Origin: an uncultured bacterium
Lineage (GTDB): Bacteria > Hydrothermota > Hydrothermia > B15-G9 > WFZT01
Length of the DNA stretch: 64,000 nt
Direction of reading: 5' to 3'
Assembly: GCA_964571845.1 (NCBI GenBank)
Contig: CAZNDM010000087.1
Coordinates: forward strand, 16,376-80,375
Below the pieces are notes generated by a model. It did no database searches. It was not told the DNA's origin and saw only the letters and a program-made list of their open reading frames with translations. Made by a program: the position numbers and the translations under genes. Each line of letters starts with the position of its first letter. The first letter of the stretch is position 1. Positions 1 through 64,000 of the stretch are shown piece by piece.

Positions 1-1408
1 TTTCAATCTCTGGCAATCCGGTGTTAAAACCAATTGAATGATCCACATCCCTGATTGTATCATCCGGAGTTTTGTCATACTGACGGAGAAGTATCCAGGA
101 GGAATCCGCAAGTAGCTCTGATGTACCCCTGTAAATTCTGTAACCTTCGAAATCTCTTAAATGAGGAGGAGTGGGATCCCTTGCAAATTCAGGGGAATTG
201 TCGAAGTAAAGTGTTACTTTTCTGTCACCCGGGATGGCAACGAGTCTTGGCGAGGGTGGAGGCGCTGGTAGAATGTAGTTTGCCTCAAACGCCCGCTGTG
301 CCCAGTTGGCATTCTGCTGAAGCTCAACTTCGTTCATCCCTCCAACAACGGCTATAACAAACCTCAAAGAATCTCCACGCCTTAATCTCTCTATGGGACC
401 AACGGATATTAAAAATGCGGGATCAACATATCCATTGGTCGCCACATATTCATCATCCACATCCGGATCCCTCTCACCGTTGCTCATCAATACATATCTC
501 TGGCTGTCGGGGACCTGGACACTGTAGTCCCAGTGCCACCAGTTGAATGAAACAACCATTGAGTCCAGATTAATTCTGTCCGAATCATCCATAAGGCCAA
601 GAATTTTGATCCCCACCATCCCCTGCGCCAGGTAGTCGTATCCATCATTCCTTTCATAAGCCATACGAAGAGAATCCAGGTAAAATAGCCTCTTGTGCTG
701 AAAAAATGGGGTCCTGCCGAAATCTTCACCCCAGAAATCCCTATTCCCTGTCACAAGCTCAGCATAGATTCCAAGATAAACCGAATCCAGGTCATATCTG
801 CCAATGTTTTTTATGGTGTAGTCAATGATAACAGCGTCATCTATGTATGAATAACTCCACGCCAGGCTCACCTGATTGACCTGGAGTCCCAGGGGATGAT
901 GATCGGGTACAATGGAAAAAGTATCGTAGTAAGTGGCATAAAAATCCTGCTCTGAAATCGCACTCAAATCGTAATAAGGTGAAGTTATCAGTGTGGATTT
1001 CTCAATGACAGAATCCTGCTCGTAAGGGGTAGGGAGAAATTCAAACCCCTGTGAAGAACCGGGAGTAACATTCAATGCATCTATAACACCAGTAGAGACA
1101 AACCTCGAATCACCGAGTTTTGCGCCCACCCAGAGACCAGCCCTGTATAGGTGCTCTGTCCTCGATCCCAGAGGATACTCACACGAAGGAAGAGGCTCAT
1201 GGGTCTGTGGATCATAAACCCTGAAGCCGTTACCGAGAATGCCGAAATTGGTAACTGTAAGGGCTATATTACCTATATTTGTATATTTGTATGGATCCGT
1301 GCGGGCAAAAACTATCAGTGGAAAAAAGAGTATAAATCCCCACAGCCTCCCGAAAGGAGACTTCCACCACCTTATCTTAAAGGTCCTTCGCCCAATCAAT
1401 ATTCTCAC
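1..1408 (-). CDS. Hypothetical secreted protein, partial. The N-terminus is in the window; the C-terminus runs off the window start.
   Basis: I translated the minus strand by hand from about 1408 down to nt 1 and found a continuous protein-like reading frame with no stop. The ORF track omits it because no stop lies inside the window. An in-frame TGA sits immediately upstream of a GTG at 1406-1408. The N-terminus (RRTFKIRWWK followed by a hydrophobic LWGFILFFPLIVFA) looks like a signal peptide. The plus-strand ORFs 55..357, 1151..1435 and 1239..1547 are antisense to it. Confidence 0.55.
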   Translation of the reverse strand, partial: MRILIGRRTFKIRWWKSPFGRLWGFILFFPLIVFARTDPYKYTNIGNIALTVTNFGILGNGFRVYDPQTHEPLPSCEYPLGSRTEHLYRAGLWVGAKLGDSRFVSTGVIDALNVTPGSSQGFEFLPTPYEQDSVIEKSTLITSPYYDLSAISEQDFYATYYDTFSIVPDHHPLGLQVNQVSLAWSYSYIDDAVIIDYTIKNIGRYDLDSVYLGIYAELVTGNRDFWGEDFGRTPFFQHKRLFYLDSLRMAYERNDGYDYLAQGMVGIKILGLMDDSDRINLDSMVVSFNWWHWDYSVQVPDSQRYVLMSNGERDPDVDDEYVATNGYVDPAFLISVGPIERLRRGDSLRFVIAVVGGMNEVELQQNANWAQRAFEANYILPAPPPSPRLVAIPGDRKVTLYFDNSPEFARDPTPPHLRDFEGYRIYRGTSELLADSSWILLRQYDKTPDDTIRDVDHSIGFNTGLPEIE

Positions 1409-1460
1409 TCAAGGTTGGTCTTTAAAAATTATTGATTTCACACACCGTATGGTCAATGAG

Positions 1461-2456
1461 CTACCCTCTCAGATGGTCGTAGCCCATATTGTCAACATAG
1501 ACCTCACTTCCGTCTTCTTTGATCAATCTAACCCCAACATGGGGTGAATGTGTAACTTCCCCGATTTCAGTTACATCGTAATTCATCCTTTTGAGCTTTT
1601 CATATTCCTCTTCACTCAGAGTAAAGGCAACCTCATACTCTTCCCCACTTCCCACAACGAGCTGGAAAAGCGGGGCACCAATCAATCTCGCAACATCCCT
1701 CAAATAGGGTTTAAAGGGGAGCTTTCTTTCGTAGATTACGATTTCTACCTGAGAACTTCTGGCTATTCTTGAAAGGTCCACTCCGAGTCCATCGGATATG
1801 TCAATTGATGCATTTATTTTCACATCGAGCAAAATTTTTTTCATAAAATCGATTCTGGGCCAGGGTTTGTAAAACTTCTCAAGGATCTCCTCAAGCTGGT
1901 CTGAGGGGATCTGCTTCTTTATCTCATGCCGGTTTATGATGTTCAGAGCGGTTCTGACCCTGCCGAGATCACCGGTAACCACGACCTTATCTCCGGGCTC
2001 TGCTCCACCACGGGTAATATTCCTCTCCCGCGGAATTTCTCCAATTACAGTGATAACGATCCCCACTCTTTCTGAGGCTGTTATATTCCCGCCTGAGGGA
2101 GATATGCAGAAGGCACTACTGAGCTCCTTAAAGCCATCGTAGATCCTGAAAACATTGTTTTCAGGGAACCTTTTCGGAATCTCGAGATTCACGAGAAATG
2201 TCAGGGGAGTTGCTCCAACTACCGCAAGGTCCGAAAGTGCACCTGCAAGAGCCCTGTGTCCCACCTGCTCGTAAGGGAGGATATCCGGATAAAAGTGCCT
2301 TCCTTCGATCGTAGCATCAACGCTTATGACCATATTCTGGGTTGGGATCTCTTTCATTATAACCGTATCGTCGCCGAACCCATTAACGATTCTTGGATGC
2401 GGCTTATAGTACTCGCGCAGTCTTTCTACCAGCTGGTCTTCTCGTATGTGTATCAT
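1461..2456 (-). CDS. thiL: Thiamine-monophosphate kinase
   Basis: 331 aa. AIR-synthase-related fold with the typical ThiL N-terminus (GDDTVIM...ISVDATIEGRHF). The ATG at 2454-2456 was verified and overlaps the stop of the upstream sigma gene as ATGA. Confidence 0.85.
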   Translation of the reverse strand: MIHIREDQLVERLREYYKPHPRIVNGFGDDTVIMKEIPTQNMVISVDATIEGRHFYPDILPYEQVGHRALAGALSDLAVVGATPLTFLVNLEIPKRFPENNVFRIYDGFKELSSAFCISPSGGNITASERVGIVITVIGEIPRERNITRGGAEPGDKVVVTGDLGRVRTALNIINRHEIKKQIPSDQLEEILEKFYKPWPRIDFMKKILLDVKINASIDISDGLGVDLSRIARSSQVEIVIYERKLPFKPYLRDVARLIGAPLFQLVVGSGEEYEVAFTLSEEEYEKLKRMNYDVTEIGEVTHSPHVGVRLIKEDGSEVYVDNMGYDHLRG

Positions 2457-3292
2457 ATCAGATTTTTCAGAAGCTCACCGTGCTTCTGTTTCAGGGTTTT
2501 GAGGGCACGCTCTTTGAGCTGCCTTACTCTTTCACGGGAAATGCCAAGCTGTTTCCCGATCTCTTCGAGTGTCTTGGGTCTTCCATCGTCAAGGCCGAAG
2601 TACATTTCCAGAATCATCTTATCTCTTGGTCTGAGATCCTGCATAGCCTCTTTGAGTCTCTCAACGAGCTCCACTTCCTCGTAAGCCTCTTCAGGTGACG
2701 GAAGTGCATCCTGGTTAACTATATCAACAAGGGTCTGCTTTTCATTGTCCGGGTATATCGGGGAGTCGAGTGACACCTCCGATGTGATCATGCTGTAAGA
2801 CTTTTTGACCTCTTCAGTAGGTATGCCAAGTTCTTCTGCGATCTCTTCAAAAGTTGGTTCAACGCCTTTCTCCTGCAGGAGATCGATCTGGGCTTCGCGG
2901 ATCTTCTTCATCTTGGCGCGCTGCTCACCGGATATCTTGATCAACCGGGACTGTTCATTGAGCGCTTTCATTATTGCCTGCCTTATCCACCAGATGGCAT
3001 AAGACAGGAACCTGACTTTTCTATTGGGGTCAAATCTTTTGAGGGCACGGAGCAGACCGAGGTTACCCTCGTTGATGAGATCCGCGAGGGGAACTCCGTA
3101 ACCCTGATAGTGTCTTGCAATACTGACAACGAATTTAAGATGTGAGTAAATGAGTTTTTCAATAGCCTCTTTGTCACCCTTCTGGGCACGAATAATAAGC
3201 TCCCTCTCCTCCTCTGGAGTGAGAGTGGGTGAATCGGCTATTTCTCTGAAGTATATTTCCAGCGATTTTTCGTCAATGTTATAAAGACTCAT
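2453..3292 (-). CDS. rpoD: RNA polymerase sigma-70 family factor, short RpoD-like. It has regions 2, 3 and 4 but no region 1.1, as in FCB-group primary sigma factors.
   Basis: 279 aa. Region 2 (FVVSIARHY...DLINEGNLGLLRALKRFD...YAIWWIRQAI) and region 4 (TLEEIGKQLGISRERVRQLKERALKTLK) are both recognisable. The ATG at 3290-3292 was verified. Confidence 0.8.
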   Translation of the reverse strand: MSLYNIDEKSLEIYFREIADSPTLTPEEERELIIRAQKGDKEAIEKLIYSHLKFVVSIARHYQGYGVPLADLINEGNLGLLRALKRFDPNRKVRFLSYAIWWIRQAIMKALNEQSRLIKISGEQRAKMKKIREAQIDLLQEKGVEPTFEEIAEELGIPTEEVKKSYSMITSEVSLDSPIYPDNEKQTLVDIVNQDALPSPEEAYEEVELVERLKEAMQDLRPRDKMILEMYFGLDDGRPKTLEEIGKQLGISRERVRQLKERALKTLKQKHGELLKNLI

Positions 3293-3578
3293 CTTTTTCG
3301 AATTCCTCCAGGGCTTTATCTATGTCAACTGTCATCTCAAGTACCATTTTGACCCCGGCGAGATTCAGCCCCTTCTCGTGGGTCAGGTACTTAATGAGCT
3401 TCAGTTTTTTAAGATCATTCAGAGAGTAAAGCCTCGTCTTCTTGTCCGTCCTCTTTGGCACAACGAGTCCCTTCTTCTCATACAGCCTCAAAGTTTGTAC
3501 ATGCAGACCGACCAGTCTTGCAGCGACGCTGATCACATAAACAGGCTCATTTGGCCCGATTTCCTTTATCATACTCAT
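3279..3578 (-). CDS. hspR: MerR-family transcriptional regulator, HspR-like (heat-shock repressor type)
   Basis: 99 aa. MerR helix-turn-helix [29 protein letters not shown]...RLYS..DL, plus the HspR-like GLNLAGV motif. The ATG at 3576-3578 is verified and has a purine-rich ribosome-binding site. The gene overlaps the sigma gene by 14 nt. Confidence 0.7.
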   Translation of the reverse strand: [99 protein letters not shown]

Positions 3579-3666
3579 CCCCCCTTCAGGTTTTTGTTGT
3601 GCTATTATTTATATAATCCCTGAGCGGGGGTTGTCAAGTTTTTTGATAAAGGAGAAGTAAACTAAT

Positions 3667-5502
3667 TTAAGCCCACTTTTCTATGAGCTCCTGATACTTC
3701 TCCCAGGGATACACATCCAGCGCCTTTATCCACTTTGATAATTTCTCAACTCTCGCCTTTGGATCATCCGGGATCTGTAACGGTCTGCCTCGACAGTCAA
3801 TGATCAGTCCGACAACTCCTCCCTCAACCTCCACTTCGTGAACCTTTCCTTTACCGGCACCTGCATCAAAATTCTTTGAAGGCTCAATTATCGCCTTTGC
3901 CTTCTCTCCTATGCCCAGCGGGACGCGCACAAGATCGCCAAAGTTAACTGTGAGCTTTTTCCTCTCTCCTCTTGGCATCTCAAGCTGAATTTTCACACAG
4001 GGTTTGCCCTCTTTATCCACACCCTTGGGTGCAATTGAGCTACCGAGTCTGATGAGACAGTCACGATCAAACACCTCTGTCGCCGCCTCCTCGTGTACGG
4101 TCGAGAGGACACCGAGATGCGGCATCATGAAAATAGAGTCAACAGTGAGCATGGTAACACCTTCGGGCTGGAAGGCATCGAGCATCATCAAAGCCGCCTG
4201 CTGACGGCGTGGAGCGTGGGACAATACCCCTCCAGAACCAATGATTAGTGCAAGTGTCATCATGTTTACCAGCGTCTCTCCAGTCATGGTCTGGGCAAAG
4301 GCATCACTTATTGTCCTCTGCTGCTGGACTCCTTTGAGTCCCACTGCCATTGCCTTGTGGTGCTGGAAAGCAAGTCTCAAAGCCTCTCTCGCAATTGCCT
4401 GCTCAATTATCAGCTCCTCCAGTGTCTGCGGGATCGTCGTGGGCCTGATCATCTTATTCCTTATCCTGTTCCTAAGGTCCGACTCCTCGATTTTAAATGG
4501 CACCCAACGCAGAATGTTTTTAATGCCCGCCTCCACCATGACGTTGGATATGGAGTAACTCATCCCCAGGTTGGCTGAAACTGTTCTGTTAAAGACCCCC
4601 TGAAAAACGGAGAATACATCTGTGGTTGCGCCGCCTATGTCAACGCCGAGAACCTCGATGTTGTTCTTGCGGGCAACCTTCTCAACGAGGAGCCCCACAG
4701 CTCCAGGTGTGGGCATTATTGGAACATCCGTCCAGCTCATGAGCTTCTTGTATCCAGGAGCATGCTGCATTACATGCTCCATAAAAAGTTCATGGATCTT
4801 ATCCCTTGCTGGACGGAGATTTTCTCTTTCAAGAACAGGTCTAATATTATCGACAATGTAAAGGGCAACTTTGTCTCCGAGAATCTTCTTTATATCCTCT
4901 CGTGCATCTTTGTTACCAGCATAAATGACAGGGAGCTTGTAGCCAACGCCAAATCTTGGTCTTGGCTCAGCTGCGGCAATCAGCTCGGCGAGCTCAATGA
5001 CATGCTTTTTCGTACCGCCATCAACACCACCGGCGAGGAGAATCATGTCGGGTCTCAGTCTTCTAATCAGTTCTACCCTCTCGTGTGGCATTCTGCCATC
5101 ATTGGAGGCAATAACTTCCATAACGATAGCGCCGGCGCCGAGAGCTGCCCTTGCCGCACTCTCAGCTGTCATGCTCTTCACCACACCAGCAACGAGCATC
5201 TGCAAGCCACCACCTGCTGAAGATGTGGAAACATAGGCATCCACACCTTCCTGCTCCTTCGCCGGCTTCAATATTTTCTCACCCTCAAGAATCTTTATCC
5301 CAGTGAGCTCCTCCACTTCCCTGAATGCATTCAGAACTCCGCGGGTAACATCCTCAAACGGCGCCTCCACCGTCGTCGGCGCCTCACCCCTCGCAATTAA
5401 CCTGTAACTCTCATCCTTCTTGCCAATTAAAATTGCCTTTGTCGTGGTACTACCACAGTCAGTTGCAATTACCCTCTTTAAAATCTCAATTTCAGCAGCC
5501 AT
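3667..5502 (-). CDS. ASKHA-superfamily ATPase, GlmL/MutL (PF13941)-like, related to EutA and DdrA B12-enzyme reactivases
   Basis: 611 aa. Two phosphate-binding motifs duplicated across the protein (DCGSTTTKAIL near the N-terminus and VDIGGATTDVFSV in the second half) plus LLAGGVDGG. The ATG at 5500-5502 is verified and has an AGGAGG ribosome-binding site. Confidence 0.5.
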   Translation of the reverse strand: MAAEIEILKRVIATDCGSTTTKAILIGKKDESYRLIARGEAPTTVEAPFEDVTRGVLNAFREVEELTGIKILEGEKILKPAKEQEGVDAYVSTSSAGGGLQMLVAGVVKSMTAESAARAALGAGAIVMEVIASNDGRMPHERVELIRRLRPDMILLAGGVDGGTKKHVIELAELIAAAEPRPRFGVGYKLPVIYAGNKDAREDIKKILGDKVALYIVDNIRPVLERENLRPARDKIHELFMEHVMQHAPGYKKLMSWTDVPIMPTPGAVGLLVEKVARKNNIEVLGVDIGGATTDVFSVFQGVFNRTVSANLGMSYSISNVMVEAGIKNILRWVPFKIEESDLRNRIRNKMIRPTTIPQTLEELIIEQAIAREALRLAFQHHKAMAVGLKGVQQQRTISDAFAQTMTGETLVNMMTLALIIGSGGVLSHAPRRQQAALMMLDAFQPEGVTMLTVDSIFMMPHLGVLSTVHEEAATEVFDRDCLIRLGSSIAPKGVDKEGKPCVKIQLEMPRGERKKLTVNFGDLVRVPLGIGEKAKAIIEPSKNFDAGAGKGKVHEVEVEGGVVGLIIDCRGRPLQIPDDPKARVEKLSKWIKALDVYPWEKYQELIEKWA

Positions 5503-5675
5503 ATTTTTCCTCCTATGCGGTTTATTTTAATGCTTTCCACACATTTCTTTCAAATTCTGGTATTACCTTAATTTCGCATTCCACCCTCACATTCCATGCT
5601 TTATCCTTCAAAAAGTCAAATCCCGGTTACCAGATTGCAATAAATCCACACCTGCCTTAGATTTTGTAAAAGGAG

Positions 5676-6116
5676 GTGGTCAAGATGAAGTGGGTAACCC
5701 GTGAACATGTACATGTTGACAGAGTAGCGTGTCCCTGGCTTATCAAAAGATTCATAGATCCTGATGCCGTGTTTGAATTCGTCCCCAGGGACACCGATCC
5801 GTCCACAATTAAGGACGGAATTCCGTTTGACATGAAAGGTGTGGAGCTCGGACACCATGGAGACAAATGCTCTTTCGATGCATTTATGGAAAAATATAAA
5901 CTCGATGACCCGGCTCTCAAAAAAATTCAGCAGATCGTCAGAGAAGCTGACACACATGTTGAAAACCCATCACCTCTCGCAATCGCACTCAAAATTCTTG
6001 CAAAAGGTTACAGAATGATCTCCAGAGACGACCACGAAACCCTTGAAAAAGAGTTCCCCTTATACGACGCACTCTACGCTTACTTCAAAGCTGAGATGGA
6101 AAACCAAGCTCCCTGA
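5676..6116 (+). CDS. ChrB C-terminal-like (chromate-resistance 'Chrome_Resist' domain) small protein
   Basis: 146 aa. The motif HVDRVACPWLIKRFIDPDAVFEFV resembles the conserved ChrB domain core. An AGGAGG ribosome-binding site lies 6 nt upstream of the ATG. Confidence 0.45.
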   Translation: MVKMKWVTREHVHVDRVACPWLIKRFIDPDAVFEFVPRDTDPSTIKDGIPFDMKGVELGHHGDKCSFDAFMEKYKLDDPALKKIQQIVREADTHVENPSPLAIALKILAKGYRMISRDDHETLEKEFPLYDALYAYFKAEMENQAP

Positions 6117-6816
6117 TCCACTCTGTCAGAATACGATTGACCTTTTTGAACTTTTCTATCATCACCATGTGTCCTGCACTGACGAAGTAGGCTTTTGCAG
6201 CCGGTACAAGTCCGATCGTTCTTTCAATCTCCTTTCTGTCCAGTAATCTGTCCTTTGTGCCGTATATGAATAACACGGGAATTTTCAGATTTCTCAGAAT
6301 AAAAGATACATCGGATCCTGCGGCTTTCAAATCCGCTTCAAGCGATTCCCTGTTGCGGCTCAAAATCTGATTTGCAGTCTTCAAGCATCGTTCTACATGA
6401 TCCGGGGAATAAAACATATTTGAACAGAATTTTTCAGGACTCTCAGGAGGGTTTAATTCTGGAAGCCTTGCCGTGGAAGACACGAGGACAACTCCCCGCG
6501 GTCTATACCCCATTTCCACGGTTTTCAACACAATGTGTCCACCAAGAGAATGACCCATTAAGACTTTATCTCCCGGAGAACTTTTCAAAAACTCCGCCAC
6601 GATCAATGCGTAATCCTCAATATTCGTGGACGGCTTTCCTCCACTTTTGCCGTGACCGGGTAAATCTGGAGCTATTGTGGTGAATGGTAGATGTTCAATT
6701 TGATAGTACCAGTTTAAGTGATTCCCTCCTGCACCGTGAACCATAATTACATCAGGACCAACCCTCCGCCTGAAGCTGTAATAAATTTCAACCCCACGGA
6801 CACGGATAAGGGGCAT
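6085..6816 (-). CDS. Alpha/beta-fold hydrolase
   Basis: 243 aa. HGAGGN oxyanion region and the GHSLGG nucleophile elbow. It converges on the ChrB-like gene with a 32-nt overlap. Confidence 0.7.
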   Translation of the reverse strand: MPLIRVRGVEIYYSFRRRVGPDVIMVHGAGGNHLNWYYQIEHLPFTTIAPDLPGHGKSGGKPSTNIEDYALIVAEFLKSSPGDKVLMGHSLGGHIVLKTVEMGYRPRGVVLVSSTARLPELNPPESPEKFCSNMFYSPDHVERCLKTANQILSRNRESLEADLKAAGSDVSFILRNLKIPVLFIYGTKDRLLDRKEIERTIGLVPAAKAYFVSAGHMVMIEKFKKVNRILTEWIRELGFPSQL

Positions 6817-7004
6817 TACTCCATCTCTTCTTCCAGTCGTTCAATCTCCTTTTTGATTTTGGAGATCTTTTTATCTATGCTCTCTTCTTTTAGATGGGTC
6901 TTCTCCATAAACTCTTCCCCTGTCCATGGGGTAACGAATAACGCAACGAGTCCCCCAAAGAGAATTCCCAGTATAAACCAGAAAATCCCTTCCTTAACTC
7001 TCAT
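6816..7004 (-). CDS. Small membrane protein with one transmembrane helix and a charged coiled-coil tail
   Basis: 62 aa. Hydrophobic helix FWFILGILFGGLVALFV followed by a K/E-rich tail. There is a 1-nt overlap with the stop of the upstream hydrolase gene. Confidence 0.4.
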   Translation of the reverse strand: MRVKEGIFWFILGILFGGLVALFVTPWTGEEFMEKTHLKEESIDKKISKIKKEIERLEEEME

Positions 7005-7016
7005 AGTTTCACTCCT

Positions 7017-7376
7017 TTAAAAAGCGTTTTCGATGTGATCTATTTTAACATCGTCCTTGTTAAATTTTACACCAATTGCGTCAAATCTCAAATCGTGATT
7101 CTGGAATTCAGGATGTGATTCCAAGTAATACTCAGCAGTTTTTATAAGTTTCTGAATCTTAAATGGGCCTATGGTCTCAACCGGGTCAATTCCAAGGGCA
7201 TCTGAAGAAAAGCTTCTTACTTCAACAAAAACGAGCATCCCTTTTCTTTCAGCGATTATGTCAATTTCCCCGCCCCGCCATCGGAAATTCCGCTCGACAA
7301 TCCTGTAGCCTTTCTTTTTCAAGTAACTGGCAGCGACCTCTTCTCCCTTCCTGCCTTTACCGCTTCTGGAAGTCAT
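7017..7376 (-). CDS. yraN: YraN-family (UPF0102) endonuclease
   Basis: YraN core: GEEVAASYLKKKGYRIVERNFR...GEIDIIAER...VFVEVR. The ATG at 7374-7376 is verified and overlaps the stop of the upstream gene as ATGA. The track ORF extends to 7529 in frame but has no support upstream of this ATG. Confidence 0.7.
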   Translation of the reverse strand: MTSRSGKGRKGEEVAASYLKKKGYRIVERNFRWRGGEIDIIAERKGMLVFVEVRSFSSDALGIDPVETIGPFKIQKLIKTAEYYLESHPEFQNHDLRFDAIGVKFNKDDVKIDHIENAF

Positions 7377-8656
7377 TGCCGGGGACTTGAAACATCCTCT
7401 TCGGGCACATACCTTCTCCAGTCCGGTACACCGGGCTCCTCTTTGTTGTTTGAATAGATCAGCTTGAAATCTCCATCGTTTCGCACATCGACGAAGATAA
7501 ACTTCCAGTTGTGTGAGTAGTAATACCACTCCTCCCTGTCCGGCTTTGGAATATCCATTGATATTCTTTTGATCTCGTCCGGCTCTCCGTACTTGATCAG
7601 GATCCTTCCACGATCAGTGTAACGGCCCTTTTTCTTACCTGTTGAAAATTTATTGTCCGCCTCTTTTACCCTGAGAATAAATTCCTCGAGGAATTCGTTT
7701 TCAGGAGTTTCAGGATCTGGATCCCTCTGACTCCAGAATTTTTTCAGAAACAGGATACGCGCCTTTTCGTCTTTTATTTTTTTAAACTGCAAAATCTCTT
7801 TTGGTGAAGCAATATAATCTATGAACGAAACATAGTCCATTAGCTCTGGAGAGACTTCCCTTTCCCCGAATGTGAAATAAAAGATCCGCTCCGCCCTCAG
7901 GTGACTTCCGTCACTTAACTTCACAAAATCGAGAACGAGTTTATACTCCCCTTCGTCCTTCAGGTCATCAAGAAGCATTGCGCCGATACCAACATACTTA
8001 CCATCAATTTTCAGAATCTCCGGTCTATTCCTGACCATAGGAGTCCCGTCCCGTGAATAGATCAAAGAATTTAATACCACTGTGGCACTATCCTGAACAT
8101 AAATCTCATAGGTGTATAGAAGGGTATCCTTTTCCGGGCTGTAAGTACGGACGGGATTGGGGATAAAACTCATCCCGTACTTGAAGAAATTCGGTATCGT
8201 ATCTTCACTGATACTCCAGAGGAGCTCAATATCTGAAACTCCGGGAATCCCCTCGTGGGTTATCACAAAAGTGGTATCAACACTGGAGGAAGTGCCGGCG
8301 TTGAGATCACTGACTCCAAATCTGAGGTGATATTTTCCCGGTGCAAGCAAAAGGGTTATCTGATCAACCAGATAATTGCTGGATTTGACGACCTGTTTCC
8401 ATTTTCTTTTCAAAGGCTTTTTACCGGGAGATTCCAGCTCGAAAGAGTATTCAATCGCCTTTTTTCCGGTTGAATCTGCCTCAAAACTTCTGAGCTCAAC
8501 GAGGTAATAGAACTCGGCTCTCTTCACACTGTCCACCTCGTTGAAAACAGAGTAGTCCAGATAGAATCTGGGAACACCAGCAGGGGTAAGTACAGCCTGA
8601 GAATGCGGAAAACTAATTAATCCTGTCAAAAAGATCAGCTGGATAATAAAGCTCAT
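7373..8656 (-). CDS. GWxTD-like domain secreted protein, paralog 1
   Basis: Signal peptide MSFIIQLIFLTGLISFPHSQA. The ATG at 8654-8656 is verified; the track start at 8674 is a GTG. The C-terminal domain carries W..RDPDPETPENEF and GRYTDRGRILIKYGEPDEI (a GWxTD-type motif with the conserved TDRG and PDE). Residues match the paralog encoded immediately upstream. Confidence 0.6.
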   Translation of the reverse strand: MSFIIQLIFLTGLISFPHSQAVLTPAGVPRFYLDYSVFNEVDSVKRAEFYYLVELRSFEADSTGKKAIEYSFELESPGKKPLKRKWKQVVKSSNYLVDQITLLLAPGKYHLRFGVSDLNAGTSSSVDTTFVITHEGIPGVSDIELLWSISEDTIPNFFKYGMSFIPNPVRTYSPEKDTLLYTYEIYVQDSATVVLNSLIYSRDGTPMVRNRPEILKIDGKYVGIGAMLLDDLKDEGEYKLVLDFVKLSDGSHLRAERIFYFTFGEREVSPELMDYVSFIDYIASPKEILQFKKIKDEKARILFLKKFWSQRDPDPETPENEFLEEFILRVKEADNKFSTGKKKGRYTDRGRILIKYGEPDEIKRISMDIPKPDREEWYYYSHNWKFIFVDVRNDGDFKLIYSNNKEEPGVPDWRRYVPEEDVSSPRQ

Positions 8657-9740
8657 AATCTCCAAAACCTCCACGATCTACAAAGATTATTGTCAAATTC
8701 CTGTCATAATAATACCACACCTGATAGGGAAGTGCATTCACATCAAATGGATGACTATCTATCTCGTCAGGTGGACCGAGCTTTATATAAACATGTCCCC
8801 TGTCAGTCAACGAACCGAGCATTCTGCCTATTGAGAAGTTCTTATTCGCATATGTCACCCTTTCGACAAACTCCTCCATCAATTCATTCTCAGGTGTTCC
8901 CGGAGTGGGATCGTGCTTTTTCCAGAATTCCTTCCAGAGGTTCATCTTCAGGGAATCAGGCGCCCTCTCAATCCTCCTGACTTCACTGTATGGTGCGATG
9001 TAAATAAGTGCAGGGATATAATTGTCGAGATTCCCGACAAGGATACTTCCACCCTTCCTGTATATAAAACGCGCCTTTCTCTCAAATTTTACTCCGTCAA
9101 CTGTAATTTTGAACCCCGTCGTGTACTCCCCTCGCGCAAGTGTGTCTGGCATGCTGAACTTTACAACAAAATTACCCCCACCCTTTCTCTCGATAATGGG
9201 AGAGAGCACGACCCCTTTAACGGGGACATCGAACCCCCGCTGATCCTCCATTAATTTTAAGGTTACCTCTATCTTCGAAGGGTCCGGGATCACCCTGAAC
9301 AGAAATGCCACGGTATCACCTTCAAAAACCGGATACCCTTCAACAGGGATTGGGTCTCCAAGAAAAATCTTATTTTTCATGTAATCCCTTAGATCGTACT
9401 TCCACTCTTTCTCAAATACTTCCTCACCTGTTATGGAGTTTGAAATCTTAAGTAAGGCTTTAAATTTCTTCCTCGTCGGGATTTTAAAACTTCTTTTGAT
9501 TATTTTCCGCAAAGAACCGCCCTTCTTGAACTTCACATACCAGAAATTTCCAAAGATCACATCCTTACCTGACCTGATCTCTACTGCAACTTCTGCGGAT
9601 CCCCTGCCTCTGAAGGTGAGAAACTTCGAAGCAGGTAATGCCGCGACAACGGTTACTTCACACGAATCAGCGGAAACGGGCGAAATATAAAAAAATCCCT
9701 GTGGCTTAAGAAGAGAGGCGAGGATGAGGAGCCAGAACAA
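8613..9740 (-). CDS. GWxTD-like domain secreted protein, paralog 2
   Basis: 375 aa. The start at 9738-9740 is a TTG lying directly after the htpX stop, followed by the hydrophobic N-terminus MFWLLILASLL. The C-terminus has W..HDPTPGTPENEL and GSLTDRGHVYIKLGPPDEI. It overlaps paralog 1 by about 44 nt. Confidence 0.55.
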   Translation of the reverse strand: MFWLLILASLLKPQGFFYISPVSADSCEVTVVAALPASKFLTFRGRGSAEVAVEIRSGKDVIFGNFWYVKFKKGGSLRKIIKRSFKIPTRKKFKALLKISNSITGEEVFEKEWKYDLRDYMKNKIFLGDPIPVEGYPVFEGDTVAFLFRVIPDPSKIEVTLKLMEDQRGFDVPVKGVVLSPIIERKGGGNFVVKFSMPDTLARGEYTTGFKITVDGVKFERKARFIYRKGGSILVGNLDNYIPALIYIAPYSEVRRIERAPDSLKMNLWKEFWKKHDPTPGTPENELMEEFVERVTYANKNFSIGRMLGSLTDRGHVYIKLGPPDEIDSHPFDVNALPYQVWYYYDRNLTIIFVDRGGFGDYELYYPADLFDRIN

Positions 9741-10601
9741 TCAGATCACCCCCATATTACGAGCCATGGCTTCGAGCCTTTTAATCCTTTCTTCAATGGG
9801 TGGATGTGTTGAAAACAGGGATGCGATGCCGCCACCTCTGAAAGGTGTTACAATAAAGAGGTGTGCAGTCGCCGGATTAGCTTCAAGTGGAAGTTTTTGT
9901 GCGCCATAGGCAAGTTTTTTAAGAGCGCTTGCGAGGGCAAGGGGATCACGGGATATTCTGGCTCCCGTGGCATCAGCAAGGTACTCACGGGATCTCGATA
10001 TGGCAAGCTGGATGATCGTGGCTGCAATTGGCGCAAGAATAGAAACGAGCAGAGCAACTATCATATTGCTCCCTCTGTCTTCGTCATCACCTCCGAAACT
10101 ACCAAAGATCGCTGCCCATCTCGCCATGTATGCAAGATAGGTGATGGCACCTGCAATCGTTGCAGTAACAGTCATTATCAATACATCCCTGTTTCGGATG
10201 TGTGAAATCTCGTGCGCAAGCACACCCCTCAGCTCACGAGGAGTTAGAAGATTCAATATACCCCTTGTAACAGCCACAGCAGCGTGTCCCGGACCTCTAC
10301 CAGTTGCAAATGCATTGGGATGGTCAGTGGGAATGATATACACCCTTGGCTTCGGTATCCCTGCAGCTCTGGCAAGCTCTTCAACCATTGCGTGTAGCTC
10401 AGGAGCCTCAGAAGGGCTTACCTCTCTGGCTCTGTACATTGCGAGAACTATCCTGTCACTCCACCAGTAGGACACAAAGTTCATAACCCCGGCAAGGATC
10501 AGCGCCACGGTCATTCCACTTTTCCCACCAACGAGTCCCCCTATCCAGACGAGGAGAACCGTTAAAAGTGCAAGTAAAACATAAGTTTTCAGCTTCGACA
10601 T
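9741..10601 (-). CDS. htpX: Zinc metalloprotease HtpX (M48 family)
   Basis: 286 aa. Two N-terminal transmembrane helices and the HEISH zinc motif ([11 protein letters not shown]). The ATG at 10599-10601 is verified, with a GGGAGGTG ribosome-binding site. Confidence 0.85.
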
Positions 10602-10650
10602 AATTTACACCTCCCTGGTTTCACTAATTAATAATTATACCCCCATTAAG

Positions 10651-10679
10651 TTGTCAAGTCCTGCTGTGTGGTTAATAAT
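10651..10679 (+). promoter_or_regulatory. Sigma-70-like promoter: TTGTCA, 17-nt spacer, AATAAT, upstream of the dehydrogenase gene
   Basis: TTGTCA at 10651-10656, a 17-nt spacer, and AATAAT at 10674-10679. The AGGAGG ribosome-binding site is at 10691-10696. Confidence 0.4.
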
Positions 10680-10703
10680 TTTCCAAAAATAGGAGGTCAC
10701 AAT

Positions 10704-11822
10704 ATGGCCAAATACAGGATTGCGCTTCTACCAGGTGATGGTATTGGAAAGGATGTCATGGATGCAGCGGAGATCGTTCTCCAGAAAATTGATCTTGATG
10801 CCGAATATGTTTACGGTGATATTGGCTGGGAATTCTGGAAAAAAGAGGGTAATCCTCTACCAGATAGAACACTTGAACTCCTGAGAAATTCAACATGCGC
10901 ACTTTTTGGTGCAATTACATCAAAGCCAAAGGAAGAAGCTCAGAAAGAGCTTGCACCTGAACTCCAGGGAAAAGGATACGAATACTTCAGTCCAATCGTT
11001 AGATTGAGACAGGAGTTCGATCTTTACATAAATCTGAGGCCTGCAAAGGCTTTTCCAGGCAATCCCTTAAATTTCAGAGATGATATTGACCTCGTTATTT
11101 TCAGAGAGAACACTGAAGGGATGTATGCAGGTGTGGAGTTTCATCCACTTCCTCAGGAGGTCAAGGATGTACTTCTGAAACACCATCCAAAGATGAAAAG
11201 ATTTGAAAAAGTGCCCAACGACGAGATTGCACTCTCGACGAGGATAATGACCAAAAAGGGCTGCTACAGAATTGTTAAAGCAGCTTTTGAGTATGCGAGA
11301 CAGCACGGGAGGAAATCCGTTACACTCGTTGAAAAACCGAATGTTTTGAGGGAAACTGGCGGATTGATCCTCAGAATAGCGCGTGAAATTGCAAAAGAGT
11401 ACCCTGACATCGAATACAGGGAAGCCAATGTGGATGCCATGGCAATGTGGCTTGTCAAAAACCCGCAGGATTATGATGTTCTGGTGGCAGAAAATCTCTT
11501 TGGAGACATTATATCCGACCTGGCGGCTCAACTGGTCGGTGGACTCGGCTTTGCTTCAGCGGGCAACATAGGAGACAACTTTGCAGTGTTTGAACCCACA
11601 CACGGTTCTGCTCCAAAATACGCAGGCCAGTACAAAGTCAATCCAATGGCGATGCTACTCGCAGTTAAACTCATGCTCGAATGGCTTGGAGAAAAGGAGA
11701 AGGCAGAGAGACTTGAGAACGCAATAGCAGAGGTGATAAAAGAGGGTAAAGTCAGGACATACGACATGGGTGGTAATTCATCCACCCTCGATGTAGCAAG
11801 AGCTGTAGCAGAGAGGCTTTAG
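10704..11822 (+). CDS. icd: Isocitrate/isopropylmalate dehydrogenase family protein, probably NAD(P)-dependent isocitrate dehydrogenase
   Basis: The protein begins MAKYRIALLPGDGIGKDV and ends with the C-terminal substrate/metal region typical of the IDH/IMDH fold. The ATG at 10704 follows the AGGAGG site; the track start at 10668 lies upstream of that ribosome-binding site. Confidence 0.7.
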   Translation: MAKYRIALLPGDGIGKDVMDAAEIVLQKIDLDAEYVYGDIGWEFWKKEGNPLPDRTLELLRNSTCALFGAITSKPKEEAQKELAPELQGKGYEYFSPIVRLRQEFDLYINLRPAKAFPGNPLNFRDDIDLVIFRENTEGMYAGVEFHPLPQEVKDVLLKHHPKMKRFEKVPNDEIALSTRIMTKKGCYRIVKAAFEYARQHGRKSVTLVEKPNVLRETGGLILRIAREIAKEYPDIEYREANVDAMAMWLVKNPQDYDVLVAENLFGDIISDLAAQLVGGLGFASAGNIGDNFAVFEPTHGSAPKYAGQYKVNPMAMLLAVKLMLEWLGEKEKAERLENAIAEVIKEGKVRTYDMGGNSSTLDVARAVAERL

Positions 11823-11827
11823 GGTAT

Positions 11828-11870
11828 GGTGTGGGCACGCCGGAGGCGCGCCTCCGGCGTGCCCACACCA
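11828..11870. terminator. Perfect GC-rich palindrome with a 20-bp stem, probably a U-tract-less or bidirectional terminator
   Basis: tggtgtgggcacgccggaggcgcgcctccggcgtgcccacacca. It is followed by an A-run on the plus strand, not a T-run, and lies between two plus-strand genes. Confidence 0.45.
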
Positions 11871-11907
11871 TTGTAAAAAAATCCTCACTTACCGTAAAAT
11901 TTCCACC

Positions 11908-12357
11908 ATGAGAAAAGCCATCCTCGTCTCAATCTTCCTTCTTGTTGGTGCATGCACTCAGGTACGGCAAATAGTCGCCGTTAAAGACCTGAGAATAAAA
12001 TTCCTGAACGTTGAAATCGCCAGTATCTCACTCGACGGAATTGATCTGAACCTCAACTTCAGAGCTTACAATCCCAATAAGGTAAACGCACTCCTCACGG
12101 GATTCGCCGTTGACATCTTTGCAAACAACTACAAGCTCGGTAAAGCCAGTATAAACCATCACCTCAAAATTCCAGCCGGGAAATCTGCAAACTTCACTCT
12201 TCCCCTGCACCTGAGATGGAGTGACCTCTCAAGATCGGTCTCAAGTGCCATCAAGCAGAAACGCGTTACATTTAAAGCCGTTGGATACGCGCTGATCGAC
12301 ACCCCTATCGGCAAACTCAGGTTTAAAGTGGCAGATTACACGAAGACCGTCAGGTAA
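11908..12357 (+). CDS. LEA_2 (late-embryogenesis-abundant type 2 / WHy-like) lipoprotein
   Basis: 149 aa. Lipobox LLVGAC, then repeated beta-strand motifs (IDLNLNFRAYNPNKV...ANFTLPLHL) typical of LEA14-like bacterial lipoproteins. Confidence 0.5.
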   Translation: MRKAILVSIFLLVGACTQVRQIVAVKDLRIKFLNVEIASISLDGIDLNLNFRAYNPNKVNALLTGFAVDIFANNYKLGKASINHHLKIPAGKSANFTLPLHLRWSDLSRSVSSAIKQKRVTFKAVGYALIDTPIGKLRFKVADYTKTVR

Positions 12358-12360
12358 ACT

Positions 12361-14724
12361 TTAAAAGGCTTCTTCAAAGTTGTTAGGTTCCTCAAAGCGC
12401 TCCCGTTGCTTTTTGTACATGTTATAACTGTATTGAACACTCAACGAAACCATTAAAGGATCTCGACTGAAACTCTTTCTGGCGTAATAATCGGGACCTT
12501 CGGAAAAATATTCCCATTTGAAACCACCGTCAATGTTTTGCAGTCTAAGTGAGAGCGAGAGATTTCTCCCTATTTTCTTCCTCAATCCAAGATCAACGGT
12601 GTGGAATCCTGCTCTTTCTCCCTGCAAAGTGGCAACAGGGCTCCTGTAGCGGAAAACGACCTGCAATCTCACATCTCCTCGAAGATCAAGCTCATTTATC
12701 ATCCGCACACTCCATGAAACGCTTCGGTTCTCGTATGTTCTACCAGCAAGGGTGCCTTTTATGTAATATCTGTACATGTCAAAAGACCAGTTGACTGAAA
12801 AATTGCTAAAAAGATCCATGTTTATAAACGCCTCCACGCCTGTTCTGTAACCTGTGCCCGCATTACCGAATGTTTCAATGAACACATCCTGCGAAAGTGG
12901 TATGGTTATACGCTCAATATCGTCGTGAATGGTTTTATGATAGATGGATGCCGAAATAAATCCCCTCAGAACAGGATATTTAAAACTCGCCTCGTAACTG
13001 TCAATGTACACCGGTTTCAAATCGGGATTCCCCTTGCGTATGGTGTGAGGATCCACCCACACTCTAAAAGGTGCGATCATCCAGCCCCGGGGACGCCTGA
13101 TCCTCCTCGTGTAAGAAAACATCACCTGAGTTATATCTCCCATGGAAATGTGAAGGGAAGGGAAAAGGTCAGAAGTTTCCATGCTGAAGGTCTCCCCTGT
13201 CCTGAGGTCCTTTATCTCCCTTTTTTCAATTTCACCTCTCAATCCTGCTTGAAATCCAATTGCTCTCACACTGCCGCTCAAAAGTGAATAAACGGAATGA
13301 ATTTCCCTCTTTTGACTGTAATTTATGTCATAGGTGGTGTCTCTCACAAAGGTTGAAACTGTGGTATCGTATCTGTAGTATTCGGATAAGTCTTCCCTGT
13401 ACCTGAACTTACTCTGTGATCCGATCTCAAATTTCCACTTTTCTGAAAACGGTCTTTCATAGTTAATTTTAAAATCAACCCTGTACGAGGGACCGCCTCC
13501 CGATACCTTCCTCCCATACACGGGTGTGCCGTCGAAAAGTTTTTCAAGATAATGGGTTTCAATGTCTCTGCTTCCTCTGCCGTAACTCATGTCAGCTGAG
13601 AGTTTGTGCATGGGTGAGAACCTGTGAGTGTATCCGGCAAAGACTCCCCAGATGGGATGCTGGAGGTCAAATGTTTCCACTGTCTTTGTGTCAGCATAAT
13701 CGTTTTCGTTAATTCTCGACATTCCCCATTTGAAATAATTGCCGCCGATACTCAGCATTCCTGATCTGGAAACCTTAAAATTCAGGCCACCGCGGAAACT
13801 TATGGGATTTCTTGAAAACTCTGAGTTACCGGTTGAGCTTATGACAACAGTGTCAGAATCGCTGAAATACTCTTTGAATACGGTTATTTCGCCGGGAAAG
13901 TTCCTCTTTGACGCGTTCAGGGAGAGAAAGATATCCAGTTTATCGGTCCTTTTCGTATAAAGGAGGTTTGCTCCATAGTTATCGTATCTCCCAGCGGATA
14001 CGGAGATTGTGTAACCGGAGCGTCTTTTCTTCCCTTTTTTCAACACGACATTGATGATACCCGCCTCACCTTCGGGATCATACTTTGCCGAAGGGTTTGT
14101 AATGATCTCTATTTTGTCTATCATGGCAGCTGGCATCTGCTGCAGTACCTCTGAAGGATCAGCAAGTGTGGGTCTGCCATCGATCAGGAGGGTAAAACTG
14201 GAGCTGCCCCTGAGTTTGACATTGCCTTCAATGTCAACCTCAATAGAGGGGACATTTTTCAGCACATCAACTGCGGTTATGGCTTCAGATGAGAGCTCCT
14301 TTCCCACCTGAACCACCTTTCTGTCGATCTTGAATGTGATCTGAGGAGCACGGGCTTTGACCTCAACAGGTTTTGCTTCAATATACGCAGGTTTCAGGTA
14401 AATTTTGCCAAGTCTCACGAAAGATTTGCTCGGTGTCAGCTTCACCGGCTTTATCACCTTCTTTTTGTATCCCAGGAAATCAACCTCGATATAGTACTCG
14501 CCAAACGGGAGATTTCTGAGGGCAAATCTTCCAAGAGAGTCGGTTGCTATTCCTCCGGCTTTAGTACTATCTGGCAGACGATAGGCAATAACCGTGGCAT
14601 ACTCAAGGGGCGTCCCGGTCTCGGAATCCAGCACCTTACCCACGATTAGCGTTTTAAACTTTCCTCCGGGACGCATGGAAAATAGAAAAAACGGTAATAA
14701 ACAAAACAACAAAATCCTCCTCAT
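12361..14724 (-). CDS. TonB-dependent outer-membrane receptor with an N-terminal carboxypeptidase-regulatory-like domain
   Basis: Signal peptide and a CarbopepD_reg-like domain (VGKVLDSETGTPLEYATVIAY...DSLGRFAL), followed by a plug and beta-barrel region. The C-terminal aromatic residue (EEAF) is typical of outer-membrane barrels. The ATG at 14722-14724 has a GGAGGTG ribosome-binding site; the track start at 14730 is a GTG. Confidence 0.75.
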   Translation of the reverse strand: MRRILLFCLLPFFLFSMRPGGKFKTLIVGKVLDSETGTPLEYATVIAYRLPDSTKAGGIATDSLGRFALRNLPFGEYYIEVDFLGYKKKVIKPVKLTPSKSFVRLGKIYLKPAYIEAKPVEVKARAPQITFKIDRKVVQVGKELSSEAITAVDVLKNVPSIEVDIEGNVKLRGSSSFTLLIDGRPTLADPSEVLQQMPAAMIDKIEIITNPSAKYDPEGEAGIINVVLKKGKKRRSGYTISVSAGRYDNYGANLLYTKRTDKLDIFLSLNASKRNFPGEITVFKEYFSDSDTVVISSTGNSEFSRNPISFRGGLNFKVSRSGMLSIGGNYFKWGMSRINENDYADTKTVETFDLQHPIWGVFAGYTHRFSPMHKLSADMSYGRGSRDIETHYLEKLFDGTPVYGRKVSGGGPSYRVDFKINYERPFSEKWKFEIGSQSKFRYREDLSEYYRYDTTVSTFVRDTTYDINYSQKREIHSVYSLLSGSVRAIGFQAGLRGEIEKREIKDLRTGETFSMETSDLFPSLHISMGDITQVMFSYTRRIRRPRGWMIAPFRVWVDPHTIRKGNPDLKPVYIDSYEASFKYPVLRGFISASIYHKTIHDDIERITIPLSQDVFIETFGNAGTGYRTGVEAFINMDLFSNFSVNWSFDMYRYYIKGTLAGRTYENRSVSWSVRMINELDLRGDVRLQVVFRYRSPVATLQGERAGFHTVDLGLRKKIGRNLSLSLRLQNIDGGFKWEYFSEGPDYYARKSFSRDPLMVSLSVQYSYNMYKKQRERFEEPNNFEEAF

Positions 14725-14820
14725 AGGCACCTCCAGATTTTATTAGATTCGGGAACCTTCAGAATAGTTCCCATCTGATTTAAAAACCCGGGAATAGGTC
14801 TTGCTCATCGTCCGGAGAGA

Positions 14821-16077
14821 TCAGGTACCTTCTTCCCAGCTCGAAAGATACTTAATCTGTTCCTCAGTAAGGGTGTCAATCGAAATATTCATGGACCTGA
14901 GCTTTAGAGAGGCGATCTGCCGGTCAATCTCATCCGGAAGGGTGTAAACTCTATTTTCAAGGTTTTCCCTGTTGTCCATAATGTATTTCACTGCCATAGC
15001 CTGATTGGAAAAGGACATGTCCATGACAGTGGGCGGATGACCTTCTGCCGCTGCAAGGTTGACAAGTCGCCCATCAGCGAGGAGGAAGACACTTTTACCA
15101 TCTGGCAGGACGAACTTTTTGACATTTGGTCGCACCTCTTCAGATTTTACGGCTATTTTCCTGAGTCCCTGGACATCTATTTCCACATCGAAGTGCCCCG
15201 AATTTGCAAGAATTGCTCCATTTTTCATGAGTTTGATATGATCTATGGTGATAACATTCTTATCGCCTGTCACTGTCACGAAGAAGTCACCAATCTTTGC
15301 GGCATCCTCCATTTTCATGACTTCAAAACCGTCCATGACCGCCTCGAGGGCTCTGATCGGGTCAACCTCGGTTACAACCACTCTGGCACCCATACCCCTC
15401 GCCCTCATTGCCACACCTCTGCCACACCATCCGTAACCCGCAACTACAAATATTGAGCCTGCAATGAGGAGGTTCGTCGCTCTCAGTATCCCGTCAAGCG
15501 TGGACTGACCTGTACCGTATCTGTTGTCAAAAAGATACTTTGTCTTTGAATCGTTAACTGCGATTATTGGATATTTCAAAACCCCGTCTCTTTCCATTGC
15601 TCTGAACCTGATGACACCTGTGGTGGTCTCCTCTGTTCCTCCCCATACCTTCTCCGCCATTTCTGGCAGTTCCCTGTGGAGATATGCTGTGAGATCCCCA
15701 CCGTCATCCAGGGTGATGTGTGGCTCTATCTCAAGTACTTTCTGGATGTTGTGATAGTATTCCTCCGAAGAGTCTCCGTGAACTGCAAATACTTCAATGC
15801 CGTAATCTGACACAAGTGAAGCTGCCACATCATCTTTCGTACTCAACGGGTTTGATGCCGACAATCTCACATGAGCCCCACCTTTCTTCAGTGTTATCAT
15901 CAAAGCTGCTGTCTCTGGTGTAACATGCAGACATGCTCCAATCCTCACACCTCGAAAAGGTTTCTCCCCGGCAAATTCTTCTCGCAAAATCGAAAGCACG
16001 GGCATGTGCTCCATCGCCCACTCGATTTTCCTCTTCCCGGATTCACGCAGTGCAATGTCTTTAACGCGATAATCCAT
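14821..16077 (-). CDS. ahcY: Adenosylhomocysteinase
   Basis: 418 aa. Diagnostic motifs [30 protein letters not shown] and the NAD-binding GYGWCGRG. The ATG at 16075-16077 is verified, with a GGAGG ribosome-binding site. Confidence 0.9.
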
Positions 16078-16217
16078 AACAAAGCCTCCAATACTTTTTG
16101 GTTAATTATATCGGTGCAGGACCGGAATGGAAAAATCTGCTTTTCTTTTCCTCAACATGCTCAAAAATTTTATAACAATTTTTGCCAAACACGCCCACTT
16201 TCGGGAATTGAAAAAAG

Positions 16218-17246
16218 ATGGTGCGAGAAGTATTATGTAAGACCATGAAAAGGATCTTCGTCAAAAATTTGAGAGAACATGTCAACGAAGAGATAGAAGA
16301 CTACTTCCTCGTTCTGAATGTCAAAATCAAGAAGAAAAAGGATGGGGGAGATTACATCGACCTTGTCCTGTCAGATGCAACGGGATCGGTACCGGCAAGG
16401 GTTTTCGACAATGTTCAGGAGAATCTCAACCATCTGAAAGAGGGGCAGGTTGCACTCGTAAAGGGTTATGTTGACCAATTCAGGGATGAAATAAATTTGA
16501 AAATCCTTGAGGCAACGCAGAAAGAGGATTTTGAAGTAAAGGATTTTATCCCCACAACAACGAGGGACATAGAGCGGATGGTGCTCGACCTGCACAGAAA
16601 CATTGAGCGTGTAACAAATCCCCACCTCAAGGAGCTTCTCAGGAGATTTTTCAACGATCCGGAGTTTATGGAAAAATTCAAAATGGCACCTGCTGCAAAA
16701 GCAAACCATCACGCGTACATAGGTGGATTGCTCGAACACACTCTCAACGTGACCGAACTTTGCGTCAGCATAGCCTCGAGGTACAGAGAGGTAAACTTCG
16801 ATGTTCTTATTACGGGAGCCCTGCTGCACGACATTGGCAAAGTTGAAGAATACTCGTATTTTCCAAAAATTGATCGCACCGACATCGGCAGATTGCTCGG
16901 TCATCTCGTCATCGGTTACGAAATGATCATGAGGAAAATACGGGAAATGAAAAACTATAGAGGCGGATTCCCTGAGGACCTGAAACTCCAGATTCTTCAC
17001 CTCGTTATTTCACATCACGGTGAGCTCGAATGGGGCTCCCCGGTGAGACCCATGACACTCGAAGCTCAGATCCTGCATTTTGCTGACAATATGGACTCAA
17101 AGGTGTGGATGTTTATTGACGCACGAAGAAAGAGAAGAGATCCTTACTCCCGCTGGTCAGAGTATCTGCAAAGCCTCAAACGGTATGTATATCTCGGAGA
17201 ACCAGAGGCGGAAACAGAAGACATCACCGATGAACTCTTCCAATAG
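16218..17246 (+). CDS. yhaM: OB-fold plus HD-domain phosphohydrolase, YhaM-like 3'-5' exoribonuclease family
   Basis: N-terminal OB-fold followed by an HD domain (HHAYIGGLLEHTLNV...LLHDIGK). The start could instead be the Met at 16245. Confidence 0.65.
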   Translation: MVREVLCKTMKRIFVKNLREHVNEEIEDYFLVLNVKIKKKKDGGDYIDLVLSDATGSVPARVFDNVQENLNHLKEGQVALVKGYVDQFRDEINLKILEATQKEDFEVKDFIPTTTRDIERMVLDLHRNIERVTNPHLKELLRRFFNDPEFMEKFKMAPAAKANHHAYIGGLLEHTLNVTELCVSIASRYREVNFDVLITGALLHDIGKVEEYSYFPKIDRTDIGRLLGHLVIGYEMIMRKIREMKNYRGGFPEDLKLQILHLVISHHGELEWGSPVRPMTLEAQILHFADNMDSKVWMFIDARRKRRDPYSRWSEYLQSLKRYVYLGEPEAETEDITDELFQ

Positions 17247-18348
17247 AATCAGGGTTCTTTTTAGACTGAGCTTCCTCTATCACCGGGCATCCCTTGATCC
17301 CATTTATGAAGTTATGAAAAACAACCCGATCTTCGATATCTATTTTTCCTGTGAGGATGAAAAAGAGCGGAAATTTCTGTTCTTCACAAGAAGTTTAAAA
17401 AGGGAAATCCACGAGAAACTCAAAAAAGAGGGACTAAAAGTAACTGAAGAGAAATCCGGTTTTGACATAGTAATCACAGGGGACACCATCAGGGATGCCG
17501 GAAAGTACGGCAAAACCATCCTCGCCTTTGTAAATCACGGAACAGGAATAAAGACCATACTTTACAGAAATCTGAAAAGTCAGCCAGACACGAAGTATAT
17601 CATCTTTGTCGAAGGACCTTACAGAAAAAGAAAAATAATCGAGGAGGGTGCCCTTCTCAATAACGAAGTATATGTCGTTGGATATCCAAAGCTGGATCCA
17701 ATTTTTCAGGGTAAATTAAACAGAGAGGAGATTTTGAGGAAATGGAATCTTGATCCCGAGAAAAAAACTATTCTCTATGCTCCAACATACAAGCCAACGA
17801 GCATATATGACCTGAAGGATGCAATTTTTGAATATACCCGAGATTTTAACCTGATCATAAAACTTCACCCATATTCGTGGAGGGGTAAGTACGCACCGCA
17901 TTCACAGCACAGGATCTTTGAAAAGAGGGTAAAAAAATATACTCACGCAGTCCTAATCCCACCTGATGAACACAGCATCCTGCCGTTTATCCATGTTGCA
18001 GACACAATGGTGACAGAGGCGTCGAGCACGATGTTCGAATTCCTCGCCATCGGTAAATTTGGAATTATTTATAACCTGCCATACGAGAAACTGAAACACC
18101 ACGACGGTACACCCATATTGAGTGAGGACAATAGAGAATTTTTGAAAGACGCTTTTGTGCACATCAATTCACCTGAAGAGCTCCCAGCAGCAATCGAAAA
18201 AGCCCTCAATCCAGACGATCGGATGATTCAGGCAGCTGAAGATTATAAGAGGGACCTTTTTTACGGGCTTGACGGAAAGGCTTCTGAAAGAATCGTAAAC
18301 ATACTGCTTGAACTGTACAGAGAAGGGGGCCATGAAAACATTCCCTGA
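17230..18348 (+). CDS. CDP-glycerol glycerophosphotransferase (TagB/TagF 'Glyphos_transf') family protein
   Basis: C-terminal Glyphos_transf-like region (LYAPTYKP...IIKLHPY...VADTMVTEASSTMFEFLAIGK). The track ORF starts at 17080 inside yhaM. I place the start at the internal Met at 17230, MNSSNRIRVLF, which overlaps yhaM by 17 nt. Confidence 0.55.
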   Translation: MNSSNRIRVLFRLSFLYHRASLDPIYEVMKNNPIFDIYFSCEDEKERKFLFFTRSLKREIHEKLKKEGLKVTEEKSGFDIVITGDTIRDAGKYGKTILAFVNHGTGIKTILYRNLKSQPDTKYIIFVEGPYRKRKIIEEGALLNNEVYVVGYPKLDPIFQGKLNREEILRKWNLDPEKKTILYAPTYKPTSIYDLKDAIFEYTRDFNLIIKLHPYSWRGKYAPHSQHRIFEKRVKKYTHAVLIPPDEHSILPFIHVADTMVTEASSTMFEFLAIGKFGIIYNLPYEKLKHHDGTPILSEDNREFLKDAFVHINSPEELPAAIEKALNPDDRMIQAAEDYKRDLFYGLDGKASERIVNILLELYREGGHENIP

Positions 18349-19060
18349 CATTGTATATGGCAGGAATCCCGTTTTTGAGCTCATAAAAACTCAGCCAGAA
18401 AAGATCCAGAAAATCTACATTCAGAAGGGAATAAGGATAGACCGTAAAATCTGGAGGCTGATTCAGGATCTAAAGATCCCGGTGAGTCAGGTATCGAGGG
18501 AAAAACTCACCCAGCTTGCGGGAAATCATCATCAGGGAATAGCTGCAAGGATAATGCCTGTTGAACCTGTGCACTACAGAAAAATTATTGAGGATGTCGT
18601 TTCCAGAAAAGGTATTTTAACTGTAATCGACCGGGTTGAGGACCCGGGGAATCTTGGTAACATCATTCGAACAGCTGAAGTTCTCGGAGCCCAGGGCATA
18701 GTTATCCCTGGCAGAAGGAGTGCACCTCTGAGTGAGGCGGTCGTAAAAGCCTCGGCGGGAGCTATTTTTCACATACCCATTTCGATTATCTCCAGTGTCG
18801 GAAACTTTCTTAAGGAATTTAAAAAGGCAGGGGGTTTTGTCGTGTCCATAGAAATTGGTGGTGAAAATATTTTCGATTTTGACTTTCCATTTCCTCTTGC
18901 ACTCGTGATCGGCGGCGAGGATCAGGGAGTGAGTCGTCTCGCCCTTAAAGAGAGCGATTTTGTCGTAAGCATTCCGATGAAGGGGAAGACGGGATCACTC
19001 AACGCATCGAGTGCATTCGCCATTGCCCTCGCTTTTGCCGTTAGATCAAAAAAATCCTGA
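18332..19060 (+). CDS. rlmB: 23S rRNA (guanosine-2'-O)-methyltransferase RlmB (SpoU/TrmH family)
   Basis: RNA 2'-O-ribose methyltransferase motifs (DRVEDPGNLGNIIRTAEVLG, LVIGGEDQGVS, GKTGSLNASSAFAIAL) preceded by a substrate-binding N-domain. Confidence 0.8.
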   Translation: MKTFPDIVYGRNPVFELIKTQPEKIQKIYIQKGIRIDRKIWRLIQDLKIPVSQVSREKLTQLAGNHHQGIAARIMPVEPVHYRKIIEDVVSRKGILTVIDRVEDPGNLGNIIRTAEVLGAQGIVIPGRRSAPLSEAVVKASAGAIFHIPISIISSVGNFLKEFKKAGGFVVSIEIGGENIFDFDFPFPLALVIGGEDQGVSRLALKESDFVVSIPMKGKTGSLNASSAFAIALAFAVRSKKS

Positions 19061-19158
19061 ATCCCCGGTTCAAAAAGCTTGTAAATTTTCAGGGTCACCA
19101 CGGTACCAAAAAATTATCCAAAAGTCTGGAATACCGTTATGGGAGTTTGACCGTGCTA

Positions 19159-19187
19159 TTTACAGGGATTAGGCTGAATTTTATAAT
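19159..19187 (+). promoter_or_regulatory. Sigma-70-like promoter TTTACA, 17-nt spacer, TATAAT, ending 7 nt before the psiE ATG and suggesting a leaderless mRNA
   Basis: TTTACA at 19159-19164, a 17-nt spacer, and TATAAT at 19182-19187. The psiE ATG is at 19195, positions verified by hand. Confidence 0.45.
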
Positions 19188-19194
19188 TTTATCG

Positions 19195-19647
19195 ATGAAA
19201 AGGATTGTAAGAGTACTTGAGATCTTCGATGACATAGTTTACACGGCAATCTCCGGATTTCTCATCCTCATATCCATCACCATCTTCTCCTACGCCTTCG
19301 TTAACTTCCTCATAGGGCTTTTTCAGCACACCTCTGTGGTCCATCTAACGCTGAAAGTCCTTGAGGATATGCTTCTTATTCTCATTCTTCTTGAGATCAT
19401 CTGGCTCGTTTTGAATTATCTCAAATCTCGCACCCTGACGGTGGAACCATTCCTCTTCATAGGCATTATTTCTGGTGTCAGAAAGATCCTGATTATAGGC
19501 GCACACTCGGTGGAAGAGATAAGTCTCGACAAAATCAAGATATATGAATTTGAGACCATCATCTCCCTGATTGTTGTGGTTGCCCTCGTTGTTTCCCTTT
19601 ACCTGATACGAAAGAGTCGCAGTCTTTATCTCCAGAAAAGGGATTGA
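19195..19647 (+). CDS. psiE: Phosphate-starvation-inducible PsiE-family membrane protein
   Basis: The protein begins MKRIVRVLEIFDDIVYTAISGFLILI and has four hydrophobic helices, the PsiE pattern. The track start at 19147 is a TTG lying inside the promoter. Confidence 0.6.
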   Translation: MKRIVRVLEIFDDIVYTAISGFLILISITIFSYAFVNFLIGLFQHTSVVHLTLKVLEDMLLILILLEIIWLVLNYLKSRTLTVEPFLFIGIISGVRKILIIGAHSVEEISLDKIKIYEFETIISLIVVVALVVSLYLIRKSRSLYLQKRD

Positions 19648-19650
19648 TAA

Positions 19651-20478
19651 ATGTCTGAAGAAATCCACAGAGAAATCCTGAAACTTTACGAGGAAGGCGG
19701 GGAAGGGGTACTCATCACTGTAATTGAAAAAATAGGCTCAGGTCCAGCAACAGTCGGTAAAAAACTACTTTTAACCCACGACGGTAAAAAGATCGGGACT
19801 GTCGGAGGCGGCTCACTTGAAACTCTTGCCATCCAGAAAGCCCGTGAATTCATGAAAAAGAGAGAATCCGGAATCATTACATTTGCCCTTGATGAGGATT
19901 TTACTGCGAGAGAGAAGCTTCCTACAGGACTCATCTGCGGTGGGGAGGCAAGGCTGTTCTTTGAATACATAGGACCCCTTCTGAGACTTTACATCTTTGG
20001 GGCAGGCCATGTCGGCCGTGCAATCGCTGAATATGCGAGAAACCTGAAGTATTTCGTCACGGTCGTTGACAGCAGAAAGGAAGTTCTGAACGGTATTACT
20101 GCTACGAAAGTTATCCATTCACGATACGACACAGTATTTAAAGACGATCCCCCACCGGACGGAGGTTTCTTCGTCATCACCACCCATTCTCACATCCTTG
20201 ATCTCCAGATTCTGAGAAGGGTTTTTGACTGGAAACCTTCCTATGTCGGGATTCTCGCATCGCGAAACAAGGGAGAAACTCTTCTCAATGCTCTTTACGA
20301 GGAAATCGGGGACAGAATTAACTGGGATGTTATCTACACACCCATGGGGCTGGACATTGGCGGCAATTCACCCCACGAAATCGCAATATCAGTCCTTGCC
20401 GAAATTCAGGCAATTCGAAACGGGAAGGTCCCTGTAAAACACAAGCGTCAGCTGTTCCAACCGCTCCATAAGAAATGA
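19651..20478 (+). CDS. xdhC: XdhC/CoxI-family molybdoenzyme maturation factor
   Basis: 275 aa. XdhC_CoxI N-domain followed by a Rossmann-like XdhC_C domain (LYIFGAGHVGRAIAEYARNL). Confidence 0.75.
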   Translation: MSEEIHREILKLYEEGGEGVLITVIEKIGSGPATVGKKLLLTHDGKKIGTVGGGSLETLAIQKAREFMKKRESGIITFALDEDFTAREKLPTGLICGGEARLFFEYIGPLLRLYIFGAGHVGRAIAEYARNLKYFVTVVDSRKEVLNGITATKVIHSRYDTVFKDDPPPDGGFFVITTHSHILDLQILRRVFDWKPSYVGILASRNKGETLLNALYEEIGDRINWDVIYTPMGLDIGGNSPHEIAISVLAEIQAIRNGKVPVKHKRQLFQPLHKK

Positions 20479-21116
20479 TCGGCGGAATCGTCCCTGTGGC
20501 AGGTATCTCCAGCAGGATGGGTAGATGGAAGCCCGGAATTGATATTGGCGGAAAACCTCTCATCCTGAGGACAATTGATCCACTCATGAAAACCGCGGAT
20601 CTGATCGTGATTGTGGGTGGCTACAGATTCACTGATCTGCTCCGGATTCTGGAAAACGCTTTTAGCTGCCATTCTAAGTTACAGGCTGTTCCGGGAACCT
20701 CCACGATTTTATTTGAAAAATCGTGCGGAGACAAAAGTCTCCTCGTGGTCAAAAATTCCCGATACCACACAACAGACATGTTCCACTCCATCCGCCTGGG
20801 AGCAAAATTTCTGCCGGAAGACACAGAAAAATTCTTTATTCTTCCGGGAGATTATCCATTTCTGCAAAAAGAAACTTTTATCAGGTTACTCAATGTGGAT
20901 GCAGACATCGTGATCCCCTCATTTCAGGGCAAGAAGGGACATCCTGTTCTTTTAAAAGGGGACCTGCTCGAAGACCTGAAAAACTTCTCTGACGGTAATT
21001 TGAGGGATTTCACGAAAAAGTTTAAAATTGAGCTGGTTGAGGTAAACGATCCCGGAATTATCAGGGATACAGATACACCGGAGGATCTCGAATGGCAGAA
21101 ATTTCAAAGCCGGTAA
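20475..21116 (+). CDS. mocA: MobA-like NTP transferase, probably molybdenum cofactor cytidylyltransferase MocA
   Basis: 213 aa. The N-terminal GIVPVAGISSRMG nucleotide-binding loop and the sequence overall are MobA/MocA-like. It overlaps xdhC by 4 nt. Confidence 0.7.
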   Translation: MIGGIVPVAGISSRMGRWKPGIDIGGKPLILRTIDPLMKTADLIVIVGGYRFTDLLRILENAFSCHSKLQAVPGTSTILFEKSCGDKSLLVVKNSRYHTTDMFHSIRLGAKFLPEDTEKFFILPGDYPFLQKETFIRLLNVDADIVIPSFQGKKGHPVLLKGDLLEDLKNFSDGNLRDFTKKFKIELVEVNDPGIIRDTDTPEDLEWQKFQSR

Positions 21117-23248
21117 AGCGCGTGGACTTTGAGGAGAAAGTAACCGGAGCCGCTAAATTTGTCGCCGATGTGGATATTCCGGGAATGCTGACAGGAAAGC
21201 TCTTTTTGTCCACCAGGCCAAGGGCACGAATTGAAAATGTGATTTTTCCCGAAATTCCAGAAGGTTACTACATTTTCTCTCACAGGGACATACCGGGCTC
21301 AAACAGGCTGGAGATCGTCATTGACGACATGCCGTTTCTTGCCGAAGATGAAGTCAACTATTTTGGCCAGCCTGTTTTTCTTGTCGTAGGTGAAGACCCT
21401 CAAAAAGTTGAAGAAATCCGAAACTCAATAAAGGTTGAATACAGAGACATCCCCCCAATTCTGAGCATAGAGGATGCCGAATCGGGTCGTTTTCCACCAG
21501 TTTATGGCGACAATAATGTTTTTGCGGATTATTCTTTTTCAAAAGGAGATCCGGATCGCGCCTTTAGCGAAGCCGATGAAATCGTTGAGGAGGTTTACAG
21601 AACCGGTTATCAGGAACATGTTTATCTCGAAACACAGGGTGTGGTCGCTACATTTGAGGATGGGATACTCACTGTATTTGGATCAATGCAGTGCCCCTTT
21701 TATGTAAAGGACGCTGTTTTACGAATCACAGGGTTAACTGAAGAAAAGGTCAGGGTGATCCAGTCTCCAACAGGCGGGGGTTTTGGCGGTAAGGAGGACT
21801 TCCCTTCCCTAATCGGTGGTCTTGCAGCGCTCGCTACGCTCAAAACGGGTAAGCCCGTTAAAATCCTTTTGAACAGAGAGGAAGACATTGTTGCAACGAC
21901 CAAAAGGCACCCATCAATCTTGAAATACCGAACTGCGATAAAAAATGGCAGGATAATCGCAATTGACATCGATGTGAAACTCGACGGGGGAGCCTATGCC
22001 ACTCTTTCAGCGATTGTTTTAATGAGAGCAGTGATTGCTGCCACAGGAATTTACCGATTCCCAAATCTGAGGGTCAGAGGCAGGGCTTTTGCGACGAACA
22101 AACCGCCTTCCAGTGCATTCAGAGGGTTCGGTGCTCCTCAGGTCTTCTTTGGCATTGAAATGCACATGAATTCTCTATCCGAAAAACTGGGTTACAACCC
22201 GATGGAATTCAAGAAATTGTACGCGCTCAGAAAAGGTGATACTACGTCAACTGGAGGCACGATGCGGTCTGAAGTTAAAGTGCCTGAAATGATCGATCTT
22301 ATTGATAGAATGTCAAACTTTCGAGAAAAGTACACTCACTATAGACGCAGGAAGAAGTTTGACCTCAATGAGATAACAGATAAGCCTCTCAAAGGTATAG
22401 GATTTTCAATTTTCTTCCGAGGATGTGCACTTACAGGTAAGGGAGAGGACAAGGTAAAGGCAACTGCGGGTCTGAAAAAATACCCTGACGGTAGAGTTGA
22501 GATACTCGTCGCAAATACAGAGATAGGACAGGGGGCTCGCACGGCACTGACGAAGATCGTCTCAAGTATCCTAAACATACCGGCGGAAAAAGTTATTTAC
22601 AACTATCCAGACACATCGAGGGTGCCGGACTCGGGTCCGACAGTTGCATCCAGAACCACCATGGTGGTTGGTAAGCTTCTCGAAAAGGCAGCAAGGAAAA
22701 TGCTCGACATGTGGGACAGAAAACAGGAATTTGCAGTTTTTGAGACCTACACAAGACCAGAAGGGCTGAACTGGGATGAGAAAAATTTCAAAGGTGATCC
22801 TTACCTTGACTATTCATGGGGCGCCAATGTGGCTGAAGTTGAAATTGATCCCCTGACATTTGAAGTCAGAGTAAAGAAAATATGGGCAGTTTACGATATT
22901 GGGGTCCCAATTGACGAGAGGATGATGAGAGGTCAGATTGAAGGAGGTATCGCCCAGGGTCTGGGTTATGCCACTCTCGAGGTTCTCGAATTCAAAAACG
23001 GGGTTCCCATGCAAAAAAGTCTAACAGACTACATCATACCGACAAGCCTTGATGTTCCTGAAATAGAGAGCAGGGTAATCGAAAATCCATCGAGGCTTGG
23101 TCCATACGGTGCAAAATGTGCAGGCGAAGTGCCATTTGTTGGAGTTGCTCCTGCAATCGCTGCTGCAATCTCCCTTGCCATCGGCAAAAATATCAATAAG
23201 ATACCCGCAACACCTGAATACATTCTGGAGGTGCTGAGTGAAGATTAA
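21092..23248 (+). CDS. Xanthine dehydrogenase/aldehyde oxidase family molybdopterin-binding large subunit
   Basis: 718 aa. a/b-hammerhead N-domain and a MoCo-binding domain (GGGFGGKE, and a C-terminal active-site Glu region AKCAGEVP). It overlaps mocA by 25 nt. Confidence 0.8.
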   Translation: MAEISKPVKRVDFEEKVTGAAKFVADVDIPGMLTGKLFLSTRPRARIENVIFPEIPEGYYIFSHRDIPGSNRLEIVIDDMPFLAEDEVNYFGQPVFLVVGEDPQKVEEIRNSIKVEYRDIPPILSIEDAESGRFPPVYGDNNVFADYSFSKGDPDRAFSEADEIVEEVYRTGYQEHVYLETQGVVATFEDGILTVFGSMQCPFYVKDAVLRITGLTEEKVRVIQSPTGGGFGGKEDFPSLIGGLAALATLKTGKPVKILLNREEDIVATTKRHPSILKYRTAIKNGRIIAIDIDVKLDGGAYATLSAIVLMRAVIAATGIYRFPNLRVRGRAFATNKPPSSAFRGFGAPQVFFGIEMHMNSLSEKLGYNPMEFKKLYALRKGDTTSTGGTMRSEVKVPEMIDLIDRMSNFREKYTHYRRRKKFDLNEITDKPLKGIGFSIFFRGCALTGKGEDKVKATAGLKKYPDGRVEILVANTEIGQGARTALTKIVSSILNIPAEKVIYNYPDTSRVPDSGPTVASRTTMVVGKLLEKAARKMLDMWDRKQEFAVFETYTRPEGLNWDEKNFKGDPYLDYSWGANVAEVEIDPLTFEVRVKKIWAVYDIGVPIDERMMRGQIEGGIAQGLGYATLEVLEFKNGVPMQKSLTDYIIPTSLDVPEIESRVIENPSRLGPYGAKCAGEVPFVGVAPAIAAAISLAIGKNINKIPATPEYILEVLSED

Positions 23249-23696
23249 TTTTGTACTCAACGGAAAATCCGTAGAACTCGATTCCAGGCCCGACGCCAGA
23301 TTACTTGACATTTTGAGAGAAAAACTCGGGATAAAAAGTGTCAAAGAGGGGTGCGGAGAGGGCGAATGTGGTGCATGCGCGGTTATTCTCGATGGAAAAG
23401 TTGTCAATTCCTGCCTCGTCCCGGCAGTTGCAGTACACGGAAGCAGGATCACAACCCTTGAGGGCATCCTTGAAACCCCGGAGAACATGAGAATAAAAAG
23501 AGCCCTCGAAGAAGCGGGAGCTGTCCAGTGCGGATTCTGCACCCCCGGGATAGTTCTTGCAATATATACCTACTTGAAAAATGGGGGCACAGCAGATGAC
23601 ACTTCCATAAGGAAATACCTTGCCGGTAATCTTTGCAGATGCACAGGCTACAACATGATCATAGAAGCTGTGAAACTTGCCATTGAAAAGGGCTGA
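23238..23696 (+). CDS. (2Fe-2S)-binding small subunit of the xanthine dehydrogenase family (CoxS-like)
   Basis: 152 aa. Plant-ferredoxin-like CGEGECGAC cluster and a second CGFCTPG...CRCTGY cluster. Confidence 0.85.
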   Translation: MKINFVLNGKSVELDSRPDARLLDILREKLGIKSVKEGCGEGECGACAVILDGKVVNSCLVPAVAVHGSRITTLEGILETPENMRIKRALEEAGAVQCGFCTPGIVLAIYTYLKNGGTADDTSIRKYLAGNLCRCTGYNMIIEAVKLAIEKG

Positions 23697-23705
23697 TTGT
23701 ACTTT

Positions 23706-25103
23706 TCAGCTAATCTGACGGTTCAATTTTATCCATTCGATCGCCTTCTCTATCCTCCGGATACATTCATCCTTACCGATAACAGCCATCAGTTCAAAGA
23801 GTCCGGGACCAAAGGTCCTTCCTGTAACTGCGAGTCTTGTCGGATGTATCAACTTTGCTGCACTGATGCCGAGCTCCTCAGCAAGCGAGCGAACAGCACT
23901 CTCAATACTTTTTTCGTCAAAAGAATCGAGTTTTTTTAACCTCTCGACCAGCAAAGCCAATCTCTCTTCGACTCCCTCCTTAAAGTGCTTTCTCACACCC
24001 TTTTCGTCATACTTCTCGACATCCCTGAAAAAGTACTCTGAGAGCTCGACAAAGTCTTTGAGTAGCCTGACTCTTTCTTTCAGTAGTGGCACAACTTTTC
24101 TGAACTTTTCCCTGTCTCTGTCAGATTTTACCAGGCCCGCCTTTTCGACAAATGGCAGGGCGAGTTCATAAAGCTCCTCATCTGATTTCATCCTGATGTA
24201 TTCTGAATTTATCCAGTAGAGCTTATCAAGGTCAAAAACAGCCGCACGCTTGCCCACCCGCCTGAGATCAAAGAGCTTAATCATCTCTTCCTTTGACACA
24301 ATTTCCCTGTTTTCGCCCGGAGACCATCCAAGCAGAGCGAGAAAATTAAATAGCGCCTCCGGGAGAATCCCGATGTCGCGGTACTCAAGCACTGATGTGG
24401 CACCGTGACGCTTGGAAAGCCGTTTTTTGTCCGGTCCGAGGATCATGGGCAAGTGAGCGAACTCCGGAACATCCCAGCCAAACGCCCTGTAGATAAGAAT
24501 TTGCTTGGGTGTGTTGGATATGTGGTCTTCACCCCTTATGACATGGGTTATTCCCATGTAGTGGTCATCAACGACAACGGCAAAGTTGTAAGTTGGTATG
24601 CCATCAGATCTTACTATGACAAAATCCCCGATGTCTCTGTTGCGAAAACTTATGTGTCCTCTGATTATGTCGTCAAACTCTGTTGTCCCTTCATCCGGGA
24701 CGCGGAACTTTATGGCAAGAGGTTTGTCACTGTACTTTTCAGGATCAACTTCATAGCATTCCACGCCGCCACCCTCTTTCTCCAGTTCCTCTGGCGGTGT
24801 ATAGCAAAAATAGGCAAGTCCCTTATCAACAAGCTCCATCGCGTATTTTCTGTAAATCTCAAGTCTATCAAGCTGGTAAACTATATCCTCATCCCAGTTG
24901 AGACCGAGCCAGAGCATAGCCTCTTTGATGTACTCCTCCATCTCCTTGCTGGATCTTTTTACATCAGTGTTCTCAATCCTGAGCAGAAACTTTCCGCCTT
25001 TGTTGCGTGCAAAAAGCCAGTTATACAGGGCTGTCCTCGCACCACCGACATGCAAATATCCCGTTGGAGATGGTGCAAATCTTACACGAACTTCCTTTCC
25101 CAT
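23706..25103 (-). CDS. gltX: Glutamate--tRNA ligase
   Basis: Class I HIGH (FAPSPTGYLHVGGA) and KMSKS-type (KLSKR) motifs. The ATG at 25101-25103 is verified, with a GAGGAGG ribosome-binding site. The track start at 25118 is a TTG that overlaps the stop of the upstream kinase-helicase gene. Confidence 0.9.
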   Translation of the reverse strand: MGKEVRVRFAPSPTGYLHVGGARTALYNWLFARNKGGKFLLRIENTDVKRSSKEMEEYIKEAMLWLGLNWDEDIVYQLDRLEIYRKYAMELVDKGLAYFCYTPPEELEKEGGGVECYEVDPEKYSDKPLAIKFRVPDEGTTEFDDIIRGHISFRNRDIGDFVIVRSDGIPTYNFAVVVDDHYMGITHVIRGEDHISNTPKQILIYRAFGWDVPEFAHLPMILGPDKKRLSKRHGATSVLEYRDIGILPEALFNFLALLGWSPGENREIVSKEEMIKLFDLRRVGKRAAVFDLDKLYWINSEYIRMKSDEELYELALPFVEKAGLVKSDRDREKFRKVVPLLKERVRLLKDFVELSEYFFRDVEKYDEKGVRKHFKEGVEERLALLVERLKKLDSFDEKSIESAVRSLAEELGISAAKLIHPTRLAVTGRTFGPGLFELMAVIGKDECIRRIEKAIEWIKLNRQIS

Positions 25104-25114
25104 TTTTGTCCTCC

Positions 25115-27805
25115 TCAAGTGTTTCTCTCTTCTCTTACATACATTTCGTAAAGGAACCTTGAAGGCTCCTGATAGTACCTGAATCTCTTCTTGGGGTAAG
25201 TAAGGTAAAGGGTCTCAGAAGCCCTTGTCAAAGCCACATAGCATAGTCTCCTCTCTTCTTCAAGTCCTGATTTTTCAGCGACTGATCTGAAGAGCGGAAA
25301 AACTCCCTCCACGAGTCCCACAAGGAACACGACCGGGAATTCAAGACCTTTTGCCTGGTGGATTGTGATAATCTGGACGCCTCCGACTGACCGGAATTCC
25401 TCTCCAAGATGCTGCATCATCGCCACATGACTCAAAAATTCCCTTACTTCGCCTTTTTTAAAAGATCCTGCAATACCAAGAAGCTCGTTTATGTTGTCCT
25501 TCTCCACGAGTCTCGACGGAGTGTCCTTCTCTTCAAGATACTTCATGTAACCCGTAACATCATAAACTTCCTCAAGGAGCTCCTGTGGAGAGCGCACCCT
25601 CAACTGTTCCGGTGTAAAAGAATTGAGATACTCCCAGAATCTCTCAAGAGTTTTGAGCTGTTCCTCTGTAAACTTCTTTGAAAATGTGGGTTTCCCGGTC
25701 TTTGAAAAATACCTGACAGCCGTTTTTGCGTCCTTCGGATGCCATCTGAGGAATTTTATCAACATACTCTGCAGATCAGAGGCGGACCCTTTGCCTGTGA
25801 GGAATTTTAAAAAGCCAATTGAAGCCTTTATCTCTTCCCTCTCATAAAAGCCGCCGATACCAAGAACATTAAACGGAATTTTCTTTTTGCTAAAAACTTC
25901 CTCAAACGGGCGCGAAAGTGAGTTTAATCGGATAAGCACAGCAATGTCATCAAAGCTCCTCCCCCTTTCCCGCTCTTCGAGGATCTTCTCGGCAACAAAC
26001 TCCGCCTCGTCTATCTCATTTCTTGCAGCGTAAAACTTTATGGACTCCTGTCCGGACTCCCTGAGGGGTATTACAAGCTTGTCTATGCGGTCCTCATTAT
26101 GAGAAATTAAAGTATTTGCCACATTCAGGATCTCATCCGGGGAGCGGAAGTTCTGGGTCAACCTTACTTCTCTATGATCTGGATAATACTTCCTGAAATC
26201 CATGAGGAATTTACTCGACGCTCCCCGAAATCCGTAGATCGATTGATCGTCGTCACCTGTAACAAACAGGTTTTTATGCCTTGAAGATAGTATCTGCATC
26301 AGCACAAATTGTCCCCTATTTATGTCCTGAAATTCGTCAACGAGGATGTACCGGAATCTCTCGCTAAAAAGCTCTTTGATGTCATCGTACTGCCTCAGAA
26401 GTCTCACTGACAGAAAGATAAGATCATCGAGATCGATAAAACCGTTAAAGAAGAGTTCTTTCTGGTACTTTTCATAGGCTTCAGCGACTTCCCGTCGCCA
26501 CTTGTGTTTCACATGTTCGAGCAAGTATTCCGGAGAAATGAGGTTCCCCTTGTATCTCGAAATTTCTCTCAAAATGGCACGAGCCTTTTCTTTTGACCTT
26601 ATACCCGTTGCCTTTTCAAAAAGCTCTTCCTGAGCATCCCGGGTTATGAGCTGGAATTCCGGTGGGTATCCCAGCCTTTCGATACCGTATGAGACTATTT
26701 TTCGCCCGAGATAATGGAATGTCCCCGTCCACAAATTTTTTGTGTTTCCCTCACCAATCAATTTTTCCACTCTGTCTTTCATTTCACCTGCAGCTTTACC
26801 TGTAAAGGTTACGGCAAGGATGTTTTCCGGTGGCACACCTTTCTCGTGGATCAGGTAGGCAATCCTGTGGACAAGTGTGGTCGTCTTACCTGTCCCCGCT
26901 CCACCGATGAGGAGAAAGTAACCGTCCCCGTTGACAACAGCTTCCCGCTGTTCTTCTGTGAGACCTTCGAGAATAGGTGAGGACTTTTTTCTGACATGGA
27001 CTGTCTTCAGTGAAAGCTCACCCCCGCCTTTTCGGACATAATCCTGCAATGCCTGCTTCATCTCTGAGGCAGTCCTGTATCTCTCTGAGGGCACCTTCCT
27101 CAAAGCTTTTTTTATTATCTCAAATAACTGGGGGGTCATCCTCGCGGGTTTTTTTAACTTCCCTTTGAATATCTGATTTCTCAAGTCCTCAATGGTTTCT
27201 GCGAAAAATGGAGGGTAGCCGGCAATAAGTTCGTAAAGAACGCAGGCAACGGACCAGATATCTGACTCTTTCCTCATCTTTCCACTCCAGGCTTCTGGTG
27301 CCATGTAGATAGGGGTACCTGCCATGGAGAAACTCAAACTGCTCGAGAGTATAACCGCAAGTCCAAAATCTGTGAGCTTTACCTCCCCGTCTTTTGTTAT
27401 CATTATGTTTTCGGGCTTTATATCCCTGTGAAGCACACCCCGCGAATGGGCATAGGATAAAGCTTCAAGAACATCGTTGATAATGGAAATTGCGCGGGTC
27501 TCATCAATTGGAGCCTCATTTTCAATCACATCTCTTAAGGACTGACCATCAACATACTCCATGACAATGGCAAGTTTACCTTCAATAAGCTCGGCAGTGT
27601 AAAATCTGACGATATTCGGGTGTTCAAGAGAGGCGAGGAGTTGAGCCTCTCTTTTGAGCATTTCTATGTCCCGCTCACGGGTTCTTGAGACCTTCAGTGC
27701 AAATTTTTTCTCCGTTATTGTGTCAAAAACGAGAAAAACATCGGCAAACTGCCCCCCTCCTATCCAGGATTCAACCCTGTATTTGCCGAGATTCTTTCTT
27801 ATCAT
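25115..27805 (-). CDS. Fusion protein: N-terminal Hanks-type Ser/Thr protein kinase domain and C-terminal UvrD/PcrA-like superfamily-1 DNA helicase
   Basis: 896 aa. Kinase motifs sit in residues about 1-265: glycine loop WIGGGQFADV, VAIK-like ALKV, HRDIKPEN, DFGLA and the APE loop GTPIYMAPE. Helicase motifs sit in residues about 285-896: Walker A GGAGTGKTTTL, motifs II-VI (LVDEFQD, FVTGDDDQSIY), and a UvrD C-terminus CYVALTRA. There is no transmembrane segment between the two domains. The ATG at 27803-27805 is verified. Confidence 0.8.
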   Translation of the reverse strand: MIRKNLGKYRVESWIGGGQFADVFLVFDTITEKKFALKVSRTRERDIEMLKREAQLLASLEHPNIVRFYTAELIEGKLAIVMEYVDGQSLRDVIENEAPIDETRAISIINDVLEALSYAHSRGVLHRDIKPENIMITKDGEVKLTDFGLAVILSSSLSFSMAGTPIYMAPEAWSGKMRKESDIWSVACVLYELIAGYPPFFAETIEDLRNQIFKGKLKKPARMTPQLFEIIKKALRKVPSERYRTASEMKQALQDYVRKGGGELSLKTVHVRKKSSPILEGLTEEQREAVVNGDGYFLLIGGAGTGKTTTLVHRIAYLIHEKGVPPENILAVTFTGKAAGEMKDRVEKLIGEGNTKNLWTGTFHYLGRKIVSYGIERLGYPPEFQLITRDAQEELFEKATGIRSKEKARAILREISRYKGNLISPEYLLEHVKHKWRREVAEAYEKYQKELFFNGFIDLDDLIFLSVRLLRQYDDIKELFSERFRYILVDEFQDINRGQFVLMQILSSRHKNLFVTGDDDQSIYGFRGASSKFLMDFRKYYPDHREVRLTQNFRSPDEILNVANTLISHNEDRIDKLVIPLRESGQESIKFYAARNEIDEAEFVAEKILEERERGRSFDDIAVLIRLNSLSRPFEEVFSKKKIPFNVLGIGGFYEREEIKASIGFLKFLTGKGSASDLQSMLIKFLRWHPKDAKTAVRYFSKTGKPTFSKKFTEEQLKTLERFWEYLNSFTPEQLRVRSPQELLEEVYDVTGYMKYLEEKDTPSRLVEKDNINELLGIAGSFKKGEVREFLSHVAMMQHLGEEFRSVGGVQIITIHQAKGLEFPVVFLVGLVEGVFPLFRSVAEKSGLEEERRLCYVALTRASETLYLTYPKKRFRYYQEPSRFLYEMYVREERNT

Positions 27806-27814
27806 GTGTTAAAA

Positions 27815-29839
27815 TTAATACTTCATCCTTTCTATGACAATCCAGGAATCCCGCTGACGCGCCATCCCCTCAACGATCTTTCTGAAGTCCTTGTAAAGTG
27901 ATTTGTCGTATATTCCTCCCTTCCTTCTGACCTCATCACTGTAATGAACAGTATCTTTCGAGGAGTAAACGAGTGATTTGAACTCCATAAACTTCACCTG
28001 TCCGGAAAAACCCTCGGGGATGTGTCTTACCCTGAATCCGGGAGGAAGCTTGATCACAATATCTTTGATACTCCTGTAGTTTCTTTCAAAAAATAGAGGA
28101 TTCAACCTGAATGTGGCTCCGACCTTCTCTGCCGTGTAGTCTGAAAGATCCGGCATCTTCAGGAGAATGAGGTTGTCTGCGACTATCGCGTATCCGGGAA
28201 CACGGTAAAAGAGAGTTAACTTCGGTGGTATCGTCAAATCTCCAAGGTCAGAAAGCCTGAAAGAGTCAAGTGTTATGCCAGGAGCCCAGTTGAGATTCTG
28301 CTCGAGTATCTTCTGTAGCTCAATTTTTCTGAATTTCTTGAGCGCCCTCACAGTAGCTTCGTCATAACCCCGAAACAGCACATTATCTTCAATAACAAGG
28401 TCCCCTGTTCTTGTAACAGCGATATTCATAAACTCAATCTGACCCTCTCTCTCCACCGGCGTGAAGGGGATATATGTTTCATCACCGTTGAGTGATATAC
28501 CATGTGTCCCCTGAAATTCGGGCCTTATGTAACCAAATGGCATTCTGTCATTGACAGGATCAAGATAAATTGTATCGAGCCTTACAACCATTCCTGTAAA
28601 CAGGGATAGGTTCCAGTTCTCAGGCAAAAACCAGGAGCTTTTTGAAACTGTTAGCACAAGGTCAGCCGGTATCCCGACTTTCCTGTAAAGTGAATATAGT
28701 AAGAACGCCTTATCAACTTCGCTTCCAGAAAATTTATTGAGAATAAGATCAGGGGATTTCGGGAAAATGCTGTAACTTTCACCATCAACAGGTATCCTCT
28801 TTATGTCCTGAGCAACGAATCTATAGATAGAAAACAGCGTGTCCTCACGACTCTGTGCCTTTGAGAGAAGGCCATCAAGAAGACTGTCGGGTTTAAAGCT
28901 GTCCACAAGGGAATCAATGTAGGTTCTCAGGCTATGGATATCCTCCCCGGTTTTCAACCCACATGTAAAGGCTGGAAGAATGTAGTAAAGAGGCGGCATG
29001 TAGGGTTCCTCAATATAACCTTTGTGATCCCTGACTATGAAAGAGTTTCCTTCACTCTCAATTCCCCCGGTGTTCCTCGCTGTGATAAGCAAAAGGTCTT
29101 TGTTCCCCTCAATTTCGAGCTTTTCATAGTATGTCGGCTCTCTGTCACCCATCAAAATCCTTCTCAATGGGGGATGTTTGGGGTCAAATTTACCGGTGAT
29201 TTTTATCTCGTAATCAAGCACATTTCCTGGTGAGCCTTCAGGAATGGCAAATTTTACCTGATGGAGATCATCATACTCAGGATATCTCGAAAAAACAGAT
29301 GCATCCTCAATGGCATTGTCCATAATGGAGACTACTCGATCGTCATGTGTTACTGTTCTTGCAAATACGATTTCTCCCCTTTCAAATGAGCTCATATACT
29401 TGAAGACTCTGTTTGCTGCTCTCTTACCCCGTTCCTTCAGAATCCTGATAATTCTCCTTTCCGTGTAAGAATAGGAACTATCAGTATTCAGCGTAAACTT
29501 CTTGATCACATAAACATTGACATATCCTGCCATGGGGTAAAGAGAGTCAACAGGAACTTTCAGGGCTTTAAGAAGCAAAGAATCGTCTATGTCGGAGATA
29601 TTTTCCCACATGTCACCGGGTCTTCTTCTGGACGACTCTATGCTCAAAACTTCTGTTCGTGCAACGGCGATTCTGCCGTGTGGAGTCGAGATATAAACAG
29701 AATCCTTTCCAATTTCCAGAACAGAACCGTTTATTTCCTCACCGTTTTTTAGATACACAATATCTCTTGTGAGATTCCGTGGCGCCTTTCCCATACCCCA
29801 TAGTGAAAACGCCGTTAAAAGGACAAGAAGGTATTTCAT
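27815..29839 (-). CDS. DUF3857/DUF3858-type transglutaminase-like secreted protein, catalytically dead paralog
   Basis: Signal peptide MKYLLVLLTAFSLWG. The ATG at 29837-29839 is verified, with a GGAGG ribosome-binding site; the track start at 29857 is a TTG. The region aligns with the active paralog, but the catalytic Cys is replaced (GSEVDKAFLLYSLYRKVGI versus GDCTDKSILFSTLLRSVGI) and the His is replaced (FTGMVVRLD versus FQGNHAITEI). Confidence 0.6.
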   Translation of the reverse strand: MKYLLVLLTAFSLWGMGKAPRNLTRDIVYLKNGEEINGSVLEIGKDSVYISTPHGRIAVARTEVLSIESSRRRPGDMWENISDIDDSLLLKALKVPVDSLYPMAGYVNVYVIKKFTLNTDSSYSYTERRIIRILKERGKRAANRVFKYMSSFERGEIVFARTVTHDDRVVSIMDNAIEDASVFSRYPEYDDLHQVKFAIPEGSPGNVLDYEIKITGKFDPKHPPLRRILMGDREPTYYEKLEIEGNKDLLLITARNTGGIESEGNSFIVRDHKGYIEEPYMPPLYYILPAFTCGLKTGEDIHSLRTYIDSLVDSFKPDSLLDGLLSKAQSREDTLFSIYRFVAQDIKRIPVDGESYSIFPKSPDLILNKFSGSEVDKAFLLYSLYRKVGIPADLVLTVSKSSWFLPENWNLSLFTGMVVRLDTIYLDPVNDRMPFGYIRPEFQGTHGISLNGDETYIPFTPVEREGQIEFMNIAVTRTGDLVIEDNVLFRGYDEATVRALKKFRKIELQKILEQNLNWAPGITLDSFRLSDLGDLTIPPKLTLFYRVPGYAIVADNLILLKMPDLSDYTAEKVGATFRLNPLFFERNYRSIKDIVIKLPPGFRVRHIPEGFSGQVKFMEFKSLVYSSKDTVHYSDEVRRKGGIYDKSLYKDFRKIVEGMARQRDSWIVIERMKY

Positions 29840-29840
29840 C

Positions 29841-31895
29841 TTATCTGCCTCCTTCAAAAATTACGGGTTTTCTCATGTGTTTCAAAAGTTTGAGCAGATC
29901 TTTTTTGTAAGTCTCATAATCTTCCAGCGGCACGATTCGATCCCATCTTCTGAAAACATCGTGAAATTCGATACTCTTTGCACCGTCACTTTTGAAGTAC
30001 GCAACATAAGAGAAGTGTTTATTTTTAATATCAATGGAATCTGGCAGGTATTTCAGCTTTAACTTTTCAAATTCGATGTAAAAATCGTGTGAGACTTTGT
30101 AAGATGTCCGATACACGATATCGTAGTGCCTGTCTTTGACAGTGATTTCGGGGAATCTGTACCTGTTTTTCAGATCAGGAAGCTCAAGAAGATAAAGGTC
30201 TCCAATGTTTTTTAAATATCCGGGAATTTCGAAAACTATCTTCAGGTAAAATTGTCTGGAAAGGTCGTACAGGGGTCCAAGCTCAAAGGAGATAAGCTTT
30301 GAGCCGGGTGCAGTCATCTGGATCATTTCTTCCATACGGTTTTTTCGTTCTTCTTCCTTCACATGTTGCCAGAACCACCGAACGCCAGCCTCAAAATCGC
30401 CCGTGTATTCACCGAGAAACTCGACTCTCGTGCTACCATCGGGTTTGATCTTCAACTTATATGTGTATTTTCTCCAGTTGTGTTCAGGTGGAGGTACCTT
30501 GATAAAGGAAATTTTCCTGAGCTGTGCATTGAGTGCCCAGACACCGTGATCAGCAGACCAGAAATAGGGATAACGGCTTGTTGAACCCGTGGCATCGAGA
30601 TAAAAATCCCTTCCATCTCTCGTAACAATCTCAGTAATGGCATGATTCCCCTGAAAAGACGGAACATCCACGAGGAAAGTTCCGGCATCGTTGGTCTCAA
30701 TGTAAACGGGGTAACCCATTATTCCAACAGAACGAAGCAGGGTTGAAAATAATATTGATTTATCCGTACAGTCCCCGTATCCCTTTTTCAGAGTCTCTGA
30801 TGCAGGGTGTCCGGAGACACCAGACGAGGCTCCACCTTTAATGGAAATGTAACGAATGTTCTGCTGGACCCAGTAGTATATCCTGGCTATGGAGTCGTCG
30901 AGGCTCGTCGCCCCTTTCACGATGCTGTCGGCAAGTGCTTTGATCTCAGGTGTAATGACCATCCTCTTCTTCTGGAATTTCGCATACCAATCGTAAAGAT
31001 AATCCCACGACTTCTGATTCGTAACAGCTAACATGGGGATAACATCAGGTAAAGGTGGCATAACAGGCTCATCAACCACTGGATCCACTGTATCCATTGA
31101 GAATTTGTAAAATTTGTAGGGACCGACCACTCTCTCCTCGTACTTCACACGGGAAGGATCAGTATTCCTGACGAGATATTTAAAAAACTCATTCTCCGGA
31201 AGTTTAAATGTTACCTCTGAATGAAGTACGGGTTTTTGCCCTCCGAAAAACCATCTTTCTGAAAAGACCTTTTTGTCCCAGGGATTGAAGATGTGATACT
31301 CGTAAACATACTCCACAATATCCCCGACCTCTGCGCCGGGAATAGAAAAACTCATGACCTTACTTTTGCCAAAAAATTCAAGTCCGGATTTGGGTTTTGT
31401 AATTTTAACATTTTTTGGATCGAGATAAATAACCCTGCCATCAGGTTTTATACATCTTGCAGCGAGAAGGCGTGCTTTTAGCATATCTTCATAAATGTAG
31501 ATTCTTACATCCGCCCAGTCTCTTGCGTCATCCTTCATTATGAGACCCTGGAAATGGTACCTATTGTACTGGGTAGAATCGGGCTCCATTGAGAAGAAAC
31601 CCTGATCAAGAAGCACGACACCACTGGCGTCAGGATACAGACGGCGAGCCTCTTTTGCCTTCTCAAGTACCTTTTCAGGAGACTCAAGTCTGTACTTAAC
31701 AGGGAGATACGCCCTCTCTTCGCCTTCAAAGATGATCTTTTTTACATCGAGACGGCTGACCACCGTGTCGTCCAGAATGTAGGCACCACCCTTCAGTTCA
31801 AGACGATGTGTCTTTATCACCCTTCCACCAAAAAGTTCGACCTTGTGGGCAAAAACCCACGAAAATAGTGCTATAGCAACTAAAAACTTCTTCAT
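29841..31895 (-). CDS. DUF3857/DUF3858-type transglutaminase-like secreted protein with an intact Cys-His-Asp triad
   Basis: 684 aa. Signal peptide MKKFLVAIALFSWVFA. Transglutaminase-like core GYGDCTDKSILFSTLLRSVGI...GNHAITEI...YLDAT. The ATG at 31893-31895 is verified, with a GGAGG ribosome-binding site. Confidence 0.65.
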   Translation of the reverse strand: MKKFLVAIALFSWVFAHKVELFGGRVIKTHRLELKGGAYILDDTVVSRLDVKKIIFEGEERAYLPVKYRLESPEKVLEKAKEARRLYPDASGVVLLDQGFFSMEPDSTQYNRYHFQGLIMKDDARDWADVRIYIYEDMLKARLLAARCIKPDGRVIYLDPKNVKITKPKSGLEFFGKSKVMSFSIPGAEVGDIVEYVYEYHIFNPWDKKVFSERWFFGGQKPVLHSEVTFKLPENEFFKYLVRNTDPSRVKYEERVVGPYKFYKFSMDTVDPVVDEPVMPPLPDVIPMLAVTNQKSWDYLYDWYAKFQKKRMVITPEIKALADSIVKGATSLDDSIARIYYWVQQNIRYISIKGGASSGVSGHPASETLKKGYGDCTDKSILFSTLLRSVGIMGYPVYIETNDAGTFLVDVPSFQGNHAITEIVTRDGRDFYLDATGSTSRYPYFWSADHGVWALNAQLRKISFIKVPPPEHNWRKYTYKLKIKPDGSTRVEFLGEYTGDFEAGVRWFWQHVKEEERKNRMEEMIQMTAPGSKLISFELGPLYDLSRQFYLKIVFEIPGYLKNIGDLYLLELPDLKNRYRFPEITVKDRHYDIVYRTSYKVSHDFYIEFEKLKLKYLPDSIDIKNKHFSYVAYFKSDGAKSIEFHDVFRRWDRIVPLEDYETYKKDLLKLLKHMRKPVIFEGGR

Positions 31896-31967
31896 TCTTG
31901 ATTAACCTCCGGGGAGTTTTTTGAAATTATAAATCGTGTACAGAATAATGTCCGCCAGAAAGGAGGA

Positions 31968-32402
31968 TTATTTTTTCAATGCCTCCTGTAGCTTTCTCTT
32001 CTGGATATCTATTAAGTCCTTCAGGGTATATCCTCTGAGAAAGGTCCGGATATTTTCTGCGAGCTCCTTCCAGACATCGTGAGGGGCACAGATTGGCACC
32101 TTATCACAGCTCGTTTCATCCTCGACGCACTCCACAAGACTGATCCTGCCTTCCACAGCCTCGACGATCTCAAGTAGCGTAATCTCTTCAGGCGATCTGG
32201 CGAGCATGAAACCACCGCCTCTTCCCTTTGCACTATCCAGGATCCCTGCTCTCTTCAGTTGAAGAAAAAGATTCTCGAGATACCTCTCGGACAGCCCTTC
32301 TCGCTCGGCGATCTCTCTGATAAAAATCGGTCTTCCATCTATATTCATTGCAAGGTCAAGTATTGCCCTTACTGCATATCTGGATCTTGTTAGCAGTCTC
32401 AT
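31968..32402 (-). CDS. Rrf2-family (IscR-like) transcriptional regulator with three cluster-ligand cysteines
   Basis: 144 aa. The wHTH GLSERYLENLFLQLKRAGIL and the CVEDETSCDKVPIC Cys triad. Its ATG overlaps the stop of the aminotransferase gene as ATGA, verified. Confidence 0.8.
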   Translation of the reverse strand: MRLLTRSRYAVRAILDLAMNIDGRPIFIREIAEREGLSERYLENLFLQLKRAGILDSAKGRGGGFMLARSPEEITLLEIVEAVEGRISLVECVEDETSCDKVPICAPHDVWKELAENIRTFLRGYTLKDLIDIQKRKLQEALKK

Positions 32403-33562
32403 TTTCTCTCCTCAAGATATTTTTTAATCCTCTCCAACGCCTCCTCGATATTTTCGAGGGAATTGGCATAGGAGAACCTTATATAATGATTTGTCCTGTT
32501 GGAGCCAAAGTCAACTCCCGGTGTTACCGCAACGCCTGCATTATCGAGGATCTCATGGGCAAATTTAAATGAGTCGTCGGAAAATCTCGAAATATTGGCA
32601 AAAACATAGAACGCACCTGCAGGTGTGGATTTTATACCAAAACCAAGCTTTCTGAGCCCTTCAACCATAACTCTCCTTCTACGATCGTACTCTCTCCTCA
32701 TGCTCTCGACAAAGCTCCAGCTCTCCTCAAAGGCATACAGGGCAGCATACTGGGCAATTGAGCTTGGACAGATAAAGAGATTCTGAGCGAGTTTGTGAAC
32801 CGTGCTGAGCAAACTTTCCGGTACTATCATCCATCCGAGTCTCCACCCTGTCATGGCAAAGAGCTTTGAAAATCCGTTTATCACGATCACATCATCTGAA
32901 AACTCGAGAGCTGTGTGCTCCTTTCCTTCATAAACGAGGCCATGATAAATCTCATCTGAGATGAAGAAAGGTGTTATTTCGATAGCCTCTCTTATCTTAT
33001 CACCGGCTGTCAATGTACCAGTTGGATTCGCAGGTGAGGCGATCAACAGTGCTTTGGTCCGTTCCGTTTTCCTCTTTTTAACCTCCTCAATTGAGATTTC
33101 AAAATTCTCTTCCTCGAAAACGGGCACAAAAACGGGCCTGGCATCAAATGCCCTTGCAAAGTTGGGGTAACAGGGATAACCGGGATCTGTAAAAATGATC
33201 TCGTCACCGATGTCCATTATTGCTGCCATGATCAGGATAAATGCTCCGGATGTACCATTGGTTACAACAACCCTTTCAGGTGATATCTCTATGCCGTAGT
33301 AAAAATTGTAGAATTCGGCTATTTTTTCACGCAATTCAGGGATACCGAGACTGGGTGTGTAGTGTGTCCTGCCTTCCTTTATCGCCCTGATTCCAGCCTC
33401 TCTTATCGGTTCAGGTGTATCAAAATCCGGTTCACCTATTTCGAGATGTATGATACTTCTACCCTGCCTTTCGAGACGATGAGCCTTTTCAAGGATCTCC
33501 ATTACAATGAAGGAGGTAATTTCTTTATTTCTTGTAGCAATCAGGCTTTTTTGAAAATCCAT
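32399..33562 (-). CDS. PLP-dependent class I/II aminotransferase (aspartate aminotransferase family)
   Basis: 387 aa. Motifs NPTGT and SKLFAMTGWRLGW with the PLP lysine. The ATG at 33560-33562 is verified. Confidence 0.8.
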   Translation of the reverse strand: MDFQKSLIATRNKEITSFIVMEILEKAHRLERQGRSIIHLEIGEPDFDTPEPIREAGIRAIKEGRTHYTPSLGIPELREKIAEFYNFYYGIEISPERVVVTNGTSGAFILIMAAIMDIGDEIIFTDPGYPCYPNFARAFDARPVFVPVFEEENFEISIEEVKKRKTERTKALLIASPANPTGTLTAGDKIREAIEITPFFISDEIYHGLVYEGKEHTALEFSDDVIVINGFSKLFAMTGWRLGWMIVPESLLSTVHKLAQNLFICPSSIAQYAALYAFEESWSFVESMRREYDRRRRVMVEGLRKLGFGIKSTPAGAFYVFANISRFSDDSFKFAHEILDNAGVAVTPGVDFGSNRTNHYIRFSYANSLENIEEALERIKKYLEERK

Positions 33563-33611
33563 ATCCGCTCCCTTAAACTTTCCAAAATTTTTTGAAAAGG
33601 AGGTTTTTGAT

Positions 33612-36359
33612 ATGATAAAGTATCTGATCTTTCTTTTTCTATCGTTAAATCAGGGGGGTACTCTTGGCCTATATTACCCATCGATATCCCCTGATGGCAC
33701 AAAAATAGCATTCTCATTCAGGGGGGACATCTGGGTTTATGATACAGTAGAAAAGCAGGTCCAGCGAGTAACCCTGCACGAGGCAACGGACACGAGACCT
33801 GTATGGTCACCAGATGGCAGGGAAATCGCTTTTGCATCAATGAGAAGTGGCAACTATGACATCTGGATCGTTCCAGCAAACGGGGGCACTCCAAGAAGGA
33901 TTACTTTTAACCCCTCAACTGACATTCCAACAGACTGGAAAGGCGACACCATCCTTTTTTATTCCTACAGAAACAGGAGATTTTACACAATTTTCAAAAT
34001 ACACAAAGATGGGGGAATGCCCCTCAGTGTTACAAACTTCGACTCACATAGTGGTGTATTTGCACCAGATGGATCCATTTACTTTGTAAAAAACGGTGTC
34101 TCGTATTTCCGAAAAGGCTACAAAGGCTCGGCAAATGGCGAAATTTTCCGCCTGAAGAATAACAAATTTGAAAGAATTACAAACTATGAGGGAACTGATA
34201 GGGACCCTGCCGTTGATGCAAGTGGAAACCTGTATTTTATATCTGAAAGAGACAGTGGACTGCAAATCTACAGATTTGACGGTACACCTGTTAGAATTTC
34301 ACACCTCGATAGGGGAGACGCCCTTCATCTCGCAGTTTCGAAAGATGGAAAGTATGCCGTAATTGAACATAAACTCACACTTTACAGAGTTGACCTCAAA
34401 ACCGGTGAGGCAAAGCCTCTTGGTATAAACATCCAGACTGACAATAAACTTCCAGAAGAGTTTACAAGGGAATTTACAGATGTCGTAGAGTCTCCTTCCA
34501 TGTCTCCTGATGGCAAATGGATAGCCTTTGCTATGAGAGGGGACATCTGGATAGTCTCTTCGAATGGTGGAGAGGCGAGAAAGATCACAGATGACACTTT
34601 CGAGGATGCATGGCCCCGCTTCTCACCTGACGGCAAAAAGATCGCTTTCTATTCGAACAGGGAAGGCAACAACGACATTTTTATCGTACCTGTTGAAGGC
34701 GGGGAACCGAAAAGGATCACAAAAGACAAGGCTGATGACTTCTTCGAAAGCTGGTCCCCCGATGGCCAGTACATCGTATTTACCTCCACGAGAAAAGGTA
34801 ACAAAGACATTTTTGTCATCCGACTCAAAGATCACAAAGTCTTCCAGATAACAAAGCACGAGAAAGCAGACGACGATCCGGTCTTCTCCCCTGATGGAAG
34901 ATGGATATACTTTGATTCGCAGAGAAGTGGTAACGGCGAGATATACCGAATTCGTGTAAAGGACGGAAAACCTGTAGGGGAACCCGAAAGGCTGACACAT
35001 GGGCCGGGTTACAAACAGATCCCCACGCTCTCACCGGATGGGAAACTCGTTGCCTACGAAGTCTCATCTCGCCAGTCACCACCTAAAATTTTTGTCATGG
35101 ATGCCGATGGAAATCAGCATATCCAGCTAACTGAAGGGAGAACACCGAGCTGGGCAGGTGATTACATCGTATTCACAAATCGAGGTAAACTTCAGAAGAT
35201 CCGGGCACCCAGAGAGCTGATCTTACCTGAAACAGTTGAGTTTACTGCAAAAGAAGTCGTCAAAAGACATGAGGACTTCAAGAAGATCTTCGATATGGCA
35301 TGGTTGAAACTGAAAACGCGTTTTTACGACTCAACGATGCACGGAATAGACTGGGAATCAGTCAAAGAGTACTACCGCCCCCTGCTCGATTATGCAGAAA
35401 CATACGGCGAGTTGAGAAAAGCTATTCTCTTTATGATGGGCGAGCTCAGGGCATCCCATATCGGGATCCAACCACCAAGAAAAGAGAGAAAAATTAAAGC
35501 CTTCACCGGATTTGAGATCGAAATCACAGAAAATGGGGCAAGAGTAACAAAAGTTTACAAAAATTCACCAGCAGAAAAGGCTGGACTGAAACCCGGTGAC
35601 ATTATCGTAAGTATTGACACTTTCAGCACAAAAGACCCCCACTTCAATCTTTACAGAGTTGTCTATCAGAAAGACAGCATAAAAATCAGTACAGTAGATG
35701 AGGAAACCCTCACAATAAAGGTTTTACCATGGGATACTTTGAGGACATTCGTATGGGAGGAATGGGAGGAGAAAAACAGAGAAATTGTTGACAAAGCCAC
35801 AGATGGAAAGGTGGCATACCACCACATAAGGGCGATGAACGAAGATGAGCTTGCACGATTCAAAAAAGCGATTATGAGATTCCTGAAGGAGGGAAAAGAA
35901 GGTCTCATACTCGATGTGAGATACAATCCTGGAGGCAGAATCCACGAGGCACTGCTGGATATTTTAACAAAGAAAGCTTATGCAAAATTTGTTCGCCGCG
36001 GACAAAAACCCCAGATCCAGCCGTCATTGAGATGGGGAAAACCTCTTGTGGTGCTCATCAACGAATTTTCATTCTCGGATGCAGAGATTTTCCCCGCTGC
36101 TGTTAAATATCTCGGTATCGGTAAACTCGTGGGTGTACCAACGGGCGGCGGTGTGATTGGAACAGATCATGTAAAACTGCCTGACGGCTCCTCCCTCAAT
36201 GTGCCTTATGTGGGATGGTATCTACCAGATGGAACCAATCTCGAAGGCTACGGTGTTAAACCCGACTACTACATTGACAACGACCCCAACAATCCAGAAA
36301 AAGATCTTCAGCTCGAGAAGGCAATTGAAGTGATCCTTGAGGAGATCAAATCAGAATAG
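33612..36359 (+). CDS. Tricorn-protease-like peptidase: TolB/PD40 beta-propeller repeats, a PDZ domain and an S41 catalytic domain
   Basis: 915 aa. Signal peptide, then repeated PD40 motifs (SPDG.KIAF.S.R.GN.DI...). PDZ region KVYKNSPAEKAGLKPGDIIVSID. S41 region ILDVRYNPGG...LVVLINEFSFSDAEIFPAAVK. Confidence 0.7.
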   Translation: MIKYLIFLFLSLNQGGTLGLYYPSISPDGTKIAFSFRGDIWVYDTVEKQVQRVTLHEATDTRPVWSPDGREIAFASMRSGNYDIWIVPANGGTPRRITFNPSTDIPTDWKGDTILFYSYRNRRFYTIFKIHKDGGMPLSVTNFDSHSGVFAPDGSIYFVKNGVSYFRKGYKGSANGEIFRLKNNKFERITNYEGTDRDPAVDASGNLYFISERDSGLQIYRFDGTPVRISHLDRGDALHLAVSKDGKYAVIEHKLTLYRVDLKTGEAKPLGINIQTDNKLPEEFTREFTDVVESPSMSPDGKWIAFAMRGDIWIVSSNGGEARKITDDTFEDAWPRFSPDGKKIAFYSNREGNNDIFIVPVEGGEPKRITKDKADDFFESWSPDGQYIVFTSTRKGNKDIFVIRLKDHKVFQITKHEKADDDPVFSPDGRWIYFDSQRSGNGEIYRIRVKDGKPVGEPERLTHGPGYKQIPTLSPDGKLVAYEVSSRQSPPKIFVMDADGNQHIQLTEGRTPSWAGDYIVFTNRGKLQKIRAPRELILPETVEFTAKEVVKRHEDFKKIFDMAWLKLKTRFYDSTMHGIDWESVKEYYRPLLDYAETYGELRKAILFMMGELRASHIGIQPPRKERKIKAFTGFEIEITENGARVTKVYKNSPAEKAGLKPGDIIVSIDTFSTKDPHFNLYRVVYQKDSIKISTVDEETLTIKVLPWDTLRTFVWEEWEEKNREIVDKATDGKVAYHHIRAMNEDELARFKKAIMRFLKEGKEGLILDVRYNPGGRIHEALLDILTKKAYAKFVRRGQKPQIQPSLRWGKPLVVLINEFSFSDAEIFPAAVKYLGIGKLVGVPTGGGVIGTDHVKLPDGSSLNVPYVGWYLPDGTNLEGYGVKPDYYIDNDPNNPEKDLQLEKAIEVILEEIKSE

Positions 36360-36416
36360 AAACGAGCCCGGGGCTGTTTGGGAAAGTTGTTAATCATTTT
36401 AATGGGAAAACACTGT

Positions 36417-36446
36417 CTTTATCCCCTTCCGCTTTGCGGGAGGAGA
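36417..36446. repeat. Copy D of the GC-rich hairpin repeat family (CCTTCCGC, loop TTT, GCGGGAGG)
   Basis: ctttatccccttccgctttgcgggaggag. It shares tttatcccct(c/t)ccgc with copy B and ccgctttgcgg with the hairpin at 56190-56212. Confidence 0.5.
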
Positions 36447-36588
36447 TGATGAAGATCTTTATACCTCTTCAAGGCATAAAGAGGAATAGGTGGGGCAGTG
36501 CAAAACATTGTGGAGGTTGAAATCCCATTTGTATTTTCTCAAAGGAATCAATTGACCTGTTCAGGGAAAATGAGTTAGAATAAATCTG

Positions 36589-37842
36589 ATGAGAAAAATC
36601 ATCGGAACACTCATAAAAATTTCACTCATCACTCCGTTTGTTCTGTCAGGAAAATTGTATTTTCTTTCAACCCAGCTCGTACCGGTGGAAGAGTCAGAAT
36701 GGTTTAGAAAGAATGTGCTATCCAGCTTCGAGACGAAATATGGGATAAAAACAGTCTTCATCGGATCGAGCTACGGTGAATTTCAGGACAGGATTACATC
36801 TGAATACAGGTCGGGCCGTGGCAAAATCGATCTTACTGCCGGTCTTTCAAGTGACTATGAAGGGATTTCCGATGCGTTCCTCCCCATGAACGATTTCATG
36901 AGGAAACTCCAGGTAAACTTCGTCCCATCTGCAATCCGGTACTTAAAAGTGGACGGGAAAGTGGTTTATGTCCCGTGGCTCCAGACAACCTATATTTTTG
37001 TATGCAACAGGAAGGCACTCAAATACCTGCCCAAAGGAGCGGATATCAACAATCTGACATACGAGGAGTTGCTCCAGTGGGTAAAAAATGTGGAAGATGC
37101 AACCGGGAGAAAGCTTTTTGGCTTACCTGCAGGTCCCCGTGGACTGCTCCACAGGTTTATACACGGGTACCTTTACCCCTCTTTTACGGGAGCACAGATC
37201 CTGCACTTTGATGACGCATCAGGTGTGAAGATGTGGCTGTATTTTCAGAATCTATGGAAACACACAAATCCAGGCTCTTCCGTATGGGAGAAGATGGATA
37301 CCCCCTTACTTAGCGAAGAGGTGTGGATAGCCTGGGACCACATATCGAGGCTTAAAAATGCAATTATAGAGAAACCTGACCAATTTGTTATTTTCCCTGC
37401 GCCGGCAGGACCCGCTGGAAGAGGAATACTCCAGGTCCTCGTTGGGCTGGGTGTTACTTCATACTCAGACAGGAAAGACGAAGCCAAAAAACTGATTGAA
37501 TACCTCCTGACTCCTGAGATTCAGAAGAAGATGCTCGAAGGCACGGGATTTATGCCGGTTATAACCGATGTCAAATTTGAAGAAAAGAATACACCCACAG
37601 CCATGATCTACAGAGGTGTCTCTGTACAGAGTGCGAAGAAGGATTTGATAGTCTCCTTCATTCCCGGAGGTCTTGGCCAGAGAAGTGGCGAATTTACAAA
37701 GATTTACCGCGATGCGTTTAGAGAGATCGTCCTCAAAAAGAAAAACCCCTCGAGTATCCTGAAGTTTTATGGTGAAAAATTGAGGAAGCTCTACAGGGAA
37801 ACAGGGGCACGACTCCCATACCCCGATTATGAGATCAAATGA
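36589..37842 (+). CDS. ABC transporter substrate-binding protein (solute-binding protein family 1, sugar type)
   Basis: 417 aa. N-terminal signal/anchor. The MalE-like SBP_bac_1 fold is my reading from overall similarity; the gene sits immediately upstream of two MalFG-type permeases and a MalK-type ATPase. Confidence 0.65.
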   Translation: MRKIIGTLIKISLITPFVLSGKLYFLSTQLVPVEESEWFRKNVLSSFETKYGIKTVFIGSSYGEFQDRITSEYRSGRGKIDLTAGLSSDYEGISDAFLPMNDFMRKLQVNFVPSAIRYLKVDGKVVYVPWLQTTYIFVCNRKALKYLPKGADINNLTYEELLQWVKNVEDATGRKLFGLPAGPRGLLHRFIHGYLYPSFTGAQILHFDDASGVKMWLYFQNLWKHTNPGSSVWEKMDTPLLSEEVWIAWDHISRLKNAIIEKPDQFVIFPAPAGPAGRGILQVLVGLGVTSYSDRKDEAKKLIEYLLTPEIQKKMLEGTGFMPVITDVKFEEKNTPTAMIYRGVSVQSAKKDLIVSFIPGGLGQRSGEFTKIYRDAFREIVLKKKNPSSILKFYGEKLRKLYRETGARLPYPDYEIK

Positions 37843-38668
37843 GACCCCTTATCTGTTACTCGCACCATTAATTCTATACATCCTTTTTTTCTTTTTGAGT
37901 CCATTCGGTAGCGCCATAAAACTCGCATTTTTCAACGATTCAGGTAGCTTTACCCTGAAGTATTTCTCTGAGACCTTAAAAGACATAAGGTTTTATGCAG
38001 CTCTCAAATATACCGTCCTCTTTGCACTAACCATAATTCCCTTACAGCTTGTAACTGCATTCTTTGTTGCACTTTTTATAACAAAAAGCGGGAACAGCTG
38101 GCTCATGTTCGTTGCATCGATCCCCCTTGCCATATCAGACCTTGCCGCAGGCCTTATTTTCCTTGCCATATTTAGCGAAAGTGGATTTCTGAATTCCTTC
38201 CTTTATACACTCGGTATAATTGACAAACCTTTTTATTTTCTATCCTTTCAGAATACCTGGCTTCTTTTTTTAACAGTTGTGATAGCTGAACACTGGAGAG
38301 CTACATCGATTGTGCTCCTGATCCTCGTTGCAGGGCTTCAAATGATCGAGAAGGATTTCAACGACGCTGCAAGTATATTTGGGGCAAATTTCTTTAAAAA
38401 GACCTATTTTGTAACACTACCCCTCCTGAAGCCCTCAATACAATCTGCACTTATCATCAGAACGATCTTTGCGTTTCAGATGTTCGCAGTTGTACTTGCC
38501 CTTGCAGGTGATATGATCCCGGTTTTATCAGGTGAAGCTTACTTCTGGTATTCTCTTTACAGGAACCCGCACATCGCCTCTGTCTATGCGCTCATAATCA
38601 TCTTTATCTCTATCCTTTTTACTCTCATCTATCTCAGGCTATTGAGACACAGGGAGGTACTTCGATGA
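37829..38668 (+). CDS. ABC transporter permease (MalF/UgpA type)
   Basis: 279 aa. Six transmembrane segments and an EAA-like loop. It overlaps its neighbours by 14 and 4 nt. Confidence 0.75.
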   Translation: MRSNETPYLLLAPLILYILFFFLSPFGSAIKLAFFNDSGSFTLKYFSETLKDIRFYAALKYTVLFALTIIPLQLVTAFFVALFITKSGNSWLMFVASIPLAISDLAAGLIFLAIFSESGFLNSFLYTLGIIDKPFYFLSFQNTWLLFLTVVIAEHWRATSIVLLILVAGLQMIEKDFNDAASIFGANFFKKTYFVTLPLLKPSIQSALIIRTIFAFQMFAVVLALAGDMIPVLSGEAYFWYSLYRNPHIASVYALIIIFISILFTLIYLRLLRHREVLR

Positions 38669-39477
38669 AAGTCCTGAAAAAGGTAGCGGAACTAATCTTT
38701 GCAGCTTCAGTTGCCCTGTGGATCCTGCTCCCGATCTATTTCATCACAGTCCTTTCCCTGACGACAAAAAGGGAAATTTTTTCATTTCCCAAGCGTTTTA
38801 TACCTTCTGAGTTTTCCCTTGAAGTGCTCAGATTTTTCGTGGAATCCCATGGAACAGTTCGCTCTTTATTAAACAGCGTTATCGTAGCGTTATTCACAAT
38901 AGTCGTTGTCCTCGTTATCTCTCTTCCTGCCGCTTACGGGCTTTCAAGGTACAGGTTTAAGGGAAGAGACTCCATAATGCTTTTTATCCTGACATCGAGA
39001 ATGCTCCCCATACCACTTCTCGCCATACCATTAACCAATCTTTACATAGCCATAAGACTCTACGACAATCTTCTCGGAGTTGCATTCCTCCATGCAGCCA
39101 TGGCAATGCCATTTGCAATAATCATTTTGACGGGCATATTCGTAAAAATATCATCAGACTATGAAGAGGCTGCCTGGATTTTCGGAGCTTCAAAAATGCA
39201 GACTTTTATCAGAGTTACCCTTCCCCTCGCCCTTCCGGGAATAACAGCCATGCTGATTTTCACTTTTATCACTTCCTGGAACGAGGTTTTTGCCGCGAGT
39301 ATCCTGACAGTAGAAAATAGAACCCTTTCAGCCCATGTTCTTAATGTGATGCAGGCATCCCCTATTTATTTCAAGTATGCAGCAGGATTTTTCCTCTCAA
39401 TTCCAGCAATAATTTTTATATTTCTCATCAGAAACTATCTGTTCAACATGTGGGGAGGTTTTCAGAGTGAAAAGTAA
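38665..39477 (+). CDS. ABC transporter permease (MalG/UgpE type)
   Basis: 270 aa. Multi-transmembrane protein with the EAA motif region ASKMQTFIRVTLPLALPG. Confidence 0.75.
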   Translation: MKVLKKVAELIFAASVALWILLPIYFITVLSLTTKREIFSFPKRFIPSEFSLEVLRFFVESHGTVRSLLNSVIVALFTIVVVLVISLPAAYGLSRYRFKGRDSIMLFILTSRMLPIPLLAIPLTNLYIAIRLYDNLLGVAFLHAAMAMPFAIIILTGIFVKISSDYEEAAWIFGASKMQTFIRVTLPLALPGITAMLIFTFITSWNEVFAASILTVENRTLSAHVLNVMQASPIYFKYAAGFFLSIPAIIFIFLIRNYLFNMWGGFQSEK

Positions 39478-40537
39478 AGGTATTAGACTTCAAAATGTCT
39501 TAAAAAAGTTTGGTAAAAATGTCGTCTTGAAAAACATAAACCTTGATGTCAAACCCGGCGAATTTCTTGTTCTGCTTGGTCCTTCAGGATGTGGAAAAAC
39601 AACGACTCTCAGACTCATTGCAGGTGTCGAGAAAGTGGATTCGGGCAGAATATTCATTGGCGAAAGAGATGTAACAGACCTCCCTCCACAGAAGCGTAAT
39701 GTTTCGATGGTTTTCCAGAATTATGCCATCTTCCCTCACATGAATGTGTATGACAACATTGGTTTTGGATTGAAAATGCGGGGTGCTGACAAAGAGACCA
39801 TAAGGGAAAAGGTCATTGAGGTCTCAAAGTTATTGAAGATAGAAGATCTGCTCGACAGGTTTCCCTCACAATTATCAGGTGGTCAGAGACAGAGGGTAGC
39901 AGTTGCCCGTGCCCTTGCAACACCTTTTGATGTCCTCCTCATGGATGAGCCCCTTTCCAACCTCGATGCACTCCTGCGGGCAGAGATGAGAGCTGAGCTC
40001 AAAAAACTTCATCAAAAGTTTATGCACACGGTGGTTTATGTAACCCACGATCAGGTTGAAGCCCTCACTCTTGGAAACAGAATTGCGGTAATGTTCGATG
40101 GAGAAATCCATCAGGTAGGGACACCTGAAGAAATCTACGAATTCCCCGAAAACACCCGTGTGGCGCGTTTCATTGGAACTCCACCCATGAACCTACTCAG
40201 TGCCAGAATCACCGACAATGTCATGGTGGGCAAGACCACTTTCCCCCTTTCGAAAAAAATCGTGGATCTTTTGAAAAGTCTCGGGGTAAAGGAATTTGTC
40301 ATTGGATTCAGGCCGGAATATGTGAGGTTTGATGAAAAGGGGATAAGAGGGAAAATTGTGCTAAAAGAAAATATCGGCCACAACGAAATCCTGAACATCC
40401 AGTTTGAAAACAATGTAATCAAGGCAATTACAAGAAGGGGAGAGATAACGAGAGAAGAAATAAATTTCCACATCCCGGAGGAAAATCTAAGAATATTCAT
40501 CAACGGAAAACTTCTCAAATCCCCTCACACTTCTTGA
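39467..40537 (+). CDS. ABC transporter ATP-binding protein (MalK/UgpC type with a C-terminal TOBE-like domain)
   Basis: Walker A GPSGCGKTT, signature LSGGQRQRVAVARAL, Walker B LLMDEPLSNLDA. Confidence 0.85.
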   Translation: MKSKGIRLQNVLKKFGKNVVLKNINLDVKPGEFLVLLGPSGCGKTTTLRLIAGVEKVDSGRIFIGERDVTDLPPQKRNVSMVFQNYAIFPHMNVYDNIGFGLKMRGADKETIREKVIEVSKLLKIEDLLDRFPSQLSGGQRQRVAVARALATPFDVLLMDEPLSNLDALLRAEMRAELKKLHQKFMHTVVYVTHDQVEALTLGNRIAVMFDGEIHQVGTPEEIYEFPENTRVARFIGTPPMNLLSARITDNVMVGKTTFPLSKKIVDLLKSLGVKEFVIGFRPEYVRFDEKGIRGKIVLKENIGHNEILNIQFENNVIKAITRRGEITREEINFHIPEENLRIFINGKLLKSPHTS

Positions 40538-40982
40538 AAGAACAATTCACCTATACCATAAATGACAGGGGAACGGCTCAAGATTAAGAAAACTCAATGA
40601 TGGTTCTCTTCCTTTGATCTGCTCATTCCCGGAACGGGAACCGATGCTTAAAGACTTTTCATTTTACCTGAAAAGCGGGAAATAGACTCTACTCACGATT
40701 TCACAAACCTCGCTCACGCTCTGATACTGAAATCCATAGAGGTTGCAAAAGGGCTCCAACTCCTACTTACTTTGAAATATTTGTAGGAAATCCCCAGTTG
40801 AGATCATCCGTAAAATGCTATGGGGAAAGGAGGGATTGAAATTTTTTTATTTTCACATCGAAGTGAAATGGCATTGTGTAAGAGGCTCCATTAATCTCCG
40901 TCCCCGCTCATGTAAATGTTGTGGCGGAGGATAAAGGTGAAAGCAAAAGTCAGATTTGACGGGGAAGCAATGAGTGCCTTTT

Positions 40983-41026
40983 CACCCTCTCCTCAATCCT
41001 TTCCCCGCGCCGGGAGGGGAGGTTGT
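40983..41026. repeat. Copy A of the GC-rich hairpin repeat family
   Basis: caccctctcctcaatcctttccccgcgccgggaggggaggttgt. The 16-mer cgggaggggaggttgt is identical to copy B at 56015-56030. Confidence 0.5.
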
Positions 41027-41270
41027 CGATACACTTTGCAGTCAAAGTACAACAAAAAAATTCTTCTCCCACTTTGTGGTTAAAGCGATTGCCTGCTCCA
41101 AAGAGGGAGAAAACCGCAGGTGGCTGAAAGTGACGGAAGAATTGTGAGTGAGTCATGTAAACCTTCCGATACAACAGGATTGAAATTGTAGGTGAATTTC
41201 CGTGAGCAGAAAGTGAAAAATAAGTTTGTAAATAAAAAATACTTAATTTTCAACACCATCAGTAAGGGGG

Positions 41271-41299
41271 TTGACAGTGCGAGGCCTCCAATTTAGAAT
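41271..41299 (+). promoter_or_regulatory. Sigma-70-like promoter TTGACA, 17-nt spacer, TAGAAT, for the peroxiredoxin gene
   Basis: TTGACA at 41271-41276, a 17-nt spacer, TAGAAT at 41294-41299. The AGGAGG ribosome-binding site is at 41325-41330 and the ATG at 41338. Confidence 0.5.
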
Positions 41300-41337
41300 A
41301 ATTCCAGATTAAAAAACATTAAAAAGGAGGTTGTAAA

Positions 41338-41982
41338 ATGGAGGCAAGAATCCCTCTTATCGGAGAAAAGTTCCCTGAGATGGAAGTCGTAACAACTCAC
41401 GGAAAGATTAAGTTACCTGAGGCTTACGAGGGGAAATGGTTCATTCTCTTCAGCCACCCTGCTGACTTCACACCTGTTTGCACAACTGAGTTCGTCGCAT
41501 TCCAGAAAAGGTACGATGAGTTCAGAAAGCTCAATACAGAGCTCATCGGTCTGAGTATTGACCAGGTCTTCTCACACATTAAATGGGTCGAGTGGATCAA
41601 GGACAATCTTAATGTGGAAATCCAGTTTCCAATTATTGCAGACGACACAGGCGCTGTTGCCAACAAACTCGGACTCGTCCATCCAGGTAAGGGCACAAAC
41701 ACGGTGAGAGCCGTCTTTATTGTGGACCCCAAGGGGATAATCAGGGCTATCCTCTATTATCCTCAGGAGCTGGGCCGTAACATGGACGAAATTCTCAGAA
41801 TGATCAAAGGCTTCCAGGTTTCTGACGAACATGGTGTGGCTATTCCAGCAAACTGGCCAAACAACGAGCTCATTGGTGATGAGGTAATTATACCTCCAGC
41901 AGCAGATGTGAAAACAGCTGAGGAGAGACCCAAACAGTACGATTGCTACGACTGGTGGTTCTGTCACAAGAAACTTTCATAA
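41338..41982 (+). CDS. Peroxiredoxin (Prx6/1-Cys or archaeal-type with C-terminal resolving cysteines)
   Basis: 214 aa. Peroxidatic Cys motif FTPVCTTE, and the C-terminal CYDWWFC. Confidence 0.85.
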
Positions 41983-42001
41983 GTAAAGATTGAAAATCGA
42001 A

Positions 42002-42040
42002 GGGGGGGGCGGGGCGCGCGGCACGCGCGCCCCGCCCCCC
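42002..42040. terminator. Long perfect GC hairpin (stem about 18 bp, 3-nt loop) downstream of the peroxiredoxin gene, with no U-tract
   Basis: ggggggggcggggcgcgcg gca cgcgcgccccgcccccc. It lies 20 nt after the stop codon and no T-run follows it on the plus strand. Confidence 0.4.
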
Positions 42041-42149
42041 AATTCTATCCCCCTCCCACCATCCTCCCTCACACACCTTTTTGCCCCGCTTGACATCATC
42101 CCTTGTAAAATTTTAAACTTGCCTTTGTCACTCAAAAGGGAGGTCGGTT

Positions 42150-44228
42150 ATGAGAAAATTGTTGTATATGTTATTAATAACAGGAGGGATTCTATTTGCT
42201 CAAACTAACCTTGCTCCCAATCCGGGTTTCGAAAACTGGGCGGATGAAAACACACCTGAAAACTGGTCTTATGAGAGTGGAATAACTGTTTCACGCTGTA
42301 ATGTTACAGATTCTGTATATTCAGGATCATACTCCGCAAGAGTTTTGTTAACTACAGATAATCAAAGTAACACCGATTTTGTATCCGATTCTATAGACGT
42401 TTTGCCAAACACCGAATACACATTCAGAGTTCATATTTTTGACAATGATCCAGCTGGTAGAGTCAGATTGGTAGTTCATTGGTTTGATTCCAATATGCAA
42501 GCCCTTCAATCTTCTTATGGAACTTACTCGTCGGATAATTCTGACTGGCAGGTGGTAGAATACACGGTAACATCTCTCGCAGATGCAGCTTTTGCAAAGC
42601 TTGGTTTCCGATTTTATGACTCAAACAGCTGGGATGGAGATGCTCTCTTTTACCTCGATGAGATGAGCTTCACTTCTCAAAATGATCCTCCCTCCATTTC
42701 AAATATTTCGCACTCACCTTCAAATCCCACATCATCTGATGATGTTACTGTAACGGCAGATATTTCTGATCCTGATGGCGACAATATAACAACTGATTAC
42801 CTTAGCTATTCCACAGACGGAGGTAACAACTGGACACAGGTAAATCACTCAAGCGTTTCGGGAAACACATACACTTATATCATTCCTGCACAGTCTGACG
42901 GGACAAATGTCCGTTATTACATTTATGCAGAAGATGAACACGGCGCCGGGACAACATCCTCAACATACTCATACACTGTAAGTGATAATCCTCTTCAAAA
43001 CCCTATAATCAATGAAATAATGTATCATCCAGTGCCGGATGACATCTCTTTCGAATATGTGGAGATATACAATCCCAACAATGTAAGCTTTGATGTCAGT
43101 AACTGGGTTTTCACAGATGGAGAAAGTGATTTCACGATCCCTGACGGTATCCAGATTCCGCCTTATGGATTCCTGGTGATCGCCAGGGATACCTCGCAGA
43201 TCAGGTCTCAATACGGTCAGGCAGGTCTCAAATTTCTTGGTGATGGAGACGACATACTTCTTGGAAATGCCGGATTCGCTCTCTCAAACAGTGGTGAAGA
43301 AGTTTCATTACTGGATGATAACTCAAACACAATCGATCAGGTTGCTTATGACGATGGAGATCCATGGCCCACCGAGCCAGACGGTGATGGTCCTTCACTT
43401 GGATTGAAGAATCCGGAGCTTGATAACTCTGTTTCAGTGAACTGGTGTTCTGAGGCAGGAGATGATCCTGTATATGGTGGAACACCGGGAGCTGCTAATG
43501 AGTGCAATAATACCGTTGAAAATGGCGGCTTTGAGTCATGGAACAATGGGATCCCTGTTTCCTGGAATCTTGAAACCAATGTTACAGTTGCGGAGGAAAC
43601 CGGTACAAAGCATCGTGGAAACAGTAGTGTAAAAATTTCGGTGGGTAATGACGGTGAAGGGATTTATGAAAATATAGAACAGGTATCAAGTGGTGAAAAA
43701 TACCACTTCCATGCCTGGCTTTATGCACTTGGAGAAGTTTCTGGACATGCCAGTGTAGGCGTGGAGCTGAGGTTTTACAATAGTTCATGGAATTATATCG
43801 AATCACATGGTCCCTACTATCCCAGCGGCACGGGAACCTGGAAAAGGGTTGCTGTTAGAGACACTATACCCAATAATGCGACGAAAATGAGAATCTATAT
43901 TATTGGTTACTCAACCGGGAAGGGAGATGCCGGGTATGCTGATGATATTACCTTCATCTCACAGGGAGCTGTTGCAACGGGAGTCAACGAAGAAACGGGT
44001 TATACAGGCAGCATCGTAATTACTCAGAGTCCGGGTAAGTTAACCTTTGTCATTCCGGGAAAATGCGCCTCAAGGCTTGAGATCTTTGATATTACCGGGA
44101 GAAAGATTAAAGTGTTAACCGTCCGTGGAAAGAAAACCATATCGACAGGATCGTTTTCACCCGGTGTTTACTTCGCTGTGTTGAAAGACAGGAAGGTTAA
44201 AAGCGGGAAGTTTGTGATAATCAGGTAG
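42150..44228 (+). CDS. Secreted T9SS cargo protein: two CBM4/9/22-like carbohydrate-binding modules, a lamin-tail domain and a T9SS C-terminal sorting domain
   Basis: 692 aa. Signal peptide. PNPGFENW and NGGFESWNNG are CBM-like starts. The lamin-tail region is INEIMYHPV...YVEIYNP...VSNWVFTDG. The C-terminal sorting domain is LEIFDITGRKIKVL...GVYFAVLK...GKFVIIR. The codon usage is visibly more A/T-ending than in neighbouring genes. Confidence 0.65.
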   Translation: MRKLLYMLLITGGILFAQTNLAPNPGFENWADENTPENWSYESGITVSRCNVTDSVYSGSYSARVLLTTDNQSNTDFVSDSIDVLPNTEYTFRVHIFDNDPAGRVRLVVHWFDSNMQALQSSYGTYSSDNSDWQVVEYTVTSLADAAFAKLGFRFYDSNSWDGDALFYLDEMSFTSQNDPPSISNISHSPSNPTSSDDVTVTADISDPDGDNITTDYLSYSTDGGNNWTQVNHSSVSGNTYTYIIPAQSDGTNVRYYIYAEDEHGAGTTSSTYSYTVSDNPLQNPIINEIMYHPVPDDISFEYVEIYNPNNVSFDVSNWVFTDGESDFTIPDGIQIPPYGFLVIARDTSQIRSQYGQAGLKFLGDGDDILLGNAGFALSNSGEEVSLLDDNSNTIDQVAYDDGDPWPTEPDGDGPSLGLKNPELDNSVSVNWCSEAGDDPVYGGTPGAANECNNTVENGGFESWNNGIPVSWNLETNVTVAEETGTKHRGNSSVKISVGNDGEGIYENIEQVSSGEKYHFHAWLYALGEVSGHASVGVELRFYNSSWNYIESHGPYYPSGTGTWKRVAVRDTIPNNATKMRIYIIGYSTGKGDAGYADDITFISQGAVATGVNEETGYTGSIVITQSPGKLTFVIPGKCASRLEIFDITGRKIKVLTVRGKKTISTGSFSPGVYFAVLKDRKVKSGKFVIIR

Positions 44229-46449
44229 ATGGAAGCAGGACTTTGATGTCCTTTGGTGAGAATGTTTTTTTGCAGGAGGGGCACTGGTAGTAGAATTTTT
44301 TGCCCCGACGCACTTCCATGATGAGTGGATAACCACATTCGGGGCATTTAACGGGCACGGGCTTGTGAGGAAGGGTGAATTTACATTCAGGATAATTTGA
44401 GCAGGCGTAAAAAACCTGTCCTCTCTTATTACTTCTTTCAACAATGTCACCGCCACACTCAGGGCACTTAACTCCAGTTGAAATGGGTTTCACGCCGGGA
44501 CACTTCGGATAGTCAACGCAGGCAAGAAACCTGCCGTATCGACCTTTGCGGATGACCATGGGTTTGCCGCAAACCGGGCATTTCTCACCTTCCACCGTCT
44601 CCTGCTCCAGTGGTCTTGTGTATTTACATTCAGGATACCCTGAGCAGGCGATAAATTTTCCGTATCTGCCCCATCTGATAACAAGGGGTCTGCCGCAGAG
44701 AGGACACTTTTCGTCCAGGACCTCGGTGTTTTCCTTTTTGATGTTGGGGATATCTTCTGAAGCTTTTTCAAATTCCTCTTTGAATCTCCTGTAGAATTCT
44801 TTCAGGAGCTCCTGCCAGGAGAGTTCACCGAGTTCGACTTTATCAAGTTCATTTTCCATTTTGGCGGTAAACCCGTAGTCAAAGATCTCCTTGAATCGAG
44901 GCACCAGGATGTCGCTAACGAGTTCACCGAGCTCTGTAGGTTTAAGAAATTTCCCCTCTTTTTCCACATAGCCTCTTTCAAAGAGTGTGGAGATTGTGGG
45001 GGCGTAAGTAGAAGGTCTTCCAATTTCACGAGCCTCGAGGGTTTTAATAAGTGTTGCCTCTGTGTATCTTTTGGGAGGCTCGGTCTGCTTCTCTTCCATC
45101 TTCAACTCAACAAGCTTGAGCTCCTCGTTTACATCGAGATCAGGAATGGGATTTTCTCTCGGTGAATCTCCAGTAATTTTGTAAAAACCCGGAAATTTCA
45201 GTGTTTCACCTTCTGCCTTGAATTGAAAGCCCTGATTTTCAATGATTGCCCTATTAACTTCAAAAATAGCGTCCTTTGCCTGCGATGCTACAGCCCTTTT
45301 CCAGATCAGGTTATAGATAGCAAACTGTTCACCTGTGAGATAATCTCTTACACTTTCAGGAAATTCAAAGCCTGTGGGTCTAATGGCTTCGTGGGCATCC
45401 TGAACAGCGGATCCCCTGGTCTTGAAGGTCCTCGGTCTTGAGGGAAGGAACTCGTTTCCAAAGTTGTCCTTGATTATTTTGCGGATAGTCTCAACCGCTT
45501 TATCAGACATCCTGAGAGAGTCTGTCCTCATATAAGTGATGAGTCCCTTGCGTTCGCCCCCAAGATCAATACCTTCGTAAAGCTCCTGAGCCACTTTCAT
45601 TGTCCGCTTTGGAGGATATCCAAGTCTTGAAGAGGCATCCTGCTGTAATGTGGATGTTTTGTAAGGTGGCGGTGGACTCTGTTTTCTGTCGCGGGTTTTG
45701 AATTCTTTAACCGAGAAAGTGCCATTTTTTAGCGTCTCAAGAATACTTTGAACATACTCTTTGTCTTTGATCTTTTGCAGGTTTTTTCCGTCAGGACTTT
45801 TAATGAGCGTCGCGGTAAACTTTTCTCCGTTCTTTTCAAAGACAGCTTTAACCACATAGTAAGTCTCGGGTTTGAATGCCCTGATTTCACGCTCTCTTTC
45901 GACGATAAATCTCAGAGCAACGGTCTGGACCCTACCTGCGGACAGACCTTTTCTTACCGATTTCCACAGAAGAGGGCTAATCTTATAACCGACAATTCTA
46001 TCGAGTATTCTTCTCGCCTGCTGAGCGTTGAACTTATTGAGATCTATCTCACCCGGATTTTTTATGGCTTCTTTAACAGCTTCACGCGTAATTTCGAAGA
46101 AAAGAACCCGCTTGATGTCTTCGGGCTTCTTTATTCTTTTGATGATGTGGGAAATATGATAGGCAATAGCTTCACCTTCTCTGTCAGGGTCACTACCGAT
46201 GTAGATTTCGGAAGCTTCTTTTGCTGCTTTCTTGATCTCCTCGACGACATCACGCTTTTCTTTCATTATCACATAGCTCGGTTTAAAACCCTCATCGTCA
46301 ATTTTAACACCAAATCTATTGGGTGGGAGATCTCTGATATGTCCTTTGGAGGCAATAACAGAGAAATTTCTCCCGAGATACTTGCTGAGAGTCCTTGCTT
46401 TTGTGGGGGACTCGACTATAAGTAATTTTTTGCCTTTTTCTTTTGCCAT
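44221..46449 (-). CDS. topA: DNA topoisomerase I (type IA) with four C-terminal zinc ribbons
   Basis: Toprim start LLIVESPTKARTL, the catalytic Tyr region, and four repeats of CP.CG..L....GR.G.F.AC..YP.C. The ATG at 46447-46449 (MAKEKGKK) is verified. The track start at 46500 is a GTG and has no homology upstream of that ATG. Confidence 0.9.
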   Translation of the reverse strand: MAKEKGKKLLIVESPTKARTLSKYLGRNFSVIASKGHIRDLPPNRFGVKIDDEGFKPSYVIMKEKRDVVEEIKKAAKEASEIYIGSDPDREGEAIAYHISHIIKRIKKPEDIKRVLFFEITREAVKEAIKNPGEIDLNKFNAQQARRILDRIVGYKISPLLWKSVRKGLSAGRVQTVALRFIVEREREIRAFKPETYYVVKAVFEKNGEKFTATLIKSPDGKNLQKIKDKEYVQSILETLKNGTFSVKEFKTRDRKQSPPPPYKTSTLQQDASSRLGYPPKRTMKVAQELYEGIDLGGERKGLITYMRTDSLRMSDKAVETIRKIIKDNFGNEFLPSRPRTFKTRGSAVQDAHEAIRPTGFEFPESVRDYLTGEQFAIYNLIWKRAVASQAKDAIFEVNRAIIENQGFQFKAEGETLKFPGFYKITGDSPRENPIPDLDVNEELKLVELKMEEKQTEPPKRYTEATLIKTLEAREIGRPSTYAPTISTLFERGYVEKEGKFLKPTELGELVSDILVPRFKEIFDYGFTAKMENELDKVELGELSWQELLKEFYRRFKEEFEKASEDIPNIKKENTEVLDEKCPLCGRPLVIRWGRYGKFIACSGYPECKYTRPLEQETVEGEKCPVCGKPMVIRKGRYGRFLACVDYPKCPGVKPISTGVKCPECGGDIVERSNKRGQVFYACSNYPECKFTLPHKPVPVKCPECGYPLIMEVRRGKKFYYQCPSCKKTFSPKDIKVLLPST

Positions 46450-46521
46450 TTCTGTCAGGTAGAGAATGATACAAGAATAGCACGTATTGCACAAGGGCAC
46501 GGGGTCAATTTTTCGAAATAC

Positions 46522-46545
46522 CGGTCAAAAATTGACCGCAAGTCA
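46522..46545. promoter_or_regulatory. Overlapping palindromes GGTCAA-aaa-TTGACC and TTGAC-cgcaa-GTCAA, plus an extra GGTCAA half-site at 46502-46507, in the trmI-topA intergenic region: candidate operator
   Basis: Read directly from gggtcaatttttcgaaataccggtcaaaaattgaccgcaagtcaattaac, which lies just upstream of topA on the minus strand. Confidence 0.35.
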
Positions 46546-46597
46546 ATTAACATTACAGCTCTCCCCCGAAAATTTGAGATCAGAATATCGGGCACTT

Positions 46598-47362
46598 TTA
46601 TCCTTTGTCTATTTTTACCTTCCAGGCAAATGTGAGATACCCTGTGTGGGAGATCATTCTCTCCTTTGGTCGAGTCTTGCCCGGTCTGATGAGCATTTCT
46701 CTTTCAAGTATCTCGACGCACTTCAGTCTGATGAATCCCGCCTCTTTCAAAGCCTCATGGGTCTTTTGAACCTGTTCGATCGTGGGCGAAAGAGAAACCC
46801 ACACATGCCCGGGTTTTAAAACCTCGTAAACCGGTTCCACAAGCGTCCAGGGTTCAGGTACATCAATAAAAGCAGCGTCAACAGGCTCGATGTCAAATCC
46901 CTCTTCTGCCGGATCTTTATGATGGAATTCGACCCGATCGTCGAGTCCGGCATCAACTACATTTTTAATCGCATTGTTGAAGAACTCCTCCCGTCTCTCA
47001 AATGTGTAAACCTTCCCCTCTGGTCCTACTATGGTAGCAAGAATTATTGTCAGGGCTCCTGATCCGGTGCCGGTTTCGAGAACTTTAGAACCTGCTCCTA
47101 TACCTGTCTCAATAACCATGTAACCTGCATCCTTCGGATAGATTATCGTGGTTGTCCTCTTCACACGCATTGACAGCTCCCGCGTTGTCGGAAAAAGGAC
47201 AAAAAAGCTCTTTCCTATGTGAGTTTCAAGTTTTTCACCGTACTCGAGATTCTCGGGGAGGGTTAGTACACCAAGATGTGTCTGAATCCTCTTGCCGGGC
47301 TCGTAATTAACCAGATACTCAGCCTTTTTTCCTCCGTAGAGGAGAATTTTCTTTTTTGTCAT
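46598..47362 (-). CDS. trmI: tRNA (adenine-N1)-methyltransferase TrmI (Gcd14 family)
   Basis: 254 aa. SAM-binding VLETGTGSGALT motif and the TrmI-like N-terminal beta domain. There is a 1-nt overlap with ribH. Confidence 0.7.
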   Translation of the reverse strand: MTKKKILLYGGKKAEYLVNYEPGKRIQTHLGVLTLPENLEYGEKLETHIGKSFFVLFPTTRELSMRVKRTTTIIYPKDAGYMVIETGIGAGSKVLETGTGSGALTIILATIVGPEGKVYTFERREEFFNNAIKNVVDAGLDDRVEFHHKDPAEEGFDIEPVDAAFIDVPEPWTLVEPVYEVLKPGHVWVSLSPTIEQVQKTHEALKEAGFIRLKCVEILEREMLIRPGKTRPKERMISHTGYLTFAWKVKIDKG

Positions 47363-47823
47363 TAAATATTCTCGACAACCGAAAGGGTTTCCAGAAGCGA
47401 CAGGACAGCGTCTCTTCCTTTGTTACCGAGTTTGCCCCCTGCTCTATCTTCAGCCTGATCAAATGTATCAGCAGTGATCACACCATAGGCAATGGGAATG
47501 TTTTCATCAAGCATAACGCGGGCAATACCTTTTGTTACCTCTGCTGCAACATAATCAAAATGGGGAGTCTCGCCTCTGATAACAGCAGAGAGCGCGACAA
47601 GACCGTCGTATCTACCCGACTTTGCAAGCTTTTTCAAGACAAGTGGAACTTCAAAAGCTCCGGGAACCCAGAAGATGTCCACGAGATCCAGGTCACCACC
47701 AAACTGTTCAATTGCCTCAAGTGCACCATCAACCAGTCTGGATGTGATAAAATCGTTAAATTTGGAGGCAACTATTCCAATTCTTTTACCTGCTGCACTA
47801 ATTTTCCCTTTGTATTCAGCCAT
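47362..47823 (-). CDS. ribH: 6,7-dimethyl-8-ribityllumazine synthase
   Basis: 153 aa. Sequence is RibH-like throughout (GIVASKFN...VPGAFE...[13 protein letters not shown]). Confidence 0.9.
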
Positions 47824-49072
47824 TTTCTTTCTCCTTCAGGACTTTAAAGCCCCCTCTCTTTTCAATCTCACCGAGGAGATGACCAAGCTTATCCCTTTTT
47901 ACCTTTAAATAAAACAGGTTCACATCATTGGGCTCGATGATAAGTGGAACTCTCTCAACCACCTTCAGTCCATACCCTTCGAGCCCCACAATCTTCCTGG
48001 GATTGTTTGTAATCAGCCTGATGGTTGAGAGACCGAGATCAACAAGGATCTGAGCCCCTATGCCATAGTCCCTGAGATCAGGCGGAAATCCGAGCTTTTC
48101 GTTGGCTTCAACCGTATCATATCCCATGTCCTGAAGCTCGTAGGCTTTGAGTTTATTCACAAGTCCGATCCCTCTTCCCTCCTGTCTCATGTAAAGGAGC
48201 ACACCCAGCCCTTCCCGGTCAATCATCTGCATGGCAGTGTGCAACTGATCTCCACAGTCACATCTTAAAGAGCCAAAGACATCTCCGGTCAAACATTCGC
48301 TGTGAACCCTGACAAGAACATTTTGCTTGCCTCTCACATCACCTTTAACAAGTGCAACATGAACTTCACCTGTGATAATGTCCTGGTAAGCATGGAGTCT
48401 GAAGTGTCCGTATTTTGTTGGAAGATTTGTCTCCGCAACTTTCTTGATGAGCTTTTCCCTCTGAATCCTGTATCTGATGAGGTCCCTGATACTGATGATC
48501 TTCATGTTAAACTTCTTTGCAAGCTCAATAAGCTTCGGCAATCGGGCCATGTGGCCATCGTCGTCGAGGATCTCACAGAGCACCCCGGCTGGTTTCAAAC
48601 CTGCGAGTCTTGCAAGGTCTATTGACGCCTCGGTGTGACCCGCTCTTCTCAAAACACCACCCTCTTTACCCATCAATGTGTACACATGACCGGGGCGTGC
48701 AAAATCATCAGGACCCTTTGACGGATCCACTGCCTGCAGGATAGTTATCGCTCTATCAAACGCCGAAGATCCTGTGGTCGTCCCTTTCTTTGCATCTATG
48801 GGTACACCAAAATTCGTCCCATGTTTCGATGTATTTGTCAGTGGCATCTCCAGCTCAAGCTCGTGGAACCTCTTCTCGTCAAGTGCAAGACATATCAATC
48901 CTCTGCCATGAGTCGCCATAAAGTTTATGATCTCCGGGGTTATCTTCTCAGCCGCTGCGATAAAATCTCCCTCATTCTCCCGATCTTCATCATCCACAAC
49001 TATGACCATCTTCCCTCTCTTTATATCCTCTATTGCCTCTTCAATCGGCGAAAAAATCTTTTCTTTCTCCAT
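47816..49072 (-). CDS. ribBA: Bifunctional 3,4-dihydroxy-2-butanone-4-phosphate synthase / GTP cyclohydrolase II
   Basis: 418 aa. A RibB N-half ([10 protein letters not shown]) and a RibA C-half with the CxxC zinc motif ([17 protein letters not shown]). It overlaps ribH by 8 nt. Confidence 0.9.
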
Positions 49073-49202
49073 TATCCAATCCTCGTTCTGGTTTTTTAAA
49101 ATTATACTTCATTGTGGATTTTTTCTCAAAAATGCAGTTACAGAGAGATTAGCCAGAATGAAAAGGCTTCCTGCAAAGCTGTCTCGATTCCTCTGAATAT
49201 GC

Positions 49203-50408
49203 TCAGAAGTTTCTCTCTCGTTCCGTGAGTCTAAAAATTTCCTCCATCATTTTTCTGTAAGCGTCTCGAAGATCAACTTTTCTCCTCGCCATAACCCGCC
49301 TGGCCGTCTCTATGGCTTTATCGAGCCTGTAGGTAACAAATCCGCCACTTCCGCCCCAGGCAAACGAAGGGATAAATTTCGGAGGGAAATCTCCACCGTA
49401 AACATTACTTGAGAAGCCCACAACCGTGCCGGTATTAAACATCGTATTAATCCCGCTCTTCGAATGGTCCCCCATCATCAGTCCCACAAACATCTCGCCC
49501 GTGTTGACCCACTCGCCATCAATGAATATCTTCACACTGGAATAATTATTTTTTAGATCACTGTTGTTCGTATCAGCACCAAGATTAACCCACTCACCAA
49601 GATACGCATGACCGAGAAATCCATCGTGCTGCTTATTGGAAAATCCCTGAATCACTGACTCTTCGACCTCGCCACCCACCTTGCAAACTGGTCCTATACT
49701 CGTGCCTTCGTAGATCTTCGCCCCCACTTTTATCCGTGACTTCCTGCCTATATAAACTGGTCCAATAACTGTTGCATTGGGCATAATAACCGCATCTCTA
49801 TCGATCACAATGGGTCCCTCAAGCCCATCGAGCACAACTCCGGGATAAACAGTTGCTCCCTCCTCGATCACCACATGACCAAGAATGTGCACACCGTCAA
49901 ATACCTTGCCTCTCACTCCTTCTTCAAAATACCTCGAATCATTAACAATTTCACCAGAATTGGCATGAACGAGCTCGTAAAGATAGGTAAAGGTTTTCAC
50001 ACTCCCCATTTCCCTCTCATTCAGAGCTTTGCACCCGGAGAAGACACCTTCGTCATCAAAAAAGCCGTCAACTGACTCCACCCTGCAAGCAAGAATTTCT
50101 CCATTTTTCGTAATCGCTTCTCCAGTTTTTAACGAATTAATGAGCTCTACAAATTGGGAATCCGGTATAACCCTTGAGTTGACAAGTACAACATCCCTGA
50201 TTCCATAGTCATTGACCTGATAATCGGGAAAGTTTTCTCTAACAACCTCCTCGAGATACTTACGCGTGAAAAGAGCGGGTTTTCCCGTTAGTTTCTCGTA
50301 TTTCTCAAATATCCTGAAAATTCCCACTCTCAGCTCCCAGACAGGGTGGCTGAGGCTCAACGGATACAACTTTCTCCATTTTTGATCTTCAAACAACGCT
50401 ATCATCAT
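49203..50408 (-). CDS. Left-handed beta-helix (hexapeptide-repeat) protein, putative sugar nucleotidyltransferase/acyltransferase of the 'alternative GlmU-like' type
   Basis: C-terminal hexapeptide repeats (VIGPVYIGRKSRIKVGAKIYEGTSIGPVCKVGG). It sits adjacent to nagB and overlaps it. The ATG at 50406-50408 is my preferred start (there are also ATGs at 50414 and 50405); the track start at 50426 is a TTG. Confidence 0.45.
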   Translation of the reverse strand: MMIALFEDQKWRKLYPLSLSHPVWELRVGIFRIFEKYEKLTGKPALFTRKYLEEVVRENFPDYQVNDYGIRDVVLVNSRVIPDSQFVELINSLKTGEAITKNGEILACRVESVDGFFDDEGVFSGCKALNEREMGSVKTFTYLYELVHANSGEIVNDSRYFEEGVRGKVFDGVHILGHVVIEEGATVYPGVVLDGLEGPIVIDRDAVIMPNATVIGPVYIGRKSRIKVGAKIYEGTSIGPVCKVGGEVEESVIQGFSNKQHDGFLGHAYLGEWVNLGADTNNSDLKNNYSSVKIFIDGEWVNTGEMFVGLMMGDHSKSGINTMFNTGTVVGFSSNVYGGDFPPKFIPSFAWGGSGGFVTYRLDKAIETARRVMARRKVDLRDAYRKMMEEIFRLTERERNF

Positions 50409-51150
50409 ACTCATACTCCCTTTCAAGTAAAGATGCTGCCTCCTGATCCAGAACCAGAATGGCTTTCGGATGAAGCTGCATAATCGAGGCAGGGACCATC
50501 GCTGTTATGGGTCCCTCCACTGTCTTCTTAACTGCTTCTGCCTTTTTCTTCCCTGAGGCAAGAAGTAGTAACATTCTTGCCTCCATAATTGTCCCCACAC
50601 CCATGGTTATCGCCTGTCTTGGAACTTTGTTTACATCACCGCCAAAAAATCTTGCATTGTCCTCTATCGTCTCTTTTGCAAGTGTTTTTATCCTTGTCCT
50701 TGAGCCAAGCGAGGAGCCCGGTTCGTTGAATCCGATGTGTCCATCTCTCCCAATACCGAGAATCTGAAGGTCTATGCCACCGAATTTCTTTATTCTCTCC
50801 TCATACCACTGACAGTAAGCCTCAACATCCGGGACTGTTCCATCCGGTATATGGACATTTGAAGGATTAACATTGATGTGTTTGAATAGATTTTCCCACA
50901 TAAATGTGTGATAGCTCTGGGGATGATCTTTTGGAAGTCCTATGTATTCATCAAGGTTAAAAGTTACTATCTTCGAGAAATCGAGCCCTTCTTCCCGGTG
51001 CATTCTGATGAGTTCCTTGTAAAGACCGATTGGGGTAGAACCTGTGGCGAATCCAATGACAGCGTCTGGCTTTCTCTCAATAAGTTCTCTGACAAACTGC
51101 GCCGCCCTCCTGGACATTGAATCATAGTCTCTGGTAATGATCACTCTCAT
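50389..51150 (-). CDS. nagB: Glucosamine-6-phosphate deaminase
   Basis: 253 aa. NagB motifs (GSTP, LDEY, GIGRDGHIGFNEPGSS). The ATG at 51148-51150 is verified, with a GGAGGTGA ribosome-binding site. Confidence 0.9.
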   Translation of the reverse strand: MRVIITRDYDSMSRRAAQFVRELIERKPDAVIGFATGSTPIGLYKELIRMHREEGLDFSKIVTFNLDEYIGLPKDHPQSYHTFMWENLFKHINVNPSNVHIPDGTVPDVEAYCQWYEERIKKFGGIDLQILGIGRDGHIGFNEPGSSLGSRTRIKTLAKETIEDNARFFGGDVNKVPRQAITMGVGTIMEARMLLLLASGKKKAEAVKKTVEGPITAMVPASIMQLHPKAILVLDQEAASLLEREYEYDDSVV

Positions 51151-51199
51151 GGTCTCACCTCCGCTCTCGGATTTTAATTATTCTCTATTTTGCAAATTG

Positions 51200-51736
51200 T
51201 CAAGAAGACCTGCGGATCATGCTGGCTGGGCACCTATCCCTCATCTTGCATGTCTTACATGAAACTTTGTGGAAATACACAACAAATGGTGTCATCATGG
51301 TGAAAAGAATCCACAGAAGAAGTACCCTCCTGTCCACAACAATAGCAAAAATACCAAGTATTAATGGCAGTAGAGTCCCTATCCCCCATGTCAACCCTGC
51401 AAGCTTTATCCCGAGATCATAATCCCCGCTTTTCTCCCGAAAAAATAGTGATGAAAGTTTACCCCATCCTGTCGAGCACCACCTGCCATAGTAATAACAA
51501 TGTGTACAGAGATGTTTTCTCAGTACAAAAACGAGCATCACATAGAGAAACAATAAATACACGGCTGCGACAAGTGGAAAGCCAGAAATCTTTAAAGGAC
51601 TCATCACAAAATATCCAACCAAAAAGTAAACAATAAAGAGGACATTTTGCCCCACAATCCACCACCAGGGATAACTTTCATAGATTTTCATTTGTAATCC
51701 TCCACATTTTTTATTAGAATTATACGGATTTTCCAA
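51200..51736 (-). CDS. Cys-rich integral membrane protein (four transmembrane helices; CTHCYYYGRWC and CKTCKMRDRC motifs)
   Basis: 178 aa with hydrophobic helices. Two CxxC-containing clusters are predicted on the same face, suggesting metal or disulfide chemistry. The start may instead be the internal Met at MKIYESYPWWW. Confidence 0.4.
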   Translation of the reverse strand: MENPYNSNKKCGGLQMKIYESYPWWWIVGQNVLFIVYFLVGYFVMSPLKISGFPLVAAVYLLFLYVMLVFVLRKHLCTHCYYYGRWCSTGWGKLSSLFFREKSGDYDLGIKLAGLTWGIGTLLPLILGIFAIVVDRRVLLLWILFTMMTPFVVYFHKVSCKTCKMRDRCPASMIRRSS

Positions 51737-51750
51737 TTCGGAGGAAAGAC

Positions 51751-53097
51751 ATGATTTTACTTAAAAATTGCAAATATATTGCCACATTTGACGACAGCGG
51801 CACCGAGCTGGTTGATCATGACATTCTTATCGATGGAAATGTTATAAAAAGGATTGATAAAAACATTGAAGTCCAGGGAGAGACTATTGATTGCAGTCGC
51901 CACATCGTCATTCCTGGCCTCGTCAACACCCATCATCATTTCTTTCAGATATTAACGAGAAATCTCAAGGGTGCCCAGAATGCAAAGTTGTTTGACTGGC
52001 TCGTTTACCATTATCCCATCTGGAAAAATATCGATGAAGAGGCAATCTACTATTCCACAAAACTGGCAATCGTTGAGCTGATGAAAACGGGGACGACAAC
52101 CACATCGGATCATCATTACCTCTATCCTGCAGGTGTTTCAGGTGATGTGATGTCCATTCAGATAAATGCGGCAAAGGAGCTTGGTATCAGATTTGCACCC
52201 ACCCGTGGATCCATGACAATGGGAGTAAAACAGGGCGGTTTGCCACCTGAGGAACTCGTTGAACCTGACGACAGGGTCATCAAAGACATGCAGAGGGTAA
52301 TAGAAGACTTCCACGACCCATCAGATTTCTCAATGACCCGCATTATTCTCGCTCCATGCAGTCCCTTCAATGTTACCCTCGACCTTATGAAGGAAACAGA
52401 GAAACTTGCCCGTTCCTACGGCGTATTTTTACACACCCATCTTGCAGAAACCCTTGATGAGGAAGAGTATTGCCAGGAAAAATACGGGAAAAGACCCCTT
52501 GCCCTTATGGAAGAATTGAACTGGCTTGGTCCCGATGTCTTTTTTGCACACGGTATATGGTTTAATGACGATGAACTTACGCTCCTGAAGGACACGAAAA
52601 CCGGAGTCTCCCACTGCCCATCTTCCAATATGAGACTCGGCTCTGGGATTGCAAGGATTAGAGAAATGATCGATATGGGCATCAGAGTAGGCCTCGCTGT
52701 TGATGGATCAGCGTCCAATGACTCATCTGACATGATTGGTGAAGTGCGTAACGCACTGCTTCTCCAGCGGGTAAAGTACGGACCTGGTGGACTTACGGCA
52801 AGGGAAGCCCTCCAGATTGCCACACGGGGTGGCGCAAGTTTGCTCGGTTTTGACAAAATCGGACAGATTAAGGAAGGTTTTGCCGCTGACCTCGCTCTCT
52901 TTGACCTAAGCCGTCTCCAGCATGCAGGCAGCCTTAATGATCCCGTTGCCTCCATCATCTTTACTGGCTTCAACCATGAGGTGGATTACTTAATCATCAA
53001 CGGAAAGGTACGCGTGAAAAACGGCAGGGTCACAGGTATAGACGAAGAAGAGCTCACAAACAGGGTAAATGAGATTTCAAAAAAACTGGTTGAATAA
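51751..53097 (+). CDS. Amidohydrolase-superfamily deaminase/chlorohydrolase (guanine/8-oxoguanine deaminase, SsnA/MtaD-like)
   Basis: 448 aa. Metal-ligand pattern HHH near the N-terminus (LVNTHHHFFQ), then HTHLAET and AVDGSASND with the C-terminal Asp. The sequence resembles MtaD/8-oxoguanine deaminase. Confidence 0.65.
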   Translation: MILLKNCKYIATFDDSGTELVDHDILIDGNVIKRIDKNIEVQGETIDCSRHIVIPGLVNTHHHFFQILTRNLKGAQNAKLFDWLVYHYPIWKNIDEEAIYYSTKLAIVELMKTGTTTTSDHHYLYPAGVSGDVMSIQINAAKELGIRFAPTRGSMTMGVKQGGLPPEELVEPDDRVIKDMQRVIEDFHDPSDFSMTRIILAPCSPFNVTLDLMKETEKLARSYGVFLHTHLAETLDEEEYCQEKYGKRPLALMEELNWLGPDVFFAHGIWFNDDELTLLKDTKTGVSHCPSSNMRLGSGIARIREMIDMGIRVGLAVDGSASNDSSDMIGEVRNALLLQRVKYGPGGLTAREALQIATRGGASLLGFDKIGQIKEGFAADLALFDLSRLQHAGSLNDPVASIIFTGFNHEVDYLIINGKVRVKNGRVTGIDEEELTNRVNEISKKLVE

Positions 53098-53204
53098 TCA
53101 GACTGCCACAGAAAAAAGCAAACTACCACGAACTGTTGATTTCAACTTTAATAAGGTTTAAACCGTTAACCAAGGTGGTTTTCAAAACACCTGTTATATT
53201 TGAT

Positions 53205-53233
53205 TGACAAGTTGTAAAAGGTCAATGTAAAAT
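53205..53233 (+). promoter_or_regulatory. Sigma-70-like promoter TTGACA, 17-nt spacer, TAAAAT
   Basis: TTGACA at 53205-53210, a 17-nt spacer, TAAAAT at 53228-53233. The GGAGG ribosome-binding site is at 53251-53255 and the ATG at 53262. Confidence 0.5.
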
Positions 53234-53261
53234 GACCTGCAACATAAAAAGGAGGTAATCT

Positions 53262-55412
53262 ATGTGGCGTAAGTTGTTGGTAGTAACACTTGTGCTGGCA
53301 GTTGCCGGCATAAGTAAAGCAGAAGTAAAGAGTGTAAAAAGGGCAGTAATAACAAGCGCCAGAAGTGCTGACAACTGGACACCAGGGAGCCATGGAGTAC
53401 TACCTGAGGGTCAGGCTAAAGGTGACACACTTTATTACTATACCTCTGTTGATAACGACGCAATTGGATTAACAAATGGTGGGACATACCAGGCAGCAAT
53501 TAAGCTCACCCCAACAGAGCTCGGTCAGTATGGAGGGTGGTCAGTAACACAGGTTCTCTTTTATCATCACGAGTCAGGTACACATTCAGGACAGGTAATT
53601 GTTTATGCCGCAGGTACAGATACAACGCCAGGCGACATTCTTGCAACAGCGCCATACACGGCAACTGGTAACGGGTGGGTCGTTGTGGACCTCCCGGTGC
53701 CTGGTGTTATGATTGATCCTGCAAGTGACCTCTGGATCGCTGTCGAGGTAACTCACGCTCAGGGCGAATACCCGATCTCAGTTGACGCTGGACCAGCAGT
53801 TGCTGGCAAGGGCGACTGGGTCTATGCCCCGGGCGCCATTCCGTGGGCAGAACTCATTGATTATGGTTTAAACTACAACTGGAATATTGCAGCAGTCGTC
53901 GAGCAGGCAGGCGATTCTCTCGATCCTCTACCCCCAACAGATCTTACAGCTTACTCTGACTACACAATGCCCACATCCATGGCTGTCTCCTGGACAGATC
54001 CTTCACACTACTTCGGTGGAGACACTTTAACTGACTTCTATATCGAGATCTGGGTTGCCGGTGGAAAAGACACGACATTTGCTGACTCAGTACCAGCAGG
54101 CACGCAGGCTGACACTATCTCTGGACTGACAGACGGCACCCTCTACACAATTCTCTTAAGAGCCGTCGATGCCAACGATTCAGCCAGCCCATTTGTTAGC
54201 ACAACATGGTATGCTGGCGGTTCACCATATCCCGCACCCCCGCAGAATCTCGTTGCAAATGTTGTTGATGAAAGCCATGTCGAATTAACATGGATTAACC
54301 CTGCAACCCAGGCTGATGGCACACCACTCGATGACCTTGCAGGTGTCAATATCTATGTTGACGGTTCCCTTGCATATACCCATCCCACGACAGCAGTGGG
54401 TATGCCCGAAGTTGACACAATAGAGGTTGTACCCGGAAGTCACAATATTTATGTAACCGCCTATGACAACGAGACACCGGTCCATGAGTCCGATCCTTCC
54501 AACCAGGTCCATGTGGTCACCAATGTTCACGCAGGGGGACCTGATGGATATGGATATATTTTCAGAGATTCGGATTATCCCGGTGGCCCAACATTCAACT
54601 GGATTGACATCACACAGGTGGGAACACCCCATTCACTTGGTGATGACGATAATGTCCTTGTTCAGCTCCCGGCTCCTTTCCCCTTCTACGGCCAGAATCT
54701 CACCCAGCTCTACATCGTGTCTAATGGATTTTTATCCACGGACAACACTACTGAGTTCAGCAATGATTCTCTACCAACGGATGACCCAGTAAACCTGATT
54801 GCTCCTTTCTGGGATGATTTGAATCCATCTTCTGGCGGAATGATTTATTCATACCACGATACCACAAATAATGCCTTCATAGTGGAATGGTATCAGGTAC
54901 CTCATTATGGTAGTGGTGGTCCTTATACCTTTGAAGTGATCCTTTACTTCAACACAGGTGACATCCTCTGTCAGTACCTCGATCTTGATGAGGGACGCGT
55001 AAACTCTGCTACCATAGGAATTCAGGCAAATCAGGGTGCAAATAACTATTATCTCCTCTATACATACAATGGAAATCCTCTTGAGCCCCATGACAGTCTT
55101 GCTCTCCTCTTTACCTATCAGACGAGTGTCGGCGAGGACAACAATGTGGGTAAGTACATGCTGATGGGTACGGCAACAAATCCTGTGAGAGGATTTTCAA
55201 CAATAACATTCGCCGTTCCCAGGTCTGGAAATGTGAATCTTTCACTTTACGACATCATGGGTAGAAAGGTAAAAGACATTTTCAGCGGCAGAGTGAACGC
55301 AGGTAAGCATACAGTGAGATTTGACGCAACCGGTCTTGCAGGCGGAGTTTACTTTGTGAAGATGGTGGCTGGAGATTACACAGGTGTGGCAAAGGTTCTT
55401 GTTGTGAAGTAA
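53262..55412 (+). CDS. Secreted T9SS cargo protein with fibronectin-III-like domains and a T9SS C-terminal sorting domain
   Basis: 716 aa. Signal peptide LVVTLVLAVAGISKA. FN3-like segments (PPTDLTAY...WTDP; PAPPQNLVANVVDESHVELTWINP). The C-terminal sorting domain is NVNLSLYDIMGRKVKDIFSG...GGVYFVKMVAGDYTGVAKVLVVK. Codon usage is biased towards A-ending codons. Confidence 0.65.
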   Translation: MWRKLLVVTLVLAVAGISKAEVKSVKRAVITSARSADNWTPGSHGVLPEGQAKGDTLYYYTSVDNDAIGLTNGGTYQAAIKLTPTELGQYGGWSVTQVLFYHHESGTHSGQVIVYAAGTDTTPGDILATAPYTATGNGWVVVDLPVPGVMIDPASDLWIAVEVTHAQGEYPISVDAGPAVAGKGDWVYAPGAIPWAELIDYGLNYNWNIAAVVEQAGDSLDPLPPTDLTAYSDYTMPTSMAVSWTDPSHYFGGDTLTDFYIEIWVAGGKDTTFADSVPAGTQADTISGLTDGTLYTILLRAVDANDSASPFVSTTWYAGGSPYPAPPQNLVANVVDESHVELTWINPATQADGTPLDDLAGVNIYVDGSLAYTHPTTAVGMPEVDTIEVVPGSHNIYVTAYDNETPVHESDPSNQVHVVTNVHAGGPDGYGYIFRDSDYPGGPTFNWIDITQVGTPHSLGDDDNVLVQLPAPFPFYGQNLTQLYIVSNGFLSTDNTTEFSNDSLPTDDPVNLIAPFWDDLNPSSGGMIYSYHDTTNNAFIVEWYQVPHYGSGGPYTFEVILYFNTGDILCQYLDLDEGRVNSATIGIQANQGANNYYLLYTYNGNPLEPHDSLALLFTYQTSVGEDNNVGKYMLMGTATNPVRGFSTITFAVPRSGNVNLSLYDIMGRKVKDIFSGRVNAGKHTVRFDATGLAGGVYFVKMVAGDYTGVAKVLVVK

Positions 55413-55438
55413 GGGAAGTAGAAATTAAAGAAAATAAA

Positions 55439-55480
55439 GGGGGGCCGCGCCCGTACGGGCGCGGCCCCCCTTATTTTTTA
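55439..55480 (+). terminator. Rho-independent terminator: a 15-bp GC stem followed by a T-tract
   Basis: ggggggccgcgcccg ta cgggcgcggcccccc, then ttatttttta. It lies 27 nt after the stop of the 53262..55412 gene. Confidence 0.75.
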
Positions 55481-55987
55481 CACCCTTCCAAATCCATTTC
55501 TTACACTACTCGCAAATTTGAATTTGAAAAACGTCTTCTACTTTCATATGGTGAAATCTCACAAAGGCAGTAATAAAGCTGTCCCATAAAATTGCTCTGA
55601 ATGTAAGGGCAGATTTTTGACTTCCTCCCCACAGTAGCACAGGGAAAATCCTTACCATTTCCCTTGCACAAGAGGGGTATCCGGCGGAAGTTTCCACTGC
55701 CTATTCCGCAAACACATGTCCATGAGGGCTTCTACAATTCTCCCTCCCATAAACGGGAGATGGCAGGTGGATATTTCCATAAAGCAGTATTGGGTGGATA
55801 CCCACTCCTTACATCAGTCTCTTTAATGGGTGAGGAGGGGGTTCGAAAAAGCAATGTGATTTTTAACCTCACCCCGCAGTGTGTTAGCATTGTGGGGTGT
55901 TTTCCCAATGACCTTCTTCCTCACAAAGTTGGAAAGAACTGAGGAGGGGGAAAAATTATCGGAAAAAGCGGTGAATGTTTTTTTTCT

Positions 55988-56031
55988 GCCCTCCCCTTTA
56001 TCCCCTCCCGCAAAACGGGAGGGGAGGTTGT
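55988..56031. repeat. Copy B of the GC-rich hairpin repeat family: a perfect 10-bp stem TCCCCTCCCG, loop CAAAA, CGGGAGGGGA
   Basis: gccctcccctttatcccctcccgcaaaacgggaggggaggttgt. Confidence 0.55.
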
Positions 56032-56189
56032 GGGTGGACTCCCGCAAGACGGGCGGCGGCTGGAAGTGTCCTCATGCAGAGTGGTGGAGGTTTGGATGGA
56101 TTCTCTGACACATAGTTAGAGGTTGTAGGTAATCCCTTTTACTCGTGGGAAGTTAATCTTTCCGAATTTGCATGAGGGTAATGCAACCT

Positions 56190-56212
56190 CCCACGCCGCT
56201 TTGCGGCGTGGG
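56190..56212. repeat. Related GC hairpin CCCACGCCGC, loop TTT, GCGGCGTGGG (10-bp stem) that shares ccgctttgcgg with copy D
   Basis: cccacgccgctttgcggcgtggg. Confidence 0.5.
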
Positions 56213-56267
56213 GAAGGATTAAGGAGAGGGCAGAATGGGCCCAGGGAAAAGCAGGAGAGCTCTCTTC

Positions 56268-56333
56268 GCCCTCCCCTTTGTCCCCCCGAAAGCGGGAGGA
56301 GAGTTGAAAGCATCCCTCCCGCAGGCGGGGAGG
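56268..56333. repeat. Copy C of the hairpin repeat family, followed by a second hairpin CCCTCCCGC-ag-GCGGGGAGG
   Basis: gccctcccctttgtccccccgaaagcgggaggagagttgaaagcatccctcccgcaggcggggagg. It shares gccctccccttt(a/g)tcccc with copy B. Confidence 0.5.
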
Positions 56334-56624
56334 CAGCTGAAAGCGTTCCCTCTCATATAACAGTAGGGAAAGTTGAGTGTAATCTTTCCCACAAAATGGG
56401 ATTTCGAAATCAGGAGGGGAAATAAGGAATTTTTTTCCAGAGTGAAAGCGAAAATGATCAAAATATTTTTCGAACAGTCTCTTTGATGTACGGTGAAGGG
56501 AAATGCCACAATGCAGGGCGTTTCAGATGGGAAATTTTATAGACCCCCTTACTTCCAGCTGACTTAATATCACTTCCACAGTTCGTGCCACATCCATTAT
56601 AAAATTCCCAAAAAGGAGGTTGCC

Positions 56625-56999
56625 ATGCTCGTGAAAGATCTTAAATCCTGCCCCCAATTTGTTGCCGGTGATAGATCTTTGATCAGAGAAGTTCTTCACC
56701 CCAAGAACGACGGAATTGAATCCGGATTCAGTCTCGCACATGCAACAGTGAAAAAAGGAGGAAAGACTGTTCCCCACAGACTTAAAAAGAGCGTTGAAGT
56801 GTACTACATTCTGCAGGGAGAGGGACTCATGCACATAAACAACGAGGTCAAAATTGTGAGAGAAAATCAAGCCGTTTTCATACCACCCAATAGTCTTCAG
56901 TGGATTGAAAATACTGGCAATAAGGATCTTGTGTTCCTCTGTGTTGTAAGTCCCCCATGGTCTGAAGAGGACGAGGAAGTATTAGAAGGTGAGATCTAA
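56625..56999 (+). CDS. Cupin-domain protein
   Basis: 124 aa. Cupin motifs (H-rich G(X)5HXH-like region, ...VYYILQGEG...VFIPPNSLQWIEN). An AGGAGG ribosome-binding site lies 6 nt upstream. Confidence 0.6.
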   Translation: MLVKDLKSCPQFVAGDRSLIREVLHPKNDGIESGFSLAHATVKKGGKTVPHRLKKSVEVYYILQGEGLMHINNEVKIVRENQAVFIPPNSLQWIENTGNKDLVFLCVVSPPWSEEDEEVLEGEI

Positions 57000-57709
57000 A
57001 GTTCGTATGTAACCCGATTGTTCTCTGTCTCCATTACTTCAATTTTCTTTACCTGAAACTCCTCGCCCAGGATTTTTGCGATATGGAGTGCAAGATACTC
57101 ACTTGTGGAAAAGGGCAAAACCGCATCGAGGTCTTTGAAATTTAGCTCGTTGAGCAATTCTCTTATCTTTTGAAAGTCTGCCCTCCCTTTTAACCAGATT
57201 GTTATGGAGTAATCATGGCCATGCTTTTCCTTTCCACAGATGCCATATACATCGCTACTCTTTACTCTCTCTTCTGGCAACCTGTGAGACGCAGAAATCC
57301 TGTGAGTAAAACCACTTAACACATCATCTCTGGTACAGACTGCAAACTCGTCCTCTCCGGTTTTAACGAGAACAGATGATATTCCCGGTAGTTTTTTAGA
57401 TGCCTCGCTGAATATGTACATTGCTATATTTTCGAGTGTGGGAAGTTTTTCCTTGAATTCATCAAGATCGTTCAGACATTTGTGATCAAGCCGGTCAACT
57501 ACAGGTGCGACTATTTCTTTCAGTTTCTCAAGATTGATAACCATTCCCGTCTCAGGATTTACCTCACCCTCGACTGTCACAAAGACTTCAAAGTTGTGCC
57601 CGTGGGGATTTACCGATTTTCCAAATACTTCTTTGTTTTTATCTTCAGTCCAGTTCCTGTTTACAAGGTAATGACACGCAGAGAACCTGAACCTTCTCGT
57701 TACCTTCAT
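56996..57709 (-). CDS. Tandem-domain 6-pyruvoyl-tetrahydropterin synthase / QueD-like protein (two T-fold PTPS domains)
   Basis: 237 aa. Domain 1 has FSACHYL...NPHGHNF. Domain 2 has ISASHRL...KHGHDY. Each half therefore carries the Cys/His...HGH zinc and catalytic motif. Confidence 0.6.
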   Translation of the reverse strand: MKVTRRFRFSACHYLVNRNWTEDKNKEVFGKSVNPHGHNFEVFVTVEGEVNPETGMVINLEKLKEIVAPVVDRLDHKCLNDLDEFKEKLPTLENIAMYIFSEASKKLPGISSVLVKTGEDEFAVCTRDDVLSGFTHRISASHRLPEERVKSSDVYGICGKEKHGHDYSITIWLKGRADFQKIRELLNELNFKDLDAVLPFSTSEYLALHIAKILGEEFQVKKIEVMETENNRVTYEL

Positions 57710-58059
57710 TTTACGAAAAACCTCACCGGCGGGCTGATCCCCCAGTTATCCCATTCGTCTCTGGCTCGAATAACGAGGGTGTGAGGAATTGTATCAGATA
57801 ACTCCCCGGTTGAAAAAAATAAACTATCTGTATCATGTGTGGTAAGAATGGACTGCCCATCGAGAATCAGCTGAATTTCTTTTATTCTGGAAGAGTCCTT
57901 GATAGAAGTTTTCACCTTTATTGTGTCACCCGAGAGTGTATCTCCATTTTCCGGATAGATTATCTTAACGATCGGTGGAGAAATATCCGGCTTGCCTGGT
58001 GGAGGAGCCTTGTGTCCGCACGCAGTAATAAGAATTGCAATTATGGCAAACTTCTTCAA
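57706..58059 (-). CDS. Small lipoprotein with an Ig-like (BIG-type) domain
   Basis: 117 aa. Lipobox ILITAC. The P-rich linker and beta-rich domain are my reading from the sequence. Confidence 0.4.
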   Translation of the reverse strand: MKKFAIIAILITACGHKAPPPGKPDISPPIVKIIYPENGDTLSGDTIKVKTSIKDSSRIKEIQLILDGQSILTTHDTDSLFFSTGELSDTIPHTLVIRARDEWDNWGISPPVRFFVK

Positions 58060-59549
58060 TATAATTTCACTCCTTTAACACCCGGAAAGTAATGGATGAG
58101 TATGTCTTTCATTTTAAATCCTTTTTCAGCCAGAATTCCAGCTCCAACCTGGCACATTCCGACACCGTGACCGGAGCCTCCTCCAAAGATAATGACCTTC
58201 TCTATATCCCCCTTTTCGTTTCTCTCGTAATCAACATAAAAGAGAGAGCTTTTGAGACCACCAAACAGTCTCCTTATCCTGTACTCACCATTTATCACAA
58301 TGTTCTTTTTTGACCCCGAGATCAAAAGTTCTGTGATCCTCCCTGACACTCCTCTTGTTAACGGTACTATTCCTTTTAGCTTTCCGATCTTTTCTCCTGT
58401 AAATTTTTTTACAAGTCTCTCAACATCCCTTCTCCCAAAAGCTACCTTCCACCTGAAATTTTTCCTGACATACCTCAGTATCACTGGATTTTCAACATTT
58501 TTACAGATTAGAGAATCGGGCGGGTATTTAATAAAAAGTCTGATTTCTACCGGATCCCGAAGATCAAGGTCAAAATTACCTTCTTTGACGCCCTTAAGGT
58601 AGGGAATCTCCGGGGTATTCCAGATGCAGGAAATGCTTTCTGTGTGTCCACCGCATGTTGAATGATAGAAGACTTTAGCAATTTTGTTCTGATAGAAAAG
58701 AACAATACCGCGTGTGGCATCAACAGCACTGTCTGAGATCGGAATCCTCTTGGAGGAAAACGCCTGTGATATGACAGAGGCAACAAAGTCATAAGGCTGG
58801 TATCTGAAGGACTTGCCAAGATGAGCAAGGGTAAAGGTTCTTGCCACCACAGCCTGGGCTTTTAAAGCTTCGAATGGGAATGCCGGTGGCATCTCCGCAG
58901 GTAAAACATGCCTTATGTAATCTTCAAGATCCTGTACGAGAACAACCACACCTTCTGCACCTGTGTTGACTGTAAAAACTACCTTTCCCGTTATACTGTC
59001 ACCCCTGCGAATGTAAAAGTAGCCCCATTCAGGCTGGAGAGTGAGGGAGTCATCCGACTCGACAATCCTGTTCCCCTTTGAATCCAGAAGTTCAAATTTC
59101 CCTCTCTGTGGCACATAGGGCTCCCTGTAGATATTTCCTTGAATACTTTCCTTTCTGTAAGGACCCTCAAGAATGTAGAAATCTCTATTGTCAACTGTAA
59201 ATCCGTTGAAGTGGATGATAGCCCCAACATCAACATAAAAAAGTCCTGCTGGAACATTTTTGATCGGTTCATCTGACCTGTCCACGATTTTGTAATAAAG
59301 GAACCTGGCTTTCTGAGGGTTTTTGAGACGGATTGTGTATCCTCCCGATGAAAGCCTGATCGTATCATTTACAGTGAAGCTCCCTTTAATTCCAAATGTC
59401 AGGGAGTTTTTGAAAGTTAAGACTTTAACCCTGATTTTAACAGGGTGTCTTAGAACCTTTACCCGTCTTACAGGTGGAATAGGGGGAGGGGGTTTTGTGA
59501 TCCTGTGGCAGGAGGAGAGCAACAGGAAAAATATTACAAATTTTCTCAT
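58056..59549 (-). CDS. SpoIID/LytB-domain protein
   Basis: 497 aa. SpoIID signature KAQAVVARTF...YHSTCGGHTE. Confidence 0.75.
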   Translation of the reverse strand: MRKFVIFFLLLSSCHRITKPPPPIPPVRRVKVLRHPVKIRVKVLTFKNSLTFGIKGSFTVNDTIRLSSGGYTIRLKNPQKARFLYYKIVDRSDEPIKNVPAGLFYVDVGAIIHFNGFTVDNRDFYILEGPYRKESIQGNIYREPYVPQRGKFELLDSKGNRIVESDDSLTLQPEWGYFYIRRGDSITGKVVFTVNTGAEGVVVLVQDLEDYIRHVLPAEMPPAFPFEALKAQAVVARTFTLAHLGKSFRYQPYDFVASVISQAFSSKRIPISDSAVDATRGIVLFYQNKIAKVFYHSTCGGHTESISCIWNTPEIPYLKGVKEGNFDLDLRDPVEIRLFIKYPPDSLICKNVENPVILRYVRKNFRWKVAFGRRDVERLVKKFTGEKIGKLKGIVPLTRGVSGRITELLISGSKKNIVINGEYRIRRLFGGLKSSLFYVDYERNEKGDIEKVIIFGGGSGHGVGMCQVGAGILAEKGFKMKDILIHYFPGVKGVKLY

Positions 59550-60412
59550 CTCGTGAGGATATTCAATCTGTCTCTTGCTCTCGTTGCATACGGTGATCTT
59601 TTGTAAAATACAATGAGTTTTTCGTATGTCTCAATAGCCTTGTCAAATTCTCCAATCTGCTCATACGATAGACCGAGATAAAAAAGGGCATCATCCATTA
59701 TCGTGTAGGGCTTGTTAAAATCAAGCACCCTTTTGAAGTAAGCTATGGCTGAGTCATAGATTTCCGTTTCGTAGTACATCTTTCCGATCTGGAATAGCGA
59801 GTTTCCTACTATCCAGTCCCTTTCAACAAACTTTGGATCAGCAGAATTTATCACCTCAAGAACATCCTGGTATCGCCCAACTTCATAAAGGCATTTTGCA
59901 TATGGAGCTGCAACATCCTTCAGGTCACCGCCTCCAAGAGAGATGTAGTTCTCGTAGTTCTCAACCGCTCTTTTACAATCACCTTTTTTATAATAATAAT
60001 CGCCAAGAATTTTGAATCTATGACCAAGATTAAAAAGCGGGTCAAATTGGATAACCTTTTCAAGGGCATAAATAGCGAGTCTTTTTTCCCCTTTTGAATA
60101 AGCACTATCCGCAATCTCTATGAGGAGATCTATGTAGTTTTTGCGGTCTTTTCCATAAATATTTCCGTTCATTGAATATAGGGTTTTGAGCGCCTTTGGA
60201 TACTTCCCCCACGCAAAATATACCTTTGCAAGGAGAATTCGGTATTTTGGCGGCAATCCGGAAGTTTCCTCCTGCTCAAGTATCAATGCCTCTGCTTTTT
60301 TAAACTGCTTTTCCTTTATCAGCTCCTCAACTTTTGATTCAACTGACCCTCCGAAGTTGCACGACTGAGTGAGGAAAAATATGGCAAATAGCGTAATTAC
60401 CGTCTTTTTCAT
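59546..60412 (-). CDS. Tetratricopeptide-repeat lipoprotein/secreted protein
   Basis: 288 aa. Signal peptide with a Cys (LTQSC), then multiple TPR-like W-LG-Y-A-F-P repeats. Confidence 0.65.
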   Translation of the reverse strand: MKKTVITLFAIFFLTQSCNFGGSVESKVEELIKEKQFKKAEALILEQEETSGLPPKYRILLAKVYFAWGKYPKALKTLYSMNGNIYGKDRKNYIDLLIEIADSAYSKGEKRLAIYALEKVIQFDPLFNLGHRFKILGDYYYKKGDCKRAVENYENYISLGGGDLKDVAAPYAKCLYEVGRYQDVLEVINSADPKFVERDWIVGNSLFQIGKMYYETEIYDSAIAYFKRVLDFNKPYTIMDDALFYLGLSYEQIGEFDKAIETYEKLIVFYKRSPYATRARDRLNILTR

Positions 60413-60464
60413 GGATTTTATTATAATCTTTGACCTGCGTGAGTAAAAGTTTTAAATTTTTAGC

Positions 60465-61199
60465 ATGTGTGAGATGAAATTTGTTTCCGAAGGTCCATAT
60501 CTTGTCCTGTTTATACACGGATTTTTTGGCAGCATAGAAACTTTTCGCGAGCAGGGTGAATTTTTAAAAAAACACGGCTTTTCGTACGCCCTTGTAACTT
60601 ATCCATCCACGGAATTCACCTTTGAGGACTTCATTGACTGTGTTGTTGAAAAACTTTTAGACCGGGGAGTAGAGAAATTCTCCGTAGTGGGAACCTCAAT
60701 GGGTGGGTTCTGTGCCCAGCTGTTTGCTTCAAGGTACAACAACAGAATAGACTCTCTTGTGCTTACAAATACATTTTCATCAACTTCTTATTTTAGAAGA
60801 AAAAACAGGCTCATTACTGCAATCGCGCCACTATTACCGGAAAAAGCGATAAAGTTTTACTTAAAAAGTGTGGTAAAAAAAGAATACGGCGGCTACAAAC
60901 AGGTCGGGAAATTGTTCGAAATGGTTGATTCACTCACGAAAAAAGATGTCCTTGTGAGGGTCAAAGCCCTGATGTCAATTGAAAGCGTAAGTTTTGACAA
61001 AAAATTCCCCGTAGCAGTATTTGACTCTGCTGATGATGTTACAATTCCCGATTTTTTAAAGACTGAACTGAAGTTTACAGCACAGCCAGATTTTGAATAC
61101 ACATTCCCGGAGGGAGGACATTTCCCTTACATTTTCAGAAAAAACGAGTTTAATCAGATTTTACTTCAGTTTCTTAAGGATGTTTACGCCCTCGAATAA
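60465..61199 (+). CDS. Alpha/beta hydrolase
   Basis: 244 aa. HGFFGS near the N-terminus and the nucleophile elbow GTSMGG. The start is uncertain, as there is no clear ribosome-binding site. Confidence 0.55.
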   Translation: MCEMKFVSEGPYLVLFIHGFFGSIETFREQGEFLKKHGFSYALVTYPSTEFTFEDFIDCVVEKLLDRGVEKFSVVGTSMGGFCAQLFASRYNNRIDSLVLTNTFSSTSYFRRKNRLITAIAPLLPEKAIKFYLKSVVKKEYGGYKQVGKLFEMVDSLTKKDVLVRVKALMSIESVSFDKKFPVAVFDSADDVTIPDFLKTELKFTAQPDFEYTFPEGGHFPYIFRKNEFNQILLQFLKDVYALE

Positions 61200-61704
61200 G
61201 ATTTCGCACCTTTTCAATCATCTTTCTATGCGTTGAAAAAGGTATTTCAGGCAGAGAATCGAGCGGGAAAAATCTGACATCAGCAGCATCGTCTCCAGCC
61301 TTTGGTTCTCCGGCAATCCACCTGAGCCTGTAACCAATGCTTATTATCCATCTGTACTTCAAACTTGACTGGCCATATATCCCGACAATTTCTTCAACTT
61401 CACCCTTTATTCCTGTCTCCTCAAGGAGTTCTCTTGTGGCAGTTTCTTCTGGCTGTTCTCCAATTTCCATAAAACCGGATGGAAGTGCCCACATACCTTC
61501 AGCTGGCGGCACACCCCTTTTCACGAGAAGGATCTCATTTTTATCATTTAAAACCACGCACGCAACCACGGGCACAGGATTTTCCCAGATTATCATGTCA
61601 CATGTGGGGCAATACAGCCTTTTCTCACCGTCGTGCAACTTCTTCTCAAGTCTGGTGCCACACAGAGGGCAATATTTGAACGGATAAAAGGGCTTTATTT
61701 CCAT
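61174..61704 (-). CDS. NUDIX hydrolase with an N-terminal C4 zinc ribbon
   Basis: Zinc ribbon CPLCGTRL...CPTCD, and Nudix box GMWALPSGFMEIGEQPEETATRELLEETGI. The ATG at 61702-61704 is verified and overlaps the sppA stop (TGATG). Confidence 0.75.
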   Translation of the reverse strand: MEIKPFYPFKYCPLCGTRLEKKLHDGEKRLYCPTCDMIIWENPVPVVACVVLNDKNEILLVKRGVPPAEGMWALPSGFMEIGEQPEETATRELLEETGIKGEVEEIVGIYGQSSLKYRWIISIGYRLRWIAGEPKAGDDAADVRFFPLDSLPEIPFSTHRKMIEKVRNLIRGRKHP

Positions 61705-63854
61705 CAATTTAGCTCCAGTTTGTATGGCATCATGTAAAGATACGGTGCCGTCAGTAAATTCATGTAAGTGCTTATACCGGCTCCAGGCAAATTAAAGGAA
61801 AACCTTCGCTCCGGATAAACTTTTACTTCAAAATCACCTTTAATACCCGCAAGCTTCGCCGCCTCCCTTATAGCCTCTGATAAACCACCAATTCTGTCAA
61901 CAAGCCCGATCTCCTTCGCTCTTCGCCCGCTCCAGATCCTTCCCCTTCCGATCACATTGACTGAATCCTTTGATATTCCTCTACACTCTGAAACACGAGA
62001 GATAAACATATCGTATCCCCATTGAAGCTCCTTTTCGAGGATTTCCCAGCCACGCGGAGAAAATTTCCTGAATAGAGAGTATTCATCTGCAAGTTTATTG
62101 GTCTTAAGAATCTTTGTGTTAACACCTATTTTCTCTGTAAACTCCTTAAAAACGAGCTTGCCACCGAGAATACCGATAGAGCCGGTTATTGTATTATTGT
62201 CTGCATAGATGAGGTTTCCAGGCGCTGCAATGTAGTACCCCCCTGAAGCAGCAAGCCATCCCATTGACACAACGAGTGGCTTCTCTTTTCTCAGTTTCAT
62301 CAGCTCCTGCCAGATCATCTCCGACGCAATTGCATCACCACCGCCTGAATTGATTCGAAATACCACTGCCTTGACATGCCTGTTTTCCCGAAGTTCCCTT
62401 ATTACTTTCACCATTGTAAGTGATCCGATGGTTTTACCTAAAATGCCATCTGAACTTTCGCCATTTACAATTGAACCTTCAGCTGTCAAAACGGCGATCA
62501 CAGGTTTCACCCACCCCTCGTCAACATATCTTCTTGTCCCGTATTCGGCAAACTCCTGTTCTTCGAGGTCAGTCTGATGTAGTATGCTATCAACGAGACC
62601 GTACTTCAGAGCCTGTTCAGAATTGAAATACCCAATTTCATCCATGAGCCTTCTCAGGCTGTCTTCAGAGATTTTCCTCGATTTAGACACCCGGGCAAGG
62701 AAATCGCTGAGAAAATCTTTGAGTAACTCTTCTGTCTGGATACTGTCGTATTCGGAAATATTCGATCTTGTGAAAGGCTCTACAGCACTTTTGTACTCTT
62801 TGATGTGGTACATTTCTGCCTCGACACCGAGTTTTTTCATGAGGTCAAGAAAATAAAACTTTGTGGCAACGAATCCGGGGATCAAAACTCCGCCCATCGT
62901 CTGAATAAACACCTTACTCCCCGCTGAAGCAAGGTAGTAAGTAATTGGATTGTAAATACTTGAAAAGAAATAGACTTTTTTCCCGCGAAATTTGAGTCTT
63001 TCGACCTCTTTTCTCAACTCCTCAGCCTGATTGTATGTGAGCTTCGGATTTTCGAGCTTTATAAGAATCTCTTTTACAAACACATCCTTTTCCAGACTTT
63101 CAAACTGCCTGAGCAGGTCAAAGAAACTTGTCTGACGTCTGAGAAAACGCATTTTGCCCACCTCAGGGTATGATCCTTTTAAGGTTAATTCAACCTTTCT
63201 CTTTTTCGGAAGTGAAATCCTCGAAGGATAGGTCTCCGATGATACGATAAGGCTGTAATCCGACGAATTTTCTCGACCTCTGTAACCAAGACCAAAATTG
63301 GAGGAGAAAACTCTCAGTCCTATACCCAGTTCCCCGGATCTGTTCATATCAAACGCAAACTGCATTCCCTTTATAGGTTCGAAAATCAATCCGCCGCCAT
63401 AATCTTCAATGGAATCAGAGTAAGAAATGTTTGCATAAATTCTGGCAATGCCTCCGAGAAGTCTCACACCTGTGCCACCTCTGACGACATAATCGTCTTC
63501 ACTTGCCCTTATGTATGTGTTGAATGTCAGAATGGTCCCGATTCTCTTGATCACGCCTGCCCTGAATGCGTAATTATCGCCTCTGGATAATCCAAATCCG
63601 ATAAAAGTGCCGTCAGCTATTTTAAAACCCGTGGCGTAGTGGAAAGTTTTTGTACTGTCAGTCAGAGAAACACCGATTCCGTAAAACCCGGCAAGCAGGC
63701 TGATATCTTTTTCCGCAGAACGAGATTCGAGGAGTAACTCAAATCCCGGCGTAAATCCTAAAGACGCAGGATTACCTGCTACACCTTCAGCCCTGAAGGG
63801 AAAAGCAGAGTTCCCATAAAAGCTTATCATTAGAATCATGCTAAAAATATTCAT
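61704..63854 (-). CDS. sppA: Signal peptide peptidase SppA, 67K type (tandem S49 domains), with an extra N-terminal domain of about 220 aa
   Basis: 716 aa. Signal peptide. Two S49 ClpP-like domains (…VVFRINSGGGDAIASEMIWQEL…SMGWLAASGGYYIA…). The ATG at 63852-63854 is verified, with a GGAGGTG ribosome-binding site. Confidence 0.75.
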   Translation of the reverse strand: MNIFSMILMISFYGNSAFPFRAEGVAGNPASLGFTPGFELLLESRSAEKDISLLAGFYGIGVSLTDSTKTFHYATGFKIADGTFIGFGLSRGDNYAFRAGVIKRIGTILTFNTYIRASEDDYVVRGGTGVRLLGGIARIYANISYSDSIEDYGGGLIFEPIKGMQFAFDMNRSGELGIGLRVFSSNFGLGYRGRENSSDYSLIVSSETYPSRISLPKKRKVELTLKGSYPEVGKMRFLRRQTSFFDLLRQFESLEKDVFVKEILIKLENPKLTYNQAEELRKEVERLKFRGKKVYFFSSIYNPITYYLASAGSKVFIQTMGGVLIPGFVATKFYFLDLMKKLGVEAEMYHIKEYKSAVEPFTRSNISEYDSIQTEELLKDFLSDFLARVSKSRKISEDSLRRLMDEIGYFNSEQALKYGLVDSILHQTDLEEQEFAEYGTRRYVDEGWVKPVIAVLTAEGSIVNGESSDGILGKTIGSLTMVKVIRELRENRHVKAVVFRINSGGGDAIASEMIWQELMKLRKEKPLVVSMGWLAASGGYYIAAPGNLIYADNNTITGSIGILGGKLVFKEFTEKIGVNTKILKTNKLADEYSLFRKFSPRGWEILEKELQWGYDMFISRVSECRGISKDSVNVIGRGRIWSGRRAKEIGLVDRIGGLSEAIREAAKLAGIKGDFEVKVYPERRFSFNLPGAGISTYMNLLTAPYLYMMPYKLELN

Positions 63855-64000
63855 AGAACACCTCCTGAATTAATGACGAAGTAAAAACCCCCCACCCCCA
63901 ATTGTCAACCATTGGACAAGGGCATCAAAAAATGCTTTTGGGAAGAGGAGAAATATAATTTTCAACTTCTTTCCTTTGTAGTGAGTATAGCTGTGTGGAG

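Follow-up and report, generated by a model that had tools for sequence, protein, structure and literature searches.

The region of interest occupies positions 55481-56624 of a 64-kb window (the whole 64,000-nucleotide stretch of DNA analyzed here) and has the flanks previously claimed for it: a strong terminator on the left and a cupin gene on the right. The terminator hairpin, which has T/A runs on either side, forms the left boundary and lies outside the repeat family described below; the cupin gene (56625-56999) is preceded by a ribosome-binding site, AAGGAGG, at 56613-56619. It had also been stated that all other spacers fall below 150 nt, which is incorrect: 40538-41337 is an 800-nt gene-free gap and there are further gaps of ~230 and 375 nt. 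The principal parts of the locus are as follows (labels such as L004 denote loci in related genomes and metagenome contigs).

55437..55472, plus strand: intrinsic terminator hairpin of the upstream T9SS-tail gene (16 bp, 14 G-C)
55481..55928, no strand assigned: left part, 448 nt, without detectable homologue elsewhere (0 blastn matches; z -3.8)
55929..56075, plus strand: composite repeat unit copy 1, about 145 nt (nhmmer E 5e-38; blastn to copy 2, 40.9 kb and L004)
56086..56235, plus strand: inter-unit family segment (blastn to L034, 71% over 152 nt, and to L045 and L051)
56208..56352, plus strand: composite repeat unit copy 2 (nhmmer E 2e-33; blastn; alignment with copy 1)
56404..56490, plus strand: conserved 'tail' module (...GGGGAAATAAGG...GAAAATGATCAAAATATTTTTCGAAC; blastn 75-77% to L045, L051 and L073)
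56491..56624, plus strand: locus-specific DNA, presumed cupin promoter and 5'UTR, without homologue by blastn

The absence of a credible ORF, noted from the sequence at the outset, was borne out. The longest ORFs (96, 92, 85 and 75 aa) overlap one another and lie on both strands, and translated similarity revealed no protein-coding gene: eight small ORFs gave no Pfam match at E≤1, the 75-aa ORF had no homologue among 5.8 billion proteins, and the sole match of the 92-aa ORF among 1.84 billion representatives was artefactual, being to a 5x tandem-repeat protein. Gene callers placed small ORFs within the region in the sister assembly. A weak TTGATG-17-CACAAT at 56483-56512 is the putative promoter of the cupin gene.

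Roughly half of the region (55929-56490) consists of repeat-family DNA that is found again at other loci and in related genomes; by blastn this part matches arrays in L034, L037, L045, L051, L067-L069 and L073. Copy 1 (55929-56075) contains, in order, a purine tract, TGAGGAGGGGG (55940-55950), a spacer, a triplex motif (see below), a linker and a hairpin, H2. Copy 2 starts 280 nt after the start of copy 1, and the inter-unit segment holds a mini-hairpin, GCAT-GAGGGTA-ATGC (56170-56184), and a purine tract, GGATTAAGGAGAGGGCAGAA, at 56216-56235. The combination of linker and H2 recurs in L045, L051, L069 and L073, the tail module closes the composite element in other genomes too, and modules are paired head-to-head (inverted) in L045, L051, L067 and L073. 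The left part of the region probably consists of old, decayed repeat modules, as suggested by short similarities: an H0-like remnant (55622-55644), an H0-like hairpin (55870-55899), a hairpin at 55744-55759 preceded by CATGAGGG (compare 56166-56212) and a linker-like TGGGTGGATACCC at 55791-55803.

Relatives of these repeats had been suspected at 36.4 and 41.0 kb, and both are real.

36421..36447, plus strand: single family hairpin, ATCCCCTTCCGC-TTT-GCGGGAGGAGAT, without recognisable third strand
40921..41062, plus strand: paralogous composite unit (nhmmer E 3e-27), upstream of the peroxiredoxin promoter

All three loci in the 64 kb are intergenic, and in the metagenome contigs examined copies of the motif lie between longer ORFs. 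A further composite unit is present in the related genome L004. A near-identical 40-nt core occurs in contigs spanning 39-67% GC; only five matches were found among 2.9 million viral contigs, and a blastn search of plasmids with a canonical copy returned none, possibly owing to the low-complexity filter. Searches of the literature for the motif strings found only unrelated papers, in which the strings occur in synthetic DNA-nanotechnology oligonucleotides or a primer.

At least six G/C-rich stem-loops of a single form had been reported from the region. The six that were located all exist, with slightly shifted coordinates, but the literal form, CCCTCCCG-loop-CGGGAGG, fits one only (56003-56023; one site read on both strands, against none in 100 shuffles), the others being variants. 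The hairpins and the linker are given below.

55744-55759: hairpin CTCCC/GGGAG
56001-56025: hairpin TCCCCTCCCG/CGGGAGGGGA, 10 bp
56026-56038, plus strand: conserved linker GGTTGTGGGTGGA, adjoining hairpin H2
56039-56055, plus strand: hairpin H2, CTCCCG-CAAGA-CGGGCG
56190-56212, plus strand: hairpin CCCACGCCGC-TTT-GCGGCGTGGG, 10 bp
56281-56302: hairpin within the degenerate triplex motif TM2
56313..56335, plus strand: hairpin H2', TCCCTCCCGC-AGG-CGGGGAGGCA, then GCTGAAAGC

G/C-rich hairpins with at least seven Watson-Crick pairs number 15 in the 64 kb, of which four fall within this 1.1 kb, together with the terminator. A third strand is recognisable beside two or three of the roughly eight hairpins in the region, and the remainder are plain palindromes. 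The conserved linker GGTTGTGGGTGGA beside plain palindromes is a feature that the triplex model leaves unexplained. Resemblances of the linker to DnaA boxes (the idea of an oriC), resemblance to integron attC sites and a G-quadruplex formed from G-tract plus linker were considered by eye and rejected, as was a third-strand role for the G/T-rich linker, whose register does not fit.

The conserved core of the family reads 5'-CCCTCCCCT-TTA-TCCCCTCCC-loop-GGGAGGGGA-3', that is, three 9-nt blocks on one strand. Block 1 is the mirror image of block 2, and block 3 is the Watson-Crick partner of block 2. Because block 1 mirrors block 2, it spells out the purine strand in Hoogsteen code (C for G, T for A); the conjunction of a mirror block and a Watson-Crick partner is the predicted signature of an intrastrand triple helix. 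Judged on its letters, then, the repeat core of the region can fold into a putative three-stranded helix. Three such motifs lie in the window.

40985-41020, plus strand: triplex motif CCCTCTCCT-CAA-TCCTTTCCC-CGCGCC-GGGAGGGGA (scores 9, with two U.G, and 8)
55989..56025, plus strand: perfect triplex motif TM1 (9/9 and 9/9)
56269..56302, plus strand: degenerate triplex motif TM2, comprising CCCTCCCCT, TTG, TCCCCCCG, AAAG and CGGGAGGAGA (scores 7/8)

TM1 is composed of the third strand CCCTCCCCT (55989-55997), the linker TTA, the pyrimidine strand TCCCCTCCC (56001-56009), the loop GCAAAAC and the purine strand GGGAGGGGA (56017-56025). Its minus strand reads Y-R-R (a purine motif): TCCCCTCCC ... 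GGGAGGGGA-TAA-AGGGGAGGG. At the position of TM2 the sister strain has the canonical TCCCCTCCC. No such motif arose in 40 dinucleotide shuffles of the 64-kb window. Across the family the second loop is of 3 nt (TTA, TTG, CAA or TAA), and the hairpin loop is of 5-7 nt, or of 3-4 nt after extra G-C pairs; in H0 modules there is a 17-18-nt insert, itself an extension of the stem.

Variant stems are informative as to which symmetry is maintained. The variant CCCCCTCCT / TCCTCCCCC / GGGGGAGGA of L051 and L073 agrees with the mirror rule at 9/9 positions (8/9 in L045 and L067) and with the direct rule at 5/9, and the variant CTCCTCTCC / CCTCTCCTC / GAGGAGAGG of L057 gives the same 9/9 versus 5/9. The stems GGGGGAGGA, GAGGAGAGG and GAGGGGAGG are each accompanied by a matching third strand, which amounts to three-way covariation. 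Overall the mirror rule (at least 8/9) fits 12 non-core cases in which the direct rule reaches at most 6/9, and the reverse was found in none. The A-R relation among the metagenome matches is partly imposed by the search pattern; the variant stems, which that pattern did not select, kept the mirror rule.

One earlier suggestion was that the region encodes structured RNAs. Here it received no support: there is no Rfam match, a relative lacks the sequence at the orthologous locus, and the sequence evolves faster than the genes on either side. With Rfam 15, counting covariance-model matches at or near the gathering score, the 64 kb yielded no match at the gathering threshold; at E≤10 the region gave only sub-threshold chance matches, and at E≤0.1 the 12 loci with canonical copies gave one tRNA and nothing else. 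ARAGORN detected no tRNA or tmRNA, and Tandem Repeats Finder no array in the region. Folding showed no preference for either strand (z -5.4 and -6.1). The folding tools model only Watson-Crick and G.U pairs, and an RNA gene is disfavored because the logic of the sequence is a mirror symmetry that goes beyond Watson-Crick pairing alone. A first model, in which a long Watson-Crick stem, P1 (GGATTAAGGAGGGGG / CCCTCCCCTCAATCC), was combined with a three-way junction, was abandoned since its A.C 'mismatches' are exactly those that mirror symmetry predicts; RNAalifold on four copies returned a weak structure that differs from this model.

Comparison with relatives places the region at a junction of rearrangement. 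The closest cupin homologues reside in other gene contexts and were thus of no use for synteny, so PTPS homologues were employed instead. In the relative L076 the order is T9SS - 186 nt - S49...PTPS - 158 nt - MMCoA: the same neighbors are separated by only 186 nt, with no gene, and 55481-56624 is absent. The seven-gene S49...PTPS block is inverted in the present genome relative to L076, a comparison that establishes opposite orientation and carries no polarity as to the ancestral order. Of the two inversion junctions here, one holds the 1.15 kb and the cupin gene, the other a 490-nt gap (L080, 9511-10000) containing decayed hairpin and tail modules. The second junction has no triplex motif, so a direct causal role in the inversion is not established.

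The repeats are also variable between close relatives. Identity to the sister strain is 97-98% in the region, as against 99.9-100% in the flanking genes; two contigs of the sister-strain assembly end inside the region, and numerous copies in metagenomes are located at the ends of contigs. At one promoter L004 has an element of ~330 nt that is missing from L007; the insertion is flanked by a 10-nt direct repeat, ATTGACTTAA (p about 0.03). The corresponding duplication of flanks around the region in the window is non-significant (p 0.07).

Together these analyses favor the view, already raised in the first-pass annotation, of a decayed element or rearrangement scar: repeats are dispersed, decayed copies lie on the left, and the cluster falls exactly at one junction of the seven-gene inversion. 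We consider it likely that the region is non-coding DNA made up of G/C-rich repeats from a dispersed, modular family, together with their decayed remnants, rather than a gene for a protein or a discrete RNA. The repeat cluster marks rearrangement and probably promotes it. The mirror-repeat (triple-helix) logic, which had escaped the earlier reader, would place the element in a known class: as in BoxC/PIT/TM elements there are three blocks, covariation, short loops, intergenic multi-copy occurrence and variability of the locus. During single-stranded phases – replication, transcription, or negative supercoiling upstream of an active promoter – hairpins and triplexes might fold in the transiently single-stranded DNA and cause polymerases to stall; stalling could in turn lead to template switching, duplication, gene conversion and recombination. 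By such a mechanism these spacers would grow into arrays and become hot spots of rearrangement. Any benefit to the host, for example insulation of the downstream promoter or buffering of supercoils, is speculative. Among the observations that count against this reading, repeats are co-oriented with the downstream gene in 8/9 loci of the lineage, a bias that a purely DNA-level selfish repeat does not predict. A regulatory platform, also proposed previously, is possible: most of the repeats point the same way as the downstream gene, and they precede its promoter.

The repeats may instead be non-autonomous transposable elements of the MITE or REPIN type, mobilized by a transposase encoded elsewhere, with hairpins as transposase-binding sites, an incidental triplex-like symmetry and repeated insertion into a permissive spacer. 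We regard this as a tentative alternative, and it is compatible with, not exclusive of, the dispersed-repeat explanation. In UOGL01 contigs both arms of a ~230-bp element contain the core, and this element has terminal inverted repeats (GTAACTAYTCAGCG) and is present in many near-identical copies; the L004 insertion is clean; two modules stand head-to-head in relatives, like a REPIN doublet; and GTTCGAAAAA (55841) and TTTTTCGAAC (56466) bracket the repeat part, adjoining CAGTCTCTTT[A/G]ATG direct repeats. However, no transposase was found adjoining any copy, and the boundaries are inconsistent, the left GTTCGAAAAA end being missing from L045, L051 and L073. Moreover, the 10-nt inverted and 14-nt (13/14) direct repeats of the window are near chance (~0.6 and 0.1 expected in 1.1 kb), and the non-significant flank duplication and the scarcity of viral matches likewise tell against transposition. 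E. coli TMs, for their part, are unassociated with mobile elements (PMC4666352).

It is improbable that the repeats act at the level of RNA, transcribed with or ahead of the downstream gene. The pyrimidine-first strand would then form an RNA hairpin capped by a C+.G-C / U.A-U major-groove triple helix, with a regulatory or stabilizing role such as a pH- or temperature-sensitive switch, a nuclease block or an SD/anti-SD decoy. What speaks for this is orientation: the downstream gene has the pyrimidine-motif strand as its sense strand in eight of the nine determinable loci of the lineage (the three window loci, L004, L051, L068, which is upstream of a tRNA, L069 and L073; the exception is L045). 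Intrastrand triplexes of the pyrimidine motif are possible in RNA, those of the purine motif not (cited in PMC4666352), and the G-tract GGGGAGGTTG resembles the local RBS AAGGAGGTTG. On the same strand the non-Watson-Crick positions of the stems are more often U.G (10) than C.A (4), although this 10:4 asymmetry is non-significant, imperfect stems being few and non-family hairpins being included. At the prx, CMAS and SBP loci the repeats lie upstream of the predicted promoters (TTGACA-17-TAGAAT) and are therefore probably not part of these mRNAs; in other lineages (L040/49, L053, L043/56, L070) the opposite strand is sense, directly after stop codons. The lack of conservation at the orthologous locus, the divergence of the region relative to its flanking genes and the equality of fold z-scores on both strands also weigh against an RNA, and C+ runs are disfavored at neutral pH. 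A bolder version holds that strand-specific functional triple helices of RNA (or of transcription-coupled ssDNA) stand before genes as switches or barriers and have spread between phyla on small mobile carriers; we give this little credence. Were it true, the switch would respond to pH, Mg2+ or temperature, or the structure would be a barrier to nuclease or polymerase, and the 39-67% GC spread of the core and the 8/9 co-orientation would denote function, not selfish spread.

That a protein-coding gene was lost here after a rearrangement is very improbable: the region is gene-sized (1.15 kb), stands at a rearrangement junction and attracts ORF calls in the sister assembly, but eight of its small ORFs lack Pfam matches, the two compared with protein collections lack genuine homologues, half of it is identifiable as repeat DNA, and the relative has no gene between the same neighbors. 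A degenerate CRISPR-like array or other known repeat-spacer system has a negligible chance of being correct and is effectively refuted by spacing, for although the unit of hairpin plus linker (35-40 nt, partly with a GTTGAAAG-like end) bears a loose likeness to some CRISPR repeats, the units follow no regular period, being either directly adjacent, with no spacer, or 280 nt apart, no CRISPR-DR Rfam match covers them, and no cas genes are among the annotated neighbors.

Repeats with triplex potential of the BoxC/PIT/TM type have so far been characterized in Proteobacteria and noted in Cyanobacteria. The dispersed-repeat explanation would add an uncultivated WOR-3-like lineage and a variety of metagenomic genomes to the known range of this poorly understood class, with a stem sequence distinct from that of known members and equally conserved. 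It would be a further, independent case from nature of the reported association of motif and rearrangement, manifest as an inversion junction, insertion polymorphism, strain hypervariation and assembly breaks. It would also remove a false lead, since the longest 'empty' stretch of the window would then represent no large non-coding RNA and no lost gene. In practice, such repeats break up metagenome assemblies and give rise to spurious ORF calls.

The closest known system is the intrastrand triplex motif of E. coli (BoxC, PIT elements, TM_ECO), reportedly described by Hoyne and Maher in 2000 and 2002. Common to both are three consecutive 9-nt homopurine/homopyrimidine blocks on one strand, forming a hairpin and a mirror-image third strand; a G/C-rich composition in which a loop of 3 nt (TTA/TTG/TAA) joins the two like-strand blocks and the first loop is short; multi-copy occurrence, strictly intergenic and including inverted pairs; a stem sequence extraordinarily conserved across many genomes; and loci that are unusually rearranged or variable between close relatives. 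The E. coli TM has 9-nt stems and a 3-nt second loop (TTA), is strictly intergenic and occurs as tandem inverted copies (Holder et al. 2015, PMC4666352); its loci are far more rearranged between strains, and in vivo DMS footprinting of TM_ECO showed no stable triplex (PMC4666352). The minus-strand pyrimidine-purine-purine reading found here is the purine-motif arrangement of BoxC/PIT/TM_ECO, and TM_ECO-type copies directly adjoin the family core in L063 and L058.

The two are nonetheless different sequence families of the same class. The TM_ECO consensus is CCCTCNCCC-N3-6-GGGNGAGGG-N3-GGGNGAGGG (PMC4666352), which in its strict form the present repeats do not match: their stems are TCCCCTCCC / GGGAGGGGA / AGGGGAGGG, with A/T at other positions, versus GGGNGAGGG / GGGNGAGGG, and the strings TCCCCTCCC, GGGAGGGGA and AGGGGAGGG are absent from the text and two supplements of PMC4666352. 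The third strand here, unlike that of TM_ECO, is an exact mirror, so that purine and pyrimidine motifs are both formally possible. In addition, 2-7 additional Watson-Crick pairs often lengthen the first loop; the motif forms part of a ~145-280-nt composite unit with plain hairpins, the GGTTGTGGGTGGA linker and a conserved tail; the hosts are a WOR-3/Hydrothermota-like MAG and metagenome contigs of 39-67% GC rather than Proteobacteria; and there is an apparent orientation bias toward the downstream gene in this lineage, with none in E. coli.

With REP/BIME and REPIN-RAYT systems (PMC3116915, PMC3337134) the family has in common that its palindromes are short, G/C-rich, extragenic and numerous, that they form inverted doublets and cluster, with conserved linkers, into mosaic arrays, and that they are hot spots of variation. 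Its copies lack the GTAG/CTAG head, and no RAYT gene or transposase-sized recurrent neighbor was seen in the 64 kb and the fragments, among the proteins scanned. Mirror (triplex) symmetry is not a feature of REPs, and whereas REPs occur at operon 3' ends, the repeats of this lineage lie upstream of promoters.

MITEs with structured arms include Correia/NEMIS, ERIC and BOX elements. Like these, the present repeats are small, non-coding, dispersed and strongly folding, and may sit at promoters; the UOGL01 relative of the core is a textbook MITE with terminal inverted repeats. The copies in the window, in contrast, are mosaic and decayed, with neither consistent terminal inverted repeats nor demonstrated target duplications. 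H-DNA, finally, is formed by mirror-repeat polypurine.polypyrimidine tracts and is linked to recombination and genetic instability. The A-linker-B mirror repeat of the core is a sequence of the H-DNA type; however, H-DNA needs only a mirror repeat in duplex, whereas the core gains an inverted repeat from a third block on the same strand, the predicted hallmark of a single-strand (intrastrand) triplex.

The gene-free stretch at 55481-56624 (hereafter the region) is best read as a cluster of triplex-capable repeats of the BoxC/PIT/TM type, accompanied by further hairpins and by decayed copies. The region coincides with the junction of a rearrangement, belongs to an uncultivated bacterium that is WOR-3/Hydrothermota-like by its best protein hits, and is neither a known RNA nor a gene. 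The first-pass annotation had placed six stem-loops between a strong terminator and a cupin gene; these borders hold and all six stem-loops are present, at slightly shifted coordinates:

53262-55412, gene for a T9SS-sorted protein (fn3/NIDO/Por_Secre_tail, 716 aa), upstream neighbour of the region
55437-55472, its terminator hairpin (16-bp, G/C), with T/A runs at the flanks
55744-55759, stem-loop 1
56001-56025, stem-loop 2
56039-56055, stem-loop 3
56190-56212, stem-loop 4
56281-56302, stem-loop 5
56313-56335, stem-loop 6
56466-56475 (also 41240-41252, 36525-36540, and L076 3795-3805 and 10775-10785), A/T-rich ATATTTTTCGAAC(A)C-like segment
56625-56999, cupin gene (124 aa, good RBS), right border of the region

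The form claimed for all six, CCCTCCCG...CGGGAGG, is matched literally by one and not by the remaining ones. In the 64 kb, 15 G/C-rich hairpins have 7 or more Watson-Crick pairs; four of them fall within the 1.1-kb region, with the terminator besides. Two other G/C hairpins, perfect and very strong (21 and 17 bp), stand at the ends of genes (11826-11871 and 42004-42040) and are ordinary terminator-like structures outside the repeat family.

That the region lacks a credible ORF was confirmed: the longest (96, 92, 85 and 75 aa) overlap one another on both strands, and its small ORFs have no Pfam match at E<=1. The 75-aa ORF, which crosses the best hairpin, has no homologue in 5.8 billion proteins. 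For the 92-aa ORF in the left part a single match (E 4.8e-6) was obtained among 1.84 billion representatives; it was rejected as true homology because the target is a protein of five tandem repeats, which makes the match an artefact of summed weak matches. The statement that every other spacer stays below 150 nt is wrong: an 800-nt gene-free gap (40538-41337) lies upstream of a 1-Cys peroxiredoxin gene, and others reach ~230 and ~375 nt.

Sensitive blastn and an nhmmer profile revealed a ~145-nt unit with two copies in the region (55928-56075 and 56208-56352, at a distance of 280 nt), a third at 40921-41062 and a fragment at 36417-36456, in agreement with the earlier assignment of the hairpins to a family also present at 36.4 and 41.0 kb. 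The third copy, which includes a triplex motif at 40985-41020, lies inside the 800-nt gap and is followed by a clear TTGACA-17-TAGAAT promoter. A further copy precedes a CMAS-type methyltransferase gene in L004, a related genome of the same sample, and one metagenome scan, with a pattern derived from these copies, returned 43 loci. In eight of these, which come from this sample or related ones (L034, L037, L045, L051, L067-L069 and L073), the spacers between genes hold series of TCCCCTCCCG(Y)-loop-(R)CGGGAGGGGA hairpins connected by GGTTGTGGGTGGA linkers, and a recurrent composite element with terminal ...GAAATGATCACCGTAAAATATTTTTCGAAC. At L068 3192-3264, in a related contig, a hairpin array directly precedes the promoter and gene of a tRNA (anticodon CAT), so the repeats are not confined to spacers before protein genes.

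Matches to the fetched loci cover 55929-56490; the flanks, 55481-55928 and 56491-56624, match none of them. The simplest reading of the right flank is promoter and leader of the cupin gene. The left 448 nt show short similarities to repeat modules and are probably older, decayed copies. The A/T-rich segment recurs before several genes of the lineage, 8-20 nt (at times more) upstream of -35 boxes, and could be an UP-element or the site of a regulator instead of repeat DNA.

The core kept in all contexts is 5'-CCCTCCCCT-(YAA/TTA)-TCCCCTCCC-loop-GGGAGGGGA-GGTTG, and it is a triplex motif of three 9-nt blocks. The hairpin consists of blocks two (pyrimidine) and three (purine); block one complements nothing nearby and repeats block two in mirror image. 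Block one can also be derived from the purine strand by writing C for G and T for A without a change of 5'->3' direction, the code of a third strand of the parallel pyrimidine type (C+.G-C, T.A-T). The opposite strand, TCCCCTCCC-loop-GGGAGGGGA-TAA-AGGGGAGGG, reads as the antiparallel purine motif (G.G-C, A.A-T). Our first model, a long 'stem' of purine tract and block one, was abandoned; its systematic A.C mismatches arise because block one mirrors block two. With thresholds of at least 8/9 for Watson-Crick pairs (U.G included) and at least 8/9 for the third strand, a strict scan found two motifs in the window, 55989-56025 (perfect) and 40985-41020, and none in 40 dinucleotide shuffles; a relaxed scan added 56269-56302, where the sister strain is canonical.

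Since the metagenome pattern fixed blocks one and three, the true test lies in variants outside its selection. Variant hairpin modules (H0) that border the core of L051 and L073 have the other-strand sequence CCCCCTCCT-TAA-TCCTCCCCC-(stem extension)-GGGGGAGGA, and those of L045 and L067 give a mirror match of 8/9. L057 has CTCCTCTCC-CTAAC-CCTCTCCTC-...-GAGGAGAGG, and a further variant (L055, L057, L048) has CTCCCCTCC / CCTCCCCTC / GAGGGGAGG. In every variant the T/A positions shift jointly across all three blocks; 12 non-core cases obey the mirror rule without fitting a direct-repeat rule, and none the opposite.

A non-coding RNA had been proposed, but no Rfam 15 model reached its gathering threshold anywhere in the window, matches in the region were at chance level, and ARAGORN found nothing. 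The repeat part does fold far above shuffles (z -5.4 plus, -6.1 minus), but equally strong folding of both strands is expected of DNA palindromes. An RNA-level or regulatory role remains a minority reading: the pyrimidine-first strand is the downstream gene's sense strand at 8/9 loci of the lineage, yet recognisable promoters separate repeats from genes there, and in other lineages the opposite strand comes after stop codons. The wobble asymmetry in the stems (10 U.G vs 4 C.A) is too slight to favour either side.

Of the suggested RNA locus, rearrangement scar and regulatory platform, the scar is favoured; the locus is real, lies at a rearrangement junction and is neither a known RNA nor a gene. 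In a relative (L076/L075; 62-96% protein identity) the order is amidohydrolase, T9SS protein, 186 nt, a block of S49 peptidase, NUDIX, hydrolase, TPR, SpoIID, Big_7 and PTPS, then 158 nt and methylmalonyl-CoA mutase. In the window this seven-gene block (56996-63854) is inverted relative to that order. One junction is the region plus the cupin gene; the other, beyond 63855 (L080 9511-10000), is a 490-nt gap with divergent S49 / methylmalonyl-CoA mutase promoters and decayed hairpin and tail modules, in which the scan found no triplex motif. The relative's orthologous locus lacks the cupin gene, whose closest homologues (70-81% identity) have unrelated gene contexts; its acquisition or movement together with the rearrangement is therefore probable. 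The gene shares 4 nt with the convergent PTPS gene.

In a comparison with a near-identical sister strain, 2148/2151 positions of the T9SS gene and 1085/1085 of cupin-PTPS agree; the region shows 1019/1037 and 400/412, with repeat unit 2 the main site of changes. Two contigs of that strain's assembly, L001 and L003, stop within the region. They overlap by ~300 nt there (window 56213-56517) yet are unjoined and differ at several positions, which suggests repeat-induced assembly error or strain heterogeneity. In L004 (3277-3594) a ~330-nt composite element occupies the CMAS promoter, flanked by a 10-nt direct repeat, ATTGACTTAA, that includes the -35 box; the orthologous spacer (L007 3400-3503) lacks it. 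In the favoured mechanism, taken from the E. coli literature, single-stranded DNA at the locus would transiently fold into hairpin or triplex, the folded form would stall polymerases, and stalling would promote duplication, conversion and recombination.

The known class is that of Hoyne and Maher's potential intrastrand triplex (PIT) elements, which are the BoxC repeat of E. coli; Holder et al. 2015 (PMC4666352) studied this repeat as TM_ECO. The TM_ECO consensus reads CCCTCNCCC-N3-6-GGGNGAGGG-N3-GGGNGAGGG, with 9-nt stems and TTA or CCG as second loop; it is exclusively intergenic, without orientation bias, sometimes in inverted tandem pairs, and occurs 3610 times in 262 proteobacterial genomes (PMC4666352). 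Single-stranded TM_ECO DNA formed a triplex in vitro, DMS footprinting in vivo showed no stable triplex, neither promoter nor terminator activity had been found in earlier work, and rearrangement among E. coli strains was far higher at TM_ECO loci than at control spacers (PMC4666352). The window motif has identical geometry but a different stem sequence, and its strings are absent from the text and supplements of PMC4666352; the motif is therefore not TM_ECO itself but forms a sister family. The GC content of contigs with the core spans 39-67%. Those of one organism (UOGL01; L042, L046, L050, L054, L059, L060, L065, L072, L074) carry a ~230-bp MITE bounded by terminal inverted repeats GTAACTAYTCAGCG, with the core as one triplex motif in each arm; its copies are numerous and near-identical, and several lie where contigs end. 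In L063 (about 5087-5140) and L058, copies matching the TM_ECO consensus, CCCTCTCCC-N5-GGGAGAGGG-CTG-GGGTGAGGG, lie inverted and directly adjoin the window-type CCCTCCCCT core.
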